NCBI GenBank assembly: GCA_951406725.2 | Contig: OX597835.1 | Location: 15,128,001 to 15,192,000, forward strand | Source: Octopus vulgaris | Lineage: Eukaryota | Length of the DNA: 64,000 nucleotides | Direction of reading: 5' to 3' | Shown here: one piece after another, positions 1 through 64,000 of the stretch | How positions within the stretch are numbered: position 1 is the stretch's first letter | Layout of the letters: every line of letters starts with the position of its first letter | Position numbers and translations under genes: made by a program | Notes under the pieces: generated by a model | What the model was told of the DNA's origin: nothing | What the model saw: only the letters and a program-made list of their open reading frames with translations | Database searches by the model: none

Positions 1-571
1 ATGAGGGTTCCGGTTGATCCGATCAACGAAACAGCCTGCTCGTGAAATTAACGTGTAAGTGGCTGAGCACTCCACAGACACGTGTACCCTTAACGTAGTT
101 CTCGGGGATATTCAGCGTGACACAGAGAGTGACAAGGCCGGCCCCTTGAAATACAGGTACAACAGAAACAGGAAGTAAGAGTGAGAGAAAGTTGTGGTGA
201 AAGAGTACAGCAGGGATCACCACCATCCCCTGCCGGAGCCTCGTGGAGCTTTTTAGGTGTTTTCGCTCAATAAACACTCACAACGCCCGGTCTGAGAATC
301 GAAACCGCGATCCTATGATATTCAGTGTGACACAGAGAGTGACAAGGCCGGCCCCTTGAAATACAGGTACAACAGAAACAGGAAGTAAGAGTGAGAGAAA
401 GTTGTGGTGAAAGAGTACAGCAGGGATCACCACCATCCCCTGCCGGAGCCTCGTGGAGCTTTTTTAGGTGTTTTCGCTCAATAAACACTCACAACGCCCG
501 GTCTGGGAATCGAAACCGCGATCCTATGACCGCGAGTCCGCTGCCCTAACCACTGGGTCATTGCGCCTCCA
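1..571 (-). mobile_element. tRNA(Arg)-headed SINE, family A tail 1, with internal ~210-bp tandem duplication
   Basis: Reverse complement of GGAGGCGCAATGRCCCAGTGGTTAGGGCAGCGGACTCGCGG...GGTTTCGATTC (A and B boxes, TCG anticodon-like loop). Near-identical to copies at 4240, 12651 and 36628. 107-316 is repeated from 317. Confidence 0.9.
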
Positions 572-1647
572 CTATGAACAACAAACAACCATTTAAAAAG
601 TCAGTATTAAAGACGTAAAATCACATCAAACATCGACTACGTTTATAGATAAATCTCCGAAATTCTACTGCATATGTTTTAAGTTTACGTTCAGGAAGAG
701 TAAACAATCGTTTAGAGAGTCATGCAACAATCCCGTCATTGAATCAGTGTACACTAATAATCAGGGGGGAAAGAGACAGGGGAAAAAAAACAGCTTCCTA
801 TGTATATTTTTTCTTTGTTTAACCGAGATGAAAAGATGGCAGACAAATCGGATAATTTAGCGCAACAATGGCGACTGAATACCATCCTAACAATACAACT
901 GGTCAAGTGATCCGCTTTTGGTGGTAATATTAACCATTTTCTTATATTATTATTATCACTATTACTATCGTTGTTGTTGTTGTTGTTATTTTTCATCATC
1001 AAAATGAATTAAAGCGATGATTATTCTGGGTGAAATGTGCGTAGGTTGCTCTGGAAAAAAAATACAATAACAACAATCAGATTTATGTCTAAAAGAAGCT
1101 TTTAAAAATATTGTTTTATAGTTTAGTAGTGTAAACGTTTAAACATTTTGTTAGACGTTGGGAGAGAGAAAGAGAGAGACGGAGGGGGGGGGAGAGAGAA
1201 AAAAAACGTCAATGCAATCCAGAGTGTTGTGTCAGCTAATCTATCGAAAACATTGCAAATCTTTTGTTGTTAGTTTTTACTGGAGGCGACATGGCTCTGC
1301 GATACATTCTGCCAGAACAAAGGGAGGCTATACACCTATTGAGAATCAAACTATGAAGAATTAAATGGTGTATAAATGTTATCTATTGAATAAATCCTTG
1401 TAGTATTTTCAGAAATAAAATATATATATGTTTTTTTTTTAATTTCATTTTTTTTTTTGTTCCTTTATACAACATAGCTTAAACCATAGCATTAAGTATG
1501 GATTTATGATTGAATGCAAAGAGTGTATGTCATAATAAGAAGAAAAAACAAACTATAAAGCATGAAGGAAGGGAGGAAGGAACGAACGAACGGACGAACG
1601 GAAAGAAAGAGTGCGAATGAGAGAAAAAAGATAATTGTAAATAAATT

Positions 1648-1985
1648 GAGACCCCCTTCGGTTATGACTGACCATGGGATTGCACCTAGAAAGTTACCCT
1701 CCTAGGGCAGATCCGGCCAAGGTTGTTTATGGAAGACCAGCAGTCATTCATGCATACCAGCCCCCGCTCTCCACGCCATTGATGTTACCCAAGGGAAAGG
1801 CAAAGGGGCCGATGCAGTTTGGCCCCAGTGACGTCGGAATTTATTTCTACAGATGAGTGAACTGGAGCAACGTGAAATAAAGGGTCTTGCTCAAGAACAC
1901 AACACGTAGCCCCGTCCGGGATTCGAACTCACAACCTCACGATCGTAAGCTCGACGCTCTAACTACTGAGCCATGCGCCTTCACT
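1648..1985 (-). mobile_element. tRNA-derived SINE, family E (CORE-like central domain)
   Basis: Minus-strand head GAAGGCGCATGGCTCAGTAGTTAGAGCG...GAGTTCGAATCCC followed by TGTGTTCTTGAGCAAGAC. Degenerate relative at ~35690-36000. Confidence 0.8.
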
Positions 1986-2019
1986 TGTAAACAAATAATC
2001 AAAGAAATATCAACTAATA

Positions 2020-2216
2020 GTTTCAAATCTTAGCACAAGGCCAGCAATTTTGAGGGAAGGAGCAAGTCGAAGACATCGACCTCTCTGCTTATTTTATTGA
2101 TCCCGAAAGATGAATGGCAAAATAGACCACCATGAGATTTGAACTCAGAACATATAGATCCGGAAGAAATACTAGACATTCTGTGACATGCCATTGACTC
2201 TGCTAGTTCACCACCT
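2020..2216 (-). mobile_element. Degenerate SINE family B copy
   Basis: Contains TCCCGAAAGATGAATGGCAAA...TTTGAACTCAGAAC, matching the reverse complement of the family B core. Confidence 0.65.
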
Positions 2217-3116
2217 TAACTATCCCTTAAACAGCGAGAAAGGGTTGCATGAATCAGTAAACCAAACGCACCCCGCACCCCGCAAAAAATGTCTATTTTT
2301 CTTCAGACTAATTTTTATACTTATTTTCACTTCAATTAAGAACAAAAGCTATGATAATTGTTAGTCTCTCGCACAATAAAATTTACAATCTCATAATCGA
2401 AGATTACCGTATAATATTCTCTTTTCTTTGCATATTTAGTGAGTGCATCAATTCATTTGAGATTCTCATTCTGCTATTGTCAAAGGAATGTACAAATGGC
2501 GAATGATCGGTGCATTTTTTTTTCCATGCAGAATTAGATGGAGCATCACTTTCTTCTGTGCTCACTAGAGCATCATCCTCATCATCCTCATCATCCCCTA
2601 CCTCATCTGATGATAAAGGTAAGACAGATAAAAAAGGACTTCTTCATTATTATATAAATCTTCCACTTGCAACTTGATTCCTCCCATCGATAAGGGTCGC
2701 TTACGCTCAGATGCATTTGACGAAGTAGACACTTGGTCGTCAGCTGATGATGGCTGAATCCATGTAAAGTTTTGGAAATAACAGTTGATGATATCCATCG
2801 TTTAAGCGCTAACGGCAAGAGATTGACATCGAGCGCTTCATTGAACGCTTTTATACACGTGTTTATGATAAAGTGGTTTTCTGGATGCCTGAACAGTGAT
2901 ACAATTTGGTATCGAATTGACAGGGATCGAATTAACAGAAATTCTGTTAAGATTTCAAACGCAAGAATATTTCTTCTTACCGTTAACAGCTAAATGTTGT
3001 CGCTACTACGAACGACAAAGAAAAGATGTTTACACAAGTACGACAGTTCGTAGTTTATATGAGATGTCGTTGGGTCAGATGTAACAGTAGTCGATGTCTA
3101 CCTGGCTCGGGAGTGA

Positions 3117-3670
3117 TCCTTCTTCTTCTTCTCCTTCTTCTTCTTCTTCTTCTTCTCCTTCTTCTTTTCCTCCTCCTTCTTCTTCTTCTTCTTATCCCCC
3201 TTTTTCTTCTTCTTATCCTCCTTCTTTTTCTTCTTCTTATCCTCCTCCTCCTACTTCTTCTTCTTCTTTCTTCTTCATTCTTCTTCTTCTTCTTCCAATC
3301 AGGACTCACACCATTAGCCACAAAGAATAATCTCTAATTTGAGCCTACTCTAAACTACTAAGAATACATGTGGCAACTTGAAGATCCACCCACCACACAA
3401 ACGATAGACTGGCGGTTGCACGGGCGCGAAAGCTACGTTGTTATCCTCATTCCTTAAACGATGGCTTTTAACGGGTGGAGAGCTGAACCATCCTGGGGTC
3501 CTGAGGATTGCAATCTAGACTAGGGTCTGAAAGTTTACCCCACCATGGTTCCTCTGCTTTGTGGCTGAAGTAGGAAGAAAGAGTGAGAGAAAGTTGTGGT
3601 GAAAGAGTGCAGCGGGGTTCAACACACCTCACCCCCGCAGGAGCCTCGTGGAGCTTAAGTGTTTTTGCTC
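3117..3670 (-). mobile_element. SINE family A tail 2 with (GAA)n tail, head lost
   Basis: Shares the GCTCCACGAGGCTCC...CTCTTTCACCACAACTTTCTC domain with family A. Tail matches the copy at 60240-60757 and ends in an expanded (TTC)n tract. Confidence 0.85.
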
Positions 3671-3914
3671 TGATGCTGCTGCTGTCGCCGTCATCGACGT
3701 TGACCACTGTCTTGCTGTTATATAAATATATATATATATATCTGTGTGCGTGTATGTGTTTGTATGTATGTATACACACACACATATCTACGTACGTACG
3801 TATATACATACATACATACATACATACATACATACATGCATACATGCATACATACATACATACATACATACATACATACATACATACATACATACATACA
3901 TACATGTATGTGTT

Positions 3915-3956
<42 letters not shown>

Positions 3957-3959
<3 letters not shown>

Positions 3960-4179
3960 GAGATGGGGCTGAAAAATTCCTGGCTTTAAGGGTATTGTGA
4001 AAAGCCTGCTTGGCGGCCCAACCTTCCCGAGTTTTTTTACAGGGCTTAGAAAAACTGAAGGATCGCTGCAATAAGCGTGTGAATCTGAAAGGGGAATATG
4101 TTGAGGAGAATCTTAATGAACTGATCCACGTATATTTTCTTTTTCCCAAATCCAGGAACTTTTCACACACCCCTCTCGT
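3957..4179 (+). mobile_element. Internally deleted mariner (Tc1/mariner) element
   Basis: TIR-like ends TACGAGATGGGGCTGAAAAATTCC / GGAACTTTTCACACACCCCTCTCG. Encodes GLEKLKDRCNKRVNLKGEYVE, resembling the mariner transposase C-terminus. Confidence 0.75.
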
Positions 4180-4239
4180 GTATATATTTTATATAATATT
4201 CTTTACAGGGAACACTCCAACGCTGCTGGAGACGTTAAA

Positions 4240-4633
4240 AAATGGATGGAAGCACTCCGTCGGTTACGACGACGAGGGTTCCGGTTGATCCGAATCAACG
4301 GAACAGCCTACTCGTGAAATTAACGTGTAAGTGGCTGAGCACTCCACAGACACGTGTACCCTTTAACATAGTTCTCGGGGATATTCAGCGTGACACAGAG
4401 AGTGACAAGGCCGGCCCCTTTGAAATACAGGTACAACATAAACAGGAAGTAAGAGTGAGAGAAAGTTGTGTTGAAAGAGTACAGCAGGGATCACCACCAT
4501 CCCCTGCCAGAGCCTCGTGGAGCTTTTATGTGTTCTTCGCTCAATAAACACTCACAACGCCCGGTCTGGGAATCGAAACCGCGATCCTATGACCGCGAGT
4601 CCGCTGCCCTAACCACTGGGCCATTGCGCCTCC
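4240..4633 (-). mobile_element. Full-length SINE family A tail 1 with 14-bp TSD
   Basis: TSD CTGGAGACGTTAAA at 4226-4239 and 4634-4647. Confidence 0.93.
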
Positions 4634-5837
4634 CTGGAGACGTTAAAGGGGTTTGCTGAAAAAAAAATTGTTTAAGAACTCCTGGTCAAACGGTGATATT
4701 TGATATAGAGAAGTTTCACTTCTTACTTCTCTGGTTATATTGATGTTGAGGAACGTCTGCTCATTATCTTCTTTCTCTGCCAGGGATTATACTAAGTACA
4801 GATGAACTAATAACACTTGGACATTTTCCTTTATTGCAAGGAACCATGATTTACTAGAGAATATTGGATATTTTTTTTCTCACACTGCTGTATCGATTGG
4901 TAAACACACACATACATTTTTCAGATGAGTTGGGTCTGTAGCTGCTCGGGAGGTTTGTATCTAATACCGGATATTGGAGATGGAACATCACTGAATATAC
5001 CAGCAAATTATTGGATACGATTTTAAACAAGTTAATTTGTGTCTTCGATAAATTTGACTGCTTTTTCTAGCAAATCGAAAGATTATAAAGTGGATTTCTC
5101 CTTGGTGTTTACTGAAGGCGTTCGTTCTGTACATAACGCCATACAGGAATATGTAAATTTGCGCTGACGTGTAAATATTTAAATGGCTGTCCGTATGTGT
5201 GAATTGATTAAAAATTGCAATCTATCTGCTTATTGTATTTGAAATAAAAATTTTCGTTTTACTCCAACGCTGGATATGAATTTAAAGTGTTATTAACAAG
5301 CTGTGTTCAAATAATTATAGTTTCCAGCTTAAATTGAACATTACATATATATCTTGTTTAATGAAATCCCGCTTAGGAAACGGTGTAAAACCGTAATTAA
5401 AGGAATTAGCGAGATAAGCACGGGTTGTGTCTTTGGAAGAGAACGAAATCCTCTTCTGAATCTACTAACTTTTATTGACTCCTCTTAACATCAATTTAAT
5501 TGAAACAAATGTTTACTAGAGTTTTCCTTTTTCTCTTCGTCTTTCCATGTCCTTCTCTAACTAAGCTGCTAAACCTAAGATTATTTCTATCAGTAAAACC
5601 AATTATTTCCCTTTTAGTGTGTGTGTGTGTGTGTGTGTGTGTAAAAGTACGCATATATACCTGTATATATAAATACGGTATATACATGTTTATAAAGATG
5701 TATGTGTATATATACAAACATACACACACACAAAGTGAAAGATAGTGGGATAGAAAGCAGTAGAGAGAGGAAATGAGTGAGACAGAGAGAGAATAAGCAG
5801 TGGAGTGTTTTAAATAGGTGTATGCGTATATATATAT

Positions 5838-6149
5838 ATCACCGTGATCACCGTGACCGACCAGGCCATGAGATGTTGTTACATATCGCTGGTCACAATG
5901 CGTTCGCATTGTTTTAGCCTTCGAATGACGCCACCCCGCTGGCTAAGCGAGCAGGCCAACAGAAGAAAGAGTGAGAGAAAGAGTGCTGAAAGAGTACAGC
6001 AGGGATCACCCCCCCCCCCTACCGGAGGCTCGTAGAGCTTTTAGGTGTTTTCGCTCAATAAACACACACAACGCCCGGTCTGGGAATCGAAACCGCGATC
6101 CTGCGACCGTGAGTCCGCTGCCCTAACCACTAGGCCATTGCGCCTCCAC
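5838..6149 (-). mobile_element. SINE family A tail 3
   Basis: Same tRNA head and central domain as family A, but a different 3' part ending GGTCACGGTGATCACGGTGA. The tail recurs at 13999-14156 (+). Confidence 0.85.
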
Positions 6150-6175
6150 ACACAAACACACACACACACACACAT

Positions 6176-8255
6176 ATATATATTTTTCCACTGTTTATAT
6201 ATATATTTTTTACTGTTTATATGTTTGTACTGTCGTTACCGTCTTGCCTTTTTTTTACCCCTCCGCGACAAGATCTCAGAATTTTAATTGATTTGCTTGT
6301 CTCGGGAAGGAATTTTTCATTCGAAGTATACGTCTCGCTTTTATCCTTCGAAACGTTTAGTAGATGAAACTTTAGCGACTGAAGAAGGGGATTTTTCGTT
6401 GTGCTTATTGTCCTGTATCTCCTTTTTTTGCTTGTCTTGTTCCTTGGTTTGTGTCTATGTTTTTCGTCTCTCTATGTGTTCGACGTCCTTTTGGTGTCCT
6501 GTACACATATATGCGTGTGTATGTACATGTAGAGGTAGGTACGTACATACATGTTTATATATATGCATATATTTTATTAACATATTATACGACTAAACGC
6601 ACGCACCCTATTAAGTAAGATTGTTCTGTTTATCAAGTTCGCCTTGATATTAACTCTCACGCGACTCTGCCTCTTTCTTTCTTTCTCTCCCATTCCCTTT
6701 TTCGTCCTTTTTCCCTCACTTAACTTGTCTCTTCCTCTCTCTCTCTCCCCCTCACTGTTCTTCATGGTCTCCTCGCACCATTCCCCTTCTTCTCTCTCTT
6801 CCTCTTGCTCCTCCTCCCCCATTCCCGTCGTCCATCTGCGACGTACTTCCGTCGTAACTGCTTTCCCGTCTTTCCTCACCTGCCTTCTAAGGCCGCTGGT
6901 CGACATCTTCCTCTCTCGTCGTCCACTATAATCCAGCGTTTGCAATACTTTTTTCGTCTGGCGTTAACAGCCCTTCTTATCTTGTTCTCCTTGTCCTGTC
7001 TCTCACTGTTATATATTTATTTTTCCACTGTTTATATATATATTTTTTACTGTTTATATGTTTGTACTGTCGTTACCGTCTTGCCTTTTTTTTACCCCTC
7101 CGCGACAAGATCTCAGAATTTTAATTGATTTGCTTGTCTCGGGAAGGAATTTTTCATTCGAAGTATACGTCTCGCTTTTATCCTTCGAAACGTTTAGTAG
7201 ATGAAACTTTAGCGACTGAAGAAGGGGATTTTTCGTTGTGCTTATTGTCCTGTATCTCCTTTTTTTGCTTGTCTTGTTCCTTGGTTTGTGTCTATGTTTT
7301 TCGTCTCTCTATGTGTTCGACGTCCTTTTGGTGTCCTGTACACATATATGCGTGTGTATGTACATGTAGAGGTAGGTACGTACATACATGTTTATATATA
7401 TGCATATATTTTATTAACATATTATACGACTAAACGCACGCACCCTATTAAGTAAGATTGTTCTGTTTATCAAGTTCGCCTTGATATTAACTCTCACGCG
7501 ACTCTGCCTCTTTCTTTCTTTCTCTCCCATTCCCTTTTTCGTCCTTTTTCCCTCACTTAACTTGTCTCTTCCTCTCTCTCTCTCCCCCTCACTGTTCTTC
7601 ATGGTCTCCTCGCACCATTCCCCTTCTTCTCTCTCTTCCTCTTGCTCCTCCTCCCCCATTCCCGTCGTCCATCTGCGACGTACTTCCGTCGTAACTGCTT
7701 TCCCGTCTTTCCTCACCTGCCTTCTAAGGCCGCTGGTCGACATCTTCCTCTCTCGTCGTCCACTATAATCCAGCGTTTGCAATACTTTTTTCGTCTGGCG
7801 TTAACAGCCCTTCTTATCTTGTTCTCCTTGTCCTGTCTCTCACTGTTATATATTTATTTTTCCACTGTTTATATATATATTTTTTACTGTTTATATGTTT
7901 GTACTGTCGTTACCGTCTTGCCTTTTTTTTACCCCTCCGCGACAAGATCTCAGAATTTTAATTGATTTGCTTGTCTCGGGAAGGAATTTTTCATTCGAAG
8001 TATACGTCTCGCTTTTATCCTTCGAAACGTTTAGTAGATGAAACTTTAGCGACTGAAGAAGGGGATTTTTCGTTGTGCTTATTGTCCTGTATCTCCTTTT
8101 TTTGCTTGTCTTGTTCCTTGGTTTGTGTCTATGTTTTTCGTCTCTCTATGTGTTCGACGTCCTTTTGGTGTCCTGTACACATATATGCGTGTGTATGTAC
8201 ATGTAGAGGTAGGTACGTACATACATGTTTATATATATGCATATATTTTATTAAC

Positions 8256-8258
<3 letters not shown>
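6176..8258 (+). repeat. 837-bp tandem repeat, ~2.5 copies, Penelope pseudo-LTR/retrozyme-like
   Basis: Identical ORFs recur at 6288, 7125 and 7962 (period 837). Bounded by (TA)n. Each unit holds an HHR-like core. Confidence 0.9.
6343..6392 (+). ncRNA. Putative permuted (type II order) minimal hammerhead ribozyme; copies at 7180-7229, 8017-8066 and 8482-8531 (-)
   Basis: ATCCTTC-GAAA-CG-TT-[imperfect stem I TAGTAGATGAAACTTTAGCGA]-CTGAAGA-A-GGGGAT. Stems I and II are imperfect. Confidence 0.4.
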
Positions 8259-8287
<29 letters not shown>

Positions 8288-8289
8288 AT

Positions 8290-8905
8290 TATGTTAATAA
8301 AATATATGCATATATATAAACATATATGTACGTACCTACCTCTACATGTACATATACACGCATATATGTGTACAGGACACCAAAAGGACGTCGAACACAT
8401 AGAGAGACGAAAAACATAGACACAAACCAAGGAACAAGACAAGCAAAAAAAGGAGATACAGGACAATAAGCACAACGAAAAATCCCCTTCTTCAGTCGCT
8501 AAAGTTTCATCTACTAAACGTTTCGAAGGATAAAAGCGAGACGTATACTTCGAATGAAAAATTCCTTCCTGCGAAAAGCAAATCAATTAAAATTCTGAGA
8601 TCTTGTCGCAGAGGGGTAAAAAAAAGCAAGACGGTAACGACAGTACAAACATATAAACAGTAAAAAATATATATATAAACAGTGGAAAAATAAATATATA
8701 ACAGTGAGAGACAGGACAAGGAGAACAAGATAAGAAGGGCTGTTAACGCCAGACGAAAAAAAGTATTGCAAACGCTGGATTATAGTGGACGACGAGAGAG
8801 GAAGATGTCGACCAGTGGCCTTAGAAGGCAGGCGAAAAAGGACGGGATAGCAGTTACGACGGAAGTACGTCGCAGATGGACGACGGGAATGGGGGAGGAG
8901 GAGCA
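8290..8905 (-). repeat. Inverted copy of 7643-8258, forming a palindrome with ~615-bp arms
   Basis: Direct reverse-complement match with a few substitutions; ~30-bp (TA)n spacer. Confidence 0.95.
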
Positions 8906-8932
8906 TGTATATATATATATATATATATATAT

Positions 8933-9134
8933 ATGAGTATAATTATATTTAGGGTTCAGCAAAAATTTGCTTCACCACATACCGAAATTTAGAAATAGCA
9001 GTTAAAACTAACTATTTCAGTACCCTAAGAAAATCTCCCAACAGTATTGGGATAGTTAGTTTTAACTGTTTTTTCTAAATTTCGGTATGTGGTGAAGCAA
9101 ATTTTTGCTGAACCCTAATTCTAATTATACTCAT
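8933..9134. repeat. Fold-back palindrome, ~83-bp arms
   Basis: ATGAGTATAATT...GTTAAAACTAACTAT (8933-9015) is the near reverse complement of 9051-9134. Confidence 0.9.
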
Positions 9135-9242
9135 AATTATAAAATTTATGTATAAATTTACCGATAATGGTTCTTTTGACATACCGAACTACTTGGTAAA
9201 ATTATCAATTAATTAATTAATTAATTAATCTTACTCTTTATT

Positions 9243-9329
<87 letters not shown>

Positions 9330-9347
9330 ATATATATATATAAATAT

Positions 9348-9409
<62 letters not shown>

Positions 9410-9660
9410 ATATATATATGTATATATATACATACATATACATACATATATATATATATATATATTTATATATTATATAAAAGGGCTTAGTAAAATAAAT
9501 TACTTTGCCACATACTGAACTCATTAGAAATAGTAGCTAAAAAAACTTTTTAAAACTATTTCTAATACTTAAAGAAAATCTCTCTCATATAGTGTTTGCT
9601 CAATTCAACTCACGAAAGTATGGGGGTAAAGACATTAAAAAATCAGATGCAAAGGTTGTT

Positions 9661-9713
9661 TGAGAACGTACGTTTCAAGATTAGTCAAACTCGACATTTC
9701 TATCATCAGCTCA
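9661..9713 (-). ncRNA. Minimal type I hammerhead ribozyme motif inside a (TA)n-flanked cassette (~9480-9750)
   Basis: Minus strand TGAG-CTGATGA-[TAGAAATGTCGAGTTTGACTAATCTT]-GAAA-CGTACG-TT-CTCA. Intact core, 4-bp stem I, palindromic stem III, imperfect stem II. Confidence 0.65.
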
Positions 9714-9745
9714 GAACTCCTTGGTTCGGATTTGAAAACACTGAA

Positions 9746-9808
<63 letters not shown>

Positions 9809-9889
9809 ATATATATATATGTATGTATATATATATATATGTATGTATATATATATATATGTATGTATATATGTATATATATATATATG

Positions 9890-9956
<67 letters not shown>

Positions 9957-10163
9957 ATTTATTTATATTTATATGTACACATAAGTACGTGTATATATGT
10001 ATGTATTGAAAAAGTATGCATGTCGAATTAATGGGCCCCCACATGGTCCATGTGTATTATCAATGATATTTAATAATATCCTATGAATATGCTTACGTGG
10101 AATATGGTTACTTGGCATTTATTTTTATAGATTTATGTGTGTATATGTGTGTGCGTGTGTGTG

Positions 10164-10583
10164 TGTTAGTAAAATAAAAGTCTATGCCTCTACCTAACCA
10201 ACCTAATTGCCTGCTCAGAGTTTACGCAGAGCAATTAATGGGTCCTTGACGCCATTTTGGCTATAGAAAAAAACCTGAGTCTCTTTCTGTTATCTTATGA
10301 TATAGAACTATAAATTATATCTTCCCCCACCCCCACCTCACTCCTTGTTCTATACAATAATTGGTTGTCTGCTCTTTAACACACCCACCTCCTGGATTTA
10401 TATATTGATATCTCTAACTTTAAAGCTCCACGAGTCGAAGTACCGGACAATCTTGATTGAGTAGGTAGAAATACTCCTCGAGAGACTTGAAATCCACACA
10501 ATACGTGACGTATTCTATTCGAGCTACATTAAATAAAGATTTCTAGCGCAACAATTGTCGCAAATTTAAACGCCATTCCTCTG

Positions 10584-10588
<5 letters not shown>
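10164..10588 (+). mobile_element. Probable solo LTR, 425 bp
   Basis: TGT...ACA termini, TATA-like tract near 10398, AATAAA at ~10532. Lies between (TG)n and (TACA)n tracts; no TSD visible. Confidence 0.55.
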
Positions 10589-10614
<26 letters not shown>

Positions 10615-11600
10615 CATACATACATACATACATACATACATACATACATACATACATACATACATACATACATACATACATACATACATACATACATACA
10701 TACATACATACATACATACATACATGCATATATACATACATACATGCATATATACATACATACATACATACATCCATACATACATACATACATACACACA
10801 TACATACATACACATACATACATGCATATATGCATACATACATACATACATACATGCATACATACATACATACATACATACATGCATATATACATACATA
10901 CATACATACATGCATACATGCATGCATGCATACATACATACATACATACATACATGCATATATACATACATACATACATACATACATAATACATTTATAC
11001 ATATATACATACATACATACATGTATACATACATACATACATGCATACATACATACATACATAATACATGTATACATACATACATGCATACATACATACA
11101 TACATACATGCATACATACATACATACATACATAATACATGTATACATACATACATGCATACATACATACATACATACATGCATACATACATACATACAT
11201 ACATAATACATGTATACATACATACATACATACATACATACATACATGCATACATACAATACATACATACATGCATACATACATACATACATACATAATA
11301 CATGTATACATACATACATACATACATACATGCATACATACATACATACATACATGCATACATACATACATACATACATAATACATGTATACATACATAC
11401 ATGCATACATACATACATACATACATGCATACATACATACATACATACATGCATACATACATACATACATACATAATACATGTATACATACATACATGCA
11501 TACATACATACATACATACATGCATACATACATACATACATACATACATACATGTATACATACATACATACATACATACATACATACATACATACATACA
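10586..11600. repeat. (TACA)n compound microsatellite with higher-order ~70-95-bp periodicity
   Basis: Recurring interruption CATAATACATGTATACA within (TACA)n. Confidence 0.95.
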
Positions 11601-11629
11601 GTTCTATATTTAAGATATGAGGAATTATG

Positions 11630-11794
11630 TACATTATTTACATTATTTACATTATTTACATTTGACGGATATTTGTCCTCATCTTATTTGTTGTTAACAC
11701 AACATTTCGGCTGTTATACCCTCCAGCTTTCATCAGGTGTCTTGGGGGAAATTTCGAACCTGGGTTCCCATTCCTAAGTTATTTTTCGATGTTG

Positions 11795-11876
<82 letters not shown>

Positions 11877-12017
11877 CACAGCCTGGAATCGAACTCGGAA
11901 TCTTAGGGTTAGTAGCTCGCGCTCTTCACCACTACGCCTATATCCGTGGAAATATAGCGCAGTGGTTAAGAACGCGAGCTACTAATCCAAGATTCCAAGT
12001 TCGATTCCAAGCAGTGA

Positions 12018-12088
<71 letters not shown>

Positions 12089-12093
12089 TTAAT

Positions 12094-12145
<52 letters not shown>

Positions 12146-12171
12146 TTAATAATATCCGTCAAATGCAAATA

Positions 12172-12175
<4 letters not shown>
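11630..12175. mobile_element. Head-to-head pair of tRNA-like SINEs with (AAT)n spacers; left copy carries a hammerhead motif
   Basis: Inverted tRNA-like heads at 11871-11940 (-) and 11955-12022 (+). Shared terminal AATATCCGTCAAATGYAAATAATGTA in inverted orientation at both ends. Confidence 0.8.
11696..11741 (-). ncRNA. Minimal type I hammerhead motif, probably decayed
   Basis: GACAC-CTGATGA-A-AGCTG-[10 nt]-CAGCC-GAAA-TG-TT-GTGTT. The first stem II pair is an A/C mismatch and the stem III loop reads TG rather than CG. Confidence 0.65.
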
Positions 12176-12244
<69 letters not shown>

Positions 12245-12272
12245 AACACACACACATGCACACAAATATATA

Positions 12273-12425
12273 TTCTTTTATTTGTTTCAGTCATTTGACT
12301 GCGGCCATGCTGGAGCACCGCCTTTAGTTGAGCAAATCGACCCCAAGACTTATTCTTTGTAAACCTAGTACTTATTCTATCGGTCTCCTTTGCCGAACCG
12401 CTAATGTTACGGATACGTAAACGCT
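12273..12425 (-). mobile_element. SINE family C 3' fragment
   Basis: TGTTTCAGTCATTTGACTGCGGCCATGCTGGAGCACCGCC tail shared with the full copy at 24946. Confidence 0.85.
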
Positions 12426-12454
12426 CCAATTAAATGCTCCAATTAACCGTCACA

Positions 12455-13380
12455 ACTCTACCTACCGGGGCCCTGGAAATCTGCATATTACAGAAGAATA
12501 TAGTGTTAATTTACCAGGGGTTACAGTATAGTGCGGCTTGTAATCAAAACGATCCATTGGACCATTCTTTTTTGAATGATACTGTGACAGAGCGCATTAA
12601 TTTGAACTTGTTGCGACATTCTGTCATACTAAGCATTCAAGAGGACATTTGGAGGCGCAATGGCCCAGTGGTTAGGGCAGCGGACTCGCGGTTGTAGGAT
12701 CGCGGTTTCGATTCCCAGACCGGGCGTTGTGAGTGTTTATTGAGCGAAAACACCTAAAAAGCTCCACAAGGCTCCGGCAGAGATGGTGGTGATCCCTGCT
12801 GTACTCTTTCACCACAACTTTCTCTCGCTCTTACTTCGTGTTTCTGTTGTACCTGTATTTCAAAGGGCCGGCCTTGTCACTCTCTGTGTCACGCTGAATA
12901 TCCCCGAGAACTACGTTAAGGGTACACGTGTCTGTGGAGTGCTCAGCCACTTACACGTTAATTTCACGAGCAGGCTGTTCCGTTGATTCGGATCAACCGG
13001 AACCCTCGTCGTTTCCTCCTCCCTCAAGAGGACATTTATTTCCAGCAAGATGGTGCACCTCTTAGCAGCCACAGTAATGTAAGGGCCTACCCCGAAGATT
13101 TTTCTCCAAACCAATGGATCAGATGAAGAGATTCGGTAGAATACCTTCCGCCTTCATCGGACATCGCAGCACTAAACACATTTATGAGCATACACGAAAC
13201 ATATAAATTTATTTTACAAAAACTGCAGCCGTCGACGAAATAACAGTAGCCATTGAATCGGAATGCATACAAATACCAAAGGAAAATTTTTCTGATACTT
13301 GCTTGCGATTCCATTGCTTTGTATTATGAGCAGTGTCTGGACCATAACGGTGGTCAGTTTGAAAACAGGCGTTCATAGAA
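12455..13380 (+). pseudogene. Decayed Tc1/mariner-superfamily transposase, split by a SINE
   Basis: Frameshifted motifs NLPG...IGPFF..DTVT, then IYFQQDGAP...VRAY...QWI...PPSSD...CLDHNGGQFEN. Confidence 0.75.
12651..13023 (+). mobile_element. SINE family A tail 1 with 14-bp TSD
   Basis: TSD TCAAGAGGACATTT at 12637-12650 and 13024-13037. Confidence 0.93.
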
Positions 13381-13496
13381 AGATTAGATTCTGTCTGCAG
13401 ATTCTATTGTATTTTTAAAACGAAATGTATTTTAATAAACATAGGGTTTATTGTCATTCAATGTATATATACATTTTTTTAGATACTCTACGTGCG

Positions 13497-13530
<34 letters not shown>

Positions 13531-13537
13531 TATATAC

Positions 13538-13584
<47 letters not shown>

Positions 13585-13616
13585 GGAGGGAGACTGTGAA
13601 AGACATAACATATATA

Positions 13617-13678
<62 letters not shown>

Positions 13679-13998
13679 CATATTTATACATATATATATA
13701 TATATACATATATAAACACACAGATATATATATACATATATAAATATGCATATATACATATATAAACACACATATATATAGATATATAAATATGCATATA
13801 TACATATATAAACATATATATATACAGATATAAATATACATATATACATATATAAACACATATATATATACATATATAAATATGCATATATACATATATA
13901 AACATATATGTATACATATATAAATATGCATATATACATATATAAACATATATATATATACATATATAAATATACATATATATACATAGAGTACAGCG

Positions 13999-14156
13999 AT
14001 CCCTGCTGTACTCTTTCGCCACAACTTTCATTCTTTTTTCCGTTGGCCTGCTCGCTTAGCCAGCGGGGTGGCGTCATTTGAAGGCTAAAACAATGCGAAG
14101 CGCATTGTGACCAGCGATGTGTAACAACAGCTGATAGCCCGATCGGTCACGGTGAC
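13999..14156 (+). mobile_element. SINE family A tail 3, 5'-truncated
   Basis: Matches the reverse complement of 5840-6008. Confidence 0.85.
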
Positions 14157-14170
14157 ATATATACATACAT

Positions 14171-14223
<53 letters not shown>

Positions 14224-14301
14224 TATATATATATATATTTATATATATATGCATATATATATATATATATGTATGTATATATATATATATGTGTGTGTGT
14301 A

Positions 14302-14378
<77 letters not shown>

Positions 14379-14409
14379 GTGTGTGTGTATATATATATAT
14401 GTGTGTGTG

Positions 14410-14454
<45 letters not shown>

Positions 14455-15207
14455 TTATATATGCATGTATGCGATCACATGAAATTAGTTGTAAGTACGC
14501 GATATAAGCATATTGAAGAACGAAAAAAAAAATGTTCTTCCTACAGTGAAACACTGCTCTGCTACGAATATTCGCATCACTTTCCCTATATAAATATACA
14601 AAGAAAAATACATCTGAAAAGTGTGGAAATTCTCTTGTATTTGGTTTGTAAAACCATGAAGCTAGAGGAGAAAGAAGCTCTGAAATAGTAATTGCTGTTT
14701 GTTGCCAGTTAGTCGAGCAACACAAATAGTACTACGGCAGCTATATCGATGCGAATATGTTCTTAGAATTATTAATACAACTTTATATAATCATCAATAT
14801 ATCTCCATTTGCTTTTACGATTTCTGTCCTAATCCGCTTGACTCTATTTTCCTCGCTTAAAAAATACATATTAAGAATATTAAGAATAATAAGAAATTTC
14901 ATATTCTAGCACTAAAATACGCGCTCAAGCCTTTCCCTTACTCGTCTTCTTCTATGAATCTCTTCACTCCTATTTCTTTCACACTTTACTTCCGCATCGA
15001 CATATACACATTTACAGAGACCTAAGTAAACGTGTAGTCCTAAATACACAGATCTAGTAAAATCTATAGTCGTACATATACACACACGTATACAAAGGTC
15101 TTGTCTATAGTTCTATGTATATATTATATATATATATATATAAATATATACGTTCGCTATTTCCAGTAAATATCGGTACTTAGTTGTGCCATTTATTTAC
15201 TAATTTG

Positions 15208-15268
<61 letters not shown>

Positions 15269-15269
15269 T

Positions 15270-15757
<488 letters not shown>

Positions 15758-15826
15758 AAAAGACTTATTAAGGTGAAATTATAAATACAATTATAGTTAA
15801 GGGCAAAAAGAGAAATCATTTTTCTT

Positions 15827-16228
15827 TGCCTATATGCTGAAAAGATACGCTAATCGTCGAACCACGTTAAATATGTTCACAATCATTATGAAACAGGTGT
15901 CGTTAAATATGTTCACAATCATTACGAAACAGGTGAGGAAGCAAGCTAACAGAAATTCATAAAATTGAGTTACTTCTGGATCGGCCCAATTTCTGGGTTA
16001 ACCTAAAAGGATTATTCTTCATCACCAGAGAACACAAGGAACATCTGGTGTTCTCTGTTGATGAGGAAAAATCCTTTGAGGCCAATCCAGAAGTTGGTCT
16101 GATCCAGAAGTAACTCAATTGTATGAATCTCTTTTAGCTTGCTTCCTCGTTTCGACACGTCTTTCATAATGATAGTGAAGATATTTAACGTCGTTCGACG
16201 ATAGAACGTCTCTTTCCAGCATATATGC
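15827..16228. repeat. Long imperfect fold-back element, ~190-bp arms
   Basis: Arms pair from ATATGCTG...CAGAGAACAC to GTGTTCTCTG...CAGCATAT around a ~12-nt loop. The left arm has a ~36-bp tandem duplication. Confidence 0.85.
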
Positions 16229-16260
16229 CCTTATTGATAATTCTCTATATATATATGTGT

Positions 16261-16324
<64 letters not shown>

Positions 16325-16672
16325 ATACGAGGGGTGTATGAAAAGTCTTGAGCCTCAAAAAAACAAAACATAATACAAGACTTCTGATGAAGGTACAAGA
16401 TTTCAAGGCTCAAAGCTTTTCATACTTTTCAGGTTTTACAATATCTGTGTATACGTGTATATATATATGTATATATATATATATATATGGTGTTTCTAAT
16501 CTATGTAGCAGCATCGCTAAATTTCACATCTATCTGTCTCTATACATATATACATACACATATGCACAGACCTACTAAAGTCTTCAGTGCTACATTATAT
16601 ACACACGTATATACACTGTCTTATATATATATATATATATATAGCTATACACAAATCTAATATAACCTATAG

Positions 16673-16761
<89 letters not shown>

Positions 16762-17142
16762 CGTATACACAGATATAGTAAAACCTTTAGTCTTATAGTC
16801 GTACATACACACACACGCATACAAACGCACACACACATGCTCACACATATACGCAGATATAGTGAAGCCGGCAGTTCTACATATACGCACACGTATCTAC
16901 ACTCAGACGTGTATAGTCTTCTAATAGAAAGATCTGTTGAAATTCATCTCTCACGAGATATCGTTGCATAAAAACAATATTTCCATAAATAAACGGTTTA
17001 GTGTTGTGTTTTATTGCAGTACCCAGACTGGCAGGTGCAATACCGGTGCATACGTTGTTTCTCAGGCTCTTACAGTTAATTAGTAACAATGATAATACTC
17101 GTTTTATCCTGCCTTAACTAATAATGTGGTTTTGAAAAAAAG

Positions 17143-17375
17143 TGGCGAGACGGCAGAATGGTTAGCACGCCGGGCGAAGTGTTTAGCGGTATTTCGTTTG
17201 TTTTTTATGTTCTGAGCTCAAATTCCGCCGAGGTCGACTTTGCATTTAATCCTTTCGGGGTCGATTAAATAAGTACCAGTTACGCACTGGGGTCGACGTA
17301 ATCGGCTTAATCCGTTTGTCTGTCCTTGTTTGTCCCCTCTGTGTTTAGCCCCTTGTGGGTAGTAAAGAAATAGGT
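17143..17375 (+). mobile_element. SINE family B
   Basis: GGCGAG..GGCAGAA..GTTAGCACGCCGGGCG head and GGTCGACTTTGC...CCTTTCGGGGTCGA core (resembles the Meta/MESC-type SINE domain; inference). Confidence 0.85.
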
Positions 17376-17602
17376 ATTAATGATAATCCTTTCTACTATA
17401 GGCAAAATGCCTGAAAGTTTGGGGAGAGGGAACTAATACCCTGGGCATGGGTACGCAAGCATACTATGCTTATAGGGTACAGGTAACAACAGATTAAACA
17501 AAAGATTATCAGGAATCAAATTTAAATAAGCAGAAAATGGAGAACTTTTGATCAACATCGGTAGATTATTTTTTATACAAAACATGAACTATATCTATGT
17601 AT

Positions 17603-17672
<70 letters not shown>

Positions 17673-17679
17673 TATATAA

Positions 17680-17982
17680 TCCTTGTGAGTGGATTTGGTA
17701 GACGGAAACTGAAAGAAGCCCGTCGTATATATGTATATATATGTATATATGCGTGTGTGTTTGTGTGTGTCGGTGTTTGTCCCCCTAGCATTGCTTGATA
17801 ACCGATGCTGGTGTGTTTATGTCCCCGTTACTTAGCGGTTCGGCAAAAGAGACCGATAGAATAAGTACTGGCCTTTCAAAGGAATAAGTCCCGGTGTCGA
17901 GTTGCTCGCTTAAAGGCGGTGCTCCAACATGGCCGCAGTCAAATGACTGAAACTAGTAAAAGAATAAAAGAAAAGTAAAAGA
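17680..17982 (+). mobile_element. SINE family C, 5'-truncated
   Basis: CCTTGTGAGTGGATTTGGTAGACGGAAACTG through the (TAAAAGAA) tail. Confidence 0.85.
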
Positions 17983-18077
17983 ATATGTAATACATATATA
18001 TATGATACGTATATATTATATACATATATATATAATGCATATACATATTTTATACACATACATTTATGCATGTACTG

Positions 18078-18109
<32 letters not shown>

Positions 18110-18370
18110 TGTATGTATGTATGTATGTATGTATGTATGTATGTATGTATGTATGTATGTATGTATGTATGTATGTATGCATGTATGCTTATATTCTCGC
18201 AATGTTTTGGCAGCATGTATACTCTAAGACCGAAGCGATGCATCATGGAATATGGAATATTCGCTTGATTTCAGCGTGAAGAAATGCACACTTGTTCAAA
18301 AACAAGATTTCCGCATCGTGGCTCCAGTCAGGAAGCCAAAATGTGTACAAGAACAAATATACATACATAC

Positions 18371-18416
<46 letters not shown>

Positions 18417-19371
18417 AAAGAAAAAAAAAAGGAAAAAAAAGAACTTTTGTATACAGATCTATGTTTTTGGCAGTCTATTGCGAACGTTAGATATTATATT
18501 TTTGTCTGTTTGTATTTTTGTTCTTGTTCTTTCTTTAGTCCTCCCATATTTTCTTACCATTTTAAGCATTTCTTTTGCTGATTATTTCAAAGAATTTCCA
18601 TTTGGATTTTCAGTGTCAACACCATCAAAGTAATGTCAAGTTCCAATAGATTTGATGCATGAAATTTAACGATAAATAATAATTAAATTGCACCTATGTG
18701 TTTAAAGTATATATCAAAATTTTAAAAAAAATCTCAATAAATGCATATAAAGCACAAAATATTCAATATATTTAAATTTTAATGTGATACGAATATTGAT
18801 TATTTCTTGAATTCCATCTTTTCATATAAGTTTCTTCACTTATCTTTTTGTTTTGTTATTGTGTTGTTTTTTTTTTTTTTCTTTCTGCGGTTGATACCAA
18901 AAGCTTGTAAGATTGTGACTCCCTCGTACAAGAAAGTCCTTCATATTAGAATAATGTTTTGCTTTGTTTTCTGAGTTTTTTTTAGTTTTTTTTTTTTTTT
19001 TTCAATATTTATGAAATCCATATTTCAGCTGATTAGTTATTTACCGAGATTAACCTTGTTTACTAATATATTAAGATTAATTTCGTTGCTATTCTTTTAC
19101 AGAAATAAAACCAATCAATTACCTTGTCTGACCTCAGAAACCTTGTTTCTTTAAGGTTAAAATCAATAAAACGGTCTTTTCCACCCAACACCCCACTTTA
19201 CACATGAAACGCAATTCTAGCATTGTTCAGCATTACCAAACACATTGTCCTCTCGCCTATCAAGGAAACACGTTTTATAACGCCGTATCCGTCCCGATTC
19301 ATTTCTGATCAGTTATTACGATGACCAGGCACTTTTAAAATACGTTTTCTCTGAAAAAAAAAAACAAAATG

Positions 19372-19730
19372 GGCGCAGCGTGGCTATTGGCGTAGCGTGG
19401 CTATTGGCGCAGCGTGGCTATTGGCGCAGCGTGGCTATTGGCGCAGCGTGGCTATTGGCGCAGCGTGACTATTGGCGCAGCGTGGCTATTGGCGCAGCGT
19501 GGCTATTGGCGCAGGCATGGCTATTGGCGCAGCGTGGCTATTGGCGCAGCGTGGCTATTGGCGCAGCGTGACTATTGGCGCAGCGTGGCTATTGGCGCAG
19601 CGTGGCTATTGGCGCAGGCAGGGCTATTGGCGCAGCGTGGCTATTGGCGCAGCGTGGCTATTGGCGCAGCGTGGCTATTGGCGCAGCGTGGCTATTGGCG
19701 CAGCGTGGCTATTGGCGTAGGCATGGCTAT
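19372..19730 (+). repeat. 17-bp minisatellite (GGCGCAGCGTGGCTATT) x~21, continuous with a SINE family C head that runs to ~19875
   Basis: The last unit GGCGTAGGCATGGCTAT continues into GGGGTAAG...GTTCCGGGTTCAGTCCCACT. Confidence 0.92.
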
Positions 19731-19911
19731 GGGGTAAGATGTTTCTTTCTCAACTACATAGTTCCGGGTTCAGTCCCACTACGTGGCGTCTTGAGCAAGT
19801 ACCATCTATTCTGACACCGGATCGACCAATTCCTTGCGAGTGAATTTGATAGACGGAAAACTGAAAGAACCTTGTCATGTATACAACATATATACATACA
19901 TATATATATAC

Positions 19912-20104
<193 letters not shown>

Positions 20105-20809
20105 TTACATACATATATACTCCTCTTACATAAAACTTAATGAATACGTGTACAGACATACATAGAGGTATACATCTATGCATACATAGAGGTATACATA
20201 CCGCTATACATGCATACATACATACATACATTCATACATACATATATATATACATACATATATACATACATACATACATGCATACACACATACATACATA
20301 CATATATACATACATACATACACACACACATATATACATACATACATACACACACACATACATACACACACACATACATACATACATACATTCATACATA
20401 CATACATATATATATACATACATATATACATACATACATACATACATACACACACACATACATACATACACACACATACATACATACATACATACATACA
20501 TACATACATACATACATACATACATACATACACACACTCAAAGTTGACACAAGGTCAAACTGTTTTTCCCCCGCAACGTAGTCTCCAGTGGAACAAATGA
20601 TGAATTCTAATTTAAAATATTAATTAAAATGAATAATTAAGGGGAAAAAATATGATAGCTGTTCATAATTCTCAGGTAGTGGTGAGATGAAGCTAAGTAT
20701 CTCTGAGATAATTATAGGTAGATATTGTCATCGGAGAATACGGGTCTCTCATCTCGATTGATCGCATTGTCGAAGAGGAGAGCAATAACAAAAGAGCAAT
20801 TATTTCGTT

Positions 20810-21785
20810 GTGAAAAGAGGGAGAGGGAGGAGCGAGGAGGGGGAAGAGAGGAGAGAGAATGGAGAGAGAAAGGGAGGTGGAAAGAGAGGAGGAAACAAAG
20901 AGGAGGAAAGAGTGAATCAAAGAGAGAGACAGACAGGCAGACAGAAAGATAGGAAGAGAGGAAGAAGGGAAAGAGAAAGGGAAGTGGAAAGAGAGGAGAA
21001 AACAAAAGAGAAGGAAAGAGTGAATCAAAGAGAAAGACAAACAGGCAGGTAGAGAGAAAGAGAGAGAGAGAGAGACAAGCAGACAGAAAGAAAGAGAGGA
21101 AGAGGGAGAAGCAAAGTGAGAGATAGTAAGGGCAGGAAAGAGAGCTAGAAAGGGAGAAATAGAGCGAGACGGAGAGAGAGAGAGATAGAGAGAAAACAGA
21201 GAGAGAAAGAAAGAGTTGATAGAGAAAGAGAAATGAAGAGAAAATGAGAGAAAGAAAGAAATAGAGAGAGAGAGGGGGGAAGGGAAGAGGGAAAGAGAGA
21301 GGAGTCAGAAAGAGAAAAAGTGAGAAAGAGAGACAGATAAAAAGAAAAAGGATAGAGAGAAAGAGAGAGAGTGAAAGAGATAAAGGGAAAGAAATAAAGA
21401 CAAAGTGAGAGAGAGAGACAGACGGACAGACAGACAGACAGACAGATAGGCAAACAGGGACAGCGAAAGTGATATAGAGTGAAAGAGAAGGAAAAGGAAA
21501 GAGAGAGAGAGAGAGAGACAGGGACAGCGAAAAAGATATACAGTGAAAGAGAGGGGAAAGAGAAACAGAGAGATACAGACAGACAGACAGAGACAGCGAA
21601 AGAGATATAGAGTGAAAGAAAGTGAAAAAGAAACAGAGAGAGAGAGAGAGAGGGAGGGACAGCGAAAGAGATATAGAGGGAAAGAAAGTGAAAAAGAAAC
21701 AGAGAGAGAGAGAGGGGGGGACAGCGAAAGAAATATAGAGTGAAAGAGAGGGAAAAGAGAAACAGAGAGAGAGAGAGAGAGATCC
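20810..21785. repeat. GA-rich low-complexity tract with degenerate ~60-90-bp repeats
   Basis: Recurrent GACAGCGAAAAGAGATATAGAGTGAAAGA and GAAAGAGTGAATCAAAGAG. Confidence 0.85.
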
Positions 21786-22091
21786 ACCGAGAAAATCGAT
21801 ATGATTCTCGTCTCCTTAGTAATTACAAAATCATTATTGAAACCAAAAGCTAAATGGAAAAATAAACAATTTTATATTAGTAATTAACTTAAAACTGTTG
21901 ATGAAGATAATTACTTATTGTATAAAAATGCACATAAATTAGTAAAAGGTGACTTAGTTTCTATTAGTATAAGGGCAAGGGATGGGAGACGGCTGGGGAA
22001 CGGACGGGAGTTTCGGGTATTAAGTTCATACCAGTAAGAAACAATTGAACCGTTCCACTGCATGTATTAATACTCATGGTTGATAAAGCAT

Positions 22092-22443
22092 TAAACAAGA
22101 GCAATCAGAGAGCGCAAATTTCCCCCAAGGCAACATCAACGTCTTCTCAACGATTAGCCAGAGATGCTTTTTTAAAATGAGAATATCTGAAAGAAACTCG
22201 ACTGCGCTCACAAACGAGAATACTAAAACTGAATCCGACCGCTCTAAAAAATTAAGTAAAAAAAAAATCCGGGAAAATTATCTAGAATCCTTTGTCCGGT
22301 ACCGAATCGATCCCAGGAAGCCAAACATTCCTGAAAGTTTCATCCGAATCCATCCGGCGGTTCTTGAGATATTTTGTCCACAGACAAACAAACAAATACG
22401 ACTGAAAACAATACCTCCGTTCTAGCGAAGGCGGAGGTAATAA
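22092..22443 (+). mobile_element. Non-autonomous Helentron-associated (DINE/HINE-like) element
   Basis: Starts TAAACAAGAGC, has AAAGTTTCAT...GGTTCTTGAGATAT, an (ACAA)n tract and a 3' hairpin ACCTCCG...CGGAGGT followed by AATAAT. Confidence 0.65.
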
Positions 22444-22854
22444 TGCGAAGTAGTGAAATTAAACAGTGTGTTCTTATGGCTCTTCATTTCTGAATTTATA
22501 AGTCTCAACGAGATGGATTAACTATATTGTTTCCCCAGCATGATGTATGAAATAAGTACCTGAAATCATATACTGGGTTACAATATAATACACTAGGCCG
22601 AATTCATACGCACCATTCTTCACCGATTGGGCAACAGAGGATGTGGATGCACATACGTTATGTTCGATTGCGAATTTCTTATATCTTAGTCTTGTTATTC
22701 TAATTTGTCCTGCGTTCTTGTGAAGTGGAAAGTGTTTACAGGGTCATAGTTTGTTATGAGCGCTCACTTTGGCATTGTTTGGTTTTCTTCATTGGTAACA
22801 TAACTAGGCTTTGACAATGTTTAAATATTGGTGCCTAGTTTGAGGAGGTTCTAT

Positions 22855-22891
<37 letters not shown>

Positions 22892-23081
22892 TACATTTAA
22901 ACACATAGGGAATCCACTCGTGGAATTCAACACGCTAGAAAGAACAGCTAGGTTCCATAACCACAAAAATTAGGGAAAAAATTTGACAGGAACGAAATGA
23001 AAATATAAAAATATTTTACCATCAAGTTTCCTGGACCAATTGGTTTCTGATTTAGTTTAGCAAGCAAATAAATAATATGAG

Positions 23082-23169
<88 letters not shown>

Positions 23170-24177
23170 CGTGTGTGTGTGTGTGTAAAAGAGAAAGAGA
23201 AAACGTGTGCGTGTGTGTATGTGCATGAGAGAGTGTGCGTGCGTGTGTGAGAAAGTGACAGAAAGAGAAAGTGTGTGTCGGGGGGGGGTCTGTTTGAAAG
23301 CGGCGATCTGGCAGAATCGTTAGCACGTTGCACAAAACGCTTAACGACATTTCTTCCGGCTTGACATTCCGAGTTCAAATTCCACCGAGGTCAACTTTGC
23401 CTAACATCCTTTCGAGGTCGATAAAAGAAATTATCAGTTGTGCACGAACGCCGACGATGACCGTTCGCCCCAAAATTCTGGCTTTCTGCGTCAAGTAGAA
23501 ATCGTTCATTGTATGTGTCTGGGAAAGAGAGAGAGAGGTTCTGTGTGATGGGGGTCTATTTTTTTGTAAGGTTTGCTCTGAAGGAAAGAGCTGCGCACCA
23601 AGCGTTCAGCTGGCCGTTTGAGACCTCTGGCATTGACGGGGTTTAACGGTTGATGCTTTTCAACACTATGTCAACAGCTACAGATAAAAAATATAGTTTA
23701 GCGGGAGGGGGATTCCAGATAGCCGACATTTTGGGAAAATTGTGACCAGGGTTTAGTATTTGGTTAGTGGGCACTTAAGGGTCAATATGTGGTGGTGATG
23801 GTAGGTGCAAAAACTGCAAACAGAATATGGGTGACGGGAAGAGGAGAGGGCAGTGAGGTTTGCTGGGCATGGGTGGAGATGACATGAGATCATCCAGTTC
23901 TGAGAAACATAAGGAAACTGTAATCGCGATAGAAACAAGGAAAGAAGAAGACAGCACATATGGGGAATAGGAGGAGGAGGAGCGAGAGGGTGGATGGGGA
24001 TGATGGCGGTGGTGGTGGTGGTGGAGACATGGATATGTCATACGCAATTACGTTCGGCTGAAGTTCCGCTTCGAGAAAGTTCTATACCATAATCAGAAAT
24101 ATATATTGTGAATACATTGATTTAGAATTTGTAATTATTCCTCTGGTCTGGCATCGGAAATTCAGAATAGAGAAAAT

Positions 24178-24229
<52 letters not shown>

Positions 24230-24361
24230 GGGTATTCAATGCCAGAGTGTATACATAGCGTTATTATTACAAGATTCAATCCCGAACATATGGAGTTATA
24301 CATTTACATACATTAAATACATACATACATATGTAAATGTATGTATGTGCAATTATATCTA

Positions 24362-24416
<55 letters not shown>

Positions 24417-24945
24417 GTATGTATGCATGTATGTATGCATTGTATGTATGTGCGTATGAGAGTGTGTGAATGTATATATGATATGCACACACGTAGACAT
24501 ATATATATATACATACACACATACGCACGTATCTGTGTGTGTTTACACTATCATAAATTACATAAGTTATATTATATAGGTAATAAATGAGTTTCGACAT
24601 GAAATGTTCGTGAATGGAAGCCGTGTGTCTATTTATCTGTCTGTCTTTGATATACGATCTAACTATGGCAATGACCGATTGAACTATGAAAGGGTAACCA
24701 GAATTGATTTTCATGTGTGAGGAACATTTAAATATTCCATAACTAAAATATAGTACATCTGGTTGGTTTAGTAAGTCCCGCGAGGTAACTATAACCTTTA
24801 TTTATTGGCCTTTATACTAAACTAAAATCTACAAGTTTAAGTTCGGTTCGGTTGGAATTCAAAGTTTTCGTTGAAAACTTGTGTCTGCTAACTACGACAA
24901 GGAATTAATTATTAACGAGAAAAATTTTGTTGGCAAAATTTTATA

Positions 24946-25345
24946 GACGCAGGAGTGGCTGTGTGGTAAGTAGCTTGCTAACCAACCACATGGTTCCGGG
25001 TACAGTCCCACTGCGTGGCACCTTGGGCAAGTGTCTTCTGCTATAGCCCCGGGCCGACCAATGCCTTGTGAGTGGATTTTGTAGACGGAAACTGAAAGAA
25101 GCCTGTCATATATATGTATATATATATATGTATGTGTGTGTCTGTGTTTGTCCCCCTAGCATTGCTTGACAACCGATGCTGGTGTGTTTACGTCCCCGTT
25201 ACTTAGCGGTTCGGCAAAAGAGACCGATAGAATAAGTACTGGGCTTACAAAGAATAAGTCCCGGGGTCGATTTGCTTGACTAAAGGCGGTGCTACAGCAT
25301 GGCCGCAGTCAAATGACTGAAACAAGTAAAAGAGTTAAAAGAGAG
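24946..25345 (+). mobile_element. Full-length SINE family C (tRNA head + CORE-like domain)
   Basis: GCAGGAGTGGCTGTGTGGTAAG head, GGCACCTTGGGCAAGTGTCTT core resembling the MIR/CORE motif, tail AAACAAGTAAAAGAG. Confidence 0.9.
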
Positions 25346-25469
25346 TTAATGAAATACAGTAAGGAGACTGTGTTAGCAAGAAAAGCATTTGTACGAGTGA
25401 CTGCTCCACTGGGGCGTGCCTCTAGTGAAGTGAAGGATGGCTATCGTTTGACGACGAAGATTCAATTGT

Positions 25470-25937
25470 TTCTCATCTCGTCTCATTTTCTTCGCCCACT
25501 TAGTCCAGGGAGGGTCATGGAAGGAGAATCCCCAAGTATGCCTTCGATCGTGTCGTGTCAGAAGCAATCGTCTCCTCAAATGAGACCGACTGACCTCACG
25601 GACAGGGCCGGCCCTAGGGTTGATGGCGCCCTGGGCAACGCTGAACTTTGGCGTGTACAACCTGATGGTCATGGAAATTTCCTTGTCTTTGTCACGCCTT
25701 CTTTGCGCCCACCCCACCCTAGCACATGGTGCCCCGGACGACTGCCCCAGTTGTCGGTACCTTGAGCCGCCCCTTGTTCGTGGTCTACCCTTAGCTCTTT
25801 TACCGGCTGGTTTTGCCCGTAAAACCTGTCCAGCGATTCCTTCTCCGAGATATTTTAATCACATACCTGTAGTATCGGAACAGTGATCTCTTCGACGAAG
25901 AAGCGGCTCTGCTTTTGATCTTCGTCTGAAGTATTCT
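25470..25937 (-). mobile_element. RTE-like LINE 3' fragment interrupted by a MITE
   Basis: Minus strand encodes QVLRAKPAGKRAKGRPRTR, typical of RTE C-termini; the frame resumes beyond the insertion. Confidence 0.6.
25603..25775. mobile_element. GC-rich MITE with CAGGGCCGGC-type TIRs
   Basis: CAGGGCCGGCCCTAGG ... CCTTGAGCCGCCCCT imperfect terminal inverted repeats. Confidence 0.6.
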
Positions 25938-27056
25938 CACTGTATAATTCTAACATTATAAATCAATACGCTTTCACGCACACACATGCGTTCGCACGCA
26001 TACATGATGTAAACACATACATACATACATACATACATACATACATACATACATACATACATACATACATACATACATACATACATACATACATTCATTA
26101 TGGCTGCCCCCTCGTTATCGAGTATGGCCATTGCACGAAACTTAACTGTTACTGGTGCTGTGATCAAATGTGACTTTTTAGCCCAGCTAAAGATCTACAA
26201 TGTCTTGTACAAAATTGGCAACTAAAACCTTTACTGGTAATAGCCGGCTGTAGTTGTAACTGGGCTTCATGTACCTTTGCATGTCGTTTAAGTCCTCCAA
26301 CATACATGGTAGATTGTGGACGAATATGACCATCACTGACAAATTACCTTATCCTAGATATTTAAAGACAATGGCTGTAGTCAGCAATTGCTGAGCTGAA
26401 ATTCCAAGTCAATGGCACTGATTGCACAGCACCACAAATACTTACTCTCACCAACAAAGCTAAGTTGTCCAGAAACAAGCAAAATCCACTCGCAGGGCTT
26501 TTGTCGGCCCGAGGTTACAGTAGAAGTGCTATACAGAGGGACCGAACCCAAAACCATGCCGTTGGGAAGCAAATTTCTTACGACAGCAGCCACGCCTTTA
26601 AATCACTTCAAGGTTTAAAAACACATTTATCAATGTCTTCTAATGAGAAAATACATTTTCTCATTAGCAGAAAAGCTTTTTTTTTGGAGTCTTTTTTCAA
26701 CATATTTTCAACAAATGTGATTGCATTATATACTTGAGAACAGAAACTGTAGACGCCTACACAGTCTAATTACTTCATATTAGCTACATTCCTTTTTTTA
26801 CTATAACCATGGTTTGGCTTCGTCAACGTCGATTCGTAAGGGAATGCTATCCATGTTGACTGTAGGCTCATTGCTGGAATAGGTAGGCCAAGTTACAGCG
26901 GGAGCAGGAAGAATTCTATGCTGCTGTATAACGAACAATTCTTCTTCAATTGCTTTTTGTTCTCAAGGTCAGTCTTGCGTGAATTCTCGAATGAATAAAC
27001 TGGACTGGACTAGTAAATGGTATATCGTCCACTGGACTAGTAAATGGTATATCGTC

Positions 27057-27289
27057 AAAGGCGGCGAGCTGGCAGAAACGTTAGCACGCCGGGCGAAATG
27101 CTTAGCGGTATTTCGTCTGTGTTACGTTGTGAGTTCAAATTCCGCCGAGGTCGACTTTGCCTTTCATCCTTTCGGGGTCGATAAATTAAGTACCAGTTAC
27201 GCACTGGGGTCGATGTAATCGACTTAATACCTATGACTGTCCTTGCTTGTCCCCTCTGTGTTTAGCCCCTTGTCGGTAATAAAGAAATA
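27057..27289 (+). mobile_element. SINE family B with 11-bp TSD
   Basis: TSD GGTATATCGTC at 27046-27056 and 27290-27300. Confidence 0.9.
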
Positions 27290-28045
27290 GGTATATCGTC
27301 CCGCTACGCGATTGAAGGCTATGGTGACCACTAGTGACGGTTAATGTAATAGGCACCAAGGCATTTTTTCTTTCAGCGAGTCTTTGTAATGATTAGGCAT
27401 CGCGAAGGTTCTTATTTCTTTACTGCCCACAAGGGGCTATACATAGAGGGGACAAACAAGGACAGACAAAGGAATTAAGCCGACTACGGTTTCATACTTG
27501 TGCCAAAGTTTGAAACCAATAACAACAGTTTACGGAAACACATTCCGTAAAATTCCACAGATTAGATAAAGTTAACATATTTAATACAAGGATAATTAAA
27601 AAGCAAAAATGTACTTTTAGAAGTTAAATAAAAGGAAACCTTATCAATCGCAAGCGTGGTATAACCTCTTAGTTTGTACCATGCTTTCGCTAATTATTTT
27701 AATGCTTATGTAGTAGCGAGCGGACATAGACAGTGTCTTGATCCTTTCAATTTGACCCAGTGAAACATCGGGACCTGACTGCTGGAAGGAATGAGAGCTG
27801 AACCAGGCTGGAACAACTTGTGCCTTATCCGGTTCAGAAATCAAACCACGCTCTCACAATTGTAAGCCAACCAGGCTTCTTCACAGCATTAGAAAGGGTG
27901 GTGGAATTATTTTGAAGTTGTAAGTCATTCTTAAATATCGTTTTCTCTTTCTTGTTTTTATATCTGGTTTGCAAGATTCTTTATATGAATCCGTGTGTTG
28001 AAACAAATTTTGTTGTGTCTAGTGAAAGTCATTATACCAATATCA

Positions 28046-28351
28046 TTAACACACGCACTGGTTCAATTCCACTCCTTTATTATTAGTCAGTTGGTTAAAT
28101 ATCCAACTGACTAATCGACTGTTTAATTTAGTTAAACAATAAGTCATTTGTTTTGTCTTTGATGCTACATTGCAGCCTTTTCAGAGAAAAAGTCATAGAA
28201 AAGGTTGCAAGAAGCAACAAATGAGCTTTAACAAACAAAGCAAAACAAACGACTGTTTAACCAAATTAAACAAACAATCGATTTGCTAGTAAAATATCTA
28301 ACCAATTGAATAATAAAGGACTGGGATTGAACCAGTGCCTGTGTTAATAAT
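28046..28351. repeat. Fold-back element with nested hairpin
   Basis: ATTAACACACGCACTGGTTCAAT... pairs with ...ATTGAACCAGTGCCTGTGTTAAT. Inner hairpin ATTAGTCAGTTGG/CCAACTGACTAAT. Confidence 0.85.
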
Positions 28352-28529
28352 CCTTTCTATTATAGGCACACGGCTTGAAGTTTCTGGGGAGGGGACTAGT
28401 CGATTAAATCAACCCCAGAATTTCACTGGTATTTAATTTATCGTTAGCTGGAAATTATAAACGGTGAGAAAAGAGAAAACTTTCTGTTCAGGGAAAGTCA
28501 TTATGCCCATATTATTAACTCACGCACTA

Positions 28530-28935
28530 AGGCGACGACCTGGTAGAATCGTTAGCCCGCCGGGTGAAATGCTTAGCGGTATTTCGTCTGCCGTTACGTT
28601 CTGAGTTCAAATTCCGCCGAGGTCGACTTTGCCTTTCATCCTTTCGGGGTCGATAAATTAAGTACCATTTACGCACTGGGGTCGATATAATCGACTTAAT
28701 TCGTTCGTTTATCCTTGTTTGTCCTCTCTGCGTTTAGCCCCTTGTGGGTAGTAAAGAAATAGGTATTTCGTCTGTTTTTAAGTACTGAGTTCAAATTCCG
28801 CCGAGGTCAACTTTGCCTCTCATCCTCCCGGGGTCGATAAATTAAGTACCAGTTATGTACTTGGGTCGACCTAATCGACTGACCGCCCCTCCCCAAAAAT
28901 TTCGGGCTTTGTGCCTAGACTAGAAAAGAATATTA
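28530..28935 (+). mobile_element. SINE family B dimer
   Basis: Two cores joined through AAAGAAATAGGTATTTCGTCTG. Confidence 0.85.
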
Positions 28936-30890
28936 TTAACACACACATTTCTTACATGAAGTGCCTTTTACACCCTGACATTCCTACCACCCATTCCTTT
29001 CCTTCATCGTTTCCAGTTTATATTCCAACCATTTCTTTCGCGTCCTCATTCCTCAACCCATGCCCTTGCACTCACAGCCCTCCTCCTACGTCTCAAGAAA
29101 GTTGATTGATGCTTTCTTTGTTAGCTTCTCCGTCCCCTTTCTTACTTTTACGCCCACGCTTCGCTTCTGCTAAATATATACCAAAACACCAATTGCTTTT
29201 ATGGTTCTAATGAACATTCAATCTTAAAGGAATATAGTAAATGTATACGAGCAGAAAATAAAGAAAAAAAAACGGAGAATAGTTTAAAATATATAAATTC
29301 AACACGTGAGTCTGAACGTGCGTGCATGCGTGTGTGTTCGAGCGTGTGTGTGTTCGAGCGTGTGTGTGTTCGAGCGTGTGTGTGTTTGCGCGGACATGTT
29401 TGCGTCCGGGTGCTCGTGTGTGACGGTAAGAGGCGATAGAGAGAGAGAAAAAAAATACAGAGTAGCGCGAAAGTTTATAAAATCTAATGAGCTCCCATCT
29501 CAAATATCAACCCGAGAAATGATTATCCCAAATCTAAATAACGAATGGGGCATAAAATGGAGTTAAGCTTTTGACCAAGTCTCTGGATAAGGTTTCAGAA
29601 ATTAAGATTTATTTCGCGAAACATTCGTTGATCTCTTCAGTTTGGCTCACAGATTTTTTATTTATTCTTTTTGTTACTAAACAGTTTGAAACTTCGTGTA
29701 CTGGTGTAATTTCTCACGCTAAAGACAGTTTACTTTCAACATTTTTGAGAAAAATTTCGTATTTTAGAAGTTATTTCGTGTTAAAGTTGTCGTATTTGGG
29801 TAATTTTAACCAATCAACGACGTGTATTCAGCTGAAGAAACCTACTGCTGTTTGCGATAGTAATCGATGAGCAACAACTTCCGGGTCATCTCTACAAAAT
29901 GTACTTTTCCATTTTATTTTTGTTTACTGCTTGTGTTGCATACTACACGTGGTTGACAAAATACATTTAGCATTTGTTGTTGCTCGACGATTACTATCAC
30001 AAACAGCAGTAGGTTTTGGACGTTGGTGGACGTTGGTGACATTTGAATGCAAAGACGAACGAGATGTTACTAAGCATCTGGTCCGGCTAACGATTCTGCT
30101 AGCAATCCAGCGTGCCATCAGAGTGACACTGGATTATAAATATATGAAGTTCAATATACCCATTGGGGTTTATTATTATGCTAATGAATAACTCTTGTCA
30201 AAAATCCAAGGGAGTTAACCTCGAAATTTTGATTAAAATCATACAAATACGGAGTATAGTAGGGAGTCTATCCCCTATTAAGCAGTGCAGTGATAATTCT
30301 GGATATGTTTCTATCTTATTAGAACCTCATCAACGAAACTTTGCTTAAAAGTAACCGAAAGATATATTGGAATGACAGGGCAAGTGCAGGGCTTTCATAA
30401 AGGGACAATACGTAGCGAAATAGCTTTTAATATTCCTGAGAAAAACATTCCTAATTACTCCTGCTGCTTGAAAAAAAACAATAGTCCTTCCCTCCATTGA
30501 AAGGAAATTAAAGAATTATGTAAATGACTAACTCTGGTTTAAAAAGACATTCGCTGATGAGAACGAATAAAACCGAAACATACCCACAGTTATCTAATGC
30601 TGTTAAGGACTATTATACTCCATCACATTTCCTATTTAATAAATTGCAACTAAATAGATTTCCTCGATTGTCTCCCTTTGTTAGTTTTAATCTGCGTCCT
30701 TCATTTAGCTCATGACTTCTGCTCATCACGAACGTATTAGTTATTAATGCAATACTTGTTAGCTTATTGCATCAAGTATGCTAACGATCACTTTATTATC
30801 AATTATTCATGCAGCCGACGTTTCTGCGCACTGCTCCAAGTCATTCTTTATAATATCTAATATACTATGGATGTCATTTTCTTTCTCTCC

Positions 30891-30939
<49 letters not shown>

Positions 30940-31127
30940 GTGTGTGTGTGTGTGTGTGTGTATGCATGTATGTATATATACATATATATATATACATACA
31001 TATATACACGTACATATATGTATATATACACACACATATATATATATGTATATATACATATATATATACACACATATAGAGAGAGACATAGGTAGACAGA
31101 CAGACAGACGGGCAGACACACAGAAGA

Positions 31128-31485
<358 letters not shown>

Positions 31486-32149
31486 ATAAAGAGAGAGGCA
31501 GATAGAGTGATAGACAGACAGACTGACAAACAGAGAGAGAGAGAGCAGCAAAAGTGTTTGATTAAAGCTTTGCAACGCAGGTCTCTCCTCTCTCCAACAC
31601 TCCACCCACGGATGCCATCCACCACATCATTTTTTAATTAAAATGCATTAGTCAGGTGTCTTCCTCAAACTATCCTTACCCGCCAGATAAAAGCAGCGTA
31701 TTTGGCATGACACTCTCTTGGGGCCACTGGTAATGAATATTAGCTCAGGAACTCTTCGAAGTTTTTTTCAAAAAATATGCATTTAAAAAAATTATTTAAA
31801 ACATAATTTTAAAAATTCAAGTAAAAATTATTAAAGTAGTTTACATCATTGATCCCGATATTTATGACAAATATCACTTCTCTCTCTCCCTCGAGTCCAG
31901 AGACATGTACAAAACCCAACCAAGTGTCAACGGCATTTATTAAAAAAAGCTAGTGAAGGCAGCGACTTGCTCGAATCGCTGGAGTGTCGAAAGCGAAAGG
32001 TTTTATGGGTTTTTTTCTTTTTTACGTTCGTCTTTTTTTTTATTAGTTTGAGTTCAAATCATACCGAGGTTAGCTATATTGTTTCATCTCTTCGGGGCTC
32101 GACAAAACAATGCACCAGCCAAGTGCTGGGCTCGATTAAAAAACAAAAA

Positions 32150-32465
32150 ACACTCCGTCGGCTACGACAACGATTGTCCTAGTTCATCCAATCGACGGAA
32201 CAGCCCTGCTCGTGAAATTAAAGTGCAAGTGGCTGAGAATTCCACAGACATGCATACTCTTAATGTAGTTCTCGGGAGGTTCATCGTGACACAGAATGTG
32301 ACAAGGCCGGCCCCTTTGAGATACAGGTATTACTCATTTTAGCCAGGTGTGGACTAGAGTAACCTCAAATAAAGTTTCTTGCCCAAGGACACAGCATACC
32401 ACCAAGAATCGAACTCATGACAGTGAGCCGAATGCCCTAACCACTAACCACCTCGCCTTCCACAC
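32150..32465 (-). mobile_element. Hybrid SINE: family E-type head/CORE joined to family A tail 1
   Basis: 32150-32328 matches the family A tail; 32330-32465 matches the family E head (TCTTGCCCAAGGACAC...CCCTAACCACT...GCCTTCAC). Confidence 0.7.
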
Positions 32466-34892
32466 TGGAGTCGACTGCATGGTCGAACACTCTTCAGGTT
32501 ACAGCATAACTCCTGCTTTCAGCAACGAGAAGTCGTTTTGGTAGCCCTGTGCGTTCGACGAAGGCGTTCCAGGCGTTTGGGTATTTGGCAAATGATTCCT
32601 TTGAGCTGTTATGTGTTGACAACTGATCTTTGAAGAATCTCGAGCGATTTATTGTTATCTAATATCACAAAACCAATGCGTTGAACCGTCTCAGAAGGAA
32701 ATAAAAGAATTCTTGGCCAAACTGCCATCCACTGGCGATACATTTATCCAACATTCCCCTCGGGCAATGTATCAAGTAGTAATCTGGATGATGGAAATTC
32801 AAACACATTCCGTGATTCCTTCTTCACTGGAATTTAAATAATCTTTTATTCCAGAGGGAGAGCAGTGCTCATAACCTTTTGAAGGGCCTACGAAACTGGT
32901 GGGAGAGAGGAAGGAAGGGAGAGAGAGGAGGGGAAGAGAGTGAAAGAGCACTGTAGCCATAAACTAGAAACCTGGTCTCAGTTCTTGGAACACAGATGCA
33001 TCTCGTGCTTGTAGCTTCTCCCGGTTTAAAGAGATGGTGTTGATGGTGGGGTAAAACTTGCACTTTGTGTGCACTGCAAGGAACACACAGACGTCGGTCG
33101 AAAGTTGAATCACTCTCAGATCATAGAATGTGTCTACCAAGATGGCTACGACATCTCTATTCAAAAAATGAATTTCAATAGTTTTTTCTTTCTTATGCTC
33201 CACTGCTGCATGCAATACGTCAACTAAAACCCTGATGTCCGCCTTCTCGGTTTCGTATGGAAATGCTGGCGCGAACAGACTTCACATCTTGCCCTGATGT
33301 ACCACATACTGCTTTCTGTAGTCTTTCATGGCTAACGCAGTCGCTCGGGTCAAGATGAGAGACTCTTCTGAAAAATTTCGAAACTTCAGAGCAACCTTTC
33401 ATATATTTATTGTCTTCCTTGAAGACGAGAGCCACATAAAAAAACCCGCCACCCCACCTAATATTTTGCTCTCGTACCTCTGGGAGTCGTTCATGAAGAC
33501 GTCCTTTAAACCTGGTGTTGCTGACGAGCTTCTAGCTTCCTGTACATGATGTACCACCTTCACAGAATAAAACCCGAGCAGTTCTCATATAGTTTTGAAG
33601 AAGATTGTTTCTGGAATCACTGATGTCTTAATATAAATGGTCAGTTTTAAAAATGCTTGAGAGGCGTTCGTTTTCTCACCTGGATTCCCCCCCCCCCCAG
33701 GTGTTTGGCTCTGTTTGTCAGGGAGATTACGATTTGATTTCTCACCCTGGCAGACATGTCACGCAGTAATTATTCTGTATTGTAATAGCATTTACTCTCC
33801 CTATTTTCCTCAAGAGCTAGCTGCCCTTCTTTTCCTCTGTAATCAGCTTCTTTGTGCCTGCGTCTCTTGATGGAGAAAAATGTACTTTTCCATTTTATTT
33901 TTGTTTACTGCTTGTGTTGCATACTACACGTGGTTGACAAAATACATTTAGTATTTGTTGTTGCTCTACGATTACTATCGCAAACAGCAGTAGGTTTCAA
34001 ACACTTTCAAATACCCATCTGGAACTTATCTATTTCTTTCAGGACTGTGCACTCGCATCTTCCGTGCCCTTGCAAACTTACAATTTCAGAATTTCAAATA
34101 GAATATCTAAATTTGTTCCAGGAAGCAGAATGAAAAGCAAAGATTCATCATTACCAAAATAGAGTTCTGTAAGCGTCAGTTTAGCGGAAATGTTCTACAT
34201 TGGCAAGGAATAATGTTAGACATTTTTCTCTGTGTCTCTTTATCTGGAACTCTGCAAGAAGTTCTTCAAGTTATGAACACTCTCACTGGAAAACCATTCT
34301 GCGATCCCGGTCTGGCTCTAAGTTGAGTTACGCCGCAAAGACAGCTATGATTAATCGTGTGGCAATTATGACTAAAGGTGTAATAGTTATGACTAACACT
34401 ATACACTTATGACTAATTGTGTATGAATTTCTGAAGGAAATGAAAAAAATATTGTAAACAAACAAATCCTGCATAAGACATTTAGAACTCAAAGACTTCC
34501 GCTGGATTAATTTAAAATTTAAAGAAACACCTTTCAGTGAAATGTTACTTCAAAGGTAAAAATAATCCAACCCTTGAATAGGACTCAAATACTGCGTCCT
34601 TAATGGCACACAACTAGTGTCGCGGTAACGGCCAGATATTCGCTCTGTTTAACCACATTCTACTCATGCCTATACACGATTCCACCCTAAAGCGCACGTA
34701 AAAACCACCCGAAGTAGCAAACGCTGTAATACAAACAAAAAGAAAGCAGCAACATAAATGCATTTTTATTACGGAAATTCTTATAAAACCTTTGATTCGG
34801 TATAAATCAATGAATCGAATTATAATCAATGAATCGAATTAAAAAAAAATCTGTATTAAATGAATGAAAATACAGAATTGAACTCTTCCGTT

Positions 34893-35341
34893 AAATGTGA
34901 AATATTCAAAGCCACAGTCGAACCAATTCTACTATATGGCTCAGAAACCTGGACGTTATCAAAGAAGCTTGAGAGGCGGTTGGATGGAACCTACACTCGC
35001 CTCCTTATGAGAGCTCAAAATCTCTCGTGGAAGCGCCATCCAACCAAAATGCAAATATATGGGAAATTACCACCTGTGTCATCTCTTGTGAAAGGTAGGA
35101 GAGTCCAGTTTGCTGGACATTGTTGTAGAGCTGAAAAAGAAGTAATTTCTACTCTTCTCCTCTGGAAGCCATCTACTCGCAACACCAGAGGGCGCACACT
35201 CTCCTACCCTGATGAATCTCCAGGGATACAGGCATCCAGCAACAGGACCTCCGTAATGCTATGATGGACCGTGAAGTCTGGCGCAACATGGTAAATTCCA
35301 TTGTCTCGACCACGGTCGAACAATGATGATGATGATGATGT
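34893..35341 (+). mobile_element. 5'-truncated RTE-clade LINE
   Basis: IFKATVEPILLYGSETWTL...RRVQFAGHC, typical of the RTE C-terminus; (GAT)n tail; possible short TSD ATGTGA. Confidence 0.9.
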
Positions 35342-36627
35342 GACTCCGCTTTAACGTGTCTTTAAATAATCTCATCTTCATACGACACATATGGCAAAAG
35401 AAAAGCGTTATTGTATAGAAATGTCGGCCATCTTAAATTTTGATGTTTTATAAGCATGATTTTTTGTTAAACTCCCGAAAGCCTCTAGCCTAATGTTAAT
35501 GAATAGATCCTAATGGAGTTTCATAAAAAGTATGGTGCTCTTCTTTTTCTAACTAACGGTTTTCTTTCAATAAAACATTAAGTCACTTGGTTTCAATCAC
35601 TTTTAGTCGAACAGATACTGAACAGAATGAAAAGTGATGTTGTTTTGAAAGTTAATCCTATGATATAATTATTATCTACAGGCCGTAAAGGCGGAAAGTG
35701 CACGGCCTTTTTGTTAAGACGGTGGGCTCACGATTATGAGTTTGTAAGTTCGATTCCTTGACTAGAGAGTGTGTTGAGTCCTTGAGCAAGACATTTCATT
35801 GCTCCAGTCTACACACCTGAGGCTCAATACCTGCCAAGTACTAGTGCAGTTTTCTCTCTCCTTCCTCGCCCTCTCTCTATCTCTCCGCTGGGTCAAAGGT
35901 GAGATGGGTGTCTATGCCTGCTTGCTACGATATAGGCAAATAAAACAATTAGTGGAATCATGGTATTACCTTTCAGGCCATACTGGCTTGCAAGTGACGA
36001 CTATGGCCCATATTTATAAGGCGATACATTGGCAGAATCGTTAGAGCATCAGAAAATGCTTAGGATTAAACTTTGATGTTTTATGGCCCAATGCATTCTA
36101 AGTTCAAATTGATGCTAAACGGACCCAACTTTTCAACCGCTTAGAGTCGATAAAATACACTGTAAATGATTAAAAGAGGTTGATTTAATTAACTTTATCC
36201 TTGCCCTAAATCTGAAACCTCGCATTCATCTCAGACATTCAGTTTCCGCCATGTCTTCGTTCTGTCTTCTGGTGAACATATTATGTCCCTGTGTTTACTG
36301 GTAAACAGTCCACATAAAGGGGGCAATGAAAGTAACAGCGCGTCCCAATGTTAAACTAACGACTTTAACAGACAGGCACGAACGGAGTGTTTATTCTTTC
36401 ATAAACACAGCAAATTAAAGAATCTTCGTCAGACCAAGAACCGCAAATGAGAGCAGTAATACCAAGCTTGCTTCAGTCACCAAAAACGCAAGCCACAGAG
36501 AGAGAGAGAGAGGGCTGTGAGAATGAAAGAAACGAATAACGAGTAATGATTAACGAGTTAAGAGCATGTATGTGTATGTATGTATACATGCACGCACACA
36601 TATATAACTATATATACCTAGACAGGG

Positions 36628-37015
36628 TGGAGGCGCAATGGCCCAGTGGTTAGGGCAGCGGACTCGCGGTCATAGGATCGCGGTTTCGATTCCCAGACCG
36701 GGCGTTGTGAGTGTTTATTGAGCGAAAACACCTAAAAGCTCCACGAGGCTCCGGCAGGGGATGGTGGTGATCCCTGCTGTACTCTTTCACCACAACTTTC
36801 TCTTACTTTTACTTCCTGTTTCTGTTGTACCTGTATTTCAAGGGGCCGGCCTTGTCACTTTCTGTGTCACGCTGAATATCCCCGAGAACTACGTTAAGGG
36901 TACACGTGTCTGTGGAGTGCTCAACCACTTACACGTTAATTTCACGAGCAGGCTGTTCCGTTGATTCGGATCAACCGGAACCCTCGTCGTCGTAACCGAC
37001 GGAGTGCTTCCATCC
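36628..37015 (+). mobile_element. Full-length SINE family A tail 1 with 11-bp TSD
   Basis: TSD ACCTAGACAGG at 36616-36626 and 37016-37026. Confidence 0.93.
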
Positions 37016-37476
37016 ACCTAGACAGGAAAGAGAGAGATGGATATATGCGTATGTGTATACGTATATTATATATATAAATTTTTATATAAATAAGGATAAG
37101 ATCGTTAATTAAAATACCGATCATATCAAGTGGCCAGCATGGGAATAAAATCCTTTATAGGTATTAATTATTATTAGAATTACAATTAAGGGTATTTAAG
37201 AGATACCACCATGATAGAGATAGCAGTCAAAACTTCACTCATATAATATTTCCTATTCCTTGACTGGAGCACCAGGTGAAAAGACAAATAGACAAATAAA
37301 CTAGCAAAAAGTTATTGGATAATCTCAGATCCGGATTTCTGGCTCTCTATAAAAATATACTCTGGATCTACAAATGCAATATCCCTGCATATCTCACATC
37401 TATTTTCATTCCTCCACTTCACTCTGTATTTCATACCTTATCTAAATTAACTATTGCTTAACCATTTTCTCACACC

Positions 37477-37524
37477 GTTTTCGATGAAGGGATATAATAA
37501 ATATCCTAGAAACAGCTGTAAGAC
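37477..37524 (+). ncRNA. Degenerate minimal hammerhead motif in a ~660-bp (TA)-flanked cassette (37085-37745)
   Basis: GTTT-TCGATGA-A-GGGATAT-AATAA-ATATCCT-A-GAAA-CAGCTG-TA-AGAC. 7-bp stem II, palindromic stem III, GUA cleavage triplet; the first core box is mutated. Confidence 0.6.
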
Positions 37525-37847
37525 CTATTTCTAAATATTCTAAAATCTTCACAGCCTTGGTTTTTTTTATCTCATTCTGAAAAAAGAATTTTTTTTATAT
37601 ATACACATGCTGATATATGACCTACGTTGGACTCCTTATTCGCATAATCACCGAACCTGTAGCTTAACTATGGTCTATCCATATCACTTAATCAGCATTA
37701 CCTGATACCTTTGGGTCTTATTAACACCATTACCTCTCATAACCTATATATGTATAGGAAGAGTTTACGAAAAAAACAAGAGACGAAAACAGGGTGTGTA
37801 CAAAACAAATAAATGTATTAGTATAACGCTCAGGAATAGAAAAAGTC

Positions 37848-37881
37848 TTTTACGTTTCGAGCCTACGCTCTTCTACAGAAA
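37848..37881 (-). ncRNA. Minimal hammerhead variant motif in cassette 37755-37912
   Basis: TTT-CTGTAGA-A-GAGC-GTAG-GCTC-GAAA-CG-TA-AAA; the core reads CUGUAGA (A6 replaced by U). Confidence 0.6.
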
Positions 37882-37921
37882 TGGACACAGAAGAAACAAG
37901 GAGAGAAAAAATATATATCTG

Positions 37922-37978
<57 letters not shown>

Positions 37979-38054
37979 AGAGAGAGGGGGAGAAAGAGAT
38001 AGACAGACAGGCAGAGAGAAACACTGACAGACAGACAAATCGATTAGTAGATTG

Positions 38055-38109
<55 letters not shown>

Positions 38110-38602
38110 CGAAATAAAATCAAACGCTTATTTTTGAGAATTAATATCTTTTAATATCGTAAATATTTGAAAAATTTTTAATATAAAAGAACCTTAACTG
38201 TTCGCCAGTTCATAGTAGGCTGAACGAAAAGAATTACACACACGCACACACACACGCGTAGATGCAAATATACATACATATATACATATATACATATATA
38301 CATATATGCATACACATCGGCGTTCATATGCATACATGCGTGTGAATGTACGTATCTGCGTGCGTGTGTGTGTGTGCATGTGTGTGTGTGCATGTGTGTG
38401 TGTGCATGTGTGTGTGTAGCTTACAAACATTTCAATAAAAAATTTACTTTCGATTCCTAAATGAAAAGCGTTCTATTTACGGAATGAAATCCGGGGCAAA
38501 ATATTGTATCAAACCCTCAAATGGAAACGGCAGCCATTATTATTAAAAACTGACAAAATACAAAACAAAAAATAGTAGCTGGAAAAGTAGGTCAGAATAT
38601 AT

Positions 38603-38657
<55 letters not shown>

Positions 38658-38958
38658 ACACACGCATATATATATATTCTTTTATGCTTTTCCTTTTAGT
38701 TGTTTCACGCATTTGGCTGCGGCCATGCTGGAGCACTGCCTCTTTTTAGTCCAACAAATCGACCCCGGGAGTTATTTGTAAGCCTAGTACTTACTCTATC
38801 GGTACACTTTTGCCGAACCGGTAATGTTACGGGGACCTAAACACACCAGCATCGGTTGTCAAGCGGTGGTGGCGGGGGGGGGGGACAGACATAGAAACAC
38901 ACAAATGTATGCAAACACACACACATATATATACATATGTATATGTATGTAAATATAC

Positions 38959-39005
<47 letters not shown>

Positions 39006-39067
39006 TTCATATGTATATATATGCATATGTATAAGTATATATATATACATATGTATATGTATGTATC

Positions 39068-39105
<38 letters not shown>

Positions 39106-39110
39106 TAGAC

Positions 39111-39211
<101 letters not shown>

Positions 39212-39606
39212 TGTGTGTATGCATATAAAAGAAGCTGAGATAAATCAGAGTGCCCTGTGGCATGATTTTGAACAACAAAATTGAATAATGGAATCATTTT
39301 ATGTTAAACATAACGAAATAAATTCTTGCTTTGTTGAATATTGAAATTAACTCTGCCCGGTGTGAGTCAATTAGGAGCAACTTCAAATCAGAAGGGCAGA
39401 TAATCGCAAAAATAGTCAATTTTGTGTATCATTTAATCTCCTTCGTATCACGTAATACGAGTCTTTAGCAGAAGACATTTTCCCAAGGTGTCACGCAGTG
39501 GGACTGAACCCAGGACCATGTGGTTGCGGAGCAAGCTTTTTGCCACACAGCCACGCCTGCGTATTATAAAAAATTTGTAAAACAACAAAATGGAATGAAC
39601 CGTCTT

Positions 39607-39701
<95 letters not shown>

Positions 39702-41375
39702 TTCTTTGTGTCCCCACTCTCTTGACAAGAGGCGTTAGTTTGTTTACGTTTGTTTGTGTATCAGTTCGGCAAAAGAATACTGATAAAAAGACAGATAGAT
39801 ATATTTCTTTAAACAAGGACAGACAAACGGATTATGTCGATTATATCGACCCAGTGCGTAACTGGTACTTAATTTATCAACCCTGAAGGGATGAAAGGCA
39901 AAGTCGACCTCGGCGGAATTTGAACTCAGAAGGTAACGGCTACGCATTTCACCCGGCGTGCTAACGTTTCTGCCAAACAGGGTAATAGATAGATAGAGGA
40001 AGAAAGAAACAGTCAGATAAATAGACAGACAGACAGAAAGCTAGGTAGGTAGGTAAGTAGGTAGGTAGATAAAGTGGTGTGAAGGCTATTGAATGTACAG
40101 AATTTGGGGCTGTAGGTAGAAGGAAATATGTAAGTTGTAAAGAAACTATCTGAACCAATAAACTAGTTTAACACTACAGTTTGTGTTACAGGTGTTAGAC
40201 GGAGTCTGGCAAATGGTAAGGGAACCCAGAAACTAGAGAAAATAGGCCAGAAGGGATAAAGGAATAATAGATTGCTATGGTTTAGGAGAGAAACAACGGA
40301 TAAAAATAATATAGAGATATATAAAGAAACAAAGATAAGAGGATGGGAAGAAATTGGTACGCGCTGTCAAGCACCAGACTGTTTATGATGGTGGGATAAC
40401 GTCTGGCTTTGATAGACTTCAGTAAAAATTGAAGTTAAAAATGGCTGCTACTCCGGTGCCAGTTGTTTTTATTAGCTAGAGGCATGCTGGTAGAATAGTA
40501 TGTCGGGGAAATAGCGGTAAGAGAGAAGGGTTTTATTTTTTGCTTTTAGTTTTTTCGGGGTTTTTTTTTCGAATAATTTTAGTTCAGTTAGTGAGAGAGA
40601 GACCAGCTTAACCATGCCTGCTGAAACATCCAGTAAAAGCTAGGCTTAAAAAGAGGAACGAGAAATGAAAAAAAAAAAAAAAAGGAAATAGGGAAGAATG
40701 TTAATGGCAATGAAATAGAGCAAGCACGCATCGTGAGTCTGACCCACTCCGCTTCTATTCCATCCGTTCCTGCATCATTATCACAAACAGCAGCAACATT
40801 AGTGACTACAGCAACAGGCAAGAGCAAGAATACTTAAAATACAGAAAGTAAATTGAAAATATACAGCTGGACTTCATTAACACCAACGATTCTTTTTTTC
40901 AGTTCTTTTGTAGCGATTTTTTTCTTTTTGTTTTTCTCGTCTGCTTTAATTGAAATTAAGATATTAAAAAAAAATCGTTGAAAAATGTTGAAAAATGTTG
41001 AAAAATTTGGAAAATTTGAAGAACGAAACTTGGAAATTGTGTCATTTATCCTCTACTATTCTTACAGAATTTTTTTAGAGTATTGTAAAACGTAGAATGT
41101 CATAAGAAGTAACAGTATGATAATTTCGTTTGGTCTCGAAAAGAATATGGCGAACAGATGTTAAGTAAAGCGATAATAGATTGATGGGTTTAAATAGAAA
41201 AAAGAATTATAGAACAACACGCTCATTGAGTTAAAAGAATCGCTACCGAGACAAATGAATTCTTTATTAATTCCATTTTTTCCTTCCATTTCTCTTGGCG
41301 TGTTTCAGTCGTGCCCCACGCTGGGGGTAGTATTTTGAAGGGTTTTACATCGAACAGTTTGATCCCAGCAACTTT

Positions 41376-41416
41376 TTATTGTTATTATTATCATTATTAT
41401 TATTATTATTATTATT

Positions 41417-41484
<68 letters not shown>

Positions 41485-41492
41485 TATTATTA

Positions 41493-41526
<34 letters not shown>

Positions 41527-41573
41527 CATCATCATCATCATCATCATCATCGTCATCATCATTATTATTATTA

Positions 41574-41607
<34 letters not shown>

Positions 41608-41710
41608 CATCATCATCATCATCATTATAATTATTATTATTATCATCATCATTATAATTATTATTATTATTATCATTATTATTATCATTATTATTATTAT
41701 TATTATTATT

Positions 41711-41778
<68 letters not shown>

Positions 41779-41789
41779 TATTATTATTG

Positions 41790-41866
<77 letters not shown>

Positions 41867-41867
41867 T
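41376..41867. repeat. Compound (ATT)n/(ATC)n trinucleotide microsatellite
   Basis: Direct reading; source of the poly-Y/H and poly-M/I pseudo-ORFs. Confidence 0.97.
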
Positions 41868-42009
41868 GTAATTAAACTGGTTCGTATTCTACAGGTCTCT
41901 TGTGCCGAACTACAAAATTACAAAACAAACACCGGTTGCCAAGCGGTGTATGGTGGAGGCCACAAACGTAAACACAAAGAAACACACACGCGCACTCACA
42001 CACATGCAT

Positions 42010-42395
42010 GCAGATGTGTGGCTGTGTGGTAAGAAGCTTACTTCCCAACCGCATGGTTCCGGGTTCAGTCCCACAGCGTGGCACTTTGGGCAAGTAGTCT
42101 TCTACTATAGCCTCGGGCCGACCAAAGCATTGTGAGTGGATTTGGCAGAGGGAAGCTAAAAGAAGCTCGTATATATGTAGGAACTTGCGTGTCTATGTTT
42201 GTCTCCCCACCATCGCTTAACAACCGATGTTGGTGTGTTTACGTCTCTGTAACTTTGCGGTTCGGCAAAAGTCCGATAGTATAAGTACTAGGCTTACAAA
42301 GAATAAGTCCTGGGGTCGATTTTTTCGACTAAAGCCGGTGCTCCAGCATGGCTGCAGTAAAATGGCTGAAACAAGTAAAAGAATAAAAGAACATA
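42010..42395 (+). mobile_element. SINE family C
   Basis: Head, CORE-like domain and tail as at 24946. Confidence 0.88.
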
Positions 42396-42729
42396 AAATA
42401 ATGCTCTTTTGGAACATTGGATCCTGAAGCAGATAAGCTATAAATATGGTGTGAAAATATATCGGGTTTTAAAAGTCGAAGCTGCCCATCAATAGTACAT
42501 ACACACACACATAAATATATATACGAGAGGGCTTCCACACAGTTTCCATTTACCAAATTCACTCCCAAGGAAATGGTCAACTCTAGACTATTGTAGAACT
42601 CACTTACCCATGGTGATGTGCAAAGGGACTGAACCTAGAACCTCGTGATTGCAAAGCGGGCTTCTAAACCATATAGCTAAGTCCGTACCTGTTACACGCA
42701 TTACAGTAAAATCGTAATAACTATAATAA

Positions 42730-43683
42730 TAATGATAATCCTTTCTACTAAAGGCACAAGGCCTGAAATTTTGGCGGGAGGGATTAATCCGATTACATCG
42801 ACCCCAGTGTTTCACTGGTACTTAATTTATCAACCCCGAAAGGATGAAAGGCAAAGTCGACCTCGGCAGAATTTGAACTCAGAACGTAGCGGCAGACGAA
42901 ATACCTATTTCTTTACTACCCACAAGGGGCTAAACACAGAGAGGACAAACAAGGACAGACAAACGGATTAAGTCGATTATATCGACCCCAATATGTAACT
43001 GGTACGTATTTAATCGACCCCGAAAGGATGAAAGACAAAGTCGACCTCGGCGGAATTGGAACTCAGAGCGCAGCGACGGGCGAAATGCCTCTTTCTTTAC
43101 TACCCACAAGGGGCTGCACACAGAGAGGACAAACAAAGACAGACAAACGGATTAAGTCGATTATATCGACCCCAGTGCGTAACTGGTACTTATTTAATCG
43201 ACTCCGACAGGATGAAAGGCAAAGCCGACCTTGGCGGAATTTGAACTCAGAACGTAGCGGCAGACGAAATACCTATTTCTTTACTACCCACAAGGGGCTA
43301 AACCAGTGCTTTTCAACCTTTTTGCTGGAGCGGAACCCCAAGAAAACATTTCGCTGGCTCGAGGAACCCCTGTACAATAATTTAATTGTCTTATGCAAAC
43401 ATATCTGCACAGGAGAATTAAAAATTACTGTCGATTTAAGCATTTTTGTAACTTCTTGCGGAACCCCTGGACTGTACTGGCGGAACCCTGGTTGAAAACC
43501 ACTGGGCTAAACACAGAGAGGACAAACAAGGATAGACAAACGGGTTAAGTCGATTATACCGACACCAGTGGGTAACTGGTACGTATTTAATCGGCCCCGA
43601 AAGGATGAAAGGCAAAGTCGACCTCGGCGGAATTTGAACTCTGAACGTAACTCCCGCTAAGCATTTCGCCCCGGCGTGCTAAA
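42730..43683 (-). mobile_element. Head-to-tail multimer (4 units) of SINE family B
   Basis: GGATGAAAGRCAAAGYCGACCT recurs at ~42842, 43026, 43210 and 43603. Confidence 0.9.
43304..43504. mobile_element. hAT (Charlie-type) MITE, 201 bp, with 8-bp TSD
   Basis: TIRs CAGTGCTTTTCAACC / GGTTGAAAACCACTG; TSD GGCTAAAC at 43296-43303 and 43505-43512. Confidence 0.93.
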
Positions 43684-44102
43684 TAATGATTACATTTCCA
43701 GAAGCATCATTCCGTTATTACTCTCACCATTATGTGGTCAACCGTTTCTTTTGGCTTCCATTACCAATTTGGAAGCTCTTTTAGTGAATGTCGGTCTTCC
43801 AGGTGTGGCCATGCTGGTGCTCACTCCATGGGAACAGGCATGCTGAGTATATTATTCCAGTACATTCTCGAGACTCTCTCAGCTGATGTAATGTTTTTAT
43901 ACTCATCAATCTCTAGCCTGTACTTAATTGCTTCCTTGACGAATGGAAATTATTTTTTTTTTATTTTGTTTCGGGTCTTTTTTGATTTTTTTTTTTTGTT
44001 GTTACCAAGTTCCGCAATCAATTTGTAGTTATTTTGCAGTAATTCTCAAGTTGTGCGTGTTCTTTGGTACATCACACACTCGCGCCAACGCACACGCACT
44101 TA

Positions 44103-44171
<69 letters not shown>

Positions 44172-44548
44172 ATATACACATACATGGACAGAGAAAGAGA
44201 GGGAAACAAATATATGCATATATACTCATACACATAACATAGATATATAAATACATACACATACATACAATATATATATATAGAGAGAGAGAGATATAGG
44301 TAGAGAGCGAGAGAGAGAATTTCGTTTTCTCTATACAGTAATAGTGTATGTTTATGCGTTTTTTGCGTTTATGTATAAATATATATATATATATATAACA
44401 TATATTTATATATATATGTTTGTATATATATCTCATATATATACGTATACATATATATACATACATATACATATATATGTGCATATATACATATATATAT
44501 AGATATACGGGCATATATACATATATATACACACACATACACACACAC

Positions 44549-44579
<31 letters not shown>

Positions 44580-44597
44580 TGTATGTATGTATGTATG

Positions 44598-44628
<31 letters not shown>

Positions 44629-44739
44629 CTGTGGAAGTGCCCAGTTCCGCAATTAATTTGCAGTTCTTTACAATAATCAAATTGTATGTTTGGTACATGT
44701 AAACGTGTATGTCTACAGATTTAAACGTATGTATGTATG

Positions 44740-44793
<54 letters not shown>

Positions 44794-44939
44794 TACATAT
44801 ATATATGTATGTGTGTGCATATATAAGTATGTGTGTGTATATATATATATGTATATATATGTATATATATATATATATATATATAAATATACATATATAT
44901 ATGTATGTGTGTGCATATATAAGTATGTGTGCGTATATA

Positions 44940-45003
<64 letters not shown>

Positions 45004-45277
45004 CACATTCACATACACATACTTTTGTTGTATGCATTTATGCATATATATATACAAAAACACCTAAGTACATGTGTGGTGCTGTTTAAACGTGTGTGTG
45101 TGTACGTGTGCGTGTATTCGTTTGTGTGTGTGTGTGTATTCGTTTGTGTGTGTGTGTGTCTCCCTCTGTGTGTGCGTGTGCATGTGCGTGTGTAATGCAC
45201 TTGCTTCAGCTCTTTAAATGTATCTTGATGTTTGCATTCAGCAAATATGTTTCAATATATTTTTGATAGGTCTTTAA

Positions 45278-45308
<31 letters not shown>

Positions 45309-46395
45309 GTCCACCCCACCCCCCACCTCACACATACACACTCACACACGCATAGACATCTTTATTAAATCTACAACCTGCTTGGAGTAATTTATACATC
45401 CTTGCATACAGTTTAAACTCGTTTGCAAATAACACATTATTCAACATTTCTCCATTAAAGGTACTCTCACCAAAAGACCATTTCAGTAAATTCATAAAGT
45501 ATACCCATAGCAGACAAAAGGTATAGACAACAAGTCAGAATTATATATTTCCTTTCCTTTGAGTATGACATGATAAGGCACAGCCGTTTTGGCGCTTGCC
45601 ATTTAGCGCTGCCTATTTGGCGCTGCCTATTTCACGCTGCCTATTTGGCATCGCTGATTTAACGTTGGTTTATCAGACAGTTTAGTCTCTCTTTGTCGGT
45701 TTCTCTCCCTTTCTTTCTTTCTTTCTTTCTTTCTCTATCTCTCATCTCTTTCTTTCTTTCTCTCTTTCTTTCTTTCTTTCTTTCTCTATCTCTCATCTCT
45801 TTCTTTCTCCGTCTGTATGTTTGCGTGCCTGTTTTATGTGAGTATATTTCTGTTTCCGTGAACCAGGAGAGGAAATCGTTTATGCCAATCGTGTTCATTT
45901 AATAAAGAGTAATATCTCTCTTTCTTGATCCCTTTTTCCCTTTCTCTACCACGACGTGTACATTTCTGAGCATGCACACGTGTGTGTATGTGTGTGTGTT
46001 TTCTTGAGCCAAAAAGTACAGTCACCAAAATAGGTTGAATGTCCAGTCAGTGGACGCCCGTACAGCTGCGCCTAGTCGTCTCAATCTGCTTTCATATAGA
46101 GATTGAACTAGTTGTAATCTGCTCTTTGCTTCATACTTATTTAGTGTTAATTGCAATCTAGTTTTCGGTTGTTTGGTCGATATAATTCTTATATTGGGTC
46201 TTGCCATCATTTCGTGTTTTTGTGGCATTTTTTTCTGGCTAACAACTCACATCTCGTCGAAGTTGACATAGCCTTTCGTTTTTTCGGGATCGATAAAATA
46301 AGAAGCAGTTGAATACTGAGTGCGATATGATTAATCTCCCACCTCAAAATGGCTGGCCTTGAATCAGAAATGAGAAAGAATTATTATTTTGTGTA

Positions 46396-46443
<48 letters not shown>

Positions 46444-46454
46444 AGGGAGGGAGG

Positions 46455-47016
46455 GAGGGCTGACGGAATCGTTAGCACGCCGGGAAAAATCCTTTTGGGG
46501 TCGATAAAATAAGTACTCAACGAGTACAGAGATCAAAGCAATCGATTTACCCCCTCTCCTGAAATTGCTGGCCATGTGCCAAAATTTGAAACAATCATTA
46601 TTATTAATATCATTCTCATTAATTCGTCTGTTTTTATGTTCTGAATTCAAATTCCGCCGAGGTCGACTTTCCCTTTTTATCCTTTCGGGGTCGATAAATT
46701 AAGTACCATTTGCAAACTGGGGTCGATCTAATCGACTAGCCCCCACCCCCAAAATTTTGGGCCTTGTGCCTAGAGTAGAAAAGATTATTATTATTATTAT
46801 TAAGGCGACGAGCTGACAGAATCTTTAGCACGCCGGGCGAAATGCTGAGCGACATTTCGTCTGTCTTTACGTTCTGAATTCAAATTCCGCCGAGGTCGAC
46901 TTTGCCTTTCATCCTTTCGGGATCGATAAATTAAGTAGCAGTAAAATACTGGAGTCGTTGTAATCGACTAATCCCCCTACCCTAAAATTTCAGGCCATGT
47001 GCCTTTTGTTGAAAGG

Positions 47017-47020
<4 letters not shown>
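46455..47020 (+). mobile_element. Cluster of SINE family B copies
   Basis: Family B cores at ~46650 and ~46885, plus a deleted copy at ~46460. Confidence 0.85.
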
Positions 47021-47074
<54 letters not shown>

Positions 47075-47087
47075 TATTATTATTATT

Positions 47088-47631
47088 AGCAGTTCATGCC
47101 ATCAAAGTGACACTGGGGTAAAATATACGAAGCCCAGTATACCCATCATGACTACCTGTCTGATAAGGGTACACCAGGCACATACATCACAACCATATGT
47201 GCGCGACATGGTGATCTCATATCAAAATAAACAGCACATGACCTTGCAGGTGGGGCCCAGTTAGAATTCTCTTCTGGTCGAGTAACCCATCCTGCCAAAA
47301 GGTCCCTGAATAAGGGTTGTTTAAGGATGTTGAACGAAACACCCATGTTTCCAGAGGTGAATTATTCAAACCCCAAACAATCCCTCTCAACACATGGCTA
47401 TGATGCTCCCCCACTACTTCTGCTCGTGATCAGAGATGCACATATCGTCAGCCACTAAGGGACATGCTCAACTGGTTAAGGTCAAACAACTGACAAGCAA
47501 ATCTGTGGTATTGAGCAGAATATTTGCTGTAACCCATCTTTTATACCAAGACAAAACAATGTACATGATAACACTTCCAATCAGTTAAGATCAGAAGCCA
47601 TGAGAGCCACTGCCTGGTACTGCATTAGGGC

Positions 47632-47634
<3 letters not shown>
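47088..47634 (-). mobile_element. ~550-bp non-coding interspersed element embedded in (TAA)n; second copy at 54772-55297
   Basis: Two homologous copies, each adjoining (TTA)n or related trinucleotide tracts; no tRNA head and no credible ORF. Confidence 0.8.
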
Positions 47635-47721
<87 letters not shown>

Positions 47722-47722
<1 letters not shown>

Positions 47723-47960
47723 ATTGCCTTTGCACAATGTACTATGGAGCCAACTGTTCATACCAGTGAACTAATGTAACACCCCTTATTTTTCGAATCC
47801 GGAGTATTCGAGCAGTTCCAACCAGTGTTGTTTTCTGCAAATGCTCCAGCAGCCCCTACTTGTTCCATGTACTTCTCAAGACTGTTCCCAGAGCTCCGAC
47901 AATTATTGGTACTACTACCACCTTTTTCATCGACCACAACTGCTTAACCTCCCAAGCTAT
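47722..47960 (-). mobile_element. R4/Dong-like non-LTR retrotransposon 3' fragment (RLE domain end)
   Basis: IAWEVKQLWSMKKVVVVPIIVGALGTV...LQKTTLVGTARIL, flanked by (TAA)n, the known Dong target. Related fragment at 54515-54700. Confidence 0.8.
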
Positions 47961-48554
47961 TATTATTATTATCATTATTATTATTAATAGAAGAGTGCCA
48001 TTGTTATCTAGTGAACGATATTTCGACATCTTGGTATCTTCAACTGGTTCAAAAAATAAATTTGTCAATCTACTTCATTTTGGTTAATATATATTGAGGT
48101 AACTCCTCCTGAAGATATAGAGTCAAAATTATTATTATTATTATTTTCCTTCTTTCTTCAAATTTTCTTCCGTTTCTCGCCGAGTGTTTTCCGTACACCT
48201 AGGGCAGAGAAGCTCATTATATGCATTCCCAGATTACACGCACAAATTCACAGGTAAAATACGTATTTAAAAAATTAATAAATAAATAAATTCATGAATG
48301 GATGTTGTTTTCACAGCGATATATGTATTAACTGGGGTAAGAGAAGAAACCGTTGTCAGTAGTCGTATACACTCGTATTAAAAGCTTACACGCACAGGAA
48401 TATGTGTATGTGTGTGTTTATGCATGAATAACATACACACAAGGATATGTGTGAATGTTTGTATACATGCATATATAAATACATTATATTTATTTATATA
48501 TATATATACACACACACAAACATGCGTGTTTGCATCCACATATGTGTGTGTATA

Positions 48555-48593
<39 letters not shown>

Positions 48594-48777
48594 TTGTGTG
48601 TATATATATATATATGTATATATATATATACACAAACGCGTGTTTGCATCCATATATGTGTGTATATATATGTATATATATAGATATATATATATACATA
48701 TTTGTGTTTATATATATATATATATATATACATACATACACACGCATATACACATATATATATATATATATATATAC

Positions 48778-48844
<67 letters not shown>

Positions 48845-48852
<8 letters not shown>

Positions 48853-49351
48853 TAAATGAAAGAATGGAGTCGAACGATGTTAACAAAATTCCTTTACTCT
48901 CGACACATCCAAAGGAATAAAGGGTGCATTATGCAATCTTCTCATCAGGAAAGAAAGGGAGCCTCTCTCGACAACTAGACAAACAAAAATTTCGATGATT
49001 GCCTACATGGTAAACAAAGCGATAATGAGTGTTTTTTTAAAAAAAACCGTTAGAAGAATTGACGTCAAAAATAGATAGTAGGAAGAGAAGGGATAAAGTA
49101 ATAATTGGTAGGAAACAGTATGTTTGCTGTATGTATGGAAATGTGTGGGTGTGTGCTTGTGTTAATGAGTGCGTGTGTTTGTGTGTGTGTATGTGTGTGT
49201 GTATAACTGCATTTGTGTCTGTGTGTGTGATTGTGTGTGTGAGATTGCATAATATGCACCCTTTATTCATGCTGTCTTCGAAACATGTGTCGAGAGTAAA
49301 GGAATTTTGTTAACATCTTCGTTCGATTCCATTCTTTCATTTATTCATATA
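48845..49351. repeat. Inverted-repeat cassette whose two arms carry complementary halves of a hammerhead
   Basis: 48845-48941 pairs with 49242-49351. The left arm keeps CTGATGA-GAAGA (minus); the right arm keeps TCTTC-GAAA-CATGTG-TC-GAGAG. Confidence 0.75.
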
Positions 49352-49396
49352 CAACACACAAATTTCTACACATGAACCCGGAGTTTCTACCCTTGA

Positions 49397-49498
49397 CAGG
49401 TCGCTTCAACCGTGTTTTCTGACGTGAATTTGCTACCCAGGTTTCGGTTAAACGAATTTTCCATGCTGACGATAAACATAGGAAAATTCATTGACCTA

Positions 49499-49548
<50 letters not shown>

Positions 49549-49680
49549 GGCGGTGCCCCAGCATGGCCACAGCCCGTGCAGGTCGCTTCAACCGTGTTTT
49601 CTGACGTGAATTTGCTACCCAGGTTTCGGTTAAACGAATTTTCCATGCTGACGATAAACATAGGAAAATTCATTGACCTA

Positions 49681-49740
<60 letters not shown>

Positions 49741-49764
49741 GGCGGTGCCCAGCATGGCCACAGC
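49397..49764 (+). repeat. 181-bp tandem duplication including a (TA)n tract and a SINE tail
   Basis: CAGGTCGCTTCAACCG at 49397 and 49579; each unit ends GGCGGTGCCC(C)AGCATGGCCACAGC. Confidence 0.92.
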
Positions 49765-49923
49765 TCGTGACCTGAAACTAGAATCAATCAATCAATCAAT
49801 CATATATATATATAACATTATTCTTCTACCTTACTACTTCCGTCTTTCAATATGTGACCTCGTGAGTACCACTGGCGATTTTTTTCCTCTGTCTTCCCTT
49901 CTCGGGATATTTTCTTCTCCTAT

Positions 49924-49958
49924 GTTTCCGACGAAGAGCTCAGCTCGAAACGTTAAAC
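49924..49958 (+). ncRNA. Minimal hammerhead variant motif in cassette ~49820-50060
   Basis: GTTT-CCGACGA-A-GAGC-TCA-GCTC-GAAA-CG-TT-AAAC. U4 replaced by C; downstream TTCCTGAGCGT shared with the 37848 cassette. Confidence 0.65.
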
Positions 49959-50052
49959 CCTCCTTCTTCCCTTCTTTCCTGAGCGTCCAATAATACTTTA
50001 TTTGTTCCACGTCCTTGCGTTGTTGCGTTTTTTTTTGTTTTCTTGTTTGGAT

Positions 50053-50139
<87 letters not shown>

Positions 50140-51252
50140 TCACATGCATACATAAAAGCACATACATAAATATTTACATTCTTAGATAAATAAATATAAG
50201 ACGGAAGTAAAAGATATGCATATTAAAGTAAGAAAAACTCAAGATAAGTTGAAACTGGTAACGAAGATAATCGGAAACAAATGTGAGCCTATGTATGTTC
50301 CTAGGTGGTTTCAAGTCTGCATCTGTTCATTATACTTTTATCCCGCTACTTTCCACATCTGTTGTATGTATGGAGAGGTCATTATCTAGTTTTTCTTACT
50401 TAATTACAATTGACAGAGCATTTTTTCTGGTTGCCCTTATTAATTAATTGAGCTAAAAATACGCGGGTTTTATCTCTCTCTCTTGTAACCATTCTCGCCA
50501 CCCTTAACTTTCTTGAGGTTTATATTTTTTTTTTTTTTCCAACTGAAGGAAGCATATCATTTTCACTTGATCTGCTGAAATTTTTCCACAGAACATTCTA
50601 GAAACATATAAAACTGATCTCAATTATCGTTGCAACTTTCTACCCTACGGAATCATCTGAGTTAACTGCTTAAACGTTCATGTAACAGTGTCATCCCACC
50701 CCTATCTCTCTCCATCTCTATCTCTTTCTTTCTCTTGCTATTTCTTACTCTCCCTCACTTTTCTCTCTCTTTCCCTCTTCTCCCTTCATCACTTTCCCAC
50801 TCTTTCTCCCTCTCTTGTTGTCTCCTTTTCTCCCTCTCTCTCACACCCTCTCTCTTTCACCCTTTCTTTCTCTTTCTCTTGCCTGCCATTGCTTATTCTC
50901 TCTCCTTCTCTCTTCTCCTCTCACTCTCACACCCCTTTTTTCCCTCTCTCTCTCGTCCTCGTCCTCCCTCCACCTCACCCTCACCCTCCCACTCTTTCTC
51001 TTACTCTATTTTTGTCTCTCTTTCTCGCTCTCTTTTTCTCTCTAACTTTGATCAATATCTTCCCACCAATAGACAGGAACGCTGTACTCCGACTATTGTA
51101 GCAATTTGATTATGCTTCATCGATTTTCGTAGACGATAAAGATGTCAGTATTCTAACCAAGGGTAATTTCCCGTTTTCAATATTTCCTGTCTGCTCCAAA
51201 AGTTTAATGTTCTGATAGTAACATTATCTTCATCAAACGTTGGTGTGAACCC

Positions 51253-52235
51253 GTCAAAATGGTGGATGATGGGCATTTGACAATATTCCGTCAAAGTGGT
51301 GGATGATGGGCATTTGACAACATTCAGTCAAAATAGTGGTTGATGGGCATTTGACAATATTCCGTCAAAATGGATGATGGGTATTTGACAATATTCAGTC
51401 AAAATGGTGGATGATGGGCATTTGACAATATTCCGTCAAAATGGTGGATGATGGGCATTTGACAATATTCAGTCAAAATGGTGGATGATGGGCATTTGAC
51501 AATATTCAGTCAAAATGGAGGGATGATGGGCATTTGACAATATTCAGTCAAAATGGAGGGTGATGGGCATTTGACAATATTCAGTCAAAATAGTGGTTGA
51601 TGGGCATTTGACAATATTCCGTCAAAATGGATGATGGGTATTTGACAATATTCAGTCAAAATGGTGGATGATGGGCATTTGACAATATTCCGTCAAAGTG
51701 GTAGATGATGGGCATTTGACAACATTCAGTCAAAATAGTGGTTGATGGGCATTTGACAATATTCCGTCAAAATGGTGGATGATGGGCATTTGACAATATT
51801 CAGTCAAAGTGGTAGATGATGGGCATTTGACAACATTCAGTCAAAATAGTGGTTGATGGGCATTTGACAATATTCCGTCAAAATGGTGGATGATGAGCAT
51901 TTGACAATATTCCTTCAAAATGGTGGATGATATGCATTTGACAATATTCAATCAAAATAGTGGTTGATGGGCATTTGACAATATTACATCAAAATGGATG
52001 ATGGACATTTGACAATATTCCGTCAAAATAGTGGTTGATGTCATTTGACAATATTCCGTCAAAATGGATGATGGGTATTTGACAATATTCCGTCAAAATG
52101 TAGGGTGATGGGCATTTGACAATATTCAGTCAAAATAGTGGTTGATGGGAATTTGACAATATTCCGTCAAAATAGATGATGGGCATTTGACAATATTCAG
52201 TCAAAATAGTGGTTGATGGGCATTTGACAATATTC
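51253..52235 (+). repeat. 34-37-bp minisatellite, ~27 copies, each unit internally palindromic
   Basis: Consensus GTCAAAATGGTGGATGATGGGCATTTGACAATATTC(C/A). Confidence 0.95.
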
Positions 52236-52644
52236 TTTCACGAATGCAGGATCCATTATGTACTGGAAGCAGAGTCTCAGCACAAGCCTGGTTTTTGCCT
52301 CACCACATGGCCCTAACCAATGCCAGCGCACTATATGCAAGATCGTTGCAAGCACTTCAGCATGAGTCGCGACATATATTGTGCAACACATAAATACATA
52401 CTCATGTCCACACAAACACATTTTTCTCTCCCTCTTTTTCACACACACACACACACACTAAACATACATGCACACACATGCATATATACGCAGTGACGGA
52501 TCTCGAGTCCGTTTCGACCATTAGTGTTCCAGTTTTTCGTTCAACCAACGAAACTATTTCTTCACTGCAAGTTATAAACACTTTGCATCCTCAACGTTAA
52601 TACACTAGGTAGAATGAACGAAACTCAAATGACAAAAGGACACA

Positions 52645-52697
<53 letters not shown>

Positions 52698-53070
52698 AAG
52701 CAGCTCCAGCTACTTATACAAAGTCTTGTGTCGACACAGAAGCCAAGCCAATTAACATAATTCTCTCCACTAATTCTACCACGAAGCCTATACAAACCTA
52801 CACGCAATCTCTAAATGAAATCCATTCCATTGAGTTGCTTCTCTGTAAAACTGATTCTCTGAAACCGCTAACGATACTTTTATGTAAATATTAAGCAAAG
52901 GCATTCAATTGTCAATAACAATTGAACAGCGAACCTTAAGAGAAACACGCTGAAGATAATTGAGTCACCTATTTCTTGTGCACAGGGTAAGTGCTGTTTG
53001 GACAATATATAGAGATGTGTGTGAATGAGTGCATATGCTAATGTGTGTGTGTCTGTATTTTATGTAATAC

Positions 53071-53129
<59 letters not shown>

Positions 53130-53301
53130 TGTGTGTATTTTGAAGAATACTATATCGTGATTAAAATCTGTTGTCTTCAGGTGATTTTCAGCAAGCAAAC
53201 AGACAGGTTGGTAGAGAATATAAGTTGACCAGCTAGCCAAGTTACATAGTCCTGCTACTGGATATATATGTGTGTGCGTGTATGTGTGTGTGAGTGGCTG
53301 C

Positions 53302-53410
<109 letters not shown>

Positions 53411-53602
53411 ATGCATGTATATGTGTATGTGTATACATGTATGTATACATGTATATATATGTTTGTATATAACTGTATATATGTATCTATATATATACAT
53501 TTTAGTGTATATGTGTATGTGTATACATGTATGTATGCATGTATATATATATATATATATATGTATATACATACATATGTATGTGTATATATATATATAT
53601 AT

Positions 53603-53989
53603 AACCAACCACATGATTCCAGGTTCAGTCTCACTGCGTGGCATCTTGGGCAAGTGTCTTCTGCTATAGCCCCGGGCCGACCAATGCCTTGTGAGTGGAT
53701 TTGGTAGACGGAAACTGAAAGAAGCCTGTCGTATATATGTATGTATATATATATATAAGTGTGTGTGTATATGTTTGTGTGTCTGTATTTGTCCCCCTAG
53801 CATTGCTTGACAACCGATGCTGGTGCGTTTACGTCCCCGTCTCTTAGCGGTTCGGCAAAAGAGACCGATAGAATAAGTACTGAGCTTACAAAGAATAAGT
53901 CCTGGGGTCGATTTGCTCGACTAAAGGCGGTGCTCCAGCATGGCCGCAGTCAAATGACTGAAACAAGTAAAAGAGTAAAGAGTAAAGAG

Positions 53990-53990
<1 letters not shown>
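53603..53990 (+). mobile_element. SINE family C, head truncated
   Basis: Nearly identical to 24980-25345. Confidence 0.9.
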
Positions 53991-54046
<56 letters not shown>

Positions 54047-54069
54047 TTATATATACGTATGTATGTATG

Positions 54070-54138
<69 letters not shown>

Positions 54139-54458
54139 ATAAACGAAGTATTTTCTATTAACTGACTGTGAAACAAACAAACGATTATCCGATCAATACT
54201 TGGAATTCAAAATAAAGTTCGCGTCGGAATTAACATTTAACACCACTTAGTTCGACGCAATACTAAAATTAATATAAAACTCTAACCAGTTCCATCTGAA
54301 AGGATATTGCAAAGAACACCCTCAAGAAACTACACCGTTATGATAGTAAAGTAGTAGCAGCAACTATTACTAACCGTTGCAGTAGAAACGTATATAAGTC
54401 AATAATAAGCTGTATTTAAATCAAAATATAGATTAAAATTCATGAAATTCTACTTCAT

Positions 54459-54516
<58 letters not shown>

Positions 54517-55299
54517 GCCTTTGCAAAGCTTCTAACGCTGGAGATGTACTACGGTGTCAACTGTTCATTAACAGCAGTGAACTAAGGTAACACCCCTTAT
54601 TTTTCGGGCACCAACCAGAGTATTCGAGTGATTCCATGCAGTGCTGTTTTCTCCAGTTGCACCACCTTTTTTGCAGCCCATGTTTGCGCCATTTACAAAG
54701 TTGTTGTTGTTGTTATTATTATTATTATTATCATCATCGTCATCATCATCATCATCACTATAATCATCATTGAATGAGAGAGCAGTGCATGCAGTCAAAG
54801 TGACACTGGGGTACAAATATACGAAGCCCAATATACCCATCATGATAAGGGTACACTCGGCATATGCAGCACAACCATATGTGCGCGGCACGGTGATCTC
54901 ATACCAAGATAAACAGCGCATGACTATACAGGTGGGGCCCAGTCTGAATTTTCTTCAGGTCGAGTAGCCCACCCCGTTCAAAAGGTCCCCGATTAAGGGT
55001 CTCTTAAGGAAGTTGAGCGAAACACCCGTATTTCCAGAGGTGAATTATCCAAACCGCAAAGAATTCCTCTCAAGACATAGCTATGATGCCCCTCCACTAC
55101 TTCTACTCATGATCAGAGATGCATATATTGTCAGCCACTAAGGGACATGCTCAACTGGTTAAAGTCAAACAACTGACAAGTAAATTTGTAGTATTGAACA
55201 GAATATCTGATGTAGGCCATCTTTTATACCAAGGCAGCAGCTTTAGTGGCTCCTTGTCTTAACTGATTGGATGAGCTTTCGTGTACATTGTTTTGTCAC

Positions 55300-56200
55300 G
55301 AACGGACAAACTTAGTTTTCTTGATGCTGATGGTCAGACCAAAGGCTTTCGATGCAAGCGAGAATTTGTTTAGAATCCATTGCATGTCCCCAAGATTGTG
55401 TGCTACAAGTGCACAATAGTCTGCGAGGAGCAAATCGAACTGTTTGCACCAAAGTCTTAGTTTTTGCTTTGAAGCGTTGTTGGTTGAACAAGCCACCACC
55501 AGTTCTGTACTCAGACTTTACTCCTTCTTTAACGCCCTTCAATGCTGTTTCCGACATGACGGAGAAATACAAAGGAAATAAGAGAGGTGCAAGAACACAG
55601 CCTTGTTTTGTTCCATTTGAGGCTGTGTATGAATTGGACACTTCCTCGCTAGGTCTGACAAAAGCTATCATTCCTTGATGGAAAGAAATTATGACATTGA
55701 ACATCTTTTCTGGAACATCTAGCTTTCTAAGGGCAACTCAAAGAGCATCCCTAGATACGGTGCCGAAAGCTTAAGCTAGATCTAAAAAAGTGACAAAAAG
55801 GTCTCGGCTGAGCTCACGAGCATTTTCCTGCATCTAACTTAGACTAAAATCATATCCATTGTGCCTCTACCAGCCCGAGATCCACACGGATTCAGGCAAC
55901 ACCAAGCTGTCAAGGGCATCATTTAGTCTGTTCAAGATAGCCCTTCTAAGGATCTTCCCAGCAATACACAAAACGGAGATACTTCCATGGTTGTCGCATT
56001 CGTATTTGTTGCCTTTGTGTTTATAAAGATGGACAATAGAAGCGTCTTTAAACGCCTCTGGGACTGATGCTAATTCCCAGATTAAGAAGAAGTGTTCATG
56101 TAATTTCTTCAGCAGGAGACTACTACTACCACATTGATATATCTTGGCTGGTATGCCACCGTTCCCAAACCACTTTCCATTTGTGAGCTGTTTTAGAGAG
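55300..56200 (-). pseudogene. Decayed RTE (BovB-like) LINE reverse transcriptase fragment
   Basis: FKDASIVHLYKHKGNK..CDNH..IS.L.IAGKIL, LPES, NGTKQGCVLAPLLF, YRTGGGLFN...KAKTK, LLLADYCAL, FGLTISIKKT; several frameshifts. Confidence 0.92.
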
Positions 56201-57513
56201 GGGAAAAAATGACTGGGAGCAGAAACTGGCTGGATTTTCGGTTGCATATTTTAAATTTAATGGATGACGGTTAGTAAGGAGAGACACAAATAAGTGAGAA
56301 GAAAACAAAGGACCACTGATGCGGTCACAGGAGTGTGACGAAAGAACTCTGGCCGAAATAAGATTAAGATTAATGTAAAAAATAAATATCACTGAAGCAA
56401 AATAACACCAAATATATAGTGCGTGTGTTTTTATTGGCTAAACTGGCAATATGACCATTCCGAAATATAACAATATTTTAAATTTATTATCTGCATTTTA
56501 TCTGAAATTTGTATTTCACGTCAAACACTCATTGGTACGATGTGAAAAGGAGGTTTTTTTTGCTTAAAGAACAGATCGCACCGTCGAGCCTGAGAATCGA
56601 AATAGAGACCTTACGATCGTGATTCCAATAGCTTAACCACAAGGTGTTATTTATACGAAACTTAAGTGAAATGAGAAGTGAACAACGACTTAATGATGCT
56701 GAACGCTGAAGTAAATAAAATAATATTAGCTTCAAAGTGTTAAAGAGGTCTATACTTTCTGATCAAGCGATATGTTTACGTTCTATTAATCTTTGCATTG
56801 ACTTATAAATGTTTTGTGTGTGTGTGTGTGTGTGTGTTCTTATATTTTTGGCTTTAAATTTCTTAATTAAATTTGAGAAATTCAAAACATTTGAAGTACT
56901 TTAATAATGAGCTTATCCATTTCTGTGTAATATTAACTAATTTTCCCTCTTTTCATTATGAAAAATAACATAGCCGGAAACCAGAGCATTTCAAAATGTA
57001 AATAGGTAGAGATTATTTTAAAAGTTAAACTAATGGATGAGACACGAGGAAAGATCTTCAGAAACGAACTTGTATCACAGCAAAATTTTCCAGCAAAGAA
57101 AGACTGCCAAAGCAAAAGAAATGAATTAATGATGTTGGAAAGATTGAAAAGATAGGAATAAAGTTAGTTTAAATAGGAAAGAAGATATGACTTCGAAGTA
57201 TTGTTAGAAGCGCAGAGAGGGTAAAAAATAATTTTAGAGAACGATTTCGTAGTGAAAAATCAGTGTAAAGTTAATGTAAAGAAAAGAGAGAGCGAGTGAC
57301 AGACAGAAAGAGAGAAAGAGGGAGTAAGAATAGGAGGAGGAGGAGAGAGAATATATGATGGAAATTGAAGGAAGAATTATTCTTCCTAAGAACAAAATGG
57401 AAGAGATCAAAGAAAAAAAAAAAAGGAAAAAGCTAAGAGAATTATTTTAGTGTTTTACTTAGAAATTATATTTTCTGAAGACAGAACCAGAAATTAAGAA
57501 TCATAAGAATTAT

Positions 57514-57591
<78 letters not shown>

Positions 57592-59123
57592 GCGTACACA
57601 CACACAGAGGCGCGCACACACGCATACACACACAGAAAGACATACACACATGCATATATATTTATGAATGTATGTATATGTGTGTGTATGTATCTTTATA
57701 TCTATCCATCTACACACACACACATATATATATAAATATATATGTAAATATATATATGAATATATATAAATATATATATAAATATATATATATACATACA
57801 TAAATGCACATACATACATACATACATACATACATACGTAAATGCACATACATACATACATACATACATACATACGTAAATGCACATACATACATACATA
57901 CATACATACATACATACATACATACATACATACATACATACATACATACGTAAATGCACATACATACATACATACATACATACATACATACATACATACA
58001 TACATACATACATACGTAAATGCACATACATACATACATACATACATACACACATACATACATACATACATACATACATACATACATACATACATACATA
58101 CATAAATGCTTGCATGTATTATATACATGTGCGTGCGTGTGTACATATGTAGCTATACCTATATCTGTCTATCTGTCAGTAGATAAATAGATAGAGATAC
58201 AGATATTGATGTGTACGTGTGTATATATGTATAATTATATGTGTATACATATGTACATGTGTATGTATGTGCGTGTGCGAGTGCTTTACTAGTGGGTTAA
58301 TTTCTGAAGGGCAAATTTCATTTCTGAAAAGCGATCGGAAGTTATTATCTAAAAATGGACGATAGTTTTTCTTTGAACAGATAAGAAGTTTCCTCCAAGT
58401 CATTGAATCGATATTTATAATCCTCTGTTGTCATCATATAATCTTAGATCTTAACTGCAGTTATATACTGCGGACTGGTCAATAAACGGAACGCTAACAA
58501 ATCGTCCTGGCTTTCAGCTGAAAAACACTAATAACATTCCTTCTTCTACTCCGCCAATCATTCACGGAGATTTTATTATGACTTCGGTTTCCTCGTCTTA
58601 TGGTTTGTGGTCGTCGTTGTTGTTGCTCTTTTCCTTTTCCTGCTCCTCCTCCATCTTATTCTTATTCATATTCTTCTCCTCTGCCTTTCTTCTTCTTCAA
58701 GAGAGAGAGAGAAGACTGCAGTAATGGTGCGTGTCGTCTTCCTTTTCGTGTTAGTCCTGTGTTTCCGCGGTTTTAAGCAATATCAATGATGATTACGAAA
58801 TGTCAATTTGTATAGCGGAACTGAAACTTTTAGTCTCACAAAGATGTGTTCATCTATCTGTTTAATAGCAAATATAGTTCAATTAAACAATCTTGGATGC
58901 ATACACGAGCACTTAAAACGGGTGAATGGATATGACGTCATAATTTCGTTGCTTCACAAAACGTGAGTTCATATTAAGTCAATGGCGACGAAGTATTTGT
59001 CCTACAAAGGAAGCAACAATTATCGCTCACCTCATTTCACTAACAATTGGGTTACTGAAGCCTAATAGAGACGATACTTTGAAAACCGAGCTAGGGATGA
59101 ACTACTGGGTTGACAGATAAATT

Positions 59124-59626
59124 CGGCGAGCTGGCAGAACCGTTAGCACGCCGGGCGAAATGCGTAGCCGTATTTCGTCTGCCGCTACGTTCTGAGTTCA
59201 AATTCCGCCGAGGTCAACTTTGCCTTTCATCTTTCGGGGTCGATTAAATAAGTACCAGTTACGCACTGGCGTCGATATAATCGACTTAATCCGTTTGTCT
59301 ATCCTTGTTTGTTCTCTCTGTGTTTAGCCCCTTGTGGGTAGTAAAGAAATAGATAAATTCGTTCGTTTTTACTCTGAAATGTATGCATCCCACCCATTTC
59401 TTTACTACCCACAAGGGGCTAAACACAGAGGGGACAAACACGAACAGACAAACGGATTAAGCCGATTATATCGACCCCAGTGCGTAACTGGTACTTATTT
59501 CATCGACCCCGAAAGGATGAAAGGCAAAGTCAACCTCGGCGGAATTTGAACCCAGAACGTAGCGGCAGACGAAATACCGCAAAGCATTTCGCCCGGCGTG
59601 CTAACGTTTCAGCCAGCTCGCCGCCT
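59124..59626. mobile_element. Tail-to-tail inverted pair of SINE family B copies
   Basis: Plus copy 59124-59352, minus copy 59396-59626. The latter has the TSD TATGCATCCCACC (59382, 59627). Confidence 0.92.
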
Positions 59627-59682
59627 TATGCATCCCACCACTGTCTGGTTAGGTACTGCAGTGAACTGACTCGGTATACATG

Positions 59683-59895
59683 CAGTAATCCCGCGCCATG
59701 TAGCGGTTCACTTATCGCGGTTTATTATTTAAGCTTACGTCGATTACTCCGTGGTGGTGTTTTGCATTTATAATTAAATAAATATATACAAATTACAAAA
59801 ATAATAAAAACAAAAATCTACAGTACTGTTTCGACTTCGCGGATTTTCACCCATCGCGGGGTGTTTTGGAACGTAACACCCGCGATAAAACAGGA
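59683..59895. mobile_element. Tigger/pogo-like MITE relic
   Basis: CAGTAATCCCGCG...TTCACTTATCGCGG and TTCGCGGATTTTCACCCATCGCGGG...CCCGCGATAA, resembling pogo-type termini. Confidence 0.5.
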
Positions 59896-60239
59896 ACTTT
59901 TCTCCATGACAAAATACAGTGAATGGCTTTCTTATGAGTTCGAATATGCCTCAAGCATGTTTGAACAGTTTGAAAGTTTGTTTTTATACACTCCACTGCT
60001 TGGCGCTGTCACTCCATATTATATTTGAGGTGAACCACTGAATAGCTCAACATGTCATTGAAGGACGCCGGGAATATTATAAAAGGGATTTGTCTCTCAT
60101 GTCAGTTCGCAGCATCTGCCTTTCCGGTCTCTGATGCAGAAGAGGATATAACTGCGCCGAAAGGCATGCATCCAACAGTCATGTTAGGATGCGCTGTGAA
60201 CTGACACGGTATGTTTACCAGTGGTGGTGGCTGTTGTTT

Positions 60240-60757
60240 TCTTCTTTTCTTCTTCTTCGCCTTCTTCTTCTTCTTCGAATCAGGACTCACGTCATTAGCC
60301 ACAAAGAATAATCTCTAATTCGAGCCTACTCTAAGCTACTAAGAATGCGTGTGGCAACTTGAAGATCCACCCACCACACGCGATAGACTGGCGGTTGCAC
60401 GGGCGTTAAAGCTACGTTGTTATCCTCTTTTCGTAAACGGTGGCTTTCAACGGGTGGAGAGCTGAACCATCCTGGGGTACAGAGGATTCGCAATCTAGAC
60501 TAGGGTCTGAAAGTTTACCACACCATAGTGAGTTACACCATGGTTCCTCTGCTTTGTGGCAGAAGTAAGAAGAAAGAGTGGGAGAAAGTTGTGGTGAAAG
60601 AGTACAGCGGGGTTCAACACACTTCACCCCCGCAGGAGCCTCGTGGAGCTTAGGTGTTTTTGCTCAATAAACACTCACAATGCCCGGTATGGGAGTCGAA
60701 ACCGCGTTCTTACGACCGCAAGTCCGCTGCCCTAACCACTGGGCCATTGCGCCTCCA
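60240..60757 (-). mobile_element. Full-length SINE family A tail 2
   Basis: tRNA(Arg)-like head at 60757-60685; (GAA)n tail; homologous to 3117-3670. Confidence 0.9.
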
Positions 60758-61549
60758 TGGAGGTTGTTGTACTGGGTATGTATGCTGTCACACCCTTTAC
60801 CACCAAATTCCAAGCAGGAGTATAACAAAAGTTTTCCATTATAAGTTATGTTAAATTAATGAGTAAGGTTAGTGTTTATAATGAATTTGGCAATTTTAAT
60901 GGGTGTGCAGCACCCCTGGAATCTACGCCCCTGCTGTTCACAGCTAATTTATACATCAACAAATTTTCTTCATGACAAAATGCATGCTAGTAGCTTTAGT
61001 AAAAAAAGAATGAAAGCACTATAGAAGAGAGCCAAAATTCCGTCGAGTTTTTGACTCAATTAAAAACCCTGGTTCTAACATTTTTTTAAAATCAGATACT
61101 ACGACACTTATAACTAGAATAATTTCTCACATTTTAAACACAAGTAATATAAAAACAGCCATGTCGGAAAAGCAAAGTGTTACAAACAAAAGATATAATG
61201 GAAAAATTAATAGAATATTACCATGATATATGTATGCATGTGTGTGTGTGTGTTTTTACTCTACTTAAATTAATCTGAAGTTCCAACATAAAAAATGGTC
61301 AATGTTTCTATAAATGTAACATTAACAGTAATATTGTTCAATTCTTCAATCTCCAATGTATACAATGCCATTAACATTAATTTCTCCACTGAATTATACT
61401 CGGAAATTTGTGAAAATAGGAAAATGAGAAGAAAAAAACTGTGTGGAATCCGAAAATTGAAGTGTTAAATAAAGGTTGTCTAGAGATTGGAATCGTTTAT
61501 ATACCTGTCATACAAAATAATGTATTATTTTGGTTCGTATACGGTAAGA

Positions 61550-62160
61550 TCACGAGCTGGCCCAATCGTTATCATTCTACAGTAGCGTTTCTTCTGGATT
61601 CTATTTTGTGAGTTCAAATTCTGCCAAGGTCAACTTTGCCTTTCATCCATCCAGGGCCGATAAAATAAGCACCAGTTGCGCACTGGGGTCGATATAATCA
61701 ACCAGCCTCCTCCCTCCAAAATTTCATGCCTAAAGCTTATTGTAGAAAGAATTATTTTGGTGAGAATAAGGCAGAGAGCTGGCAGAATCGTTAGCACGCC
61801 GGGCGAAATGCCGCTACGTTCTGAGTTCAAATTCCGCCGCGGTCGACTTTGCCTTTCATCCTTCAGGGGTCGATAAATTAAGTACCAGTTACGCACTTGG
61901 GTCGATGTAATCGACTTAATCCGTTTGTCTGTCCTTGTTTGTCCTCTCTCTGTTTAGCCCCTTGTAGGTAGTAAAGAAATAGAGAGCTGGCAGAAACGTT
62001 AGCACGTCGGACGAAATGCTCAGCTGTATTTCGTCTGCCGCTACGTTCTGAGTTCAAATTCTACCGAGGTCAACTTTGCTTTTTATCCTTTCGGGGGTCG
62101 ATGAAATAAATACTAGTTATACACTGGGGTCGATGTAATCGTCTAGCCTACTTCCCCAAA
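61550..62160 (+). mobile_element. Cluster of three SINE family B copies
   Basis: Repeated GAGCTGGCAGAA...GAGTTCAAATTC...CAACTTTGC cores. Confidence 0.85.
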
Positions 62161-62277
62161 TAATGGTTCTGGGTTCTGTCCCACTGCGTGACACCTTGGG
62201 CAAGTGTTTTCTATAGTCTCGGGCTGAACAAAGCCTTGCGAGTGGATTTGGAAGACGGAAACTGAAAGATGCCCGTC

Positions 62278-62314
<37 letters not shown>

Positions 62315-62554
62315 CCATCTTCTATACCATCTTCATATCCTCATCCAAACTATGTACATGACTGGCTTCCGCACATTTTCCGTCTACAAAATTCACTTAG
62401 AAGGCATTGGTCGGCCCGAAGCTGTAGCAGAAGACATTAGTCTAACATGGCTTGCGATGGGACTGAACTCAAATCCACGTGGTCATAAAGCGCGCTTCTT
62501 AACTGCACAGCCATGTCTGCACCCGTTCTTTTTTCTTTTATTTTTTTGCATATA

Positions 62555-62731
62555 CTCTTTACTCTTTTACTCTTTTACTTGTTTCAGTCATTTGACTGCG
62601 GCCATGCTGGAGCACCATCTTTAGTCGAGCAAATCGACCCCAGGACTTATTCTATCGGTCTCTTTTGCCGAACCGCTAAGTGACGGGGACGTAAACACAC
62701 CAGCATCGGTTCTCAAGCAATGCTAGGGGGA

Positions 62732-62791
<60 letters not shown>

Positions 62792-62963
62792 CATATATAC
62801 GACAGGCTTCTTTCAGTTTCCGTCTACCAAATCCACTCACAAGGCATTGGTCGGCCCGGGGCTATAGCAGAAGACACTTGCCCAAGATGCCACGCAGTGG
62901 AACTGAACCCGGAACCATGTGGTTGCTTAGCAAGCTACTTACCAGACAGCCACTCCTGCGCCT
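62555..62963 (-). mobile_element. Full-length SINE family C; further fragments at 62165-62520 and 63240-63570
   Basis: Reverse complement of the 24946 copy, ending CAGCCACTCCTGCGCCT. Confidence 0.9.
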
Positions 62964-64000
62964 TATTTCTTGTTTTGTTTTATTTGGGGGGGGGGGGGGA
63001 TGGCTTTTGTTTTTAGTATTTTGGGATAATAAAAAAACAAGGCTTTACAAGCTGACACGGGAAATGTTGTAGAAAGTAAGTTTTGTCATCAATAATTTAT
63101 TTTGTTTATCTATCATCACTCCGTCAAATCATTAATCAAAAGCTGGGACAGAATGGCTGTTTATGTTTCATCTCTTTCATCATACGTCGAAGAAGTCATC
63201 AATTCTTATCAGTACAAAAAAAAAAATTCTTTTTTAACCTTTTACTTGTTTCAGTCGTTGGAGTGCGGCCATGCTGGGGCATCGCCTTGAAGGGTTTTAG
63301 TCGAACAAATCAAATCGGCCTCAGCCCTTATTATGGCTTTTTATAAACCTGGTACTTATTCTATCGGTCTCTTACGCCGAACTGCTACGTTAAGGTGGAG
63401 GGTAAACTAGCCAACACCGGTTGTCAAGCAGGAGGGTTTTAGTCGAACAAATCGGCCTCAGCCCTTATTATGGCTTTTTAAAACCTGGTACTGATTCTAT
63501 CGGTCTCTTTCGCCGAATTGCTACGTTAAGGTGGAGGGTAAACAAGCCAACACCGGTTGTCAAGCAGGAGTGGGGGCAGGCATAAACCCAAAGACACATA
63601 CATACACACACATACACACACATGCATACACTTACACATATCCTAAATATCAATAGATATGTGTGAAATTTGATTGGCGACTGCTGGTGCTGCCATCTAC
63701 GGTTTCTTTCAGAGTAAGAGGCGGAAAGAAAGGAAGTTTGCTAAGAAATAGAAGAGAGAGAGAGAGAGAAATTTCCCTCGAGGGGAGAGAAACGCTCAGG
63801 GCTTTTTTTCTGGTTTTTTTTTTGGTTTTTTTTTGCTTTATGCGATGTCTTTTTAAGGGTGAGAGGAAGAACATATGAAACGATATTTCCATACAATTCA
63901 TGTTTTTTCTCGTTTTGGATGTCCTAGTAGCTGGCTGTAAGCAACGTTATTTCGCTCTTATTGGAGCTTATCAATGCAATGCAACTTGGGATCATGAAAC

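Follow-up and report, generated by a model that had tools for sequence, protein, structure and literature searches.

A tandem 837-bp unit and a diverged inverted copy at a (TA)n hinge in Octopus vulgaris, possibly of Penelope-like origin

Insertions of EN+ Penelope-like elements (PLEs) are described, in the sections of PMC8557442 and PMC3846280 covered here, with an inverted copy that usually lies on the 5′ side and has its 3′ ends outward; a tail-to-tail layout is possible but less frequent (PMC3846280, same sections). For the Naiad PLEs, which include Octopus and Euprymna families, the covered part of PMC8557442 reports partial tandems, inverted copies, (TA)n targeting and motifs labelled "HHR_half_core". 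Eight Naiad PLEs carry the half-core, those of Octopus and Euprymna prefer (TA)n, and the half-cores have no assigned function in that part of the paper. According to excerpts of PMC13282606 and PMC11167929, respectively, Octopus vulgaris has 336 recently active Penelope-like insertions, and an anole PLE showed AT-rich cleavage and extension on both strands in vitro. The minimal hammerheads (min-HHR) of PLEs have as hallmarks an extra base at 9/10.1, a G10.1-C11.1 pair and self-complementary positions 15.2/16.2 (PMC4209133, in the portion covered).

Retrozymes are defined by a type I hammerhead in each unit (bioRxiv 10.64898/2026.07.22.740005 and PMC7229834, each in part). The type II hammerheads described are mainly bacterial and archaeal, and the repeat-associated eukaryotic ones are almost all type I (PMC3088659, in the sections covered). 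We found no description of a permuted hammerhead in animal retroelements in the part of the literature that was covered.

Here we describe a locus in a 64,000-nucleotide stretch of the Octopus vulgaris genome (assembly GCA_951406725.2, contig OX597835.1, positions 15,128,001 to 15,192,000; hereafter the window). Like EN+ PLE insertions, as far as the covered sections of PMC8557442 and PMC3846280 describe them, it has a partial tandem that begins with a short copy, next to this an inverted and truncated copy, a (TA)n target, no readable target-site duplication, and a hammerhead-like core near its putative 3′ end. It differs from them in that it has no RT/GIY-YIG ORF, its shared termini point inward across (TA)n and not outward, its inverted copy is 2.3% diverged, and no tail is seen. 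The reading that we prefer, and hold about as readily as we doubt it, is that the non-coding 3′ end of a Penelope-like element entered the same (TA)n twice, one time as a partial tandem and the other in inverted orientation.

Geometry of the array and its surroundings

Comparison of the window with itself at an offset of 837 gave 0 mismatches in 1242 nt (6181-7422 against 7018-8259), defining a direct array of 2079 nt, or 2.48 units, at 6181-8259. Begun at 6176 instead, the array has one mismatch, at 6180. By global alignment, 8284/8290-8905 is an inverted copy of 7642-8259 (~617 nt). The direct array of an 837-bp unit followed by an inverted copy across a short TA hinge, from which the preliminary description had started, is thus real.

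Table 1 Features of the array, its flanks and the hammerhead-like motifs, in window coordinates.
Feature	Position	Strand	Remarks
Left flank: dispersed SINE-like repeat, then (CA)n/(TA)n tract	5848..6175	.	further copies in window
Partial first unit, ~415 nt	6176..6590	+	equals 7013-7427 except at 6180; presumed 5′-truncated, pLTR-like copy
Reversed-order hammerhead-like core, copy 1	6346..6390	+	GAAA half 29 nt before CUGAAGA half
128-codon stop-free frame, purine-rich strand	6577..6963	-	not supported as a gene
Full 837-nt monomer 1	6591..7427	+	boundary set at shared terminus, uncertain by ~6 nt
Reversed-order hammerhead-like core, copy 2	7183..7227	+	4-bp helix II; helix I broken after 1 bp
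AT-rich hairpin just 5′ of shared terminus	7344..7409	+	in every copy
Full monomer 2, up to (TA)n hinge	7428..8259	+	its final 618 nt are the palindrome's left arm
Reversed-order hammerhead-like core, copy 3	8020..8064	+	same motif as in copies 1 and 2
(AT)n hinge	8260..8283	.	(AT)n plus GTAT; presumably left over from the target microsatellite
Inverted copy of the last ~620 nt of the monomer	8284..8905	-	14 differences from the direct copies
Reversed-order hammerhead-like core in inverted copy	8484..8528	-	unchanged, inside a 214-nt difference-free stretch
Right flank (TA)n tract	8906..8934	.	(TA)n at 8908-8934

All four pieces of the locus have one common terminus, and their far ends differ (~415, 620 and 837 nt). 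With the boundary set at this terminus, the direct array reads as 415 + 837 + 832 nt, that is, a truncated copy before longer ones, as in the partial tandems of PLEs that form a pLTR. The inverted copy stops where the direct copies stop in the unit, without running past the monomer junction; its end and that of the last direct copy coincide within ~6 nt of unit position and flank the (AT)n hinge. Both the geometry and the shared terminus are observed directly. That all four pieces have a common terminus, with their other ends variable, suggests that the 3′ end is constant and the 5′ end truncated to different extents. Target-primed reverse transcription characteristically leaves copies of this kind, alike at one end and cut short to varying degrees at the other. 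On this basis the + strand would be the sense strand and the layout, read as that of a PLE, would be tail-to-tail. The usual arrangement of an inverted copy on the 5′ side with its 3′ ends outward is not what is found, as the shared termini meet at the hinge and it is the outer ends that differ.

The locus had been said to be bounded throughout by (TA)n, which holds for the right border and the hinge; at the left border most of the tract is (CA)n, and TA units number only about four. TA is found at the hinge and at both outer ends (tracts at 6176, 8260-8283 and 8908-8934), and the internal tandem junctions carry no (TA)n tract. This agrees with the (TA)n or AT-rich insertion target of PLEs, for which the tracts are weak evidence given how common they are in the window. 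No target-site duplication is readable, and no tail of 30-40 nt on one end, as in PLEs, is seen at the termini, which agree within ~6 nt.

The sequence around the AT-rich hairpin (7339-7427) folds at -28.1 kcal/mol. The two arms together are predicted to fold into a single hairpin at -1131.5 kcal/mol (a length above the 1000-nt limit of the shuffle control), and the long dsRNA proposed earlier is correct as a folding prediction on the condition that the region is transcribed through. Searches of the 64-kb window with blastn and nhmmer gave no second copy of the 837-nt unit, only TA/GT-microsatellite matches and one chance match (nhmmer, 46463-46568, E 0.18), which lies inside a SINE-like repeat and was rejected. 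Prokaryotic genome contigs, scanned by motif, had 0 copies, a result that says little.

The window as a whole is microsatellite-rich animal sequence with many dispersed short repeats, which we take to be octopus SINEs; a motif of one such family matched 0 papers in a text search and nothing in one supplement. A young SINE-like family with 95-97% identity is dispersed at 3-572, 4243-4633, 12650-13012 and 36627-37016, and its copy at the window start has a 210-nt internal tandem duplication. Directly to the right of the inverted copy lies a 204-nt self-complementary MITE-like element (8932-9135; 87% arm identity, -130 kcal/mol), present once in the window. Imperfect palindromes occur at 11872-12021 (83%) and 15828-16228 (74%). 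Two 121-nt direct repeats with 97.5% identity (29896-30016 and 33877-33997) are ~4 kb apart, and a short reversed piece of the repeat's end is found near the first copy (~29835-29880). There are also a GC-rich 17-bp minisatellite of 21 copies (19372-19730), a 37-bp minisatellite of 27 copies (51251-52235), and a near-exact period-182 tandem duplicate (49397-49728) whose inner (TA)n length differs slightly between the copies, and which is either recent or an assembly duplicate.

The complete identity of the direct copies (0/1242 differences) is also what would be seen if the true locus held 1.49 units (or one) plus the inverted copy, the extra identical unit or units having come from assembly or haplotype stitching. 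Repeat-rich, TA-rich surroundings with another tandem duplicate, the one of period 182, fit such an origin, which would be compatible with a Penelope-like identity. We consider it rather improbable: the tandem junction coincides with the terminus that the independent inverted copy also has, and neither with a microsatellite nor with an arbitrary point, and the window has no N gaps.

Differences between the arms

Comparison of arm with arm revealed 12 substitutions (9 transitions and 3 transversions) and 2 single-base homopolymer indels, i.e., 14 differences in ~617 nt, two further end-gap columns of the alignment being left out of this count. The count of roughly ten noted at the outset is thus too low. 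The inverted copy is ~2.3% diverged from the direct copies, which differ from each other at 0 of 1242 positions; at the rate of the arms, the probability of no difference is 1e-14 if the two end gaps are included and, by hand calculation, ~1e-12 if they are left out. Four of the nine transitions are at CpG (P=0.008; CpG sites were counted for the direct arm alone, and one of the four lies within a cluster whose alignment is ambiguous). The differences are clustered (p=0.006), and a stretch of 214 nt has none at all. A-to-I editing of the template was rejected as their source, as the changes run both ways (1 A>G, 3 G>A, 1 T>C and 4 C>T).

With their transition bias, CpG bias and clustering, the differences look biological. 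This bears on the case in which the inverted arm is a chimeric fold-back sequencing read, named earlier as one that would dispose of the structure. An almost spacerless palindrome hinged on (AT)n is what such a read would give; 12 biased and clustered substitutions with only 2 indels are not what one molecule read twice would give, and this origin seems to us scarcely credible.

The same divergence does not support one recent rolling or template-switching event that flips, as had been proposed, since the arms differ at 14 of ~617 nt while the direct copies differ at 0 of 1242. What it would leave is either two templates or an old palindrome with later amplification of its left arm. The clustered changes between the arms, with their bias to transitions and CpG, set against identical direct copies, make another family member the likely source of the inverted piece. 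The other course, unlikely in our view, is an old fold-back, made by self-primed insertion or by repair template switching at a fragile (TA)n, whose arms drifted and whose left arm was recently amplified to 2.48 units. CpG-biased transitions fit ageing in the genome, the terminal hairpin adjoins the shared end, and self-priming in the sense orientation would give tail-to-tail repeats (PMC3846280, in part). The clustering and the 214-nt identical stretch, however, are more like two subfamilies than even decay, and the tandem junction lies at the element terminus, which a slip at the DNA level need not respect. A long, almost spacerless palindrome is moreover expected to be unstable over long times, which counts against an old one.

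A reversed hammerhead-like core

Rfam found no hammerhead or other ribozyme in 5500-9500 at E<=10. Its 82 matches there, mostly microRNA-like ones on TA hairpins, were all under the gathering score, a narrower search of 7040-7330 gave no hammerhead and 1 chance match, and the whole window had 0 gathering-level matches. A descriptor scan of both strands, with a loop II of up to ~900 nt and thus spanning the tandem junction, likewise found 0 type I hammerheads. The retrozyme layout of tandem HHR monomers that had been suggested for this array fails on this count, and by the published definition the locus is not a retrozyme. With the animal non-LTR retrozymes (PMC7229834 and bioRxiv 10.64898/2026.07.22.740005, in the parts covered) it has in common a non-coding, low-GC (~42%) head-to-tail tandem and a proposed PLE origin. 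It differs from them in a unit of 837 nt, against the usual 150-450 bp, in the absent type I hammerhead, and in a monomer that is not highly self-paired: this folds at -148.7 kcal/mol (z -3.6, 20 shuffles), yet is mostly unpaired with local hairpins.

What each unit does contain is one CUGAAGA on the + strand with GAAAC 29 nt upstream, the type II (reversed) order. The core halves are confined to the + strand in the descriptor scan and sit ~210 nt before the shared terminus. Helix II has 4 bp and includes G10.1-C11.1; an extra A stands at 9/10.1, and positions 15.2/16.2 are self-complementary, so that the motif shows three of the min-HHR hallmarks listed in the covered portion of PMC4209133. 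Helix I has 1 pair followed by an A.G mismatch, with at most 1 pair in the registers after the UH site and more than 2 contiguous pairs in 0 of 10 registers. The order GAAA...UH...CUGANGA with an open helix II is therefore present, and a helix I closing the cleavage site is not. Set beside the type II hammerheads of PMC3088659 (in part), the locus has the same order of core halves and helix II left open, but helices I and III are unformed. In a constrained fold, the hammerhead-like form has +3.6 kcal/mol against -8.9 kcal/mol for the free fold.

A strict descriptor (reversed core, helix II of at least 4 bp) was matched by 5 shuffles in 2000 and by none of 72 window tiles. A relaxed core of either topology turned up in 62 of 3000 shuffled units, in 10 of 3000 shuffled versions of the 415-nt part, and at 3 further places in the window. 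Since the descriptor was written after the motif had been seen, this is moderate evidence. Under the relaxed descriptor a further reversed-order core, with U at position 3 and longer spacing, lies at 33372-33439 and may be a chance match. At 32850-32900 there is a likeness by eye to helix II and the GAAA half of a Hydra-clade PLE hammerhead (in the covered part of the PMC8557442 supplement), with no intact CUGANGA.

The closest described motifs are in the consensus 3′ ends of Naiad_Ovul and Naiad_Esco (PMC8557442, in part), where GAAAC stands 27 and 24 nt, respectively, before CTGATGA on the sense strand, spacings that were read by eye from the consensuses and are maybe not the pairs scored by the authors. 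These elements likewise have the reversed half-core near the 3′ end and a preference for (TA)n. They differ in being described, in the covered sections, as having "no pLTR" and as long inactive in cephalopods, while this locus has identical copies. A search with 6 short motifs, and by eye in two parts of the supplement, gave no sequence match to the published cephalopod Naiad or Hydra consensuses.

An active retrozyme would require the type II-order minimal hammerhead to cut after 7194 in each unit, with the 837-nt monomers circularising and reinserting. The core halves, helix II and the three hallmarks are consistent with this, as are the tandem of identical monomers, the motif unchanged between diverged copies, and one PLE hammerhead that cleaves only with its protein present (PMC11167929, in part). 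We nevertheless regard it as very improbable, given the single pair of helix I before the A.G mismatch, the lack of any register with more than 2 contiguous pairs, the unfavourable fold energy and the absence of a hammerhead in Rfam. In addition, the array does not end at the putative cut site, and the monomer is largely unpaired, unlike the described retrozyme circles (PMC7229834, in part). In the reading that we prefer, the motif would be a vestigial or non-cleaving "half-core" instead of a monomer-cutting ribozyme, and it is probably inactive.

Coding capacity, orientation and a possible course of insertion

No RT, GIY-YIG or other protein homology was found in any frame tested. Pfam gave no homology for 9 frames of the locus, with three weak matches only (E 0.16-0.78), and none for the 124 filtered frames elsewhere in the window (at least 70 aa, not low-complexity), among which no parent element or host gene was identified. 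The 128-aa frame has no homologues (0 of 455 and 0 of 72 candidates scored, 0 in 1.84 billion representatives, no Atlas match), the 70-aa frame of the inverted copy has none either (0 of 19 candidates, no Atlas match), and no tRNA genes were found. The missing RT/GIY-YIG ORF bars only filing as an autonomous PLE; a non-coding end would lack the ORF.

The 128-codon frame bears on the orientation of the element. If the - strand were sense, the hinge would join two 5′ heads (head-to-head) and the purine-rich frame would be the start of an ORF. We keep this alternative because the stop-free frame extends to the monomer junction and may faintly resemble the N-terminus of a Penelope protein. The left end of the array lies approximately where the frame would begin, of 6 clustered substitutions that fall in the frame, 3 leave the amino acid unchanged (by hand), and head-to-head is the most frequent inverted form of PLEs (PMC3846280, in part). 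On the other side, the length of the frame is ordinary (327 of 1000 shuffles of 6591-7010 were as long or longer), it has no homologues, a one-base indel between copies shifts it, and the core halves are on the + strand only. With the - strand as sense, moreover, all four 5′ ends would have to be identical and the 3′ ends of three kinds, opposite to what target-primed insertion produces, and we think this orientation unlikely.

A Penelope-like origin is plausible, as first suggested, on the partial tandem, the inverted copy, (TA)n, the shared terminus and the core halves, with the lack of PLE protein homology standing against it. For the preferred reading, that of a non-coding 3′ end, we propose a course in three steps. 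The + strand would be the sense strand of the element and the shared terminus its 3′ end. An RT/GIY-YIG protein encoded elsewhere would then have nicked (TA)n and copied a template in target-primed fashion, circling a circular template or jumping back to the template end to give 415 + 837 + 837 nt, which fits the absence of (TA)n at the internal junctions; alternatively, unequal crossover between the 415-nt repeats may have supplied one unit at a later time. Finally, a second, slightly different family member would have entered the same tract in the opposite direction, 5′-truncated at ~620 nt. The two insertions may have come in either order, and the palindrome would be a by-product of shared target preference. 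In this scheme we infer the strand, the enzyme and the number of events.

The locus thus likely works like a non-autonomous PLE end, its membership being putative given the absent ORF and the unusual side of the inverted copy. It is likely to be a mostly ordinary structure that adds another complex Penelope-like insertion to those of an animal genome rich in microsatellites. Its value, read in this way, is modest: it illustrates that a nearly perfect hairpin of 600 bp can result when insertions have (TA)n as a common target. Such a hairpin, if transcribed, is a possible substrate for A-to-I editing or small-RNA production. A further-reaching interpretation, quite improbable to us, is that the 837-nt monomer belongs to a young family of animal retroelements and has a type II-order minimal hammerhead that, aided by the element's protein or by dimerisation, cuts tandem transcripts into circles reinserting at (TA)n. 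If true, animals would have a retrozyme of type II, and the unexplained Naiad half-cores would gain a function. The repeat-associated hammerheads of eukaryotes are almost all type I (PMC3088659, in part), and the locus would matter more if the reversed core proved to be conserved across the family and able to cleave.
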